A program made the translations under genes and the position numbers. The notes below the pieces were generated by a model that saw only the letters and a program-made list of their open reading frames with translations, was not told the origin of the DNA and did not search any database. This document shows, piece by piece, positions 1 to 64,000 of a DNA stretch of 64,000 nucleotides. How positions within the stretch are numbered: position 1 is the first letter of the stretch; each line of letters begins with the position of its first letter. The DNA lies in NCBI GenBank assembly GCA_013239625.1, contig MU053431.1:1514485-1578484 (forward strand), read 5' to 3'. Source of the stretch: Lama guanicoe (Eukaryota).

Positions 1-87
1 AGACGTTGTCCTGGTTCTGGCTGGCGTTGCGCTGGTCCACCTCGGGGTCATAGTAGCAGTCGTGGGCGTGGCCGTGGCAGTTGCAGG
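1..87 (-). CDS. LAMA5: LAMA5 exon 8 (partial, runs off window)
   Basis: CAG|(S)[28 protein letters not shown]. Confidence 0.95.
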
Positions 88-3000
88 CTGGAGAGCAGGG
101 GGCTCAGCCGTCAGCAGGCCTCCACGAACCCCCCCCCCCGACTGGGACCCCGGAGTACATCCCACAAACCATGGGTGACCCCAGATGTGGCCTGGCTCAG
201 GTGACTGAACAGGCCTTATTGCCTGAATGTGTCAACAACATGTGTTTGAGCGTGTGTAAGCGTGTGTGTATGTGAGTGCACGTGTGAATGTTGTGTGAGC
301 GTTGTATGTACTATGGGAGCACGTGTGCATGTGTCCGAGAGCAAGCACGGGTGTTGTGTGTGTGCATGTGTGTGCGCAGGGGGATTTACGCAGTCTATAT
401 TAACATGACAAGTACCGGAAAATCTGCAATCATCTGTGTAAATGATGTCTTACCAAGAATCTGAAAGGCATCTAAGAGATGCGCACGTGAGTGCACGTGC
501 ACCAGCACTGTGTGTGCACACGTGGGCATGTGTGCAAGGGCACGGGGGTACACGTGGGGCACTCACACTGGCACTCGTTGGCACTGTCGGTGGTGGCTGG
601 CTTCCACGGCTGCTGGTTGAAGCCAGGGCAGCAGCGGTCACAGGAGCCCCCACATGTGTTGTGCTGGCAGGCACACTGCAACCTGCGGGGACACGAGGGC
701 ACAGGAAGGGCTCAGACCCACCGTGGACCCAGAGGGACACGGGAGAGCAGTGGGAGCAGGGCCGTGTAGGGCCCCTGTCGGGGTGGGAGCCGTGACAGGG
801 CTGTGTGTCTGTGGGTGGGGTCCGGGGCAGGGCGCTGAGCGGTGGGCACAGGCGACCTGTCTGCAGGTCAGCCCAGAGCGCTGCGGCCTTCAGGATCGAG
901 CCATGCCCTCCCCGCCAGGGCCAGGACCCAAGGCCAAGCCTCCAGCTTTCCTGGGCCAGCTCTGAGATCGAGGTCTCGCTCAGCCAGCAGCCCTGAGCTC
1001 AGCCGGACGCCCCCACGGATCCCCAGAGGCAAGCGGCCAAGAACCGCTTCCTCTTCCATCTGGGGGCGGACACCGGTCAGGGGGCTGGAATCCTGCCTGC
1101 TGTCCTGGAGAGCAGCTCCGCCGGCTCAGGGGGACAGCTGGCTGCAGCTGAGGACTGAGGTGGTGGCCACCTCCTGCACAGCCCCCACCCCAGCACACAC
1201 CCACACAGCTCAGCCGAGCAGGGGCAGGAGTCACGGCCCGCTCCCCGGGCTGCTGGCTCCTCCGCCTGGGCCAGCAGCACAGCGGCAGTGCCAGGCATCC
1301 CCTGAGCAGGACCCCAGGAGCCAGGCCAAGAACACCCCCGGAGCTTCAAATCACGGGAGTCAAATCAGGGCCTTGGGAGTCAGGCCTGCTGCTCCTCGGC
1401 ATCCAGGGAGGAGACAGGGATAACCTGCCAGGCGTCTCACCACGGGAAGGCCCGAGGATCTGTGACCAGCAGCCTGTGGCTGATGTTTGATTCTTCAAGA
1501 ATCTACATGGTTGGGGCACGCCTGAACCAAGAAGTTGATGCAAAAAGTGGGGTGTTCGGCAAAAGCCCTCACAAAACCACTCTGGAGAGGGTCCGTCCAA
1601 CCCAGGGCACATGGTTGCTGCATGGATGGAGCCCTGATGAAGAGCTTGCAAAGGAACGTCCCCACAGGGTCAGCCGACGCACCCAACAGCAGGACGCGAC
1701 CTTGGGAATGGCACTTAATGGAGCGCCGGAGTGGATGGGAGCTAGAACCACAGAGGAGAAGCAGCTGTTCGTGGAGACGCCCCAGGAAGCAGAAAGAGGA
1801 GAGGAGAAATACACTAACTTCTCCCCTTCTCCCACCCTCCCATGTTCCACAAGTACCTCCCACTGGCCACATCCCCCAAAAGTCAGAGGGCAGGCAGCCT
1901 GGGAAATGTAGTTCTCTGATATACAGAACAAGGAGAGGGCAGGAAATTTAGATTTGAGGAAGAACAGGATACTTAACATCTTTGAATGTTTTCATTTTTT
2001 TTTCACTTGTGAAATAAGCATTGTAATTCAGTGTTGCTGTAAACATTAAATTATGCATTTAAAGCACTGAGCAGGATGCCTGCCATATTACAAGCTCTCA
2101 ATAAATGTTTTCTTATGATGGAAAAGAAAAAAAAATGGAGTGCCGAGTGGAAACCACAAAAACAGAACGTTTCAAGATTATAACAAAAGAATCTAGAACA
2201 TAATAAAAACTGCAACGCTACGAAACATAGGCAGATGTGACCAAAGAGTCCACCAGAATGCCTCTAAGTGAAAAATAAAATTATTGAAATTAAAGATTCA
2301 AAGGATGGGGGTGGGTCTAGCTCAGCGGTAGAGCACATGCTTAGCATGCATCGGGTCCTGGGTTCCATCCCCAGTAACTCCATTATAGAAAAACCTAATT
2401 ATCTCCCCAACAAAATAAGTTTTTTAAAAAGACTCGAAGGATGGGCTAGACAGCAGATCAGACACAGCTGAAGATTCAGGGACCTGAAGAAGCCACCCAG
2501 AAGGCAGAGGGTCAGACACACCCAAGTCCTGGGAGGGAAGGAAGCCATGGGCACCTCCGGCACTACACGCTCCCGAGAGAGAGCAGAGGCCAAGGGGAGC
2601 AGCCGGCCCCCGAGAGAGCCAAAGGCCAGAAGCGGCCCTGAATTAACAAAGACGTATTCTCAAGTTCAAAAAGTGAGATTCCTGGGCAGCAAAAATGACG
2701 TCCCCTCCTCAATGCTGCAGAGAACAGAAGCCCGTGGAGCTTGGAGGGGAGACGACAGAAGTGTCCGGAAGAGGCAGAAAACCCACAGCGGTGACCACGT
2801 AGGCGACAGCAGCCTCTACCCACCATCAGGAGACACCAGAGGCAGTGAAGTGACATCTCCGAAGTGTTGAGAGGCACGGCCATCACCCAGAATGCCTATG
2901 GCCAGCTGAACTGTCATCCAAGAGCGAGGACAAAATGGGGCAGTTTCAACAACTCCCAGATTCTCATGGAAGAACTGAACAGAGCATCTCAGGAAAAGGA

Positions 3001-6000
3001 AACTGAGTCCCCAGAGATGCACTGGGGGCCAAGCAAAGATGGGAAACAAGAAAGCGGGCGTCCGGTGGGCAGCTCCGTGGGCAGCGCCGGGAGCAGGTGC
3101 TGTGCCTGGGGTGAGTGTTCTGGGGTCCCCGCTCATCAGGGAGACAGCTGGTTAAATCTGGATTTGGAGAAGTCAAGTATGCCTTGCAGAGTGAGGGCCA
3201 CCATCACAAGCAACAGAACCAGAAAGAAACATATGGTGCCACCCACTGCCAGACATTCACACGTGGAATCTGACCCCAGCTCGATGGCGTCTGGAGGTGG
3301 GGCCTCGTCCACAGGATCGGGTCCTTACATAAAGACCCCAGAGAGCCCCCTCAGGCCTTCCCTGCTGCGCAGACACAGCCAGAAGACAGCCACCTGTGAA
3401 CCAGGAAGGGGGCCTCGCTAGTCTCCAGAACGGTGAGAAGCGCACTTCTGTCATTTATACGCCACCCAGCCCAGGCACTTTGTTAGCCTGACCCACCTAC
3501 GACACCAAGGTAATCACAACATGGGGCTGTGAAATCAGGCGGCGGGCAAGAGTGAGTGAGGGGCACGGGGGTGGTGATGCAGCTGAGAGGACACAGGTGA
3601 GGCTGGAGGTGGTGGAGGTAAGGGGCAGGGGCTAGCTAGTGGGCAGGGTCCACGAAAGAGAGGCAGAGGTGGAAGGAGTCAGGTGTGCAGGGAGAACACG
3701 CCTGGCTGATACTCGGGGATGCTGGTGTGGGAGGAGATGCTGGTGTCTGTGGTTCTGGGGAAGGTGCCCATCCCGAGCCACCGCACTCGCCCTGCAGGGA
3801 GAGCTGAGCGTGGTCCACGCCCAGGCGCAGGTGAGTCAGGGCGGATGCCGACGCCTTCCCAGCAGGCAAGGGCAGGCCCACCTCTCCTCTGAGGCCAATT
3901 TGGCAGCCCAGCAGGCACCCCTCCCGAGCATCACAAGTTCCCACTTGGCACTTAATTTCCCAGTGCAATTAGCTGCGCCTGAGCTCAGCTCCCAAAGCTG
4001 CAGGCAGGAGCCCATGCCTGGGGCCCACTGGAGGCCAGACAGGGCCGGAGGGCCTGCAGGAGGGAAGTGGCCCGAGCCCTTCAGTGAGTGCGACTGCACC
4101 CCTTCCTCCTCCAGCCCCATCAGCCACACCTGAAGGTGTCTGGGACTCACCACTGGGTGTGGCTTTGTGAGGATCGGGGAGAGCCTCTGCACTGTCTGTG
4201 CTTCACTTGCCTCCACCGTAAACTAGGGTGTGGGCACAGCAGAAGTGGGGGGCTGCACAATTTTGAGGTAAGAGGCTCTGCTGCCTCTCTTGGCACCTCC
4301 TGATCAGCCCTGTCCTGCTCTATGACCCCACAGCACTCAGCCCTGGGGGAGGCCTCTGCACCGGGGACAGGTCTGCACGTTCCCTGTCTGCCCAGACCAG
4401 GTGCTCCTGGGGCTGGGAGCCCACCTGTGTCCCCTGGGCAGGAACAGAGCCCAGTGTCCGCTCAACACAGCTGCTGATGGAGAGGGGGAAGGAAGGGAGG
4501 AAAGAAAGAGAGAAGGAGGAAGAAAGGAGAGACAGAAGGGAAAAAGGAAGGGAGGGATGAACAAACAAGCGAGCCCCATGGCTGGGGGTGCGAGCCAGGA
4601 GGACAGCCCTGGCCCGGCGCCAGGCCCACTGGATAATTTGGCTGAGTACTCACTACCGAATTTAGGGTGACCAGAGCCACTTAGGCACACAGCGTCTAGA
4701 GGCAGCTTGGTAAAGATGCAGATTCCTGGGCCCTGCCTCACTGGTTGGCTCCGGTTGGGGCCCAGGTTCTGCTGCCTGTGGGCTCAGCGCCCTTGGCTGC
4801 CCCAGCGGCACGACCACAGGGCATGTCGGGGTGGGGGGTGGTCTCTGGGCTGCTCCCTGCCCGGAGCCTTGGCCCCTGCTGGTGAGGGGGTGTGAAGGTC
4901 AGGGTGGGAGCAGTAGGGAGTGTATCCTTTGTGTTCTCCAGTAAAGTAGGGGAGCTTCCCCCGTCCCGGGGGACAGGTTACCTCCCTCACTGATCCCCCT
5001 CGACAGGGCCCTGGGCTTGCGGTGTGGAGGGGCAGCAGGGCAAATAGGCCCACGCCTGGCACAGGGCATCCAGGGAGGCCGCACGTGGTGCTGTCCCTCC
5101 GCCTCACTGCGCACGTGGGGAAACAGGCCACGGGGCGGGGAACCAGTGCAGCTCATGCAGGGCCAGGGTCATGGTGGGTAATGCCACCAGGCCTCCTCCG
5201 CCCAGGTTGGGCAGGAAGCTGCAGGTCTCACCTGAAGGGGTCTGTCGGGTCCTTGGCGTCACAGACATCCGCGTGCCCGTGGCAGACGCAGCGGCCGCCG
5301 ACGCTGATGTCCTTGATGCTGTAGTAGTACTGCACCCAGCGTGGTAAGCAGAGCGCCATGCACATCAGCCCCCAGCCCGAGCCCCAGGTGGCCCCTCCCC
5401 ACCAGCCCCTGCAGCCCGCCCTTGGCCCCGCCCCCGGGGCCCCGCCCCGCGGCCCGCCCACTCACCCGGCGGGTGACCGTGGGGTCCCTCAGCGCCTTCC
5501 CCATGAGGTGGCCCAGTAGCGTGTTGGTGCGCAGGAAGCGCAGGCGGATGTTGGTGGCTTTGGTGAAGTCACGCAGCAGGGGCGAGTAGGAGAAGTTCAT
5601 GGCCCCTGGGCGCCCGTTCACCAGGGACACCACGATCTGCGGACGGGCCAAGGGTCAGGCCGGGTCGTGGCCCCAACACTGACCGCCACTCCTGACCAGC
5701 CGCCCGCCAGCGCCGTGCCGCCTCGCGAGGGCGCACCTCGCCATTCTCCAGGGGCACGATCCGGGAGTACTCCGTGGTGCAGAGGACAGCGTCATCCCTG
5801 GAGATGCGCTCCAGCGTCTGCGGCCCGAAACGCTCCAGGCAGTCCCTCTTGGAAGCTGCAGGAAGGCAGGAGGGTGAGGGCGCCGTGCTCCGGGAAGCCC
5901 TCAGGGCCCGTCCCACGTCACTGCCCTGCCTGCCTGGGCTTCTCGGAGCCTCACAGCCTCAACCGTGAGGCAGCATCAATCAGCGGCTGGAACCCAGCCC

Positions 6001-9000
6001 GTCCCTCAGGGCTTTGTTGAAGAGTGTGGCACTCTGGATCACAGGGAGCCCCCTCAGGAGGGCATGGCCCCTGCCCAGGCTGACCCTGCCCATGTCCCAG
6101 TGACTCTGAACTTGCCCACATCCAGGCCTTTGCTGTTCCTGCCCAGCTCTCTGTACAGGACCAGTGTCCCCCTGGGTGGCCCTCCTCATCCCCATCTTCG
6201 GGGGACCCCTGTTCCTGACTGTCCCTTATAGCACTGCCCCACCCTCACTCTTGGGCCTTGGAGTCTGGGGAGACACATGTCCCAGACACCCTCAATCAAA
6301 GCATCCCCATCAACATGATTGGTAAGGTGGTACAAGGCCGGCCAGTGAGCAGGGCTCCTGTGCTCTCCGGATCTGGCAGCTAAGCTGGCCGCCTCTGTCA
6401 CCTCCGGAGCTGCTGGAGGATGAGGCCAGTCCACAGGAGCCAGGAGATGGCCTGAGACTCCTGCACCAACAGCGCTGGCCCCAGCTGCGCCCTCATCAGG
6501 GAGGAGAGCCACCAAATCCCCACCTGCCTTCGGGAACGTGCCCTGACCCACCCAAAGCCGGGGTGAGGGCAGGCCTGGCATCTGGAGACCCTGAGCGTGC
6601 ATGACGATGGCAGCCCATCCCAGGGGACACCCCCCAGCCCCGGGACACTCACAGGCGAAGAACTGCCACGGCTGGTAGGTGCGGCCGAAGTCCGTGGACC
6701 GCTCCAGCACCCAGAGGTCCGGCCGAGGGGAGTTGGCAAACTTGATGAGCACGTACGCCACGTGGAACACCTGTGGGGCAGGGAGTGTGTGGACACCCCT
6801 GAGCCCCTTCCATGCTACTCGGGGCCCCACGAGCGCCTGGAGGGCCACCCTAACCCTGCAAGGCAGGGCTCCCTTTTCCCACAGGGGACATCTGTAGGTT
6901 TGCCCACAAGGGCCAGAGGCACCCAGGGGCGAGGGCCAGCGGTCCGGCCCAAGGCCATCGAGGCCTGCACTGGGGACACAGAGATGACCATCAGGAACCC
7001 ATCATTTTGGAAGGGCTCCCTTCTTGGACCTGGGGTTACCTGAGCCTAGAGCGCAGACCCACCTGCCTCCCCATTCCCACCCCAGGAGCTCAGAGAGCCA
7101 CACTGGTCCTTTGGGCTTTGAGGCTGCAGACAGGCCTGATAGGGGCTGGAGTCAGACGGGGCACACATGGGGCAGCCTGTCTACTGGGCCCAGGCAGTGG
7201 GGCTGGGTAAGGCAAAGACAAGACTCATCCCACTGTCCCCAGAGCCCTGGTGGCCGGCCTGAAAAGGTGGCTAGACAGTGTCCCAAGCTCCCAGGAGCCT
7301 GGCATAGCCGACAGGTGAACCCCTGTACCGGGATGGGGCTCCTGTCCCAGCCTCACCCCAGTCACCCCCATCATTCTCAGAGCTGGCTCAGGACCTGCCT
7401 GTTTCACCTAACACTGACCAGCTCGCTGCCAGAGGGCCCCAGGCGCAGGCAGCACGAAGCAACCAGGGCCCAGCCCCCACCACGTCAGGAGCCCCAAGGG
7501 GGCAGATGGACTGGAAAATGGGCCTTCCCAGAGCTGGGCTGGGGAGACCCTGCCAACTCAGGAGTCAGAGGCTGGAGATCTGGGGGGCTCTGGGCACGTC
7601 AGGGCAGCACCCAGCCAAGGGAGGGGGAGGCTGCTCTTCAGAGGCACCCAGAACCCCTCACCAAGGCCCCACGCCCACCTCTTCTGCTCTCTCCCCAGGG
7701 TCTTGGCCTCTCCCCTCACCTCGTCCTGGCTAGAGGTCAGCATCCCTGGCCGTCCCTGTGTCCTGTACCCCTCCTCGGCTGGCTGCCCCCTGGCCCTGCA
7801 GTATGGCCGGTCTTAGCCTTGGGCCCCCTGCCCTACCTGGCAGCGCCTGGGGAAGCCCTCCTGACTGCAGCCCAGCCATGCCGGCCCGAGCGCCTTGGAC
7901 ATGCAGGTGCAGGGGGCGGGGTGATTAAGACGCCCCTTCCAAGAGGCAGCTGCTCTGTGGAGGCTGAAGGGCCCCTCCAGGCTGGGGAGCTGGGTTCTCA
8001 CTGCCCAGGGCACAGGCCACAGCCCTGGGAAGGGGCTCTGGGTCCACTGAGAACAGCCACTGGGAATGGCTCAGGCAGAAGCCTCTGCCCAGCCTGTGGC
8101 CTCGATGAGGGGCTGAGCCAAGCAGACCCCCGAGAGGGTGGCACCTGGCAGAGTGCACCCCTGCTGTGCGCCCGTCGCTGGGGTGGCACTCGGCCTCAGC
8201 CGGCCCTACCTGGGACCACAGTAGGGGACTGTGGTGTCCGGACCATGTAGCTCTGAGGGCCAGTGGTAGAGGGCGCTCTGCCCAACCCTCACTTCGGCCC
8301 CAAGGCCAAGAGAACAAAGCAAGACAGAGCCACTGTCCAGGCTACTCTCTCTGTACGAAGTTTGGGCTCCGAGGAGACCCGGGCAGAGCTGGCAGGGGAT
8401 GCGGGCACCCAGCCTGCACGCGGGGAGAGTGGGAAGCCCTGGACGAGGGCAGAGACACAGCTAGTGAGTGCACGGTGCTTGCAGGGCGCCCGTCCCTGCC
8501 CTAGGCCCCCAGACCACACCCCCACCCAGGCCCCTCACAGGAGAGCCCGCAGGTGGGCTTTGAGCTGCCTGCCGGCCACTCAAAGGGGATGGCAATGCCA
8601 CACTGCAAACCACCCACCATGGCCTGAGTGGGGCCCTGCCTGGCCCAGGGGAGCAGGCTCCCTTCTGGTGTCCACTGGTCTGGATTTCTGCCTGGACCAG
8701 CGGGACTTCTGGTGGCTGGCCAGGTCCCGAGCCTTGGGCCACATGGGGCAGAGTGGAGGGTCCCCTCCAGGGCGGCCAGGGCCCACAGTTGGCCCCCTGA
8801 CCCTTTGTTAGCCTGAAGCTGCTGCAGTGACCCCATGAAGGGACAGTGGAGGGGCCGTGGACCCCTTACGGACTAGCCCTCAGGAGGCCAGGCTGCTAAG
8901 AGTCCAGGTGTGGGGTGGCTGGGGGTGGAAGGTCCCAGGACCCTGAGGCGCACCCATTCTGAGTCCTGCCCTTCCCGGAAGGCCTGGCGTTTGCAGGGAA

Positions 9001-12000
9001 GGGCCTTTCCCTGGGTGTGGGGGGCAGAGAAGGCCTATTCACCCACTGCCAGGCCTTGAGGTCATCTTCCACTTAGCCCTGCCTGGTCAGGGGCGGGGCT
9101 CGAGCCTCTGAGGGGATGGACCCTACACCCGACAGGCACCATGGCCAACCCTCAGGCATTCCAGGGAGCTCTGGGGACTTCGGATGCCCCGGTGCCAGGA
9201 GGGGTCTTCGTAAGGAAGGGGGGCATGGCGACGTGGGGGGCCTGGGTGTGCACTGGACTCGGGACACTGGCTGCTCTGGGGAGCGGCAGCATGGCCCCTA
9301 CCAAAGGACCCCCAGAGATTAAAGGCTCCAGCCAAGCCCTCTGGGGCCCACCCCCGCCTTTCCCTGAGCGAGGCCACCAGGCCGCACCCTCAGCCGGTTG
9401 GCTCTAGCTGCCCCCGGGTCGGCGGGCCGGGTGCATTTTTCCCAGCTGAGAGCACTCGCACAAACGCTGACGCGGAGACGCGCTCAGGCAGGCCGGGGTG
9501 GCGCGGGGACCCTGGCCACGGCCGGCGTGCCGCGGTGCGCTCACGGACAGAGCCTGCTTTCTGTCCTCCTGTCCACCTGGTCGTCTGTCTGTCATGCAGG
9601 GGCCCCGGCCCCGGCTGGAGGGATGGGAAGGCATGTGCCCGGCTCTCCCCATCTGGCCCAGACCTGGTCCCAGCTCCCGGGGCCACACAGCCGCCCCAGG
9701 CATGACCCGGGAGCCAGCGGAGACCCCGGCCTCCCTGGGCGCAGCCCTCCCAGCAGCCCCGCCCGCTCAGCCCCGCTCAGCTGCCAACTCCGGCTGACCT
9801 TTCCCGCTGCTAGAGTGCTGTGCGAAAGGAAAAAAACGGCTTTTAAAGCAAAAGCCAAACAAAAGCCTCCTGAGTTATTTTTAAAAATCGGGCTATTTCG
9901 GGGCAGGCACGTCTCCAGGACAGCAGCTGGACCCGCCTCTCAGCCATCACACCCCCAGGGCCCCCACACCCAGCCTGACCTGGGAGGGCCAGGGCTCTCC
10001 AGGAGGGGACCTGTCCTGTGACCTGGGCCTGACAGTGGGGGATGGGGGGGACAAGAGCCTAGAAAGCAGGGTGGGCTCTGGGCTTCCGTGACTGTATAGC
10101 CTTGGGTGGGCACTGGGCAGGGGGACACACACAGCAGAAGTCAAAGTCCAGGGGTCAGGGCACAAGGCCTTTCAGAATGGTGTGAAGGCTCTGAGGGCCT
10201 TGAAAGGGAAGAGGCCACCTGTCCCTGGAGGTGGACAAGCAGAAGCCAGCAGCCACCTGCAGGGACGCCGTAGAAGGCCCCAGAGCCACACCACACCTGC
10301 TGCTGTCCGGAGGCAGAGGTGCGGGGAGGGGAGTGAACAGGGGCTGGCGCTGTGGTCAGAAAACAGAGGGGCCAGAGAGGAAACCGGTAATTCGGGCTCT
10401 GCCGGGTCCCCGCAGCCCCAGGGCCGGGGGTGCAGAAGGCGGGGGCTGCTGGGCAGCTGACCAGCAGCCCCCGGGCTCAGGCACTCACATCCCAGGGTAG
10501 GGCCCAGGCTGGAGCCCCCCGGGCAGCACAAGGCTGTTGGGGCCAGCACACCCTGCCTCTCCGGGCTGGGAAGCCCCAGGCAGGCCCTTGTGGCCCTGTC
10601 CTGGGGAAGGGGGGCCCACCCCCACCCGCTGGGCCGGGCAGCATGAATCACCAGGCTATCTGTGACTCAGCCCCGGCCCCACAGGAAGCAGGCCCTGTGC
10701 TGATTCCCGGGACGGGGCAGGGTCCCAGGCTGCGGCTGGTGGAGGCAGGAAGCCCCTCCCAGCCCAGGCGCTCCCCCCAGGGGAAGTCCTGGGGTACCCA
10801 GACCTCCCAATCCCCCTGGCCCAGACTGCTGGACCAGCCTTCAGGGCTCTGTGTGCTGAATCCACCTGGACCACCCCCCTCAACCCTGGACTCCTGGGCT
10901 GGCCTTCAGGGCGCTGTGTGCTGGATCCAACTGGCCCAGCACCCCCAGGCTTGCCCCCTCCCCAGTGTGCCTGCCCTGGGGCAGAGACCCCACCTGGAAA
11001 CCTCGATAAAGAGAAACGCCACAGGAGGGGGGCCGGCCAGGCATGTCTACTCGGGCCCCCAACAGGGCAAATCCACATGGCCATCCACACAACGGGACCA
11101 GGGAGCCAAAAACAGGCCCCATGTGGACACAGCTCCAGGAGTGCCAAAGCCATTGCTGGAAAGAAAAATAAACCATGGAAGTGCAGAGAGGGCAGCAGAG
11201 GACCCAGGCACCCTGGCTCTGCGGGGCGGGGTGCCCGAGGCACAGGTGTGTGGGGCAGAGTGGGGTGGGGGTGGAAGCGCTCCTGATGGGTGTGCAGAAG
11301 CTCACCAGCTGGAGTGAAGGGCAGATGCCCCGTGTGGCCCAGCACCTCAGTGGAGCTGGCCTGGGGGGATTCAGGGACCCCAAACACCGAGGGGCTGTCT
11401 TGGGCCCCCAGGCTTGAAGGTGGTTTTCCAGGCCCAGGCCCAGCCCAGAGCTCCTTGCTCCCACTCTGACCTCCCTGCAGCCGGCCCAGGTCAGGCCAGA
11501 CGGGCAGCCCCAGGCCATGCGGAGTGGAGTTTTCCCCAGGGGAGCCCTGACCCCCAAACTGCTTACTCTCCGCTGAGTGGCACTGCTTGAGGCCAACACC
11601 ATAGGGTTGGTTTAAACACAGACAGAAAACAGAAGTGAGAGTTGGTGGGGGGCATCTGTGTGCCCAGACGAGTGGGGCCAGGATGGCCAGGTGAGTGTGG
11701 CAGCAGCAGGGTGTGCGGGGCCGGGGACAAATGGCCCTGTGTCCTCTGAGCAAAGCAGAGGCAGGGTGTCCAGACGCTCAGGAGGAGAGATGGGGCCTGT
11801 GCTGGCCTGAGGACCCACCCCGGGGATGCTATTCCAGCCCTCCACGCTATCCTCTCCCAGGGAGCCCAGCTCAAGGCCCACGTCCAGCCCAGCCCCCACA
11901 CCTGTGCTGGCCGCTGGACTCTGTAACCAGAGCCTGGCCAGCCTCAGTCACACTTCCTGCCACTTCCCTTAAACAACCCCACTGACCCTCCTGGGGTGCT

Positions 12001-15000
12001 GGCCACATGGCCGAGCGCCCAGCAGGGCCCGGAGAGCCAGGCCAGTGGCCGCAACCTCTTAACCCAGCAGGCTGGCTGGCACGCGGAGACCCGGAGGCCT
12101 GCCCAGGGAGCCTCGAGCGGGCCAGCCTCAGAGGGCGTGCCGCCTGGAACTGGGGTGGGCAGCCTTACGGGGGCCCCTAACGGCCCCCGGAGCCAGTGCG
12201 TCTGGGGCCCTCGCCAAGGCACGAAGGCCCCGCTCAGGTGCTCTCGAGCCCACAGGCGGAGGAGACCCAGGCGCAGATGGCCTTGCGGCGGCCCAGCCCA
12301 GCCTCTCCCCACGCTGGCGCTCAGTCTCCCCGAGTGCCTGGGGGAGCTCTCACCCTCCAAAAGCTTCACCACAGCTTTGCTGCTCAAACCCCCACCTGGT
12401 GGGGGGGACACAGGGCACCCTCCCTGCTGTCCCCCAGGAAGGGTACAGACCCCTCCACCTGGCATTTCTAGTCCCCCAACCAACACTTTTGGCCTCACAC
12501 CCAACCCCCCCAGCCTACACCCCACGGCCAGCCCAGCCCTGGCTCTGCACCTCTACCCTCACTGTACCTCCCACCTGGTCTCCAGTCTGCTCCCTCCAGC
12601 CCTGGCCTCTCTAGGCTGGGACAAAGGGCCCACCTACCCCGCCTGCCACAGGGCACAAGGGGAGGACACAGCTGGAGGGGATCAGCATTCCTCATCTGCA
12701 GGGAAGGGGTAGGGCTGCTGGGGAGAGCCCCTCCCCCATGGCCAGGCCACCAGAGGGGTGCCTGGAAGGGAGGCGGACACGCCACCAGAGCCAGTCCCAA
12801 CTCAGCCTGCCCTGCTCCTGAAGACCACCTGGGCACCTGGTACAGGTGAGGCTCCAGAACGGGTAGCCTGAGGCCAGCAGGAGGCCCTGGAGGAGACAGG
12901 ACATAAGCGGGGAGCCCCCAGTCCTGGGGCAGGCATTACTGGGACTCGGGAAAGCGTCTCCTCAGTCACCAGCCACGAAGCCTTCCCACCCTGGGGGCCG
13001 GCACCCCACAAGGCTCAGACCCACGGCTCAGCCTGAGAGGCCCCAGCTGAGGTCTGCGTGGCAAGCAGGGCAGGGAGCAAAGGCCGGGACCCCTCCACGC
13101 CTGCTCAGCCAGGACTTCACTCCTGGGACCTCGACTTCTCCATCTGCAAAGTAGGAGGAAGAGGGTCCGGGGGCCCCGACCTGACCCTGGGGTGGGGAAG
13201 GTCAGAGCAGGACAAGCTGCGGCCAGAGGACAGAGGGAGTGGTCTCCTGGGGCCCCACCACATGTGGGACCCCAGGCCTGGCCCCACCAGCCCCGCTCCA
13301 GCCCAGGTGTGAGGCGGAGCTGCGACACAGGCCCCTCGTGGTCCTCCCTGGGCAGGAAGTCCTCCTGATGCCAGGGCGCTGCCCCCTCCCCTTTCCTGGA
13401 GCATCCGTTCCAGATCCCAGAACAAAGGCCCTTGGCAGCCCGCCGCAGGGGGAGTGCCCAGCCCCACTGCCTGCTCAGCCCAGCTTCCTGACAGAAGCCC
13501 CAGCCCCACCCCAGGACCTGTACCTCAAAGGACAGCAGAGCCCCAGAGCAAGGGAACCCCGGGCTGAGCTCACTTAGCCAAGTCCCTCCCCCTTGGCCTC
13601 TCTCCCCATGTGCACTAGAGAGGGCGCGCAGAGGGCCCTGCCTCACGGACGTTCTTGGTCTGACTGTGGGCCCCAGATGCTCCCATCACCAGACCTGGGG
13701 GGACTGGAGGGCGCAGACCTCAGGGTCAATGAGGGCCAGTAGGACCTGTCCCAGGCCCCGTCCTCCAAAACGCCTCCCCGCAGAGCTCCAGCGGGTGCCA
13801 CCTCCATCCTCCCTTCGTGGGGCCTGGCTGCTGATGCAAGACCTGGTCTCTGCCCCCGACCCAGCAGGTGCACAGTGGCTCGGGGGAAGGCGCAGGGAGC
13901 TCCTTTTCGGACAGGGAAGGTGGCAAATGCAGGAATTTGCTCTGGCATTCCACGGTGGTTCAGAACATGCCCAGGAAAGAGATTTCTCTCGCCCACGGAA
14001 CTGGAAACTGAGTACTTGTGCCCCACCTAACTCTAAAGCACCCTGGAGGGCAGTCCCCTCCGACCAAGGCTGGCGGCTCCTTGGCCCATCCAAGATGGGG
14101 GCTCAGGTAGACCCCTCTGCAGTCAGTGAAAGGGGGAAGGAAGGGGGAGAGAAGAGGGAGGGAAAAGGAAAGGGTGGATGGATGGATGGATGTTAGATGG
14201 GTGGGCTGGTGGATGGCAAAAGGAAGGAGAGGTGGGGGCGGGAGAGGGGAAGGATGGCTAAGAGGGTCACGGGTCAACCTCCCCCAGCAGGGGTGGAAAC
14301 GACCCCTTCCCAGTTTGTGTCACTTTGAGGCTGGGGACACTAGGTTTGGGAAGGCCGGGTGCACACACAGTGGAACCCTCACCCGGGCCCGGGCCCGGGC
14401 CCAGTCCAGAAAGCACACGCCCGCCTGCCCCAGCATCTCCCGCCCATCTCACACATGTGGACACTGAGCCGGGTGGGTGGGTGCTGAGTGCCATCTGAGC
14501 GCCACACCTCGGGAGGGCACCGGCCCACCTGCTCTGGGCCACCCTTGGGTTGCCATGGAGACCAGGCCACTGCACCCTGCCCTAGCCTGGCTTGTCCACA
14601 AAGGGGGCAGAGAAGAACCCAGCAGCTCGGCACCAACTCCGTGACTGACCCCAGGGCGGGGCAGGCTCCACTTCCCTCCCTCCTCCCACGGGCACCCCTG
14701 TGGCAGTGCCAGAGAGAGGGGGACCCCGGAGGCACACAGGGCTGCTGAGTGCCCTCCCAGCTTCCAGGGGAGCATGGGGCAAAAGCCCAGCGAACAGAAG
14801 GGAAATGGGTCCAGCCCCATCCAGACCTGGGTCAGGCAGCACCAGCCCCGGCAACAGGCAGGGAGCCCCGAGATGGGCCACCCCTCCCGAGGGCCTCACA
14901 GCTAACCCAAGCAGTGGGCAAGACCCATCCCAACGCTATCCCCAGAACCTGCCTGCAGGGCCGCCCCTCCAGCCGGGCTCACGGCCGATGCTGCCCCACC

Positions 15001-18000
15001 TCTCCTGAATGTCCTCAGGCAGCGGTGGGATGGAGGCTCCACAAGGAGCAGAGACTCACAAGGTCACACACCGGGGTGGCGGCAAAGCCCGCCTGGACTC
15101 AGGCCTCTGGAGGCCCGTGAACAGGGAAGGGGGTGGGGTGGGGTCTAGCAGGGTGGACCTTGTAGCCCTGGCTCCCAGGTAGGCCCAGAGCTGGCGGCTC
15201 CCAGGCTTGGCCTCACCTATCTGCCCCCATCCCCCTGCCCCTTCCAAGGAGGCAACAGCACTGCTGGCCCATTTCACAGGCCGGGATGCCAAAGCCAGCA
15301 CCGAGCAACATCACTTGGGGGTGGGACTCAGCCTGTGTGAGTCGGACCCAGCCCAAGTCCACCAAGAGGGCTTGCTGGTCACTGGGAAACACTGGGCCCC
15401 ACCCTCCTGCCTGCACAGGGGCTGGTGGAGGCGGGGCACACCCAACCCCGCGGTGGCCTCTGCGCAGCACCGGTATCCTAGGAATGTCCACCTCCGCAGG
15501 CCTCCTCCGCACTCCTGCAGCCCCTCCCACTCCCCCGCCAGAGCCTGTCCACGTCCACAGAGGAATTCCTCAGAGTAAACACCAGGCGCTGGCTGAGGGC
15601 GCCAGGGCTCGGCATTTTGGCCCCATCTCCGTGCTGTCCCCTCGACGCCCCTCCCGCTAACTCTCCACATGATCTCGCTAAACCCCGTGTCCCACCCCCT
15701 CTCTCCCCGTGCACCACAGGATGCGGAAAAAACACAGTGCCCACTGCCACGCCTCTGTCCACGCCAGGCCCGCCGCCCGCCCGGGCCCGGCCTCCCGAGC
15801 TCACTCTGGGCAGGTGCCTCACCCTGCAGTCTGTCAGCTGGAGAAGCGGGGGTCGGGCTGCGCAGACCAGAAAGGAACTGTACCTGGCCCAGGTCCAAGG
15901 TGACGTTGACTTCGTTGTACTCTAGGCCACGGGACAGCGGCGGACTCTGCCACCAGCGCTCCGTGCCATCAATGGCGTTGCTCGCGGGGTGCGCCCTGTT
16001 GCTGTTGGCAGCCGTGCAGATGTCACAGTACTGGCCCTGTGGGGGAGGGGCGGTGAGACGGCCAAGGAGCGCTGGGACCCCTCGCCCCTCCTGTCACCCT
16101 GCTACCGCATCACGCTGGCCCCACCCCCAGTCTGTGGCCCCTTGTCCGCCGTGCACTCATTCACTTGGCAAACAGACATGAGCGCCTACTGCGTTCTCAA
16201 CCTGGGATACGGCTCATGGGAGAGGTGGTCACACCTGCTACAGCAGAGACAGGAGAGCAAGGAGGGAGAGGGGCACCGGCTTCAGGTGGGAAACTCACAC
16301 AGGGCTCTCCGAGGAGGGGGCACCTGAGGCCTGCACCACGAGGGGAGGAGGTGGGGCGGAGGGCAGCGCTCAGTGGCACAGCCTGTGCTTGGTGTGTGCA
16401 CGAGGTCCCGGGTTCAACCCCCAGTGCCCGTTAAAGGGCGAGAGGGAGCCGACTGTGGAAAAAAAGGTGGGGGAGGGTGTGCTCCAGACAGAGGCACTGC
16501 CTGTGCAAAGGCCCTGGAGCAATTCGACTCAAGCAGTAAACAGCAAGGAGGCCAAGGAAGATGGAGCTGAGAGGGCAATGGGCCAGTCACGGGCCAAGTC
16601 ACACACGTCTCCCCCACCCCAGCACCACTGGCTACTGCAGGGGGCTTCAGAAGGGCTTGGCAGGAGGGGGCCAGGTGGGGAAGAAAGAGTGAGAGAGGTA
16701 GGGCTACAGCTAGAAGGCCCAGGCCCGACGCGTGCCCCTCCCCACCCCCACCAGCCCGTGCCCCCCAGACCTCCCTGCCAGGCTCTCGCCAGAGCCATGT
16801 GGATTAGGATCTCCAGAGAGACGAAATCAAGCCATTCCTGTGGCCTGTGGGGACAGGCCCCCGAGTGGAGGCATGTGGGCAGCCGGCAGACAAGGCCTGG
16901 ACCTCCTGGCTCTGCTGCTTCCGAGCCCTGGAACTGGGCCAAGTCACGGCAGCCACTGAGCCTCAGTGTCCCCATCTGAAGAGTGGGGGTAATGCTGGCA
17001 CCTGCCTCGGCCGCCGGAGGATTAATGGACCCCACATGGGGCCAAGCAGCTGCTCTGTCATGGTCTAGCCACCTGCCGGGGCCCGTCCTCTGGGGGAACA
17101 GAGGCGGCTCCCAGCATCGTGGGTGCACTGTCTCTGTGGGGGAGGAGCAGGTGCTGGAAGCCTGGGCCGGGGGCAGGGGGCAGAGCTGAGCCTGGCTGCC
17201 AGCCCAGGGGAGGCCCCACACCCCACCCCAGAGGAAACCAGACCTGCTGGCCCTCCACACAAAGGCGGGCCTGGAGACTTGGCATTGATTGAGGCCCAGA
17301 GAGGCTGTGTCTGGGAAATGCGGCCGCCCCACCCCTCCCAGCCTCCCAGGGGGCCAGACCTCGTCCTAGAAGTTGGAGGTGGGAGCGTGGGAGATGCCTT
17401 GCCCCATCCCTGGGCTGGCAGCCACAGAGAGCCCCCAGCGTCCACAGACCCCCGGCAGGCCCCTGCCTCCCCAGACACATTGGCCCCAGGTTCCACTGAG
17501 CACCCAGGACAGCGAGATCAAAGGCAGCAGACCGGGCACCAAGCCTCCCACCCAGGTCCCCTTGTGCTGGGTGCTCTGGGTCACCCCACCCCTGACCCTG
17601 TTCCTGCCTGGGGCCTTGGCACCCTGATCTCGCCTTCCATCTCAGCTCACATGTCACCTCCTCAGCAGGGCCCCAGAGCTCCAGACCACCCAAGGAGCTG
17701 GCCTGACAACCCCCAACGTCACCCTGCTCTATTTATTCTACCGCATGAGACACGGAGTTGCCTGGCGATTAGCGATACCCCCTTACAGCCCTCCGGGTGG
17801 GAGGGGGTGCGCACCTGCCTTCTTCTTAACTGCGCCCCTGAGGCACCACCACCCAGAGATGGCATACCGAGAGGCTGGGGTGATGGAGGGCGCCCAGAAG
17901 AGTCGCATGATCTGTGTAGGCCATGTCCCCAAGCACAGTGACCCCAAACTGGAGCCCAGGTACTGGCTCCCAGACCTGTGGGGGATCCCAGAGGGCGAGC

Positions 18001-20842
18001 AGAGTGGGGGCTCAGAGGCACCCTGAAAGCACAGTGCACGTGGGTGCGGTGGCGTGGGACCCGCCAGGGCTGGGAGGCTTCCCGGAGGAGGTGAGTAGGG
18101 CCCTCTGGCTGGGCCTCCCAAAGAAGCTGCCTGTGGTCAAGGGTCAAGGGAGCCAAGAGAAGTTTCTGCTCAGGCCTCACCCAGAGAATCAGGGAGAGGT
18201 GACTCTATCCCCATGTGGCCACAGTGGGGCCACTCCGTGACACAGTCCCTGCTGACTGCTCGGCCTGACTTGGGCTTGCAGTGGATGGGGCTGGGGAAAG
18301 AGGGCTCCCTCCACCCCTCTGCTGCAGAGGGTCCTACCAGGAACAGAGCAAGGAAACAAGGAGCAGCGATAAGGGCTTCCCCTCCCAGTGAGTCACCACT
18401 CTGGGAGCCAAGCCCCCATCGTCCCCTGTGGGGCTGGGGCCAGCCCGGATTCCTCCGAGGCCCACCTGAAGGCGCGGGGCTGGGTTCCCAAGTTGCCCCC
18501 TGCCTGCCCCAGTTGCCCACAGGACCGCCTTGCCCACAAGCCTAGCAGGACTCTCCCCAGGCCCTGGCTGGTATGCCCCCAGCCAGCTTCTGTCCCATTT
18601 CCCCCAGGAGGCCCGTGGGAGCAGCTGGCCTGCAGCCTTGGGGGCCAGGTCCTCCCTGCCCCACCCATCAGGCTGGCACAGGACTGGGCTCTTGGAACTG
18701 AAAGGTGTGCATGTCCACTCAGCTCCAGACGGAGCCTGTGGACAAGGCCCTATCACCAACCCAACAGAAGGCCAGGGCCGGGAGCAGACCCACTGCCTCC
18801 AGAGGACAGGGCAGAGGCTCCAGAGAGTCCGTGACTCCTCCAAGGTCTCACGGCTGTTCCGGTCCTGCCTGCTAACCGCCAGTCTTCCTGCCACAGGGGT
18901 GCTGATGGCTGAGTGCTGCAGGTTTTCAAAGGGAGGGCTTCAGCTCTAATTGGGCTGGGGGCTGGGAGCACTGGCCAGAAGTTCTCACCCAGGGCCGCTC
19001 CCTCGACTGCAACACCACACACAGCCGCCGCTATGTGGCAAGCGGTCATGACACCAGGCTTCCCAGGCTCCTCAGGCCAAGCGCACACCTTCAGGGGAGG
19101 CGGGCCCTCTGGCTGTGCCCGTTTTACAGACGAGGAGCCTGAGGCTCAGGGAGGGAAGTCGCACAGCTAAGGAAAGGCAGAGGAGAGGGGCTTTGACCCT
19201 GAGCCAATAGCTCCCAAGCTGCTGCTCTAAGTACTATGAGGGGGCAATAAACGGTCTCTCTCTCAGAAATCCACACAGCTGCTCCTCCTCAAGGGCCTGG
19301 GCCAGGCAGCCCAGGGGGGCAATTAGGTGGTGGTTGGGAGCCTGGGTTGTTCGAGCTGCAGAATCCCAGATGAGCATCTAGGAGGGGTGGTGGGGCCCAG
19401 CCAAGCCCTCTGGGCAGCTTTGGAGACCCCACAAGGCTCCTCCTCTTGACCTGGTCCCTCTGATGTCACCCAGACACGTTAAGGGCCCGAGGTGGGGGCC
19501 CAGATTTCCCCCGCTCACTGCCCCCCCCAGACCCTGGTCTGGCTTTGGGGCTTCACAGACCTCAGTTTCCCCAGCTGAAATGTGGGCTCGAGACCTCCTG
19601 CTCAGCTGTGCAGAGCTTAGAGGAGTGAGTGAGTCCAGGGAGGGGTGTCCAGGAGCCTGAGGGAGGCGCCCTTCTGTCCCTGGTGGCTCTGCGGCACCAA
19701 GGCTCCCTCCCACTCCTCACTGCCCTGGAGGGGCCGAGGGAAGTCGCAGGCGCAGCGAAGCTGCCCCAGCTGAGGCTCCCTCATTCATCACCCACCCCAC
19801 CACTCCACTCTCCAACTACCCTCCTCCCCTCCCCCAGCCTCTCCTACTGGGAAGGTGGCAGTAAGTCCCCGGCGGCCGAGGCTCACGTTACACCAGCCTG
19901 GGGCCCCCAGACTGTCCCTAAGGTTTGGCAGGGGCGGGAACACGGGCCTCGGAAGCAGACCCTATCCCGTGGAGGCTGACCTGTGGGGCAGAGGGGCTGT
20001 CCCTGATTGCAGCAGCATGCTCCCACCCCAGTTAAAACTCCCTCTTTGTGTTCCCCTCCCACCATGAGGGTCCCACCAACTCCGGAGACCCCTGTGGAGA
20101 GGGCTTCTACCCTTTAGAGCAGGAGAGGAAGCCTCCTGTGCCTGGCCCTAAACACAGCCCCCAACCCAGTCCCATCCCGACGCCAGCAGGTCCCAGCCTG
20201 TCCCAGGGGAAGGCGGAGCGGGTCCGCCCCCTCCCCACAGACGGCCGGCCGCAGAGGCCAAGTCCCGCCCTCGCCGGGATCCCGGGACCTGGCGCCGCCA
20301 GGGACGAGGCATCGGCCCCCCTCGGCCGAACTCGACCGGCGCCGGCCGCCCTCAGGTCCGCTGCGCTCCGCCTTCCCGGAGGGACGCGCACTTCTCTGGC
20401 TGAGCCTGAATGGCCGAGTTGGGGTCACTTCTGTCCCACGAAATGCGGAACCAGAGCCTCGGGACGGTATGCGGGGGCTGCAGTCCGTACCTGGGCTCTC
20501 CGAGGCCCGCGGGGCTCCCGAAAGAGTTGGGCCGGAGCTCCGGAGTCCCAGTCCGAGGCGCCCCCGCGCCGGCGTCCCCAGCACCCCGCCCCGGCCCACC
20601 CCGCGGCGACCCTGCCGCGGCCCGCGCTCACCTGGATGGTCTGGTTGGGGTCCCCGCCGGCCACCGGGCCCCCCACCAACTTGCAGTAGAGGTCCTCGGT
20701 GGGGCGCGGGGCGCCGCGCGCCGGGGCCTCCTCGCCGCAGGTGGCCGAGGCGGCGGCGCGGGCGCCCTCGGCCAGGTTGAAGTAGGGCGGGTGCAGGCTG
20801 AAGCCGCCGCCCGCCGCCGCCGCCGCCGCCGCCGCCGCCCGC
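1..20842 (-). CDS. LAMA5: Laminin subunit alpha-5, 5' portion (exons 1-8; LN domain and first LE repeats); ATG in N-gap 20843-20949; continues past left edge
   Basis: Exons 20632-20842(gap), 15884-16036, 6653-6770, 5737-5855, 5466-5636, 5232-5329, 567-682, <1-87 join with GT-AG and consistent phase. Translation: [83 protein letters not shown]. Confidence 0.98.
240..560. repeat. Degenerate (TG/CA)-rich low-complexity tract, LAMA5 intron 7
   Basis: TGTGTGTATGTGAGTGCACGTGTG.. alternating purine/pyrimidine. Confidence 0.8.
567..682 (-). CDS. LAMA5: LAMA5 exon 7
   Basis: [38 protein letters not shown] (LE repeat), 116 nt. Confidence 0.97.
2055..2120 (+). mobile_element. MIR 3' end fragment
   Basis: TTTAAAGCACTGAGCAGGATGCCTGCCATATTACAAGCTCTCAATAAATGTT. 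Confidence 0.55.
2130..3240 (+). mobile_element. Old L1M ORF1-region relic, interrupted by a SINE
   Basis: GAAATTAAAGATTCAAAGGATGGGCTAGACAGCAGATCAGACACAGCTGAAG and GAGGCAGTGAAGTGACATCTCCGAAGTGTTG..CAGAATGCCTATGGCCAGCTGAACTGTC resemble L1M ORF1 consensus; boundaries approximate. Confidence 0.6.
2308..2427 (+). mobile_element. tRNA-derived SINE (camelid Vic-1-like) with 16-bp TSD
   Basis: A box TAGCTCAGCGG, B box GGTTCCATCCC, tail AACCTAATTATCTCCCC; TSD AAAGATTCAAAGGATG (2292-2307) / AAAGACTCGAAGGATG (2428-2443). Confidence 0.85.
3330..3505 (+). mobile_element. MLT1A-like MaLR LTR fragment
   Basis: AAGACCCCAGAGAGCCCC..GACACAGCCAGAAGACAGCC..TGAACCAGGAAG..CTCCAGAACGGTGAGA..GCCACCCAG. Confidence 0.7.
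4660..4775. mobile_element. MER5-like hAT-Charlie fragment
   Basis: GCTTGGTAAAGATGCAGATTCCTGGGCCCTGCC..GGTTGGGGCCCAGG. Confidence 0.55.
5232..5329 (-). CDS. LAMA5: LAMA5 exon 6
   Basis: [33 protein letters not shown], 98 nt. Confidence 0.97.
5466..5636 (-). CDS. LAMA5: LAMA5 exon 5
   Basis: [57 protein letters not shown], 171 nt. Confidence 0.97.
5737..5855 (-). CDS. LAMA5: LAMA5 exon 4
   Basis: [40 protein letters not shown], 119 nt. Confidence 0.97.
6653..6770 (-). CDS. LAMA5: LAMA5 exon 3
   Basis: [39 protein letters not shown], 118 nt, AG/GT flanks. Confidence 0.97.
15884..16036 (-). CDS. LAMA5: LAMA5 exon 2
   Basis: CAG|[51 protein letters not shown]|GTA, 153 nt. Confidence 0.97.
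16155..16580 (-). mobile_element. L2 3' fragment
   Basis: CATTCACTTGGCAAACAGACATGAGCGCCTACTG..; CCAGACAGAGGCACTGCCTGTGCAAAGGCCCTGGAG. Confidence 0.55.
16352..16466 (+). mobile_element. tRNA-derived SINE (diverged Vic-1-like) inserted in an L2 relic
   Basis: GCGCTCAGTGGCACAG..CACGAGGTCCCGGGTTCAACCCCCAGT (A/B boxes), A-rich end, flanking AGGTGGGG repeats. Confidence 0.7.
16925..17030 (+). mobile_element. MIR core
   Basis: GGGCCAAGTCAC..CTGAGCCTCAGTGTCCCCATCTGAAGAGTGGGGGTAAT. Confidence 0.6.
19115..19215 (-). mobile_element. MIR core
   Basis: CCCGTTTTACAGACGAGGAGCCTGAGGCTCAG..GTCGCACAGCTAAG. Confidence 0.55.
20632..20842 (-). CDS. LAMA5: LAMA5 exon 1 (visible part)
   Basis: [70 protein letters not shown]|GTGAG. 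Confidence 0.95.
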
Positions 20843-20949
20843 NNNNNNNNNNNNNNNNNNNNNNNNNNNNNNNNNNNNNNNNNNNNNNNNNNNNNNNNNN
20901 NNNNNNNNNNNNNNNNNNNNNNNNNNNNNNNNNNNNNNNNNNNNNNNNN
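20843..20949. other. Assembly gap (107 N) covering LAMA5 start codon/signal peptide
   Basis: N run in extreme-GC exon 1. Confidence 0.95.
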
Positions 20950-23900
20950 CCCGAGGACGTCAGGCCCCGCCCCGGCCCGCCCGGGCGCCCGCGCCCCGCG
21001 CCCCGGGGAGGGGGCGGGGGAGGCCGGGGGGAGGGGCGGCCGGCGGCCTTAACCCTTGGGACCCCGGCCCGGCTGGCCTTCCGGAAAGGACACCTGCTGG
21101 CCTCGGGCCAGGCCGTGGGAACGCGACGCCGCGGCGGCCCCCAGGGCGTGGCTCCCGGTCCCGGGCGCTCCCCTTGCGCCCTCCAGCACCCCTCGCCCCG
21201 GCGGGCCGGCCCGCTCTACCTAGTCTGGCGGCTCGGTTCTTTGTTTCCCTAACTTCGGGCACATCGTGGCGGAGCGCCCCCGGCGGCCTCAACTCAGGCG
21301 ACGCGGCCGGGAGTCGGACACGTTCGCCACGGGTCCAGTCCTGGCATCTCCCCCATCAACGGCCCAACTCGTCCCCACCATAACTCCAGAATGGCCACAG
21401 CATCCCAGACGACTTCCACCTGGGAGCCTGGATGCTTGGGTTCCCAGGCTTGAGGGGGTGAACTCCGGAGACAAAGCATCACCTCTTTGACCCCCGCAGG
21501 TTTTTGGGTTTTCTCCCCTCATACTGGCCCTTATCCGCCCCATCTAGCAGGTGTGTGGGAAGGTGCACTCTGCCAGCTGTGAGTGTGCTGGGAATCTGAT
21601 CTGATGAGAGACAGGGAGAGTCCGACAGGGGATCCCATCTTCCCTGGGGTGGCCAGGTCAGATTCAACCCACCTGGCTCCCACCTGCCCAGGGTTTGGCT
21701 TAAAAATACTCTAAAATCCGGAAATGGATCAGGAGGGACTGGACCCACCCAGGGGGTCCCTGTGTCCAATGGAGGATGCTCAGAGCCCAGTGCGTGCCAG
21801 GAAGATTGGCTGTGAAAGAGGACATCTCCTGGGCACCTGCTGTGTCCGGGGTGGGGGGGAGCAGGCAGGCGTGAGCCCACCCTCGCGCCTGGGTGTGCCC
21901 TGTTTTGGGGCTCTGTGGATTCTGCCATCTTTGTCTGCCGGTCAGACCCTCCCGTTCAGGGCAGGCGCTCAAGGACACCAGGGAAATGGGCCGGAGCCTA
22001 GAAGCCTGAGCTCAGAGTGGTGTCCCAGCTGTTTCTGTGTTTGGGTGGCTTCAGCCACTGGGTCTCCTCCCCTCAGGCTCCTGGCCCAAACTGGCCTCAA
22101 GGGAAGCCCTGATGGGGCGAGGCGGGTGCAGCTGCTGGGCTGGCAGCTCCCCCCCATTCTCTGAGCCAGGCCAGCCGGGTGTCTGCCCCACGTGGGACCC
22201 CCTGGACAGTCCTGGGGAGCCGGGTGAGTGTGTGGGGTGATGGCCAGCTGGTCCTGGCAGGGGTCCTGCCCCAGCAGCTGTTCCCGGAAGGTTGCACCAC
22301 TAGCTACATCTCCCTGGCTGTCCCCGGACTCCTGCAAATCCTGAATCCCAAGGGACTGGACTGACGCTTCTCTAGGAGTTGAGAAACAGGCAATGAAATG
22401 ACCCTGCTCCCCACCTCCCTCCCCTCTCCCCTCTCCCCTTCCCTCTCCCTCCTCTTCCAGCAATTCGGTACCTCAACCTGGGGAAGGCAAGAAAAGGTGG
22501 TTCCCTAAGCTGGAGAAGCTCTGACTGGGGGAGGGGCTGGCCCATGGGAAGGAGGACCTGCAGGAATCTGGAGTCCTGGAGCAGACAGGCTAGCTCGAGG
22601 TGTAATTTATGATCCTTGGGAGGCACACACGGAGGGTCCCCAGATGGGGGATTTGACCTGCCCCCACTCCACTCCGCCTTCCCTATTGTCCAGAGGCCCC
22701 CATCACACACATCTCAGCAGTACCTTCTGGCCCCGGCACCCCCTGACAGCTGGGGACCCAGGCAGCCCTGGGGGCTGGGGCTGGAAACCCCCCACGCTGG
22801 CTTCTCTACGTGTGGTGCGGCTAGCGGGCAGAGGTGAGGGGTGGGAGCCCTCTGAGCCTCCTGGCAGCCAAGCACAGGCAGGAGGGAGCGGCAGCTGCTG
22901 GAGAATGCGCTGAGTCAGCCGAGCATCCGGCGCTGGGGGGGTTAATCCTGGGCTAGCTGCTTCCCAGCCGACAGCTGCCCCAGAAGCAACTGGGCAAGGG
23001 GAGAACGGTGGGGTGAAGTGGGCACAGGAGAATGTGACAAAAGGGGCTGGGCAAGGTGCCCACCCTCTGCCCCTACCCCGTGCCAGCTGGTGTGCCCCAG
23101 CCGGGGCAGCGTGGAGGATGGAGGTGTTATCCCAGCCAGGCACACTGGCCTCTTGGGTGGGGGGAGGGGTTTCTGGGGGCAGGTCGTAGGCAGGGCAAGG
23201 GAGAGGGGCCCATCTCTGCCCACCTTCCCCCTTGCTGCCCGTGTCACCTTTCCAGCAAATCATCTCCAGACAGCCCAGCGAGTGTGTCTCCCGTCTTGCT
23301 TTGACTCCTGGGCTACCCAGCACCTTTCCTACTTAGGAGCTGGGAAACTGAGGACAAAGGTCCAGCGGTGGGTCAAGAACACGTAGCTAGCAAGGGGGAG
23401 GGAGTTGGTCTGTCACTCATTTTCTCCCCCTGTGTGTACTGGACACCATTCGGGCACAGGTCCCCAATGTAGCGCCCCCTCCCCAAAGCAGACCGGCCCA
23501 GCTTTCTGTCCCAAGTCCACAGGAGGGGGATGCCCACTCTTGGGGGGTCAGAGTGGGAGGAGTCAGCTCACGGGGGAGGGGCGTGGAGGCTACCAGTCCT
23601 CCTCTGTCTTTCGAGGCTCTCGCCAACCCCCACCCCAGGGTAACAGGAGCCCCAGGACCTGTGGGAGGTCAGACACAGATGGCAGCCCGACTGGGGAAGA
23701 GATGCTTCTGGCCCGGGGTGCAGGTTCGCGGAGTGCCCCTCAGCCCCGGGACGTGGGGTCTGGGCCAGAGGAGCCTGCCCTCGGGACAGCGCCCCTCACC
23801 TGAGCCCGGAGCCTGACAGCAACCCCGGGAGCCCCCTGCTCGGCCCCATCTGTGGGGCAGCTGTGGGGACACACCTGCCTCAGCCTAAGCCCTAAAAGTG

Positions 23901-25254
23901 ACCTCTCCGGGAAGCAGCTGTAGGGGGCGCCACTCGCTTTACGCTTGCGCAGCATCACCGTGTCACAATCGGTAGCAGATGGCTGTAACGGAGCGCCTGT
24001 CCCAGAGCCCAGCTCTCGCAAGGGGCCCTGCACCCTTGGGAGGAGCTGCACGGTAGAGGCGGGTCTGTGCGGCGCCGTGTGGGGAGAAGGAAGCCCCCAT
24101 CCCCGGGCGGGCGTGCGAGCAAGGCGCGAGGCTCTCTGCTCCTTGCCCGGGGTGTTTGTCTCTGCAGGAAGAGGGTTCGGAGCCCCCAGGCTGTGGTGTG
24201 GAGTATCTGAGACTGCGCTCCCTCCCCTGGGCTGCTCTGATGCCCTTCCAGGGAGCCCAGCTTCGAGAACCGGTACCATGTCCCGAGGGCAGAGCAGCGG
24301 GGGGTGGGGGGCAAGGGCAAGGCTGAGGCTGGTGGCCGCTGCCAGCCCGGTGGAGGAGGACGTGGACCAGCTGGGAGCCCTGAGACAAGGCCTCGTTACT
24401 TAGGAGGCTGTAAGCCCAGCAGGACGGGGACCAGGAGAGCTCCCAGGCCTCTTGGCCGCTGCTCAGCCTGGAGTCCTCCCCCGACCTGGGGCTGGCACAG
24501 TCCACTGCCCAGCAGCCCAGCTCCCGGCTGCTGAAGGAGCTGGAGGCCAGCAGGCAAAGGACAAGCCTCAGTGAACCGAACGGGTATCAGGGCCCGAGGA
24601 CGGCAGGAGGCCCAGGGCAGTGGCTGCACCCCCACAGGCCAGGAGCATCCCATCCCCTCCTGGGCTGCCACCTGTCCCCAGCCCTCCAAGGGCTGCTGCC
24701 TTCAGTAGGATGGGGCCAGGTGAGTCCCAGCATTTCCAGCGTGAGGAGGGTCTGGGGACAGGTCCCTTGCTGCTCCCTAAGGAGTGGTGTCTCCTCTCCA
24801 CCTGCAGGCCCACCTGGGCCACCTCCGGGCTCTCCCCAGCTTTCAGGGCATGTGGCTCTGGGAAACCTCAGAGGCCCCCAGACTTTGGGTTGACCCCAAC
24901 CAGATGGCACTGACCCCACGCTGCCTGGCCAAGGCTGCTCCTTTGGGAGCCTTCTGACCCTGGAGCACTGGAGGGTCCACCTCTGCTGGCTGTGTGCCCA
25001 GCTCACAGGCCACACTCCCCCAGAGTGCCCACTGCAGGCCTGATCCCCGGGGGTCCTGATGCGGGCGCCTGCACACCAGAGGTGCTTTGAGACCTGGGCT
25101 GGCCAGCCCCCCAGGTCCTGGGCTATCCACAGAGGTTCCCCAAGGCTCCTTTCTCCCATTCGGATCATCGTCTTCCTGGCTGGTGTCCTGGACTGGCAGG
25201 CCTGACCCTATAAAAAGCATATGACCCCGGGATACTCTGAAATCTGGGGCTTCA

Positions 25255-25392
25255 GGGGTGGAGCACGTGCTTAGCATGCACAAGACCCTGGGCTCAATCC
25301 CTGGTGCCTCCATGTAAACAAACAAACAAACAAACAAACAAACCTAATTACCTCCCCCCTACAAAAAAAATAATTAAAAAAAAATAAAAAAA
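25255..25392 (+). mobile_element. tRNA-derived SINE (Vic-1-like, 5'-truncated) with (AAAC)7 and A tail
   Basis: GAGCACGTGCTTAGCATGCACAAGACCCTGGGCTCAATCCCTGG, (AAAC)7 25316-25343, ACCTAATTACCTCCCC tail shared with the 2308 copy. Confidence 0.85.
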
Positions 25393-27589
25393 TACATTTG
25401 AGGCTTTAGGACTCTCCACGGGGTGTTTGGTGTGATATCAATGAGCAGAGAGCCCTTGACTGGGCTGGAGTCCAGGGTCCAGCTTGGACACCCCTCTCCC
25501 ATGGCCTCTGTGTCTCCAGCTGAGTGTAGGGGACCCCCACCCTGCTGACACTGGGCTCTGTGAAGCACATCGTCAGCTGGAAGGAATCGAATCAGGCACC
25601 TTGTGGGCTGGAGCCCTTACGGTAACAGCTAGGCCCTGGGCAGCACACCCAGCCCACTGCCTCCTCCCTGGCCAAACACGGCTCTGCTTGTCTCAGGATA
25701 AAACCAGACCCAGCACTGCAGCCCACCAGGCCCCGTGGAACCTCCCAGCTACGCCCTGCCTGTCTGGTCAGTCAGCAGACCCTCCAGGCTGTCCCCATCT
25801 GTCTCATGGGGACAGTGGCTTTACTACTTCCACCCAGGACACAACAGAGCCCTTGCCCCTTTTTTCTGACCATCTGGACCTCCAGGCATCTCCCCAGAGC
25901 CAGCAGGTGTGTGCCCAGCCTGATCTATTGGGTGCGTTCATTTTATTAAACTACATCCGACCTGTGTCCTGCCTGTTTGTTTGGCCATATCCTCAGGTCT
26001 GGTGAAGAGGAGGCACCCAGAGAGTGCCCACTGCAGGCAGGAACGGCCTCCCGGACTTACCTCCTGCAGGTCCCTCCAGGTGTCAGAGGGCCCTGTGACT
26101 TGGCGAGTTTAGAGGAAGTCTCGGGGTTCCCAGGAAGAAGCCCCGCCTCTGAGCCCCGATGGTCCCAATCCTGTCCCCATCCTGTGCCCCTTCCTGGCCA
26201 AGGCTCTAGAGAGGCAGCCCCTGTTGGGGAAGCAGGGTGCAGGGAGGGGGTAGCCTGTGATGGGCCCAGATGTCTGCATCCTTGCCAGACATTACCCCTC
26301 CCTGGCTCACTAGATGCTCCCCCTGGACTCAGCTCTTGGCCTGAGGGACAAGTCTCAGCCACAAATCTCGGGCCCCAGCCTCAGGGAATGGTGTGGGTGA
26401 GGTAAGTGGTCCTGGGAACCCCAGGGTGGGGGCCTGGGACCTCCCTGGAGACCCAGCCATCCCCAGGGAGTAAAGGGAGGGGCTGCTGCAGTAATGAGAT
26501 GGCTCTTAGGACTCCAGACCCGGGTGTCCCCCAGCAGCCTGCTGGGGTGTGAAGTTGGGGGTCCAGCCTTCTGATCTCAGATCTGTGGGGAGCACATGGG
26601 GGACCTCAGAAGAAGGCAGTGACCACTGAGTTTACCTTGGTCGCTGCATCCTCCACACAGGACTGCGGCGTCCTCATCTGATGTCTGTGGAGCCGACGTC
26701 TCCACAGTGGCACTTTTTTATCCTATTTGACCTTTGGCCCTCAGGGCTCCCCAACCCCCACCATCAACTCCTCACCACCTCTCTGCTCTGTACTTCACAA
26801 TGGGCAGCCCTGGGGGAGTCAACTGAGGGGCAGGGGTGCCCAGCATGGAGGGAGGGGGTGGCATCCTGGGACCTGGCTTGCCCCTGCCCTCCTCCTTCAC
26901 TGGACTGATGCCCAGCAGGCCCCTTCCCCCGCCTCCATCCCTGGGGACCTGGCCAAGCTCTGGCTCCCCTGGGGCGTGGGGCGGGGGCGAGGGCTCTGCA
27001 GCTTCTGCAAGAAGTGCCCGCGGACGGCCTTATATGGCCAGGAGGCCTCACTGCCCGGGAGGAATCCGATCCCACGGGCAGGGCAGGGCAGGGCAGGGCC
27101 GGGGCTGCGGCGCCCAACCGCTGGGAGTGGCTGCAAGGCGCCCCCACTCCTGGGCGCACAGCCCTCTAAGGGGAGCCACATTAGCCCGAGCCCCTCAGCA
27201 GCTCTGGGACACCCGGTCAGGGGCCCTGCGGCAGAGGGGCTCACTGGCAGCTCCTGGTGGGGCAGGCAGGCTCCCTTGAGCCCTGTGGGTCTGTCACCCT
27301 GGCAGGAGCAGCAAGACTGCAGGTCAGCCTGCCCCTCCCGGCACCACAGGAACCACACCAGGTATGGCCCCCCTACTCCGTGCCTGCGGGGCCGAGGTCC
27401 AGCAGCCCCTGCTCAGGCCTTGACCGGCCGGGCCTGCTGGCCCTCAGCACGTGGCCTCCACCCCTGGGCAGGCCTGGCCTGGCATCAGCCGCTCCCTCAG
27501 AGCAGCACCCCTCCATAGCCAGGCCAGGGGCCTCCCGTGCTGCCTCACCCTCCCTGGCCCTCCCCCTTGCCCTCCGTCGCCCTCCCCTG

Positions 27590-27760
27590 TCTCCCAACTC
27601 TCCCTCTCTGGGCTGTCACTCTCCGGCTGCTCTCCCTGTCTCTGTCTCTGTGTTTCTGTGTCTTTCTGTCTCCCTGTCTCTTTCTGTCTCTACTTCCCTG
27701 TCTCTCTCTCACCTCTGTCTCTCTCTCTCTGCCTCTGCCTCTCTCTCTCTGTCTCTCCCC
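27590..27760. repeat. (TC)/(TCTG)-rich pyrimidine tract
   Basis: TCTCCCTGTCTCTGTCTCTG..CTCTCTCTCTGTCTCTCCCC. Confidence 0.85.
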
Positions 27761-28559
27761 ACACCTGCTGCCCTGGGTGTGCCGAGCCCTGCTCCTCGGG
27801 GAGCCCTGGGCACTGTCCCCACGTCTGGCCTCAGAGCACCGCCAGCACCTCGCTGACCCTTGGAGAAGGGATCTGTTTCTGATACGGAGGCAGCCGTGGT
27901 GGTGGCAGAGCCACTTCCTACCTGCCAGGGCTGTCTGCCCCAGGAAGGGTAGGGGCCCTACACAGAGAGGTGTCGACAGCTGTCTGTTCAGGGTGGGCTC
28001 CGACAGGACACAGCAGAGGGACAAGGGCTATCAGGCGGCTGGGCCGGGTTGGGCAGGAGGCCTGGGGCATCACCTGCCCTGTGCATCCTCTGCAGGTCAG
28101 CCCAGCTCTCCCCCTGGGCTGGCAGGAGCAGGAGGGGACGGGGTGGGGCCCTCAGGAGACCTGGCCTGGATGCTGGCCCAGCGCTGAGACTCACCCCGCT
28201 GGGGCCCCGGCTGTGGTGAGGGGTTTCTCTTCTGTCACCTCAGGTGGCTTTTCAGAGGCAAACTGTGCAGTTGCCCCTGCGGGAAACTCTTCAGCCCTCC
28301 AGCAGCCTCAAGACTGGAGGGCCCGTCCCTGCCCCTGGCCCCACCTGGCCCCACCTGCAGCAGCCGCTTGCTCCTTGTAGCCCTCAGCACTCCAGCTTCA
28401 CTGGCCTCCTTACAAACACTAAGTGCCCCCTCACACCGCAGGGACTTTGCACAAGCCGAGCCACACCTTCCACGAGGAATTTTCTCCCACCTCGCACTCC
28501 GTAGGCACACCCTGCAGACCCCAGCTCTGGAGGCCCCAGGGGCCCCTAGTCTGCTGTAT

Positions 28560-28720
28560 GTTTTTCCTTCATTCATTCAACAACTATTTAAAATTCTCAT
28601 TTATTTCATTTAATCTTATTTTATTATTTATTGTGCATCCCAGGCCCTGTGCTGAGCAGGTGCTGGGCAATCGTGGCTGGACCCTGGGACCCCTGTGCCC
28701 TGTCGCCTTCACACTGGCCA
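28560..28720 (-). mobile_element. L2 3' end with AT-rich tract
   Basis: TTCATTCATTCAACAACTATTTA..GTGCTGAGCAGGTGCTGGG. Confidence 0.5.
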
Positions 28721-31700
28721 GGAGGCCCCGGGTGGGGACAGGCAGGCTGAAAGGAGAGGGCTCAGTGTCTAGACCCAGTGTCCCTCTTGGGCAGCCTGAG
28801 AGCCACAGCTTCCTCTCTGGCTGCTGAGCAGAGTGAAAACACCAGGCAGTGACAAGTGTGGGCGAGGACGTGGGAAGTCGGGCCCCCCCCCCCCGCTGCT
28901 GGAGAAGCCAGGGTGATGCTTCCTCAAAGATGGAACACAGCATCCCCAGGGCTCCCGCTCCCAGGCTCCCAGCGCGCGAACCCTGTCTGTGGCAGCATTG
29001 TCCGTAACAGCCGAAGGGCGGAAGCAGCTCAGCAGTCTGTCAGCGGGTGAAGGGTTGAGCCAGCACACAGTGGCGTGTTAGCTGAAAAGAGGCTCGCCGC
29101 CCGCACCTGCCACAACACGCGCGAGCCTGGGCGGCGGGCTCTCTGCAGAGGCTGCGGGGACCAGGAGCCAGCAGCTCGGGCTGCACCTGGGCCGCTGGCC
29201 TCCCAGGTGTGGAGGGGCAGGTCACAGACGCGTTCGGGCGCAGCTCAGGCGGGAGCGGTGCCCGGCGGTGGAGACGTGGAGGCGCCCGTGGCGCTGCTTT
29301 CCCGCTGGCCCTGGGCTTTCTGTGAGCACCACGGAGGCAGAGGCCTGTGTTTAGGGCCACGGTGAACCCAAGACACCCAGCCCTAAGCAGGAGACTGACT
29401 CCGCCTGGAGCGAGACACCACGGGCCCCGCCCACCCTGCCTCTGCCTAGGGCCCTGGGCCCCTGGGTCACACGCAGCTCAGCCTGTAGGCTCCTGCCTCG
29501 GAGGCCTGAGGGTGAAGCCCGCTCGGGCACCAGGCCTCACCCCGGCCCGCCCCACACTGGGGGTTTCCCCAGGGTCCCCAGTGTTTCAGATACAAGTGAC
29601 ACCCCAACCACTTCCACCTACTTCACCCCAATTTCTTAACAAGAGGCCTTGAAAATACAGAAGTGTTCGGGGCACCACCCGTGCTGTGCCCAGTCCTCAC
29701 CCGGCCTGTCCCTGCAGCTCTGCTCTGGCTGGAAGGGAAGACGGGGTGGGCCAGCTGAGGTGGGGATCCCCTCCAGGATCCCTGCTGGGGCCTCCCCTCT
29801 GCCCTGTGGAAAAGCAGGGGTGGTGGGTGGGCTGAGATCCAGGTCTCTGTTTGCCTGAGTTTCAACGTTTACAAAACATTTGTCCCTTGGCTCTCCTGGG
29901 GAAATATTTCCTAGAGGAATGTAAACACACAAGACTGGACGGTTCGCCGTCGGGGGTTGGTGGGAGGGTCTCCTGGGAGCCATCTCCTTCTCGAAGGGGG
30001 TCTGGGGGTCTGAGCCTGGTCCTCTAGGAAGTGCTACTGAGGGAGGCGGAGGCCCGGAGCTGAGAGCCGCCCCTCTCTTGGAGCCCAGCCTCCTGCTGCC
30101 TCTCGCCTCCAGGCTTGCTCTGTGGCCTCAGGTTGGAGGCACAACCTCTCTGGACCCCTGAGCTGAAGGGGCTGATGGTGACTTCCTGCCTCGTCCCCGG
30201 CCCCAGCACCGCAGCGCCACTGTGCCTCCCGGGGCCACATGCCCAGTGGGTCTTTAAGGAGCTGCTGTTTCTGGTGCCTTGTGCCCAGCGCTGGGCAGGC
30301 CCCTCACCTGATGTTCACAAAAGCCCAGCTTACAGACTGGAGACTGGGGATCAGAAAGGCCGTGTGGACTCCTCTGTCCCCAGCACTATGACCCCGAGGC
30401 GACACGGCCCCACCAGCCAGGGGTCTTCAGGGGTCAGGAGGTTCTGCCTGCTGCCCACGCTGGGCTGGTAAGTCCAGACCTTATCTGCAGGGTGCTCATT
30501 CCCCCTCCTGACAGGTTACTCCTGGCTGGACGTGCGCCCACATGCTTGCTCTCCCGCGATGGCTGACCCTGAGCGTCCTCAGCAAGGCCCTGTGGCCCCA
30601 GCCTTGGGCAGCTGAGTGGGGCAGAGTCCGCACAAAGGTTATCTGGGTCCCGCAGGAGGCTGGCGCAGGCTGCCTTCAGGGCCTCCCCGTATCTCCACCA
30701 GGAATGCACCAAGACCCCAGCCCCTGCCCACCTCCAGGGGGAGGAATGTGGCAGCGGCTCCTGGGAGCTAGGAGCCTGGGAGGGGGGTGGTGAGGAGGCC
30801 TTGGCCTTCTGGAATTCCGCAGGCCTGGCACCAGATCCCTGCCTGCTCTCCCTCCCCCACCGCAGAGCCAGCGCCTGGTCCTCCTCTTCTCTGGCTGCCG
30901 GGGCACTGGGATGACCAGCATGAAGGGACGGACCTTCCAGGCCTGCGCGACAACGTCTCCTCCTCGGAGAGGCCTTCCCTGACCACCCGACCCACAGCCC
31001 CTTCAGATGGGCCATCGCCCTTCAAAGCTCTGGACCGACGCAGTCAGCATTCTGGGCGGATGTCTCCCTGCGGGGCTGGCTTGGGCACTGAGGGGCGCCA
31101 ACCAGCACCCCTGGTCTCCACCCTCTAGTGGCCAGTAGCGCCCTCTTCTCCCCTGTCATGACAGCCAGTGCTGCCATGTGTCCTCAGGGAACCCACCTGG
31201 ATTCCATCCACTACCCCAGACCTTCCCGAGATGAGATGCTGATTGGCTTATTGCCCTGGCCAGGAGCTCCCTGGGGTCAGGCATCAGGGGTCCTGCACAC
31301 CTTGGGGCCTGATGCCCACCGGGGCCCAGGATGGCCTCTGGCCCCACACAGCCACCTGCCCGAGGTCATAGCAAATGGGGGGCAATGGCATCTCCTGGCT
31401 GGGCCCTGCCGTACATCCCGGGGCCTCAGAGTCCCAGAGCGCCTGCAGAGCTGGGCGCTGGGGGGCGGGGGAGGAGCTGGGGGCCAGGTTGCACCGACAA
31501 GCCCGGGCCAGGCCCACCCCCGGGGGCGGGAATTTGGATTCCAATCGCTTTCCAGGCCAGACCAACCTCTGCCTCTGGGCAGGTTTCTGCAGCTGCCTGG
31601 TGCGTGGAGGCTGCCCGAGAGCAGGCCCTGTCACCACCCAGCACCCGAGGTCCCTCCCTAGTTCCTCCCAGGCTCCACGCTGGCGTCCCCGGGCACAGAG

Positions 31701-34700
31701 AGGAGACGGGGGTTTCCGAACGTGTCCACGACTGAAATCCCACCGTGAACCCTCCGAGGGGCTCAGCACGGGGTGGGGGCGCCTCTCCTCCCACACAGGG
31801 CCCCTCCTGCACTGTGTCTCCCTCTCTACCCAGAGCCCAGGGCTGGGCTCAGACCCCGCCCTGCGCCCCGACTCCCCTGGGAGCCACTTCCTCTCCCTTG
31901 GCATCAGTTTCCCGCCCTGTAAAGGGACTTGTAACTGGACTGCCCCACGTTGCCATGGGGCCTCCGTGGGGCCTGGGCCAGGCCGGGCCAGTGGTCAGGA
32001 CACTCCCGAGGGGGCAGCAACCCTCAGGCCCAGCTCCCAGGCAGGAAGAGCGAGCCCGCTGAGGAAGAACCCGCTGGCAACTCTGTGGTTCCCTGCATGC
32101 GGCCGCGTGGCGGCAGGCGCTGGGGTGCCCGGTCCTGCGTGGGTCGGTGGCTCGCTGATTCACACCTGCCGCCTGCTCCTCCACGGGCAGGAAGAGCGGG
32201 TCCAAGGGCGACTCCTGGACAGACAGGCCGGCAGACCAGCGAGAACAGAGCAGAGGGGAGGTGGGGAGGGCGGCCTTCCCCTGCTGGGGCCTGGACCTGG
32301 GTCTGGCCCCGGGTGCAGACAAGATGCAGCCTTTGCTCAGGCCCCTGGCTGCCCTCCACCTGATGGGCCCTCACCACATCCAGGGGGACTGGGAACAGCT
32401 TCAACTTCCTGATGCAGAAACAGAGGTGCAGACAGGAGGGGGCCTGGGCCGGGGGTCGGCCCTGGAAACCGGGCCTGTCCCGCCCCGAGGCCTGTACCTC
32501 CACGGACTGTGTGGCCCTGCCTGGACATGGAGGGGCCTGGGTCGGAGGTCAGCCTGGGGACCGGCCCTAGCGTGTGCTGCTAGCGGGCCTGGCCCGGGGT
32601 GACGGGGCCCTGCTGCCTGTGCCCTACAGCTTCTGCCTTTGAACCTGAAGCTCCACCCGGTTCGGCTGAATGTCCTGGCCTCTGGCCAGCGTGGTGAGCC
32701 CTCACTGTGTGCACTGGGACGGGACAGCTGGACGCTGTGTGCCTGGGGCGGAAGTGCCTCCTTTCCTGCCACTTGGCTCAGTCCTTGCCGCCAGGCCCCA
32801 CGGGAGGGGTGGGGCCGGGAGACGGAAAGCTCTTGGGTGCGTCCAGCCCCACAGTCCTCTCTGCTGGGTGCCAGCTGGCCGTCCACCTGGACTTGGGGCA
32901 CAGGCCCGGCCTGGAGTGCCTTCACCTGGAACCGGGGCCGGGGCCCACAAGAGCCTCCCGGGAGCCAGGCGGGGAAGGGGCCGCCCTGCCCGCCAGGGCG
33001 AGTGCGGACGGAAAACCCTGCAGGTGAAACTCTACGGTTTGCGCTCCTCGTTGCGTGTCGGTTACACCTCAGTGAAAAAATCTAGTACAGGAAAACAAAT
33101 AAAATTAAGTGACAAAATAAAGTAAAATAGAACAGGACATGACGCTGGCCAGATGCCCACAGACTCCCTGTGACTGTGGCAGCTGTGAGTGACACCCGAG
33201 GCTCTCCCTACACCCCAGGTCATAAGGCCTGACCCGGTGTCGGGGCTGCATGCTCGCTGTGACGTGCCCTGAGCCCCACGGACCCCTGAGGCCAGAGGAC
33301 GGTCTGGGGACTCGGCGGAGGCTCCCTGAGGCCCTCATGCTCCCTGCCCCCCAGGAGCCTGTCTGAGGCTGGGACTCTGAGAACGGAGGGCAGGCAGGCG
33401 GGGCCGGTGGCCACAGCTCCTGCCCGGGGCTGCACAGGGAGAAGCTTGTCCCTTGGCCCTGACCTGCGGCTCACCCTGGGCCTGCGCCCAGGCCCGGAAG
33501 GAGGGCTTCCTGGTTTTGGGGCTGGTTCCCTTCCACACACAACGCGTTTCAGGCTGACCTGGCCCCACCTGGCCCAGAAACAGCAGCTCTGGGGGCACGG
33601 GGGCCCTCCCGGAAGGTGCCTCAGCACACATCGGAGAGCCTCGACTACCTATCTGTGAGGTGGCCCACGGACGGTGCTGGGGAATGGGCAGGGGATGCGG
33701 CACCCAGGCCCAACCTACGCCACTGCCACCGTCACCTGCCTGGGCAACCTGAACGAGGACCTGTGTGACATGGGCGGTTATGGTGCAGCGGCCGGAGTCA
33801 CCTGCCCAGGATTCAGATCTACAGCTGTGGGATGGAGGTGACACATGACCACAACGGTGATGGTGAGGGTGGTAGCGACACTGATGGCGACGGTGGTGAT
33901 GGAGTGTTGATGGGGGTGCCGGTGGCAGAGGGAGAGTGAAAACTCAGCCTGTAACCCTGATGTGACGTTGGAAGTCACAGTCATCTAGAGCACCTGGGGT
34001 GGGGGTGGTGAGTGGGAACAGGTGCATGTTCTGAGGGAGACGTGGAGGCGCCCAGGGACCCTGCTGAACAGGTGCTGCTCTGAGCCCCTGGGAGCTGCCC
34101 TGGGATCTGCAAAAAGGGCTCAGCCTGACAGAGTCTGCAAGTACCACGTCCTCCTGTCCCCGACTCCCTTCAACCCACCAGCTTCTGGCCCTTCCCCAAC
34201 CTGGAGACCCCACAGAAAGCTCAGTAAGCCGCTTACCCCTTGGGTGAGGGGCCAGGTGCCTGAGGGAGGTGGCCAGCCCCTTCCCCCCCAGCAGAAAAGT
34301 AGGCAGGGAGCAGGCAGGTGAGACTCTGCCCTTGGGCCCCTGGCAGGGCTGCGTGTAGGGCCAGGTGCAGCTCTCGGGTGCCCCGTTGTGGCCGCTGGGG
34401 GCAGTACAGTCGGGATATGGGGACAATTCTCCCCAGGTTCCCGACATCTGGCAGCCTGGGGCTCCAGTCTGAGCAGCTGCCCCCAACCCCACCCCGACTT
34501 CAGATGCTGGAAGGTGCTGCTGATGCAAGGCCTACCTCAGGGAACACTTGCTCCTCTGCCTGTGGGATCTGGGACTTCGGACAGCAGGGTTTCTTGAAGA
34601 GGGGCTCATCCAGATTTCATGAGCTGGAGGGTGAAGCACCGAGTTTCCCTTCGAAGAACTTGCCTTGGGACCCTGCCCCAGGAGAGAGGAGACCGTGAAG

Positions 34701-34754
34701 CCTTGTGTGTGCGCCTGGGTGAATGTGTCCAACAGCCTTAAAGAACATGAGGCT

Positions 34755-35985
34755 TTTTTTCAGTGATAGAGTACATCCTGACCATCTGTAAGTGTGCAGC
34801 TCAGTGGTGGTAAACTTTCATAGCGTTGTGCAGCCATCACCGCCACTCATCTCCAGGACTTCCTCATCTTGTAAGACTGGAACCCTGTACCCACTGAACA
34901 CTAACTCCCCATTCCTGTTCCCCCAGCCCAACCACCACCGTCCTACTTTCTATCTGAATCTGACTATTCTAGGTACCTCCTAGAAGCCGAACTTTACAGT
35001 ATTCGCCTTTTTGTGGCTGGTTTATTTCACTTGGCATAATGTCCTCAAGGTTCGCCCCACATGCATGTGCTACAATCTCCTTTTTATAGATGAGTAATAT
35101 TCCATCGGGTGTATAGGCCACATTTTGCTCACCCATTCATCCACCAAGAGACACTTGGGCTGCTTCCCTCCTGGCTATAGTGAATGCTGCTGCTGTGAGC
35201 GTGGTGTGCAAGTATTTCTTCAAGACACTGCTTTCAGTTAGCTCGGGTAAACACCCAGAAGTGGAATTGCTGGATCCTGCAGTAGCTGTACTTTTAATTA
35301 TCTTGAGGAACCACCATACTGTTCTCCACAACAGGTGCACCATTTTATACTTCTACCAGCAGCGCACAAGGGTTCCTCATCATGTTTTTGTTTGTTAGAA
35401 TTATAGTAGCCATCCTGATGGGTGTGTGGTGTCTCCAAGTTTTGATTTGCATATCCCTGATTTGTGGACGATAAGCATCTTTAAATGCGCTTTTTGGCCA
35501 TTTGTGTATCTCCTGTAGCGACATGTCTTAGTGTCTTTTGCTCACTTTCAAATTAGGGTTTTTTTGTTGTTTAGTTTTAAGAGTTCTATGATTTATAAAT
35601 ATTTTCTCCCACTCTGTGGGTTGTCTTTTTACTGTTGATGGTGTCTTTTTGACACACACATTTAAAATTTTCTTTTAAGTCCAACCTGTCTTTTTTGTTA
35701 TTGTCTGTGCCTTTGGTCTCACGTGCAAGAAATCACTGCCAAAGCCGATGTCATGAAGGTTGTGCCCTGTTTTCTTCTCAGTTTTATAGTTTTTGGTTTT
35801 ACATTCATGTCCTTGATCTATTTTGAATTAATTTTCACACGGTGTGAAGTGACGGTCCAGTTCATTCTTTTACGTGTGGGTTTCTAGGTTGCCCAGCACA
35901 TTTGTTGACGTGATAGCCCTTCCCCCTTAAATGGACTTGGCACCCTTGCCAAAAATCATTTGGCCACATACAAAAGGGGTTTTGT
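34755..35985 (-). mobile_element. L1MB-like LINE 3' fragment (~1.2 kb)
   Basis: AT-rich; TTGTGCAGCCATCACC, TTTATTTCACTTGGCATAATGTCCTCAAGGTTC, GAAGTGGAATTGCTGGATC, TAGTAGCCATCCTGATGGGTGTG, TTGGCACCCTTGCCAAAAATCATTTG. Confidence 0.85.
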
Positions 35986-37099
35986 CCATACTACTTACTC
36001 TGGTGAATAAGGAAGACTCTCAAAGATCTCCCCACACTGCCTCTCCTTTCTGGTGCTGTCTCGTCTCTTGTCTTCCAACTACAGATCTCTTGGTCAGCAG
36101 GCCTAGCTGGGCTGACCCACACGCAGACACAGACAGGAAGGCCAGCTGTGCAGACCCCCAACCACAAACAGAAACACGCAGCATCCCTGCACGTGCTGGG
36201 GGCCCTGGAGAGCACACACCTTTCAGGGATGGCATGAACACTGAGAGTCCTAACTGCCACCCGACAGGGACCTGAGTGGGGAAGCGATGTGGGAGCTGAG
36301 GCTTGGAGGCTGGAGAGGGCTTGCCAAGCAAAGGGCCGTCTGTATGTCAGAGGCCACTGCCGGGCTCGGCCACGGGCAGCAGGGGCAGGCAGGAGTCCAC
36401 CCCAAGGGGCCTCGTGCCTCATCTGTGAGATGAAGTCCCAAAGGATGTTTTAGCCGAGAGACTGTGGGCACACTCCCAGGAACATGGGCAGGGGGACGCG
36501 GGGAAATTGGCTCTGCAGTCTGGGGTTTTTCTGTTTTCTTCCTTAACAGACCCCTGCCACCAGCAACGGGCCTGGCTGGGCTCCTCTCGTCACTGCTGCT
36601 CTGCGGAGGAATGGAGTGGGGGTGAGTGGGAGGAGGGGCTGCGGTGGGAGTGGGTTTTGGGGAAAGGGCGGAGGGTGCGGGGCAAGGGCTGTGGGGGCGT
36701 CTGACCGGGTTCTGCCACTCAGCTTGGCCAGGCTTCCTCCCTGCTCAGGCCTCGGCTTCTGTATCCTAGGAGGGCGCCCCCCACCCGAGCCCTGCCGTCC
36801 TCTCTCCCTTGCCTGGGGCTTCGTCCCGGCCACCCTCAAGACCCCACGGGCTCTCCGCGCCCGCTGCTCTTCTGCCCCTCGTGTGTCCATCTTCGCGTTG
36901 CCTCGCCCGTCCCCGGGGGAGCGTTCCCCGGCGTGGCCCGCACCTCCCACGTTCACATGAACACGGTCCTGCGGGGCGGCCGTGGGCACCAGCTGGGCCT
37001 GGCGGCGGGAAGCGTGCACTCCGGGTGAAGCCCACTACGGCGGGGACACGCCCGCCGGCACGCCGACTGGCCCTCGCGACCCAGGCTGTGGCCACACCG

Positions 37100-37290
37100 G
37101 CGCTTCCGGACTCCGACACAGCTTCGCGGACGCCCGAGGCTTCCCGCCCCGGAAACGGAAGTGAGTCACGGGCAGGCCGCGCTCCCTGCGCAGACTCGCC
37201 GCGGCGTGCGGGACCCGGAAGTACTCGCAGAGGTCCCGCCTCGCCAGCCAATAGAGCTGCCGGGGAAAGCGCAGCTTCCTTCCCGCCCTC
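37100..37290 (+). promoter_or_regulatory. RPS21 core promoter: ETS/GABP sites, AP-1, CCAAT box, TCT/5'TOP initiator
   Basis: CTTCCGG 37103, tandem CCGGAAACGGAAGTG 37149-37163, TGAGTCA 37162, CCGGAAGT 37215, CCAAT 37248, pyrimidine tract CTTCCTTCCC 37275-37284; typical ribosomal protein promoter within a CpG island (~36750-37720). Confidence 0.85.
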
Positions 37291-37464
37291 GCGCTCGTCC
37301 TGCTGCCAGTCTGGGCTGGAGACCGCGCGGCCGGGGTCGGGGCTTAGCCGGGAGGGACGTAAGCGCGCGGGGTCGGGTCGGGCCGGGCCGGTCGGTCGGG
37401 GCGGGGGGGCTCGCCGACACGGCCGGTCCTCACGGCGCCGCGCTTGGTCCCGCAGGCCGCAGTC

Positions 37465-37514
37465 ATGCAGAACGACGCCGGCGAGTTCGTGGACCTGTAC
37501 GTGCCCCGGAAATG
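37465..37514 (+). CDS. RPS21: RPS21 coding exon 1 (exon 2; acceptor probably at 37455)
   Basis: gtc[21 protein letters not shown]|GTGAG. Confidence 0.97.
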
Positions 37515-38362
37515 GTGAGCGCCCCGCACCGTCCCGCTCCGGCCCCTCCACCCCCCCTCTGCCCGGCCCTCTCCCCGCTCACTGCGCTTCCCCCGCAGCT
37601 CCGCCAGCAATCGCATCATCGGCGCCAAGGACCACGCGTCCATCCAGATGAACGTGGCCGAGGTGAGCCGGGCGGCGGGAGGGCCTGCCGGCTGGGGAGG
37701 GGGCGGGTCTGTGCCGGCCTGAGCGTTGATTCCCAAACCCCAGATTTAGATCTAAAGGCACTTGGGTGCGCCTCCTTGTGACCCTCATTCTCAATTTATA
37801 GGTCGACAAGGTGACAGGAAGGTTCAACGGTCAGTTTAAAACCTATGCTATCTGCGGGGCCATTCGCAGGATGGTGAGTGTCCTCGGCCTTGCCCACCTG
37901 GGGGGGCCTTTGAGCAGGAATGGCATCTCCCTCCTTGTCCTCAGGCCTGAGCAGGTTTGTTGGCAGAATAGACTCGAGCCTGTTGGACTGGACTCTGCGG
38001 TCCTTTCATGGTGGTGGAAAAGGGGTGCTGAGGGCCCAAGGAAGGGCCCCCCTGAGAAAGCACTCAGGCAGGCCTTGACCTTGGAGCTTCCCAGTTAGCA
38101 TAGGCTCTCTCAGGTCCCCAGGGCCTCCCCTGCACAGTCAGGTGTCTGCCCACTGCTAGGGTGTCCTCACTTGAGCCAGCTGTGGAGATGGCCCCAGTGT
38201 GCTTTTTTCCCTCTAGGGCGAGTCAGATGACTCCATTCTCCGACTGGCCAAGGCCGACGGCATCGTCTCAAAGTAAGAGAGCTGGAGTTTGGGCAGAGGT
38301 CTGGGACGTCTCTAGAAATCAGGTTTTAACATTGTCCTTCCTTTTGTTCTAGGAATTTCTGA
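37465..38362 (+). CDS. RPS21: 40S ribosomal protein S21 (eS21), 83 aa, complete
   Basis: join(37465-37514,37599-37662,37802-37873,38217-38272,38353-38362) = [83 protein letters not shown]; all introns GT-AG. Confidence 0.99.
37599..37662 (+). CDS. RPS21: RPS21 coding exon 2
   Basis: [22 protein letters not shown]|GTGAG. Confidence 0.97.
37802..37873 (+). CDS. RPS21: RPS21 coding exon 3
   Basis: TAG|[24 protein letters not shown]|GTGAG. Confidence 0.97.
38217..38272 (+). CDS. RPS21: RPS21 coding exon 4
   Basis: TAG|[20 protein letters not shown]|GTAAG. Confidence 0.97.
38353..38362 (+). CDS. RPS21: RPS21 last coding exon (KNF*)
   Basis: TAG|G AAT TTC TGA followed by AATAAA at 38400. Confidence 0.95.
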
Positions 38363-38399
38363 GACTGGAGAGGATCATGGATGTGGGATGTTTGTTATA

Positions 38400-38405
38400 A
38401 ATAAA
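38400..38405 (+). terminator. RPS21 polyadenylation signal AATAAA
   Basis: 37 nt after the stop, followed by GT-rich downstream element (GTGTTGTTT ~38422). Confidence 0.9.
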
Positions 38406-38547
38406 CAGTGAAAACCCATCAGTGTTGTTTCATCCTGTGCCTGTGTGGGGACACGCCTGTGGGCTCTGGAGGGGCCGGCATTTTGTTGTTAATGGTTCAC
38501 CAGGGCTGATCAGCTGAAGGCCTAGGAAGCATGTTGCAAAACCAAAT

Positions 38548-38553
38548 TTTACT
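38548..38553 (-). terminator. Candidate CABLES2 polyadenylation signal (variant AGTAAA)
   Basis: Only PAS-like hexamer I found on the minus strand between the CABLES2 stop and the RPS21 3' end; would give a ~2.05 kb 3'UTR. Confidence 0.45.
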
Positions 38554-40582
38554 TAAAGGACAAATACATCACTGTTTGCAAACTTCCGTGACACACAATT
38601 TGACATTGAGGTCCAACAGCCTGCTTAGAACATTTAAATCCACAGTGCCTGCTGGGGACTGAGGGGGTGGCACCAGGCCCTTGGACGTAGGGACAGCTGG
38701 GCTGGCTCTAGAGGGAGAGGGTTTAGGCTGAAGTTTGCCTTAAATACTGGCTTTGCTCGAGTACCACACGGTGGCAGCTCTTGCATTGTTAAAAATTACG
38801 CACTAAGGGGAAGGTTACAGGAGGGTTTGGTAAACGATTAAATGTCACTACATAAACATTCAAACTTAAATTACTGTATCAGCCGTTCCGTTTGTATAGA
38901 AATTCCCAAGGTGTGTCCCTCAAGGGTAAGTGTAAACCAGGACATACGTTTTGGAAGTCAGTCCCTTGCAGTGCTTCTAACAGGAGTGTCACTAAGACTT
39001 GAGACGCTGTGGTGGCAGGACAGGTCACTTTCCAGAAGAGTTGCCTGGGGCATAGCAGCTTCATCCTCCAGGCCCCCCTTGGTGCACGTCGGGGTTTGGG
39101 GGGCCATCTTGGGGAGGCAGGGAAGAGGCACTCCTCAATAAGGGTGGGATACAGATTTGGGCTTCAAGCGCCACCCTACAGTCTCCCAGAAAGTGAGCGA
39201 CTGAGGAAGGAGGAGCAGCAGCCAACAGGGTGGGAGTGGGTCTGCAGGTGGCCCCCTGCACCTCTACTGCGGTCTAGGCCAAGTTGCTGGTGGTTGAGTG
39301 CAGTGATGAGGGCTGGCATCTCCCTGCTGCAAAAGCACCAGTCTGCACGGATGGCATGTAGGGCGGGCTGTCCTGGGCCCCTCCAGTGACAGGTTGATAG
39401 GACAGCAATGGGGAAGCAGCTTAACGGCCCAGCCAGCCAGCATGGTCCTTTCTTAGAGCAGCTGACCCATGAAGGGAGAAACTCCAGTCCTCGGACTTCG
39501 GTATTTCTGGTGGGGCCATGAGCGGAGAGGGCGCGGAGGAGCTGACGTGGGCACAGACCTGCCCTCGGGGTCTGCTTGGGGCAGGCTGCACTGGCCAAGG
39601 CGCTGCTTCCTCCTGCCCTGGGGGAAGGCACGGGCACCAACCCCCTGGGGAGGCAGGGCTGTGAGGTTAGTCTCCCTGCTCGAGGGTCAAGTGTGGTTCA
39701 AGTCACAGCTTCGGCAGACTTCATTTAACCAGTTTTTGTTGCCTTAAAAAAAACCCACATCCTAAATGACAATAAACAAACTGTTTCCTCCATAATATTG
39801 CTTAGAAGATCAAGAGCCGGCAGTCCCATCGTCCTGAGGGCTCCCAGTGTCCCGGGCAAGAGGGCTTTTCCTGGTGAGAGGCGAAGGGTGGACCCCGCCT
39901 GCGGTGGGCGAGGGTGTTGAGGGGTGTGACACAGGAGTTCACAGTGACGCGATCCTCAGACCAGGTCCAAGAGTAGAAGACGAGATCAAGCAAACCAGAG
40001 CCTGCCCTCGTGGCTGAGGCTGATGCCCGAGCTCTGCCTGTGGGCTGCGGGAGGTGAGTGGCCAAGCCCCAGGGGCTGGGCGGGACTGGGAGGCAGCCGG
40101 GCCGATGGGGCGGGGCTGGGGAGGCCACGTTCCACAGTGCAATTTCCACACCGACCGGAACCAGCCAAGACTGATGCTTCAGCAGGTGAACTCAGCACTT
40201 CAGTGTGTTGAGGGAGATCTGGAGGTGCTCGTGCTGTGGCCACGGCAGCCTGCAGAAGGCCGGGGCACGCCCAGCAGGAAGGAGACGCTGCGAAGTCAGG
40301 ATTCGCTGCCACGCGCCGCCAACCAAAGCTCTGGTGCCAGACGGTCTCGGGCACAGGGAGAAAAGACACAGTGACAGCCCCACGTTCCGCCCCTGGGAGA
40401 TCACAGGAAGGTGCTCGAGAGAGAGCGGTGGCGCGTGTGCGCTGGGATGAGAGCGGAGTCCCCAGGAAGCAAGGCTGGGAAGGAGGAGCAGCACCAGCCA
40501 GGAAGGCCGGGCGTCCGCACCGCAGGGCCCAGAGCCGCCCCGGGCCCACGCGCGTGCTGCGGCGCCGAGGTGCCGGGCCAGG

Positions 40583-40723
40583 CTAGAACTGCTGCGTGAG
40601 ACGTCGGTAATGAGGCAACACCTGGCTCTCGGGAAGGTACAGAGCGAGTTCCAAGGCCACGAGCACGGTGAACTCAAACCCGATGAGGTCCCGTCTGTTG
40701 AATCGAAACCTCTCTTCCAACTT
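40583..40723 (-). CDS. CABLES2: CABLES2 exon 10 coding part
   Basis: [49 protein letters not shown]. Confidence 0.97.
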   Translation of the reverse strand, partial: KLEERFRFNRRDLIGFEFTVLVALELALYLPESQVLPHYRRLTQQF

Positions 40724-43700
40724 CTGTGTTGAAGAAGAGCAGGGCGAGGCGGGCTGAGCGGCGGGTCCCCGCCCGGGGGGCCAGGCTGGGCGAGGGCGGG
40801 CAGGGGCAGGTGGGCAGGGCGGGGTGGGGACGGTGGGGCGGCCACTCACGTCGATGAGCTGCTTCACGCCATTCCTGCGCAGGTCGCTGCTGATCTTGGC
40901 GGCCAGCAGCACGCAGGCGCCCGCGCACAGCTTGCGGGTCTGCTTGTTGAGCTTGCCCTGCAGGACCAGCTTCTCGAAGTACACGTAGGCCATGGACACC
41001 GTCACGGGCTCCAGGCCGCACTCCTCAGACAGGTTCCGCATTTCTCGCTTTAAACTGTGGGTTCACAGAGCCAAGGCTGGGGGGCCAGGAGTGCCTACAC
41101 CCTCCTGAGGGATGTGCCTCCCAGCACCCTTCCCCGAAGGGCAGGGCCCAGCCCCAGGGCCGGCTGGGCGGGCAGCAGGCCAGTCCTGGCCTCCACTTGC
41201 CCCTCGCTGGGGCTTGTGGCACCCAACTGTCCTCAAGGGGGCCCCACAGAGGACAGAGCAGGGCGTGGGCCAGTGTGGGGTGCGACTGGCAATGCAAAGG
41301 CCCTGAGGCATGGGTGTGCCGCAGTGGAGTCTGGACCAGGCGCTGTGGGGCCTTGGTTTCCTCCCCTGGGAGGGGGGACGGTCACAGCGGGGATGGTGCA
41401 GTGGGTGCCAGCGAGGAGGGCGCCGTGGGAGTAGGTGCGACATGCGCTGGGGGCCTGCCTGGGGGAGGCCGCGAGGGGGCTGCTGCTGCTGGCTTGGCCG
41501 GAAGGCATGCGGGTGGGCTTGGGAGGGGCGCCTCTGGGTTTGTCCAGCTCAGGAATCCACCCGAAACGGGAGGTGAGGCCCGTGTGCTGCTGCGGTGGGC
41601 CCGGGGATGCCTGCCTCGGCCCTCCTCACCTCCTGATTTTGCTCAGCGTCAGCTTGATGTGTGGGAACTTCTCCCGGAAGGTCTCGTTCATATCCTTCTT
41701 GAGGTCGGAGGGTTTCACGTACTCTATCACCGTGGTCTGCAACAGAGAGGGGCCAGGCCCAAGCAGCCAGGCGCCCGGTTGAGGCCTGAGTGACTTGGGG
41801 CGAGGGCTGACCCGGGTGCGTGGCAGCACCGCTTCCCGACGCACGCGCCCCTCGGCGCAGCCCAGCCCCAGCGGCGGCCCCGTACCATGTAGGACGCGAA
41901 GATGAGGACACGCTTGTGCTTGCCGCAGGGCCACTGAGGGTCATCCAGGAGGTCGGGGTTGTACTCTAGGGTATCCCCTGCGTCAGTCCCTGCAAGCAGA
42001 GGGCAGCCCTGACCCACCATGAGCCCTGTGCCCTGGTCAACAGCTTGTGCCAACTCGAGCCTCGGTCAGAAGCTGTCTGGAGCCAGGGAGCAGCTGGGGC
42101 TGAGGGCGTCACTGTGGACCAGGGGAGTGACACTCGGGGGTCCAGGGGCTCCCCCTCCCCTAGAGCTGAGTGGGAGGATGGACGTCCTGACAAGGAAGGA
42201 CCCACAGAGCCATCAGTGGACCCCACTCCCCAAGCCTGGACTGAGCACTGTGGACTCCAGTGTGACTCACTGGTCTGCCTGCCACGTGGCGCCCCTGGTC
42301 CAGCGCCTGTGGCTGCTCGCCCTGCACGGTCAGAGCCCTCAGGCTACCTAGTTCCGGGCCGGCTGGTGTTGCCCTGGCAGGGGCTGGTTTACATCTTGAC
42401 CCCGGCAGAGTGCGGGGGACGCTGGGCCGGGGCGGAGGCGGCGGGCCATGGCTGTCTGGCTTGAGTGTCACCAGGGCATTGGTGGGGTACAGGAACTTGG
42501 CGTAGGACACAACCTGGAAAGGCAGTGGGTTGGGCTCAGCCCCATGACCCCATCCAAGACCAGAGGTCAAGCCAGCTCCCCTCTGCTCCTTCCTGTGGCA
42601 GGAAGGCCCTGCACAAACGCTCCCACATGCAGACCAGGAAGGGACCCTGGCGGCTCACGCCGCCAGGACCGCCGCTGATCGCTCCGCGAGCCCCCCATCC
42701 CTCACCTGGGGTCTGGAGCCAGGAGCTTCATCCTGCCTCCAAGCCCCGACCTCCCACACCCTCACCACCCAGCTGCCGGGGACAGCAGGCTCGCCCCACA
42801 GGCTGCGTGGCTCCCTCCCACGGATACCTTGCATTTTAGAAACTTGAACTGAAACAACCTTGAGCCCACCTCCTGGATACACTAAATCCCCCCACTGCTG
42901 AGTACAGCACCAACTCTTACCTTTCCATCCGCTCCCAACTCGACACCTTCCAACTGAAACACCATCTCTGAAGACACAGAAATGCCGCCGGACGGGTGCC
43001 TCTGCTTCTGGCTGTCCCCCCGCAGGTCACTGCAACGCACAGAGCGGGGTGAGCTGCTGGGCCCCCCACCTCCCCATACAGGCTCTCCCGCTGCCGCGCC
43101 CTCCGTGCCTGCCCAGGTGACACTGGTTTTCTCACTGTGGGAAGAGCAGCACTGGCCTCAGCGGCGACACAGGGAAGGACCCCTGTCGCAAGGACTGTCC
43201 GCAACCTGCTCCTTCCCGGGGCACAGGCACTTCCTGTTCACACTCCCTGGAGGTGGGCCAACCTCCACTTCATCCAGCTCGCTCCCCAGGTGTGTGCCCT
43301 CCACCCGCAGCCACGTCCTCGGCCAGCTTGGCTCAGCCCACGGGGGTAGAAGGCTTCCTCCCGGCCTGTTCTCGTGCCAGGTCACACTGTCCCCACCCTG
43401 ACAGCCATATCCCTCTCCCTAGTTACGCGGGGACACAGCTGCCTGGACTGGTCACAGGGACGTACGGCAGTGTCCTGGCTGGAGGGACGTCCCAGGCACC
43501 TGCATTCAGCAGCTCACACGAGATAACAAGTGCGGACATGCCCCTCCCAGAGAACCTGGACCCAGATGGCCTTCAGAACTCCCGAGAAGCTTCGGTGGAA
43601 GCTGGTCTGCTGGCCCCTATGTGAGGCTGCCACGAGTGGATGCAGCCAGACCAGGCCCCTGCCGCGTGGGGACCAGCCTCTCACCTGACCCGCAGGCCTT

Positions 43701-46700
43701 CTCCGTACGGCAGGACTGAGAAGGCCGCACACAGGGACCTCTTGGCACAGATCAGCACGATCCTGAGGGGAGGATGGGGGTTAGAACAGGGCAGCAGGGG
43801 TTTCCAGGGGTCCTTCCTGCCTAGACTCAGGTGATGGGAACTGCCCCAGTGTCCTGGGGGCTCTCAGGTCAGGAGGCCCAGGGCACGGGGTGAGTCCACC
43901 TGGCTGCTAGCTCTCCCTGGTTTCCTCCAGGCACTCAACAAAGGCATCAGGTCTTGTCCAGTCAGTGAGCACGCAGCCTCCACATGATGCGCTACATGGA
44001 GGGCCATGCCTGGCCCCGTGCAGGTGGAGGCCAGGCTTTGGAGGACATGAGAGACAGAGGTGCCCAGAGGATGTTCAGTTCAGGGAGTCTGTCCTCAGCA
44101 TCCTGGAGGGACAGGACCCTAACAGGTCCAGAAAGTGCCCAGTTCTATGTTCTAAGCCAAACTGTCCTGAGGGGCCATTGCGTGAGGGACACAGCAGGAA
44201 GGATGGCCCTCCCTTTCCTCTGGGCACAGCTCTGCCTGGCCCAGCCTCAGTCTAGCAGGGAAGACAACAGTGGGAGACCCACTGCCCTTTCCTGGCTGTG
44301 ACAACTGGGCACTGGGGCCCCCTGAAGCCAGCTCAGTACTCAGGCCCAGAGCCTGCTCCTCATACCAGGCCACACCTGTCCTGCTGGGGACCATGCTGGG
44401 GCGTCAGGGACTGTCCAAGCTACGGCCACCTCTGGGAAGACACAGCACTCCCTGACCAGGGCTGCCTGCTGGAGGCCTGCGCACGGCCTCCAGCAGGAGA
44501 AGGGTCTGGGGACCCTCTGGGTCAGGAGAACGAGGATGATGCCTCAGGGCCTGCAGGGTGGGGTGTGAAGGATGTGGGGTATGAGGGACATGGGGCGTGA
44601 AGGACAGGTGACAGGAGCGGCCCCCAAAGGCCCCTCACCCAGCACCCACAGACACAGGGCCTCCGAGGGCTGTGCTGGGCCCCAGCTGCGCTCTGCACCC
44701 CAGTTCCAGGAGGACAGGTCCCCTCTGTGCTTCCCAAATAGAGCAAGGCCTTCTCTCCTGGACGCCCCTGCCCGTCCCCACTATCTCCACTGTGCCTGCA
44801 CCTCAGCACGCCTGCTCAGTGGTGGTCCCTGCTGGGTGGCTCCTCACCCAGGATGCACCATGGGCCCTGGAGCTCAGTGAATGTGGGGAGTAGGGTAGGG
44901 AGGTGACGGGGAGGAGGGTCCACTTCTAAAAGGACATGGGGCGGGCTGTGGGGATGAGACTTGTGCACTGAAGGAAGAAAGGGCTGCTGACGAGGGTAGC
45001 TTGGGGCCGCCAGGTTCGGGGCGTGGAGGGCCGCCCCGGCCTCGGCCGCCGGGTTCGGGGCGCGGAGGGCAGCCCTGGCCTTGGCCGCCAGGCGGTACCT
45101 GCTGCTCTTGGTGTCGTACTGCCTCATGTTCTTGATGAAGTGAGTCTTCTTCAGGCCTTTGTGTCTCGGGGACCCGGATATGTGTTTTGTCCTGCAGGTG
45201 AAAAGCAGGTCACTCTTCCCCTCTGGGACTCTCTCTGGCCCTAGGTGAGTGGCCGGGGCACAGGCCGCGGGGCGGGCAGCCGCAGGGCTCCTTACCGCTG
45301 AACCGAGGCACATCCCACTGTGTCTTCCAGAAACTCGAGGGAGCAGCGCTGGGAGGCGACGCGCCTTCTGTGAAGAGGAAACCGCGGGGCCTTAGGATAC
45401 ACACCGGGGGCTGCCCTGCAGGTTCTGCTGCAGAACCAGGGCCACAGGCCCCACAAGGTGCCATCTGCTACTCAGGTACCAGGCTCCCCTCTAGGAAGGG
45501 AGGCCCCCAGGCCACGGGGACAGAAGGCCATGGGGTCTGCGGAAAGGTCTGCGTGCTGGGCAGGGCCACCCAAGGGCCAGAGTTTGCTAGAAGAATCTGA
45601 GGGGGACGCAGAGCTGTGGCCAGCTGTACCCTGGTCTGCGGCCGCCTCTTGGAGTTCAGCCCACGGGTCCCAAGAGCGCTCTCAGGCCCAGGACTGGTGG
45701 GGCAGGCCACGCTGGCCCACAGCGGGCTGGAGGCAGGGAGAGACACTTCTGTAAGGTCTCTGCAGGTTTGAGGGCCCAGGTGGAAGCCCCGGGAAGGGGG
45801 CGTGGTGGGCTGGGTAAGGTCCAGTGGTAGCTCTGCAGGACTGGCCCTCAGGTGAGCACCTGTCCTGCCAACCCTCCTCTGCCCACCTGGGGGTGCAGCA
45901 GCCAAGAAACCCGTCTGGAGCCATCACCAGTGCTGACAGCCCTGCCTCGGCCCCACAAGGGCCCTGTACACACCCCACCCCAGTCCCCAGCACAGGACAC
46001 CCAGGAGCATTTGGAGGCGACCCAGCCTGCTCGCTGTCTGCCCTCCGCTCCCTGCACGCACCACAGCCCCCCACCAAGGGCCCCCAGAGCGCTGTTCCTT
46101 TGGTCTGGAATCTTCCTTCTCCAGCTCCTCCAGTGGCTATGTCCTCCCTGACTTTGGGCTCAGCTCTTATGTGGCCCTCACTCCCTCCAGGGCAGCTGCA
46201 GCCCTGGCACCATCACTCTCCTGGGACCACTCGTGCCTGTCACCTGGCGGGAGACACCGGACACCGTGCTTGGCACTCTCCTGCCTCCATCCCCAACCGA
46301 GCATCAGAGCAGCCAATGGGTTTCGCATCAGCCAACAGCTCCTCCTCGCCATGGTCTAGGCCCAGCGGCGGGGATTCTTCTTGGAGCAAAGCCCTGCCCA
46401 GTGACAGGGAGCAGAAAGCCTGTTAACTAGCACTTCCACCAGACCCGTGCTGAGGAGGCTCTGAGCATCTGGGCATGAGGCCCTGTGGGCTGGGGGCACA
46501 GCCTTAGCCACTCCTCAGGAGGGGACACATGTGGCCTCAGGTCAGGCCTGAGACTGAAGCCCAGAGACCCACAGATGTGCTGGGTGGCCAGGGAGGAGCG
46601 CGTCCCAGTACCCACAGGTGACTGAGGACTAGCCGCCCGATGACAGGGGCTCCTACCAGCCCTCTGAGGTGGGGAAGGTGCTAGGGTTGTCCCAGAGACA

Positions 46701-49700
46701 AACAGATGTTTGGTCTGGTTCAAAACCATCCTGGGTGGGGGCCTTACCAGTGCCTAGCACGTGCAAGGGAGCTTGGGAGGGCAGCCTCCCACCCAGTGTT
46801 GGGCCCAGAAACCCAGAGCGGGCTGCACCCTCAGGTCAAGGCCACTACCGTGGCACATCCGCCCACCCCTCTGATTGTGAGGGAGGAGGGCACCGGCCAG
46901 GTCAGAGGGAGGGTGCCTGGGGGAGACGTGGAAGTGCAGGAGGCCTCAGGTAAGGGGACCTGGGGCCCAGGCCCGGCCAGGACAGCAGGGAGGGAAGGAG
47001 GGCAGCGGGAGGCTGTGTCAGGCAGATACCCAGCGTCCCAAGAGGCCCGGGATGGGGCCAGGTGAGCCCTGACCCCACGGCAGCTGTGAGGCAGGCCTGC
47101 CTGGAGAGAGCGCCCACCGGAGGAGGGCGCGTGGGCCCTGGGCCCAGGCAGAGAAGCCGGCCTAGCAGGGGCAGGACCGCCCCTGGAGAGCGGCTGGGCT
47201 CAGCAGCCCCACACAGCGGCCGGCCTGGCTTCCCCTGCCTTGTCTCCTCGGGTAATTTCCCGGCTGGCCTTTTGGCTCCCACACACCTGGGGCCTCGTCC
47301 GCAGGCTGCGGAGGCCCCCGGCACGCTCCCCCACCCGCCAGGCCGCTGCCCAGGGCCCGTCCGAGCTCTGCCGCCCAGCTCGCCCAGTTCATTCTGGTCA
47401 CTGCAGCACAGATGTCTCTGGTCCCACCAAGTCTGAAGATCTGACCCCAGCTGGTTTCGTGGATCTGACTTTGAGGTGTTCCTCTATCTTTCCTTCCTTG
47501 TAAGTGTTTTACATATAAATTCAGTCCTCACGACCCACAGTTTCCAGGTGGCAATTCTGAGAGCTGGTGAGAGGCGGGGCTGCGATCTGTGCCCCAGTGG
47601 GCGGTCTGGGCACCGGCCCCCTCGGCCCCTGGACCCTGCCCCCACCGGGGGGCCCTCCTGGCCCTGGCGGGTGAGCTGGGATCAAGGCTGCTCCTACACC
47701 GTTTTCTCTGGGCCCCCTTTCTGAGCTCAGCCTGTGTTGCCAGTGATGCTATGACAGACCAGGCCAGCCAAGAGAGGGGCCCCTGCTTTCACCCCCGCCC
47801 CACCTCCCACTCCACAGGAGCCAAGGTGTGAGGGAAGAGGACGCCCTGTGGGCCGCTGGCCGGCACAGGAGGCCCAGGCTTGCAGACCCCCTGCTTTCTG
47901 AGCTCAGGTGCAGTTACTGAGGGGTCGGGGCACAGGTGACCCCTGCGTCTCCCCAAGCCTGCCCACCGCTCTCACTCGCTCTCAGAAGTGCCCCTTTAGA
48001 ATCAGGGACCCACACTCCCTTCCCCTCGAGACGTGCTCACAGAAAGAGAAACTGCTACTTTTTAGACAGTTTCGAGCATCTGATAAAGTTCCTTCACTTT
48101 GTAACTAAAAACCCCCAGCCAAACAGAGAAGGGCTCCTGTCTCATCTGAAGACCACCCAGTCCCAGCCAGGGGCCCAGCGAAAGGGCGGCTGGAAGTGGG
48201 ATCAGACTGTCTGAGCTCCAACGGCTGCCGCTGCCAGGAGCGTGCGGGCAGTGTCTCGTCCAGCTGGCCCCACCCCCACCCCGGCCTGAGCAGGGGGCCT
48301 GGCACATCGCAGGCCCTTGTGCCTACCTGCTGAATATGTGGGTGGTCCTAGGTACCTCGTCCCACCAAGTCCCTGCCAGGCAAAATGAAACCCCCGAATT
48401 CCAGCGGTCCTGGGGCTGGTCTCAGCAAGGCCTCTGGTTCCTCTCCAGGCTCCAAAATCAATGACAGGAACAAACTGCCAGATGCTACACTGAAATTGCT
48501 TTAACTTGGACCACAAGGTGGCTGCTGACCAAGACAGCAACTAAGAGCCCAGGCCCTTTTGCAGAGCCGTCCCTGTGCGGGCCCTCCAGGACGGCGAGGG
48601 AGACGTCTCTGCTCCCAGCTGAGCCGGCAGCATCCTGGCCTTGCCTCCCGCCGTGCTAGTGCTGGGGACGCTAGTGAGGGCTGGTGTCCTGTGTCCCCAA
48701 ATACACGTTCAAGTCGCAACCCCTCTTGACTGTGACTACGACCACATTTGGAAATGGGGTCTTTGTAGGTGTAATCAGGTTAAGATGAGGTCATTAGGGT
48801 GGCCCTGACCCAGTGACTGGGGTCCTCATGAGGCGAGGGAAACACCAGGTGAAGACACTCAGAAGAAGCTGTGTGAAGACAGGTGAAGACTGGAGCATCA
48901 CAGCCACAAGCCCAGGACACCCGCGCCAGGTAGGGGAGGCAGGAAGGATGCCCCCCAGAGCCCTCACAGGGGCCCAGCCCCGCCCCACCCTGACCGCAGG
49001 CCCATGGCCTCTAAGACTGTGCGAGGAAACCTGCTGCTGTTTTAAGCGGCCAAGTGTATGATGCTTTAGTCACGGCAGCCCCGGCCTCCCACAGGGAGGA
49101 GGGGGCGCTGATGTGACGGCGGAGGAGGTGCAGGGGCCTGGCAGGGGCAGAGAGAGCACCTGAAGGCCTGTTTCCGACCCAGCCGAGGAAGCCCGGAAAC
49201 CTGGTGTGCTCCTGAGTGTTAAGGGCCCACCGCGTTGAAATGAGAAGAAACTCTGGGTTAGAAGTTCTGGGGAGGAAAACACGGATTCTGATGATCTGCT
49301 CACTGGCTTAGTGAAAAAAGCCACACCAGACTGTGCCCTGGGTGTGAAACACGAACGCCCCACCATGGACCAAGCCATGAGTGCTCCCTGGGCAATGTGG
49401 ATGTAACTAGCGTCTCCGGTGACCCGGCCCCGCCACTGCCACCCTTGAGGAGCTGTTCCCATTCACCCGACCTCACAACAGCCCCTCCAGGAGGTAGTGC
49501 TTAATGTAAACCTATTTCACACAGAAGCAAACTGAGACTCAGAGGGGCCACGCTACCTGCTCAAAGTGGAGCTGGAATTCCAACCCGGTCTGTTCCTAGA
49601 ACCTGTATCAAACCACCGCGCTCGCGACACAGGCCTTGGAAAGAGAACCTCAGAATTCTCTCCGTTCCCCGAAACAACTGAACTTCCAAGTCCACAGCCT

Positions 49701-52651
49701 GTAGCTAGCAGCCCTCTTTGCGAGACCAGCCACCCTCCTGCACTCAGCAGTGACTGCCAGTAGCCCCCTCCAGGCCTGGGGAGCACAGAGACACGGACAG
49801 CCCCACCCTGGGAGCCCAGTCTGTCAGGGGAAGGGCAGTGACGCTCAGACACAAGGGCTGGGCCCTGCGCTGGGCTGCAGAGCCTGAGGGGCATATTCTG
49901 CATGGGCAGGTGTGGCCCTGAAGAGGAGAGAGATACCTGAACAGGATTTGAAGGCCAAGTTGGAGGGAGGGCAGGAGAGGGCTCACTGTACAGGTGGGGC
50001 CAGGCGAGCTGGAGGGAGACGGGGATCAGGGAGGGCACAGTGGGAACGCTGGAGGGCACCCAACTCACACCACATCCCAGCTGGTCCCCATGTCCTCCAG
50101 GGCGCTGGCCCTGCACGCTCTCCAGAAACAGCGTGAGCACCCTTGCCAGGCCAGGCTCCTGGTTCCCGCTTCATCGCAGCATCCACCCTCCTGGAAGCCC
50201 TTCCACAAGAACGGCTCCGTGGGGCTGGATGCTGGCCTGTCTGGTTCACAGGACCTGGCCCACAACAGGGGCACCTACAGTGTTTGCTGACAGTCTGTCC
50301 AGCACCACACACAGGACCCAGGACTGCGACAGGAAGACAAAGCTGCACAGTGTGGGCTGGCTGCAGGTCCTTGCACCATAGGCCTGGCCCTGGAGTGGCA
50401 CCGAGTGGCTGGAACAAGGCCTGGCATGATGAGGGGACCGTCCCCTGGCTGACAGCCGCCAGCCAAGAACAGGCTGGCCTTGGGCTCCGTTTTTAAAGTG
50501 GTCTGATTTCCATCAAGAAAATAGTCTTCTTGACACCAGTCCCGTCAGATAAGCAGTTCCGTCTCCCCAGGGACAAGGGGAGGGTGGTGCCTGGCTGCCA
50601 CATTTGGGGCAAGCTGATCCCTCTGTCCCAACAGGCCCCCAACCCTCCCTGGAGCCTTGGCCAGACCTGGGGACAGGGTCAGGCCACGGGCATCCTCGCG
50701 GCCTGTGCAGGAGGCAGCTGCTTTTCTTATTCCACCCATGAAGCGTGACAGCGGCCTCAGGACCATTCAGAACTCTGAATGCAAAGTCAAGGAGTCCGGC
50801 CAGAAGCACCGTATTCTGGACTCAACCCTCCCAACCAGAAGTCCCTCAGAAGACCCATCACTTTGACCCTCCTGAGGGCCAGGGGTGTGAGGCAACTGCA
50901 GCCAGTGCAGCTGGGATGACCTCCAGGTAAGGAGAGCCACCTCTGGACACCAGGGAACTGTGGTGGCTTCGAGGTGTCAACCACCCCCGGGGGGCACCAA
51001 GCTGCAAGACTCTGCACTCAGCCCCTCCCTGCACACCGCCAGGGCCTGTCCCAGAGCGAGCCTGTCCAGAAGCTGTGTCCCCAGACAGTGGCCCTTGAGA
51101 AGGGACTTTGGCGAGCAGCCAGTCCTGGTCCCAGACCCAGGAACCACGTCACTCCTCAAGGAGAAGGTAGGGGAGCAGTGCTCAAGGGTACGGGAAACTG
51201 GAGCTTTGCAGGTGGCTGTGACAGGGTCTCTGGGCGAAGAATGTGCGGTGTCCAGCAGCCGCACTCACCCTTGTCAGGGGGCACAGACAAGAGGGGCAGA
51301 ACTCGGGGAGGGGGTGTCACTCTAAGATGGGCTGAGGGGTTCTCAGAAATGCAATCAGGGCAGGGGCAGTAACTGCAACCTGGGATGTGACAGGCCCAGG
51401 GACCTGAGCTCAAGGGGACAGTGGGGGCAGGGACTGGCGGCGGGGGCTCCAATGACCAGCGGCTGGGAGGTCTGGCCGGCTGCAGGAGACTGTGAGGCTA
51501 GACGTCACAATGTGGGGAAGCTCCCTGGCCCACACGGAGCGGGTCACCCAGTTCAGAGAAGCAGGGGAGCGTGTGGGGATGTTTGTGAGTCCCTGCGTCC
51601 ATGGGACTGATCAAAGTGGTTGGGGAGGGGGTGTGTCCAGAGCTGACAGGGCTCTGTGTCTGGGGGCTGATAAGAGCTGAGGGAACCCTGACCCATGTTC
51701 AGGGACTGACAAGATTAAGAGAACCCTGACCCTACATTCAGGGGTGGCAGAATTAAGGAGACCGTGGCCCTTAACTCTGGGGACTAACACGGCCCAAATG
51801 AGACCTTCACATCCGCGTCCAGGAGTGGTGACAGAGCCCCTGAGGACCCTTGGCTCTGACATCTCAGGCTGATGGGGCCCGGGCAAGACTCCCTTCCAGG
51901 GCTGGCAAGGCCCAGGGTGCCCCAACCCCCTGTCCCTTGTTGACAGGGCCAGAACACCCCAACTGTGAGTCTGTGGCTCACCTACTGATCTCCAAGTTCT
52001 ATGCCGACAGGCCACCGAACCCTGAGTCAAGGGCTCATCCGGATCCCCTAGAGGTCACCTGAGCCCCACAGTATGAGCTGAGCCCGCCCCCCACCAGCTG
52101 CTGTGCTGGTGGCCCCCAGGTCACCCCCACCCTGTGCTCTAGGCTGTCAGGCCCCGGGGCCACCCTGCCCAAGCTGGGCCCCAGGTGATTCCACCAGGTG
52201 ACCCCAACCCCTGCGCTGACCCAGCCCCGGGCCCGCCCGCCCGCAGGTGACCCTGACGGCACTCACCTCTGGCGCTGCCCGTCCAGGCCCAGGCCCAGGC
52301 CCAGGCCCAGGCCCAGGCCAACGGGGGCGGGCGCGGGGCTGAGCAGGCCCTGGGGCGCCGAGGCCCTGCTCGCGGGACCGGGCAAGGGCAGGCCGGAGGG
52401 CGGCGCGGGNNNNNNNNNNNNNNNNNNNNNNNNNNNNNNNNNNNNNNNNNNNNNNNNNNNNNNNNNNNNNNNNNNNNNNNNNNNNNNNNNNNNNNNNNNN
52501 NNNNNNNNNNNNNNNNNNNNNNNNNNNNNNNNNNNNNNNNNNNNNNNNNNNNNNNNNNNNNNNNNNNNNNNNNNNNNNNNNNNNNNNNNNNNNNNNNNNN
52601 NNNNNNNNNNNNNNNNNNNNNNGGGGACCCACCCGCCGCGGCCGCGGCCAT
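40583..52651 (-). CDS. CABLES2: CDK5 and ABL1 enzyme substrate 2 (cyclin-box protein), 10 coding exons
   Basis: Exons 52267-52651 (N-gap 52410-52622), 45296-45367, 45099-45191, 43685-43762, 42921-43029, 42348-42513, 41886-41989, 41630-41736, 40850-41054, 40583-40723; [69 protein letters not shown]. Confidence 0.98.
40850..41054 (-). CDS. CABLES2: CABLES2 exon 9
   Basis: [69 protein letters not shown], 205 nt. Confidence 0.97.
41630..41736 (-). CDS. CABLES2: CABLES2 exon 8
   Basis: [35 protein letters not shown], 107 nt. Confidence 0.97.
41886..41989 (-). CDS. CABLES2: CABLES2 exon 7
   Basis: [35 protein letters not shown], 104 nt. Confidence 0.96.
42348..42513 (-). CDS. CABLES2: CABLES2 exon 6
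   Basis: [56 protein letters not shown]|GTAG, 166 nt. Confidence 0.93.
42921..43029 (-). CDS. CABLES2: CABLES2 exon 5
   Basis: [36 protein letters not shown]|GTAAG, 109 nt. Confidence 0.95.
43685..43762 (-). CDS. CABLES2: CABLES2 exon 4
   Basis: [26 protein letters not shown], 78 nt. Confidence 0.95.
45005..45092. repeat. 39-bp tandem repeat, ~2.25 copies
   Basis: GGCCGCCAGGTTCGGGGCGTGGAGGGCCGCCCCGGCCTC / GGCCGCCGGGTTCGGGGCGCGGAGGGCAGCCCTGGCCTT / GGCCGCCAGG. Confidence 0.9.
45099..45191 (-). CDS. CABLES2: CABLES2 exon 3
   Basis: [31 protein letters not shown], 93 nt. Confidence 0.95.
45296..45367 (-). CDS. CABLES2: CABLES2 exon 2
   Basis: [25 protein letters not shown], 72 nt, CAG/GTAAG flanks. 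Confidence 0.93.
48672..49090 (+). mobile_element. MLT1B/C-like solo MaLR LTR (~410 bp) in CABLES2 intron 1
   Basis: TTTGGAAATGGGGTCTTTGTAGGTGTAATCAGGTTAAGATGAGGTCATTAGGGTGGCCCTGACCCAGTGACTGGGGTCCTCAT..TGTTTTAAGC..CACGGCAGCC. Confidence 0.85.
49465..49620 (-). mobile_element. MIR
   Basis: CCTCACAACAGCCC..CCTATTTCACACAGAAGCAAACTGAGACTCAGAG..GGAATTCCAACCC. Confidence 0.65.
52267..52651 (-). CDS. CABLES2: CABLES2 exon 1 (contains N-gap)
   Basis: aggATGg MAAAAAGGS[gap][49 protein letters not shown]|GTGAG. Confidence 0.92.
52284..52319 (-). repeat. Coding hexamer microsatellite (GGCCTG)6 = (Gly-Leu)6
   Basis: Six perfect CAGGCC units on the + strand within CABLES2 exon 1. Confidence 0.92.
52410..52622. 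other. Assembly gap (213 N) inside CABLES2 exon 1
   Basis: N run; its length is an estimate because it does not preserve the reading frame. Confidence 0.95.
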
Positions 52652-52659
52652 CCTCCGAC

Positions 52660-53200
52660 TGAGCTCGCCGGCCGCCCGCAGCCGCCGCCGCCGCCCGCGC
52701 ACGCGCCGGCGCCCTCCACCCATTGGCCGGGGCGCGCTTGCATGCAAATAAGCCGCCGCCGCGCCCGCCCATTGGCCAGTGAGGCGCCATGGTCGAGGCG
52801 CCCTGGGCGGTCCGCCCGGCTCGGAGGCAGCTCCCCTGGGTCCTAGAGGCGGTTCTGACGCGGCCCGGGGGACCCGGGAACCGCGCGTCTGCCAGCCGGG
52901 CTGCCCCGCGGGGCCTGGCTCGCGGCAGAGCGGCGGCGGCGCCGAGGGTTCGTGTCCCTTCCTCGGAAGCCGCGGCCCGGGGGCGCAAGTGCCTTGTTCC
53001 ACTATCTGGGCTGCGGCGTTCGTGGCCAGCCGCCTTTGAGCCTCGTCTTCAGGCTCCAGCGCACTTCCTCTATGCGGGTGTGTGTCTTTGCGGGGGAGCT
53101 GGGGTGCGGGGGCTGGAGCTGTGCCCTCCGCCGCCTGGGCGGTCCCTTGAAGAGGGATCCCCCGGGCTCCTGGGAATGGCCGCCGTGCCACCTGGCCTCT
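52660..53200 (-). promoter_or_regulatory. CABLES2 CpG-island promoter with two CCAAT boxes and an octamer
   Basis: ATTGG at 52722 and 52771, ATGCAAAT 52742-52749, YY1-like CGCCAT 52785, dense CpG. Confidence 0.75.
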
Positions 53201-54407
53201 CTCACTGAAGAGGAGACCGCGGGTCTGAAGGGAGACGGCACCTGCCACAGGCTGGTGGGGCCGGTGCTGGGCCTTCAGCCCCAGGTAGGGTCCTGCACTT
53301 CCCAAAGCAGCAAACGACCTTGAGTCTGCGGGTTGCCAGGCCTCAGTTCGTCTGTCTTCTGTATCCAGGACCAACTTCACGCTCACGTGCTGCCTTCTGG
53401 AGCCCCCAGGAGCCCACCTGTGTTTTGCGGGCAGGGTCCTGCAGCCACCTCTGTGCCACTGGCCTGCTCTGTCCAGCGCTCTGCCGGCAGGTTTACTTCT
53501 CCCTTCAAGTGAGGACAGTGCTCGCGACCTCAGGGTATTGTTAGGACCGAGCTGCCTCAGCTAGGACAACCCCAGCGCCGGGTCTGCGGTGTGGCTGGAG
53601 ACCTGGCACGTGACCTGTGGTTCGCTCCCGCAGCTCTGCATGGAACCACACATGGCACACACGTTTGTCTCATCTGTGCAGGTGCTGGGGGTGCATGTAG
53701 GGTGGGGCAGACACAGCCCTGGTCTGCGGAGCTCCTGTCTGCCTGGAGGAGGCTGGCATGGACGTGCAGCAGGGAAATGAGGCAGAGTGTCCGGGTGGCA
53801 TCACCATCATTGACGAGGGCTCCAGGGGCTGGCCCTGCTGGCCAGCTGCTGCTAGTAGGAGGACCCGGAAGGTGGCGGGGGGCTCACACACGGGTGGCTA
53901 GTAGTTGAGCTTATAAAAGGGACGATGGGTGTCACCTGTTTGTGCCCCTCAGCCCCCAAACCATGCTGTCTGCTGCATGACAAGGGAGCCAGGCCGTGCA
54001 GACTCCTCCGCTGCCAGCTGGTGCTGTGTTGGGGGTGCTGCAGGGACAGTGGGGAGGGATGTGGTCCTCTTCCAGGTTCTGTGCCCTCTCGCCAGGCGCT
54101 TGGAGACTTGGCTTCTTCACCACCCTGGATGCCCACGAGCCAAACCTGGCCTACGTGACAGATGTGAATGGAGCACACAGGTTTTGTTTTATTTTATTTC
54201 AGAAAAATCAGAGCAACCTTTAACAATTGGAACTTTGCATACCCCCCTCCCCCTGGATTTCCCTCTTGGGAATTTAGTCTCTCTGACCTCTTGGGCCAGC
54301 AGGCAGACGGGCCACAGGGAGTGAGGTGGGGAGCAGTGGCTCTTTTTGTCAGGCCTGCACCCCCAGTTTGCCCAGCTACTGCCCGGTGTCCTGCCTTTGC
54401 CTCGGAA

Positions 54408-54545
54408 GGGCAGTTCTCAAACTTCACCCACAGGGAAATTGCCCCTGGAAGCTTCTTAAAACACGGATTCCCAGGCCCACCCCAGGATCCTGATTCAGTG
54501 AGTCTGGAGTGGATCCAGGAACCTGTTTAAGCTCCTCCCACTGAG
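54408..54545. mobile_element. MER5-like hAT-Charlie fragment
   Basis: CAGTTCTCAAACTT..CTTAAAACACGGATTCCCAGGCCCACCCCAGGATCCTGATTCAGTGAGTCTGG. Confidence 0.65.
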
Positions 54546-54922
54546 GCGCTCTGAGACCTGCCCTCCTAAAGCAGAATATCCCCAAGTGCCAAGGGTGGAA
54601 GCTGTGCTGTGGTCGCGCAGGGCTGACAAGTCAGGGGCAGGTGTGGGGCCAGGGGCTCAGAGCTGTTAGGGAGGAGGGGGCTCTGCGTGGAGGCTGCTGC
54701 GTGTTCTGGGTTCCATTCCCTGCAGCCCTCCCCAAGTGTTCTCTGGTCCCTGTAATGGTCTGCAAATGCGACTGGTTTGGGCCCTGCCCTTCAGAATGGG
54801 AGTGACCTACCCACCCTTGGACGCACTTAAGAGCCTCTTGAGTCACCTGCCCAGGAAGGCAGAGGCCTGGTGGACCCCCGACCCTGCCAGCTGCCAGCTA
54901 CACACGCCCTCCTTCTTGACGC

Positions 54923-54928
54923 TTTATT
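54923..54928 (-). terminator. RBBP8NL polyadenylation signal AATAAA
   Basis: First minus-strand AATAAA I found after the stop (~590 nt downstream), followed by a GT-rich tract (GGCGTGTGT). Confidence 0.75.
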
Positions 54929-55519
54929 CTGGCTCTCTGCGACCCCTCTCTGCAGAAGGCCCTGCACCCTCACTGTCCAGTGCCTGCCTCTGGGACTCCA
55001 TGAGGGGGCGCCCGAGACTACCCCTCAGAGCTCCATGCCTGCCAGGGATGGGCGGCCAGGCACGCAGGGCCCTGGGGGTCCGGGAAGCCAGCGGAGTGTG
55101 TGTTGCCCGGAGGAGTAGGGAGCTGCCCGGGAAGGGCTGCCTCTGCTCAGCAGGGGCGGGGATGTGGCTGGAGCCTGAGCCGTCTGGGCTCCGCTCCACC
55201 AGCACCAAGTGAGCAGATGCTGGGGTAAGGGTGGGCAGCAGGGCCATTTATGAGATGGGTGGAGACGGAGAGCTTTGAAAGACCAGCCAAAGGCCACCCA
55301 CTTTGGGCTTCCCAACCCTTCTGGACGTGAGACAGGACCCAGTCTACTCCCCCACTGCTGGGCTGGTGGTGTGGCCTGTCCTGGCCACGGGCAGTGGGTG
55401 GGGAGCCCACCTGGGCAGGCTGTGGTGCCCCTGGGTCTCTTCCCAGCTGCTGTTGCTGGGTGAGAGGCTGCTGTCCTCGGGATCCCTCGGGCTCCTGGCT
55501 CCCCTAGGTTCCTTCTTCC

Positions 55520-63724
<8,205 letters not shown>

Positions 63725-64000
63725 GGTTCCCCACAGCCCTGGCCCGGGCCCCTCTGTGCTCAAGCTTCAGGGACGGCCGCTCAGCCTCTACTGCCCCTCT
63801 GCTTCCAGCCTGTGGAGCAGGAAGAGGGGAGATGGTCACATGGGCTCAGGAAGGGCCTGTGAGTGCAGGGGCCACTGCCCAGAGAGCAGGTGAGTGCTGT
63901 CCCGTCCTGTGGGCCACCCCCTGCCACCCCAATGGGTCATGTCCACACCTGAGGGGGCACGTAGAGGGGTGGGACATTCTCACTGAATCTCAACCCCCAA

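Follow-up and report, generated by a model that had tools for sequence, protein, structure and literature searches.

The RBBP8NL locus and its last exon

The window, a stretch of 64,000 nucleotides of Lama guanicoe DNA, contains the whole RBBP8NL gene, whose modeled frame is open to its single stop (table 1). The model is identical to the alpaca RefSeq protein (P0190) at 606 of 614 residues, without gaps, and to three camel proteins at 583–586 residues. Its orthology to RBBP8NL is further supported by a CtIP_N domain (PF10482) at the N-terminus, detected with an E-value of 2e-50 over amino acids 4–123 of alpaca P0190. The position of CABLES2, on the same minus strand and ~10 kb downstream (exons 45372–40589), also fits an RBBP8NL ortholog. 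The two genes are fused in database models from a camel (P0096), Myotis (P0061), deer (P0157), and squirrel monkey (P0283), which are possibly read-through transcripts or annotation merges, and dolphin RBBP8NL proteins are labeled CABLES2. A short run of CAC/ACC triplets (59645–59672) stands just inside the intron that follows coding exon 8.

Table 1. Features of RBBP8NL in the window, with positions counted from its first letter
Feature	Position	Strand	Evidence or remark
Coding span, 13 coding exons, 614 aa	55520..63724	minus	All introns GT-AG, one stop
Exons 1–7	63664-63724, 62731-62773, 62024-62119, 61547-61659, 60913-60985, 60322-60452, 60092-60174	minus	
Exons 8–13	59684-59850, 58358-59075, 57956-58082, 57413-57483, 57172-57313, 55520-55539	minus	
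KRKR basic cluster in penultimate exon, retained; candidate monopartite NLS	57212..57223	minus	Sequence
Last intron, phase 1, 1632 nt	55540..57171	minus	Gene model and RNA contig joint
Coding part of last exon, ending KKPS	55523..55539	minus	Pairwise identity ~90% in each of the two orders, artiodactyls and bats
TGA stop at ancestral Arg (CGA) codon	55520..55522	minus	RNA contig with 0 differences over 55512-55539
Fossil of 36 ancestral downstream codons, now 3'UTR, 86 nt	55434..55519	minus	
Junction of net 22-nt deletion (21+1), common to deer	55493..55499	minus	Alignment to back-translated horse, mustelid, and deer exons
Deletion site of old TAG plus ~10–11 nt	55431..55434	minus	13-nt gap vs horse/zebra, 14-nt gap vs mustelid
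First AATAAA past stop	54923..54928	minus	Second AATAAA at 54193-54198

The last-exon stretch is single-copy in the genome (one match). Its acceptor AG at 55541–55540 is followed by A (a split codon)-S-K-K-P-S-TGA and, because the last intron is in phase 1, the frame of this exon is fixed. This is the frame assumed in the earlier note, which had been made from the letters of the window alone, and its reading of SKKPS followed by TGA (55522–55520) is confirmed both in the sequence and in the 13-exon model. A wrong last-exon frame is ruled out by the phase of the intron, given by the 13-exon model and by an RNA contig joint.

The RNA evidence consists of library contigs from a relative, ~96–97% alike to the window, and not of raw reads of the window's own animal. 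The stop is covered by contigs in three of the four runs, and contigs continue past 55150. In one of the four runs a 58-nt contig (X16, record 6) joins 57172 to 55539 with GT..AG ends; the joint has 28 and 30 letters on its sides, slightly below the tool's bar of 31, and falls exactly on the predicted sites, and the contig runs across the stop without a difference from the window. In addition, 14 DNA runs contain at least 94% of the sequence words, a measure above the level of single bases. With an open 614-aa frame, a CtIP_N domain conserved as in other orders, and spliced RNA contigs, the gene does not have the marks of a unitary pseudogene: RBBP8NL is intact, spliced, and not decaying. Skipping of the penultimate exon (57172–57313), which would enter the last exon (55507–55539) in phase 0 and yield an alternative end of 11 aa, is annotated in isoforms of Myotis, deer, horse, mustelids, and whales, and was not seen in the four RNA runs.

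The stop codon and the remains of the former tail

The earlier note had proposed that the TGA replaced an ancestral CGA Arg codon, and the comparisons support this. Codons of other mammals were solved from annotated isoform proteins that read the exon in two or three frames (dog isoforms conflict); a search of metagenome contigs for other mammals' orthologous DNA gave no match. The horse codon is CGA (from three reading frames), the zebra codon CG(A/C), and that of mustelids CCG, whereas TGA was solved in Myotis lucifugus, red deer (Cervus), warthog, and blue whale. The ancestral CGA of the horse and the derived TGA of the window, Myotis, deer, warthog, and blue whale thus form the pair expected from a stop gained at a CpG. 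Gln stands at this residue in pangolins, hedgehog, colugo, myomorph rodents, and sloth, which amounts to five origins on the accepted tree; carnivores have Pro there, and the white rhino has Gly. Gln is the residue expected if the same CpG were deaminated on the other strand, its codon being deduced from the protein. By these comparisons the CpG of the stop site is a recurrent mutation target. We infer that deamination of a methylated CpG caused the CGA to TGA change and, from the recurrence of Gln and of the stop, that the site was probably methylated in the germ line. Two residues before the stop site, the Pro of KKPS (55525–55528) toggles between Pro and Leu in bats, horses, rhinos, pangolins, some deer, bears, walrus, rabbit, and loris; the horse codon, CTG where the window has CCG, hints at another CpG hotspot within the last exon.

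The ancestral tail is still readable beyond the TGA: GRRNLGEPG continues in frame, SPRDPED...WEET follows in another frame and ends at 55434, and a CAG stands at 55433–55431. This fossil is the best match in the window for the last 37 aa of horse, cat, and gorilla (55434–55544 or 55434–55502), with E-values of 2e-10, 9e-9, and 1e-6, respectively, platypus reaching only 0.19; as judged from these values, its resemblance to the tail is above chance. The human tail given in the earlier note is found letter for letter in the gorilla ortholog (P0111).

The lesions within the fossil differ in part from those first described. From the TGA to the position of the old stop, 86 nt are present where 108 are expected, a net loss of 22 nt that, relative to horse and mustelid, can be read as an in-frame deletion of 21 nt plus one single base. 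The in-frame GRRNLGEPG of the earlier note stands, and its 1-nt frame slip becomes part of this larger loss. The same note had the old stop mutated to CAG, which does not hold: the TAG was deleted together with the ~10–11 bases that followed it. A T>C loss of the old stop is accordingly replaced by a deletion, visible as a gap of 13–14 nt against horse/zebra and mustelid, and on this alignment the CAG is former 3'UTR brought up by the deletion. The tail was indeed freed, although the codons lost number 37 relative to horse and carnivores and 33 relative to apes, instead of ~30. Its decay, also proposed before, is evident from deletions and frameshifts past the stop in several lineages. Deer have the same 22-nt loss and also miss the TAG block; in warthog a larger deletion overlaps this loss, and the sequence is joined in the same way where the old stop had been; pigs and ruminants have had additional fossil segments deleted. 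Myotis has neither artiodactyl deletion and shows small frameshifts of its own past the stop, and Pteropus vampyrus has two apparent frameshifts past the codon, which are less certain because they come from a single-frame reading in which the first base of the codon is not fixed. Within the window, the RNA contigs of the relative differ from the fossil at two sites, both of which would change an amino acid in the old frame; these differences (n = 2) are in line with an absence of constraint.

According to these alignments, all three artiodactyl lesions (TGA, loss of 22 nt, and loss of the TAG) date to the artiodactyl stem. Because they map to the same branch, the order proposed earlier, stop first and decay later, is not demonstrable in artiodactyls. 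The frameshifts and deletions past the stop differ between lineages, unlike the conserved in-frame extension that would mark programmed read-through.

Distribution of the stop and features of the lost tail

The spread of the stop was tallied over 124 species, each represented by a single protein whose last exon is in frame, among the matches listed (120 of 154 in one listing). Annotated ends that use another frame, read into the intron, or are fused were left out (e.g., three Pteropus, Rhynchonycteris, peccary, orca, panda, mink, harbour seal, beaver, Saimiri, and aardvark). Among these matches, a stop after KK[P/L][S/T] is present in 29 of 30 artiodactyl species, whales included, in 20 of 20 bat species from both suborders, and in none of 74 other placentals. 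The artiodactyls that stop comprise camelids, pig, warthog, hippo, baleen and toothed whales, bovids, deer, and musk deer. The 74 that read on are 6 perissodactyls, 30 carnivores, 3 pangolins, hedgehog, 13 primates and colugo, 16 Glires, and 5 afrotherians, and the tail is also kept in sloth, platypus, echidna, two birds, and two lizards. Outgroups are thus longer and in frame, which polarizes the change as a C-terminal loss. RefSeq proteins of alpaca, camels, cattle, pig, whales, and bats already end at the stop. A recent or camelid-limited event is ruled out by these RefSeq ends and the tally, the same end being found across Artiodactyla and in bats; that most mammals might stop after KKPS, which would have undone the earlier note's reading of a truncation, is contradicted by the other placentals.

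The lone artiodactyl exception is the serow (P0045), which has Cys at the stop codon and 33 more residues, giving a last exon of 40 aa. In this single assembly the protein reads through the ruminant fossil, further deletions having restored the frame, whereas sheep, argali, and takin stop; the serow sequence may be a stop reversion, a polymorphism, or an error. Disturbed ends were also noted in the slow loris (P0296), which has no stop, and in the blind mole-rat Nannospalax (P0298), which has an apparent frameshift near the end.

Where it is kept, the tail is constrained, as judged from protein comparisons. In carnivores it measures 43 aa in 30 of 30 species and is 85% identical, compared with 71–81% in the disordered middle of the protein. 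When placentals are compared with non-placental amniotes, its basic cluster, the second of two, shows 50% identity and the middle 26–35%, and both clusters are conserved to platypus and birds. The CtIP_N domain shows similar pairwise identities in truncated and other groups (91% in artiodactyls, 87% in bats, and 86–89% elsewhere). A bipartite nuclear localization signal (NLS) consists of two basic clusters 10–12 residues apart. The earlier note had suggested the loss of an NLS-like tail, and the second cluster is indeed removed; the upstream KRK is kept (in all 16 artiodactyl proteins examined and in 12 of the 13 from bats), and the best-conserved residue lost is not basic but the terminal Glu at position −2. 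The upstream KRKR is a candidate NLS of the monopartite class. Of the second cluster, the last Lys is already gone in nearly all laurasiatherians, and a scan for the bipartite pattern, which matched 18 of 20 bats and 1 of 30 carnivores, did not separate truncated from intact proteins.

Glu at −2 occurs in 71 of 75 intact placentals, being missing in four, and in 39 of 44 family-level amniote representatives; it is absent from the shark, lungfish, and frog proteins. It is the best kept of the last 12 positions, and this holds even for species with a shifted stop, two geomyoid rodents among them. Binding of DCAF12 to Glu-Thr ends is reported to rely most on the −2 Glu (PMC9929631; PMC8161014), and the ancestral tail, with Glu at −2 of its free C-terminus, would fit a DCAF12 C-degron by its sequence. 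The predicted consequence of the truncation is the loss of this C-degron. That the tail end was a real DCAF12 degron we regard as a tentative proposal, somewhat more doubtful than probable; nothing on RBBP8NL as a DCAF12 substrate was found in the literature or in three small supplement files.

All 49 truncated species have KK-x-x as their new end, in which Lys occupies positions −4 and −3 in the manner of a dilysine signal. The KKxx COPI signal is defined for the cytoplasmic tail of a transmembrane protein (PMC3521961), and no hydrophobic segment was found in the three proteins scanned (maximum hydropathy 0.53–0.69).

Origin and consequences of the short C-terminus

The relationships of RBBP8NL were addressed by a maximum-likelihood tree of 31 proteins from which the last exon had been removed, the group of bats plus artiodactyls being specified before the tree was seen. 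Every order is recovered in the tree, and artiodactyls group with perissodactyls (83/88; 831 of 1000 bootstraps). Bats plus artiodactyls appear in 0 of 1000 bootstrap trees and are rejected by the approximately unbiased (AU) test (p = 0.039), a marginal value that reflects exons lying as far as 8 kb away from the stop. Two independent CpG transitions, one in bats and one in artiodactyls, are likely because of these two results and of the Gln found in five other lineages. The identical codon and position in both orders would also fit a single mutation, if a TGA polymorphic in the early laurasiatherian radiation had then been sorted (hemiplasy), to be fixed in bats and artiodactyls and lost in perissodactyls, carnivores, and pangolins. 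Laurasiatheria are described as showing heavy incomplete lineage sorting (PMC5453332; PMC9141728), and their radiation as rapid, with markers for every pair of orders, among which four retroposons and eight deletions join bats with cetartiodactyls (PMC5453332). In the same data set this pair has the fewest retroposon markers of any, 4 of 102 (PMC5453332). Given that the RBBP8NL tree and AU test speak against the grouping, that Myotis and artiodactyls share no downstream lesion, and that the CpG was hit recurrently, with Gln in five lineages, we consider a single sorted mutation unlikely. That in artiodactyls the TGA arose after the frameshifting deletion, as a compensating stop against an aberrant extension, is improbable. 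Without the TGA the frame of the window would run on for 164 more codons, and all three lesions do lie on one stem branch; the Myotis TGA, however, exists without that deletion, so that the stop is viable alone, and selection would already act against a frameshift that led into a long tail.

The loss in two orders, at one and the same codon, of a tail that is kept from platypus, birds, and lizards to primates could also point to adaptation, if it were useful in epithelia to be rid of the degron or of the second basic cluster, or to expose KKxx. All truncated species share the KK-x-x end, and soluble Scyl1 is reported to bind COPI through a similar end (PMC2832016). Yet intact species preserve the KK pair just as well, which makes its conservation nothing new; the proteins show no transmembrane segment, the serow annotation reads through again, and the end is also disturbed in loris and mole-rat. 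An adaptive loss is quite unlikely in our view, and we hold equally low the fuller version in which a degron tail as old as amniotes was cut twice and a short, stabilized KKxx form was favored in bat and artiodactyl ancestors; fixation is more likely to have been tolerated than selected. Continued translation of the fossil, by read-through of the stop or by a phase-2 splice into the old frame, is very improbable. In phase 2 the frame stays open over 64 aa, among them the SPRDPED...WEET part, an old low-quality alpaca model (P0003) enters this frame through a cryptic donor near 56604 (56603–56606), and frame-shifting splicing of last exons is reported to be widespread (PMC7392665). Against this, read-through would exit the old frame after nine codons, a phase-2 product would not have the Glu-Thr end, the sole joint seen into 55539 is in phase 1, and parts of the fossil were further deleted in pigs and ruminants; the cryptic-donor splice of P0003 had no RNA support in the contigs of the four runs. 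As to an assembly or sequencing error in the window's genome, independent assemblies of four camelid species and of 25 other artiodactyls share the end and an RNA contig crosses the stop unchanged, which makes an error negligible and bears out the view of the earlier note that the lesions are real.

It is probable, from the sequences compared, that a CGA to TGA change, likely occurring twice by CpG deamination, ends the RBBP8NL of artiodactyls (whales included) and bats six residues into the last exon, and removes 37 residues in which a degron and half of a nuclear-import motif are predicted. Nonsense-mediated decay (NMD) spares stops in the last exon, and the new stop would escape it. The silenced tail would then have decayed separately in the two orders, through the 22-nt deletion and the TAG loss on the artiodactyl stem and through other frameshifts in bats. 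With the CtIP-like N-terminal domain and the upstream KRK retained, the truncated protein would probably still enter the nucleus; the truncation may have been tolerated because the N-terminal domain and this first basic cluster remain. With loss of the Glu-Thr end, a type that CRL4-DCAF12 can bind, the protein is predicted to be more stable.

Nonsense mutation of Arg (CGA) to TGA at a CpG hotspot is a known type. CpG sites are hypermutable (PMC13299492). The CGA to TGA change, with the mirror-strand Gln at the same site, likens RBBP8NL to such cases; unlike CpG nonsense alleles in disease, the RBBP8NL stop is no disease allele or gene loss, the gene being intact and expressed. The stop-codon "subtractions" of Andreatta et al. 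(2015; PMC4494051) are alike in that a point mutation creates an earlier stop, the freed codons join the 3'UTR, and the change is polarized by outgroups, and the serow read-through would go the other way, as an "addition" in their terms. The subtractions described there are polymorphisms or differences between close species in yeast, flies, and rodents, whereas the RBBP8NL codon is fixed across two mammalian orders. The free Glu(−2) end likens the ancestral tail to the CRL4-DCAF12 degrons reported for CCT5, MAGEA3, and MOV10 (PMC9929631; PMC8161014), from which it differs in that its link to DCAF12 is by motif and conservation only. RefSeq records of RBBP8NL have the same short end and do not describe it as a derived, recurrent truncation. 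No paper on an RBBP8NL truncation or its recurrence was found in the literature searched, mainly titles and abstracts, and a term search of an RBBP8NL preprint (10.1101/2024.01.21.575810) returned no mention of a domain, localization, or the C-terminus.

The type of event is itself ordinary. What looked like the oddity of a single species is, however, a character at the level of orders, apparently arisen twice at one codon. It is a clear caution that sharing a stop at a CpG says little about kinship in the contested laurasiatherian tree. The truncation also provides a first concrete handle on the almost unstudied RBBP8NL, as the part dropped ends in a conserved degron-like motif. If the double loss were adaptive, it would constitute a natural, replicated degron-loss experiment across two mammalian orders; and if the degron is real, cattle, pig, and bat models would regulate RBBP8NL unlike human and mouse.
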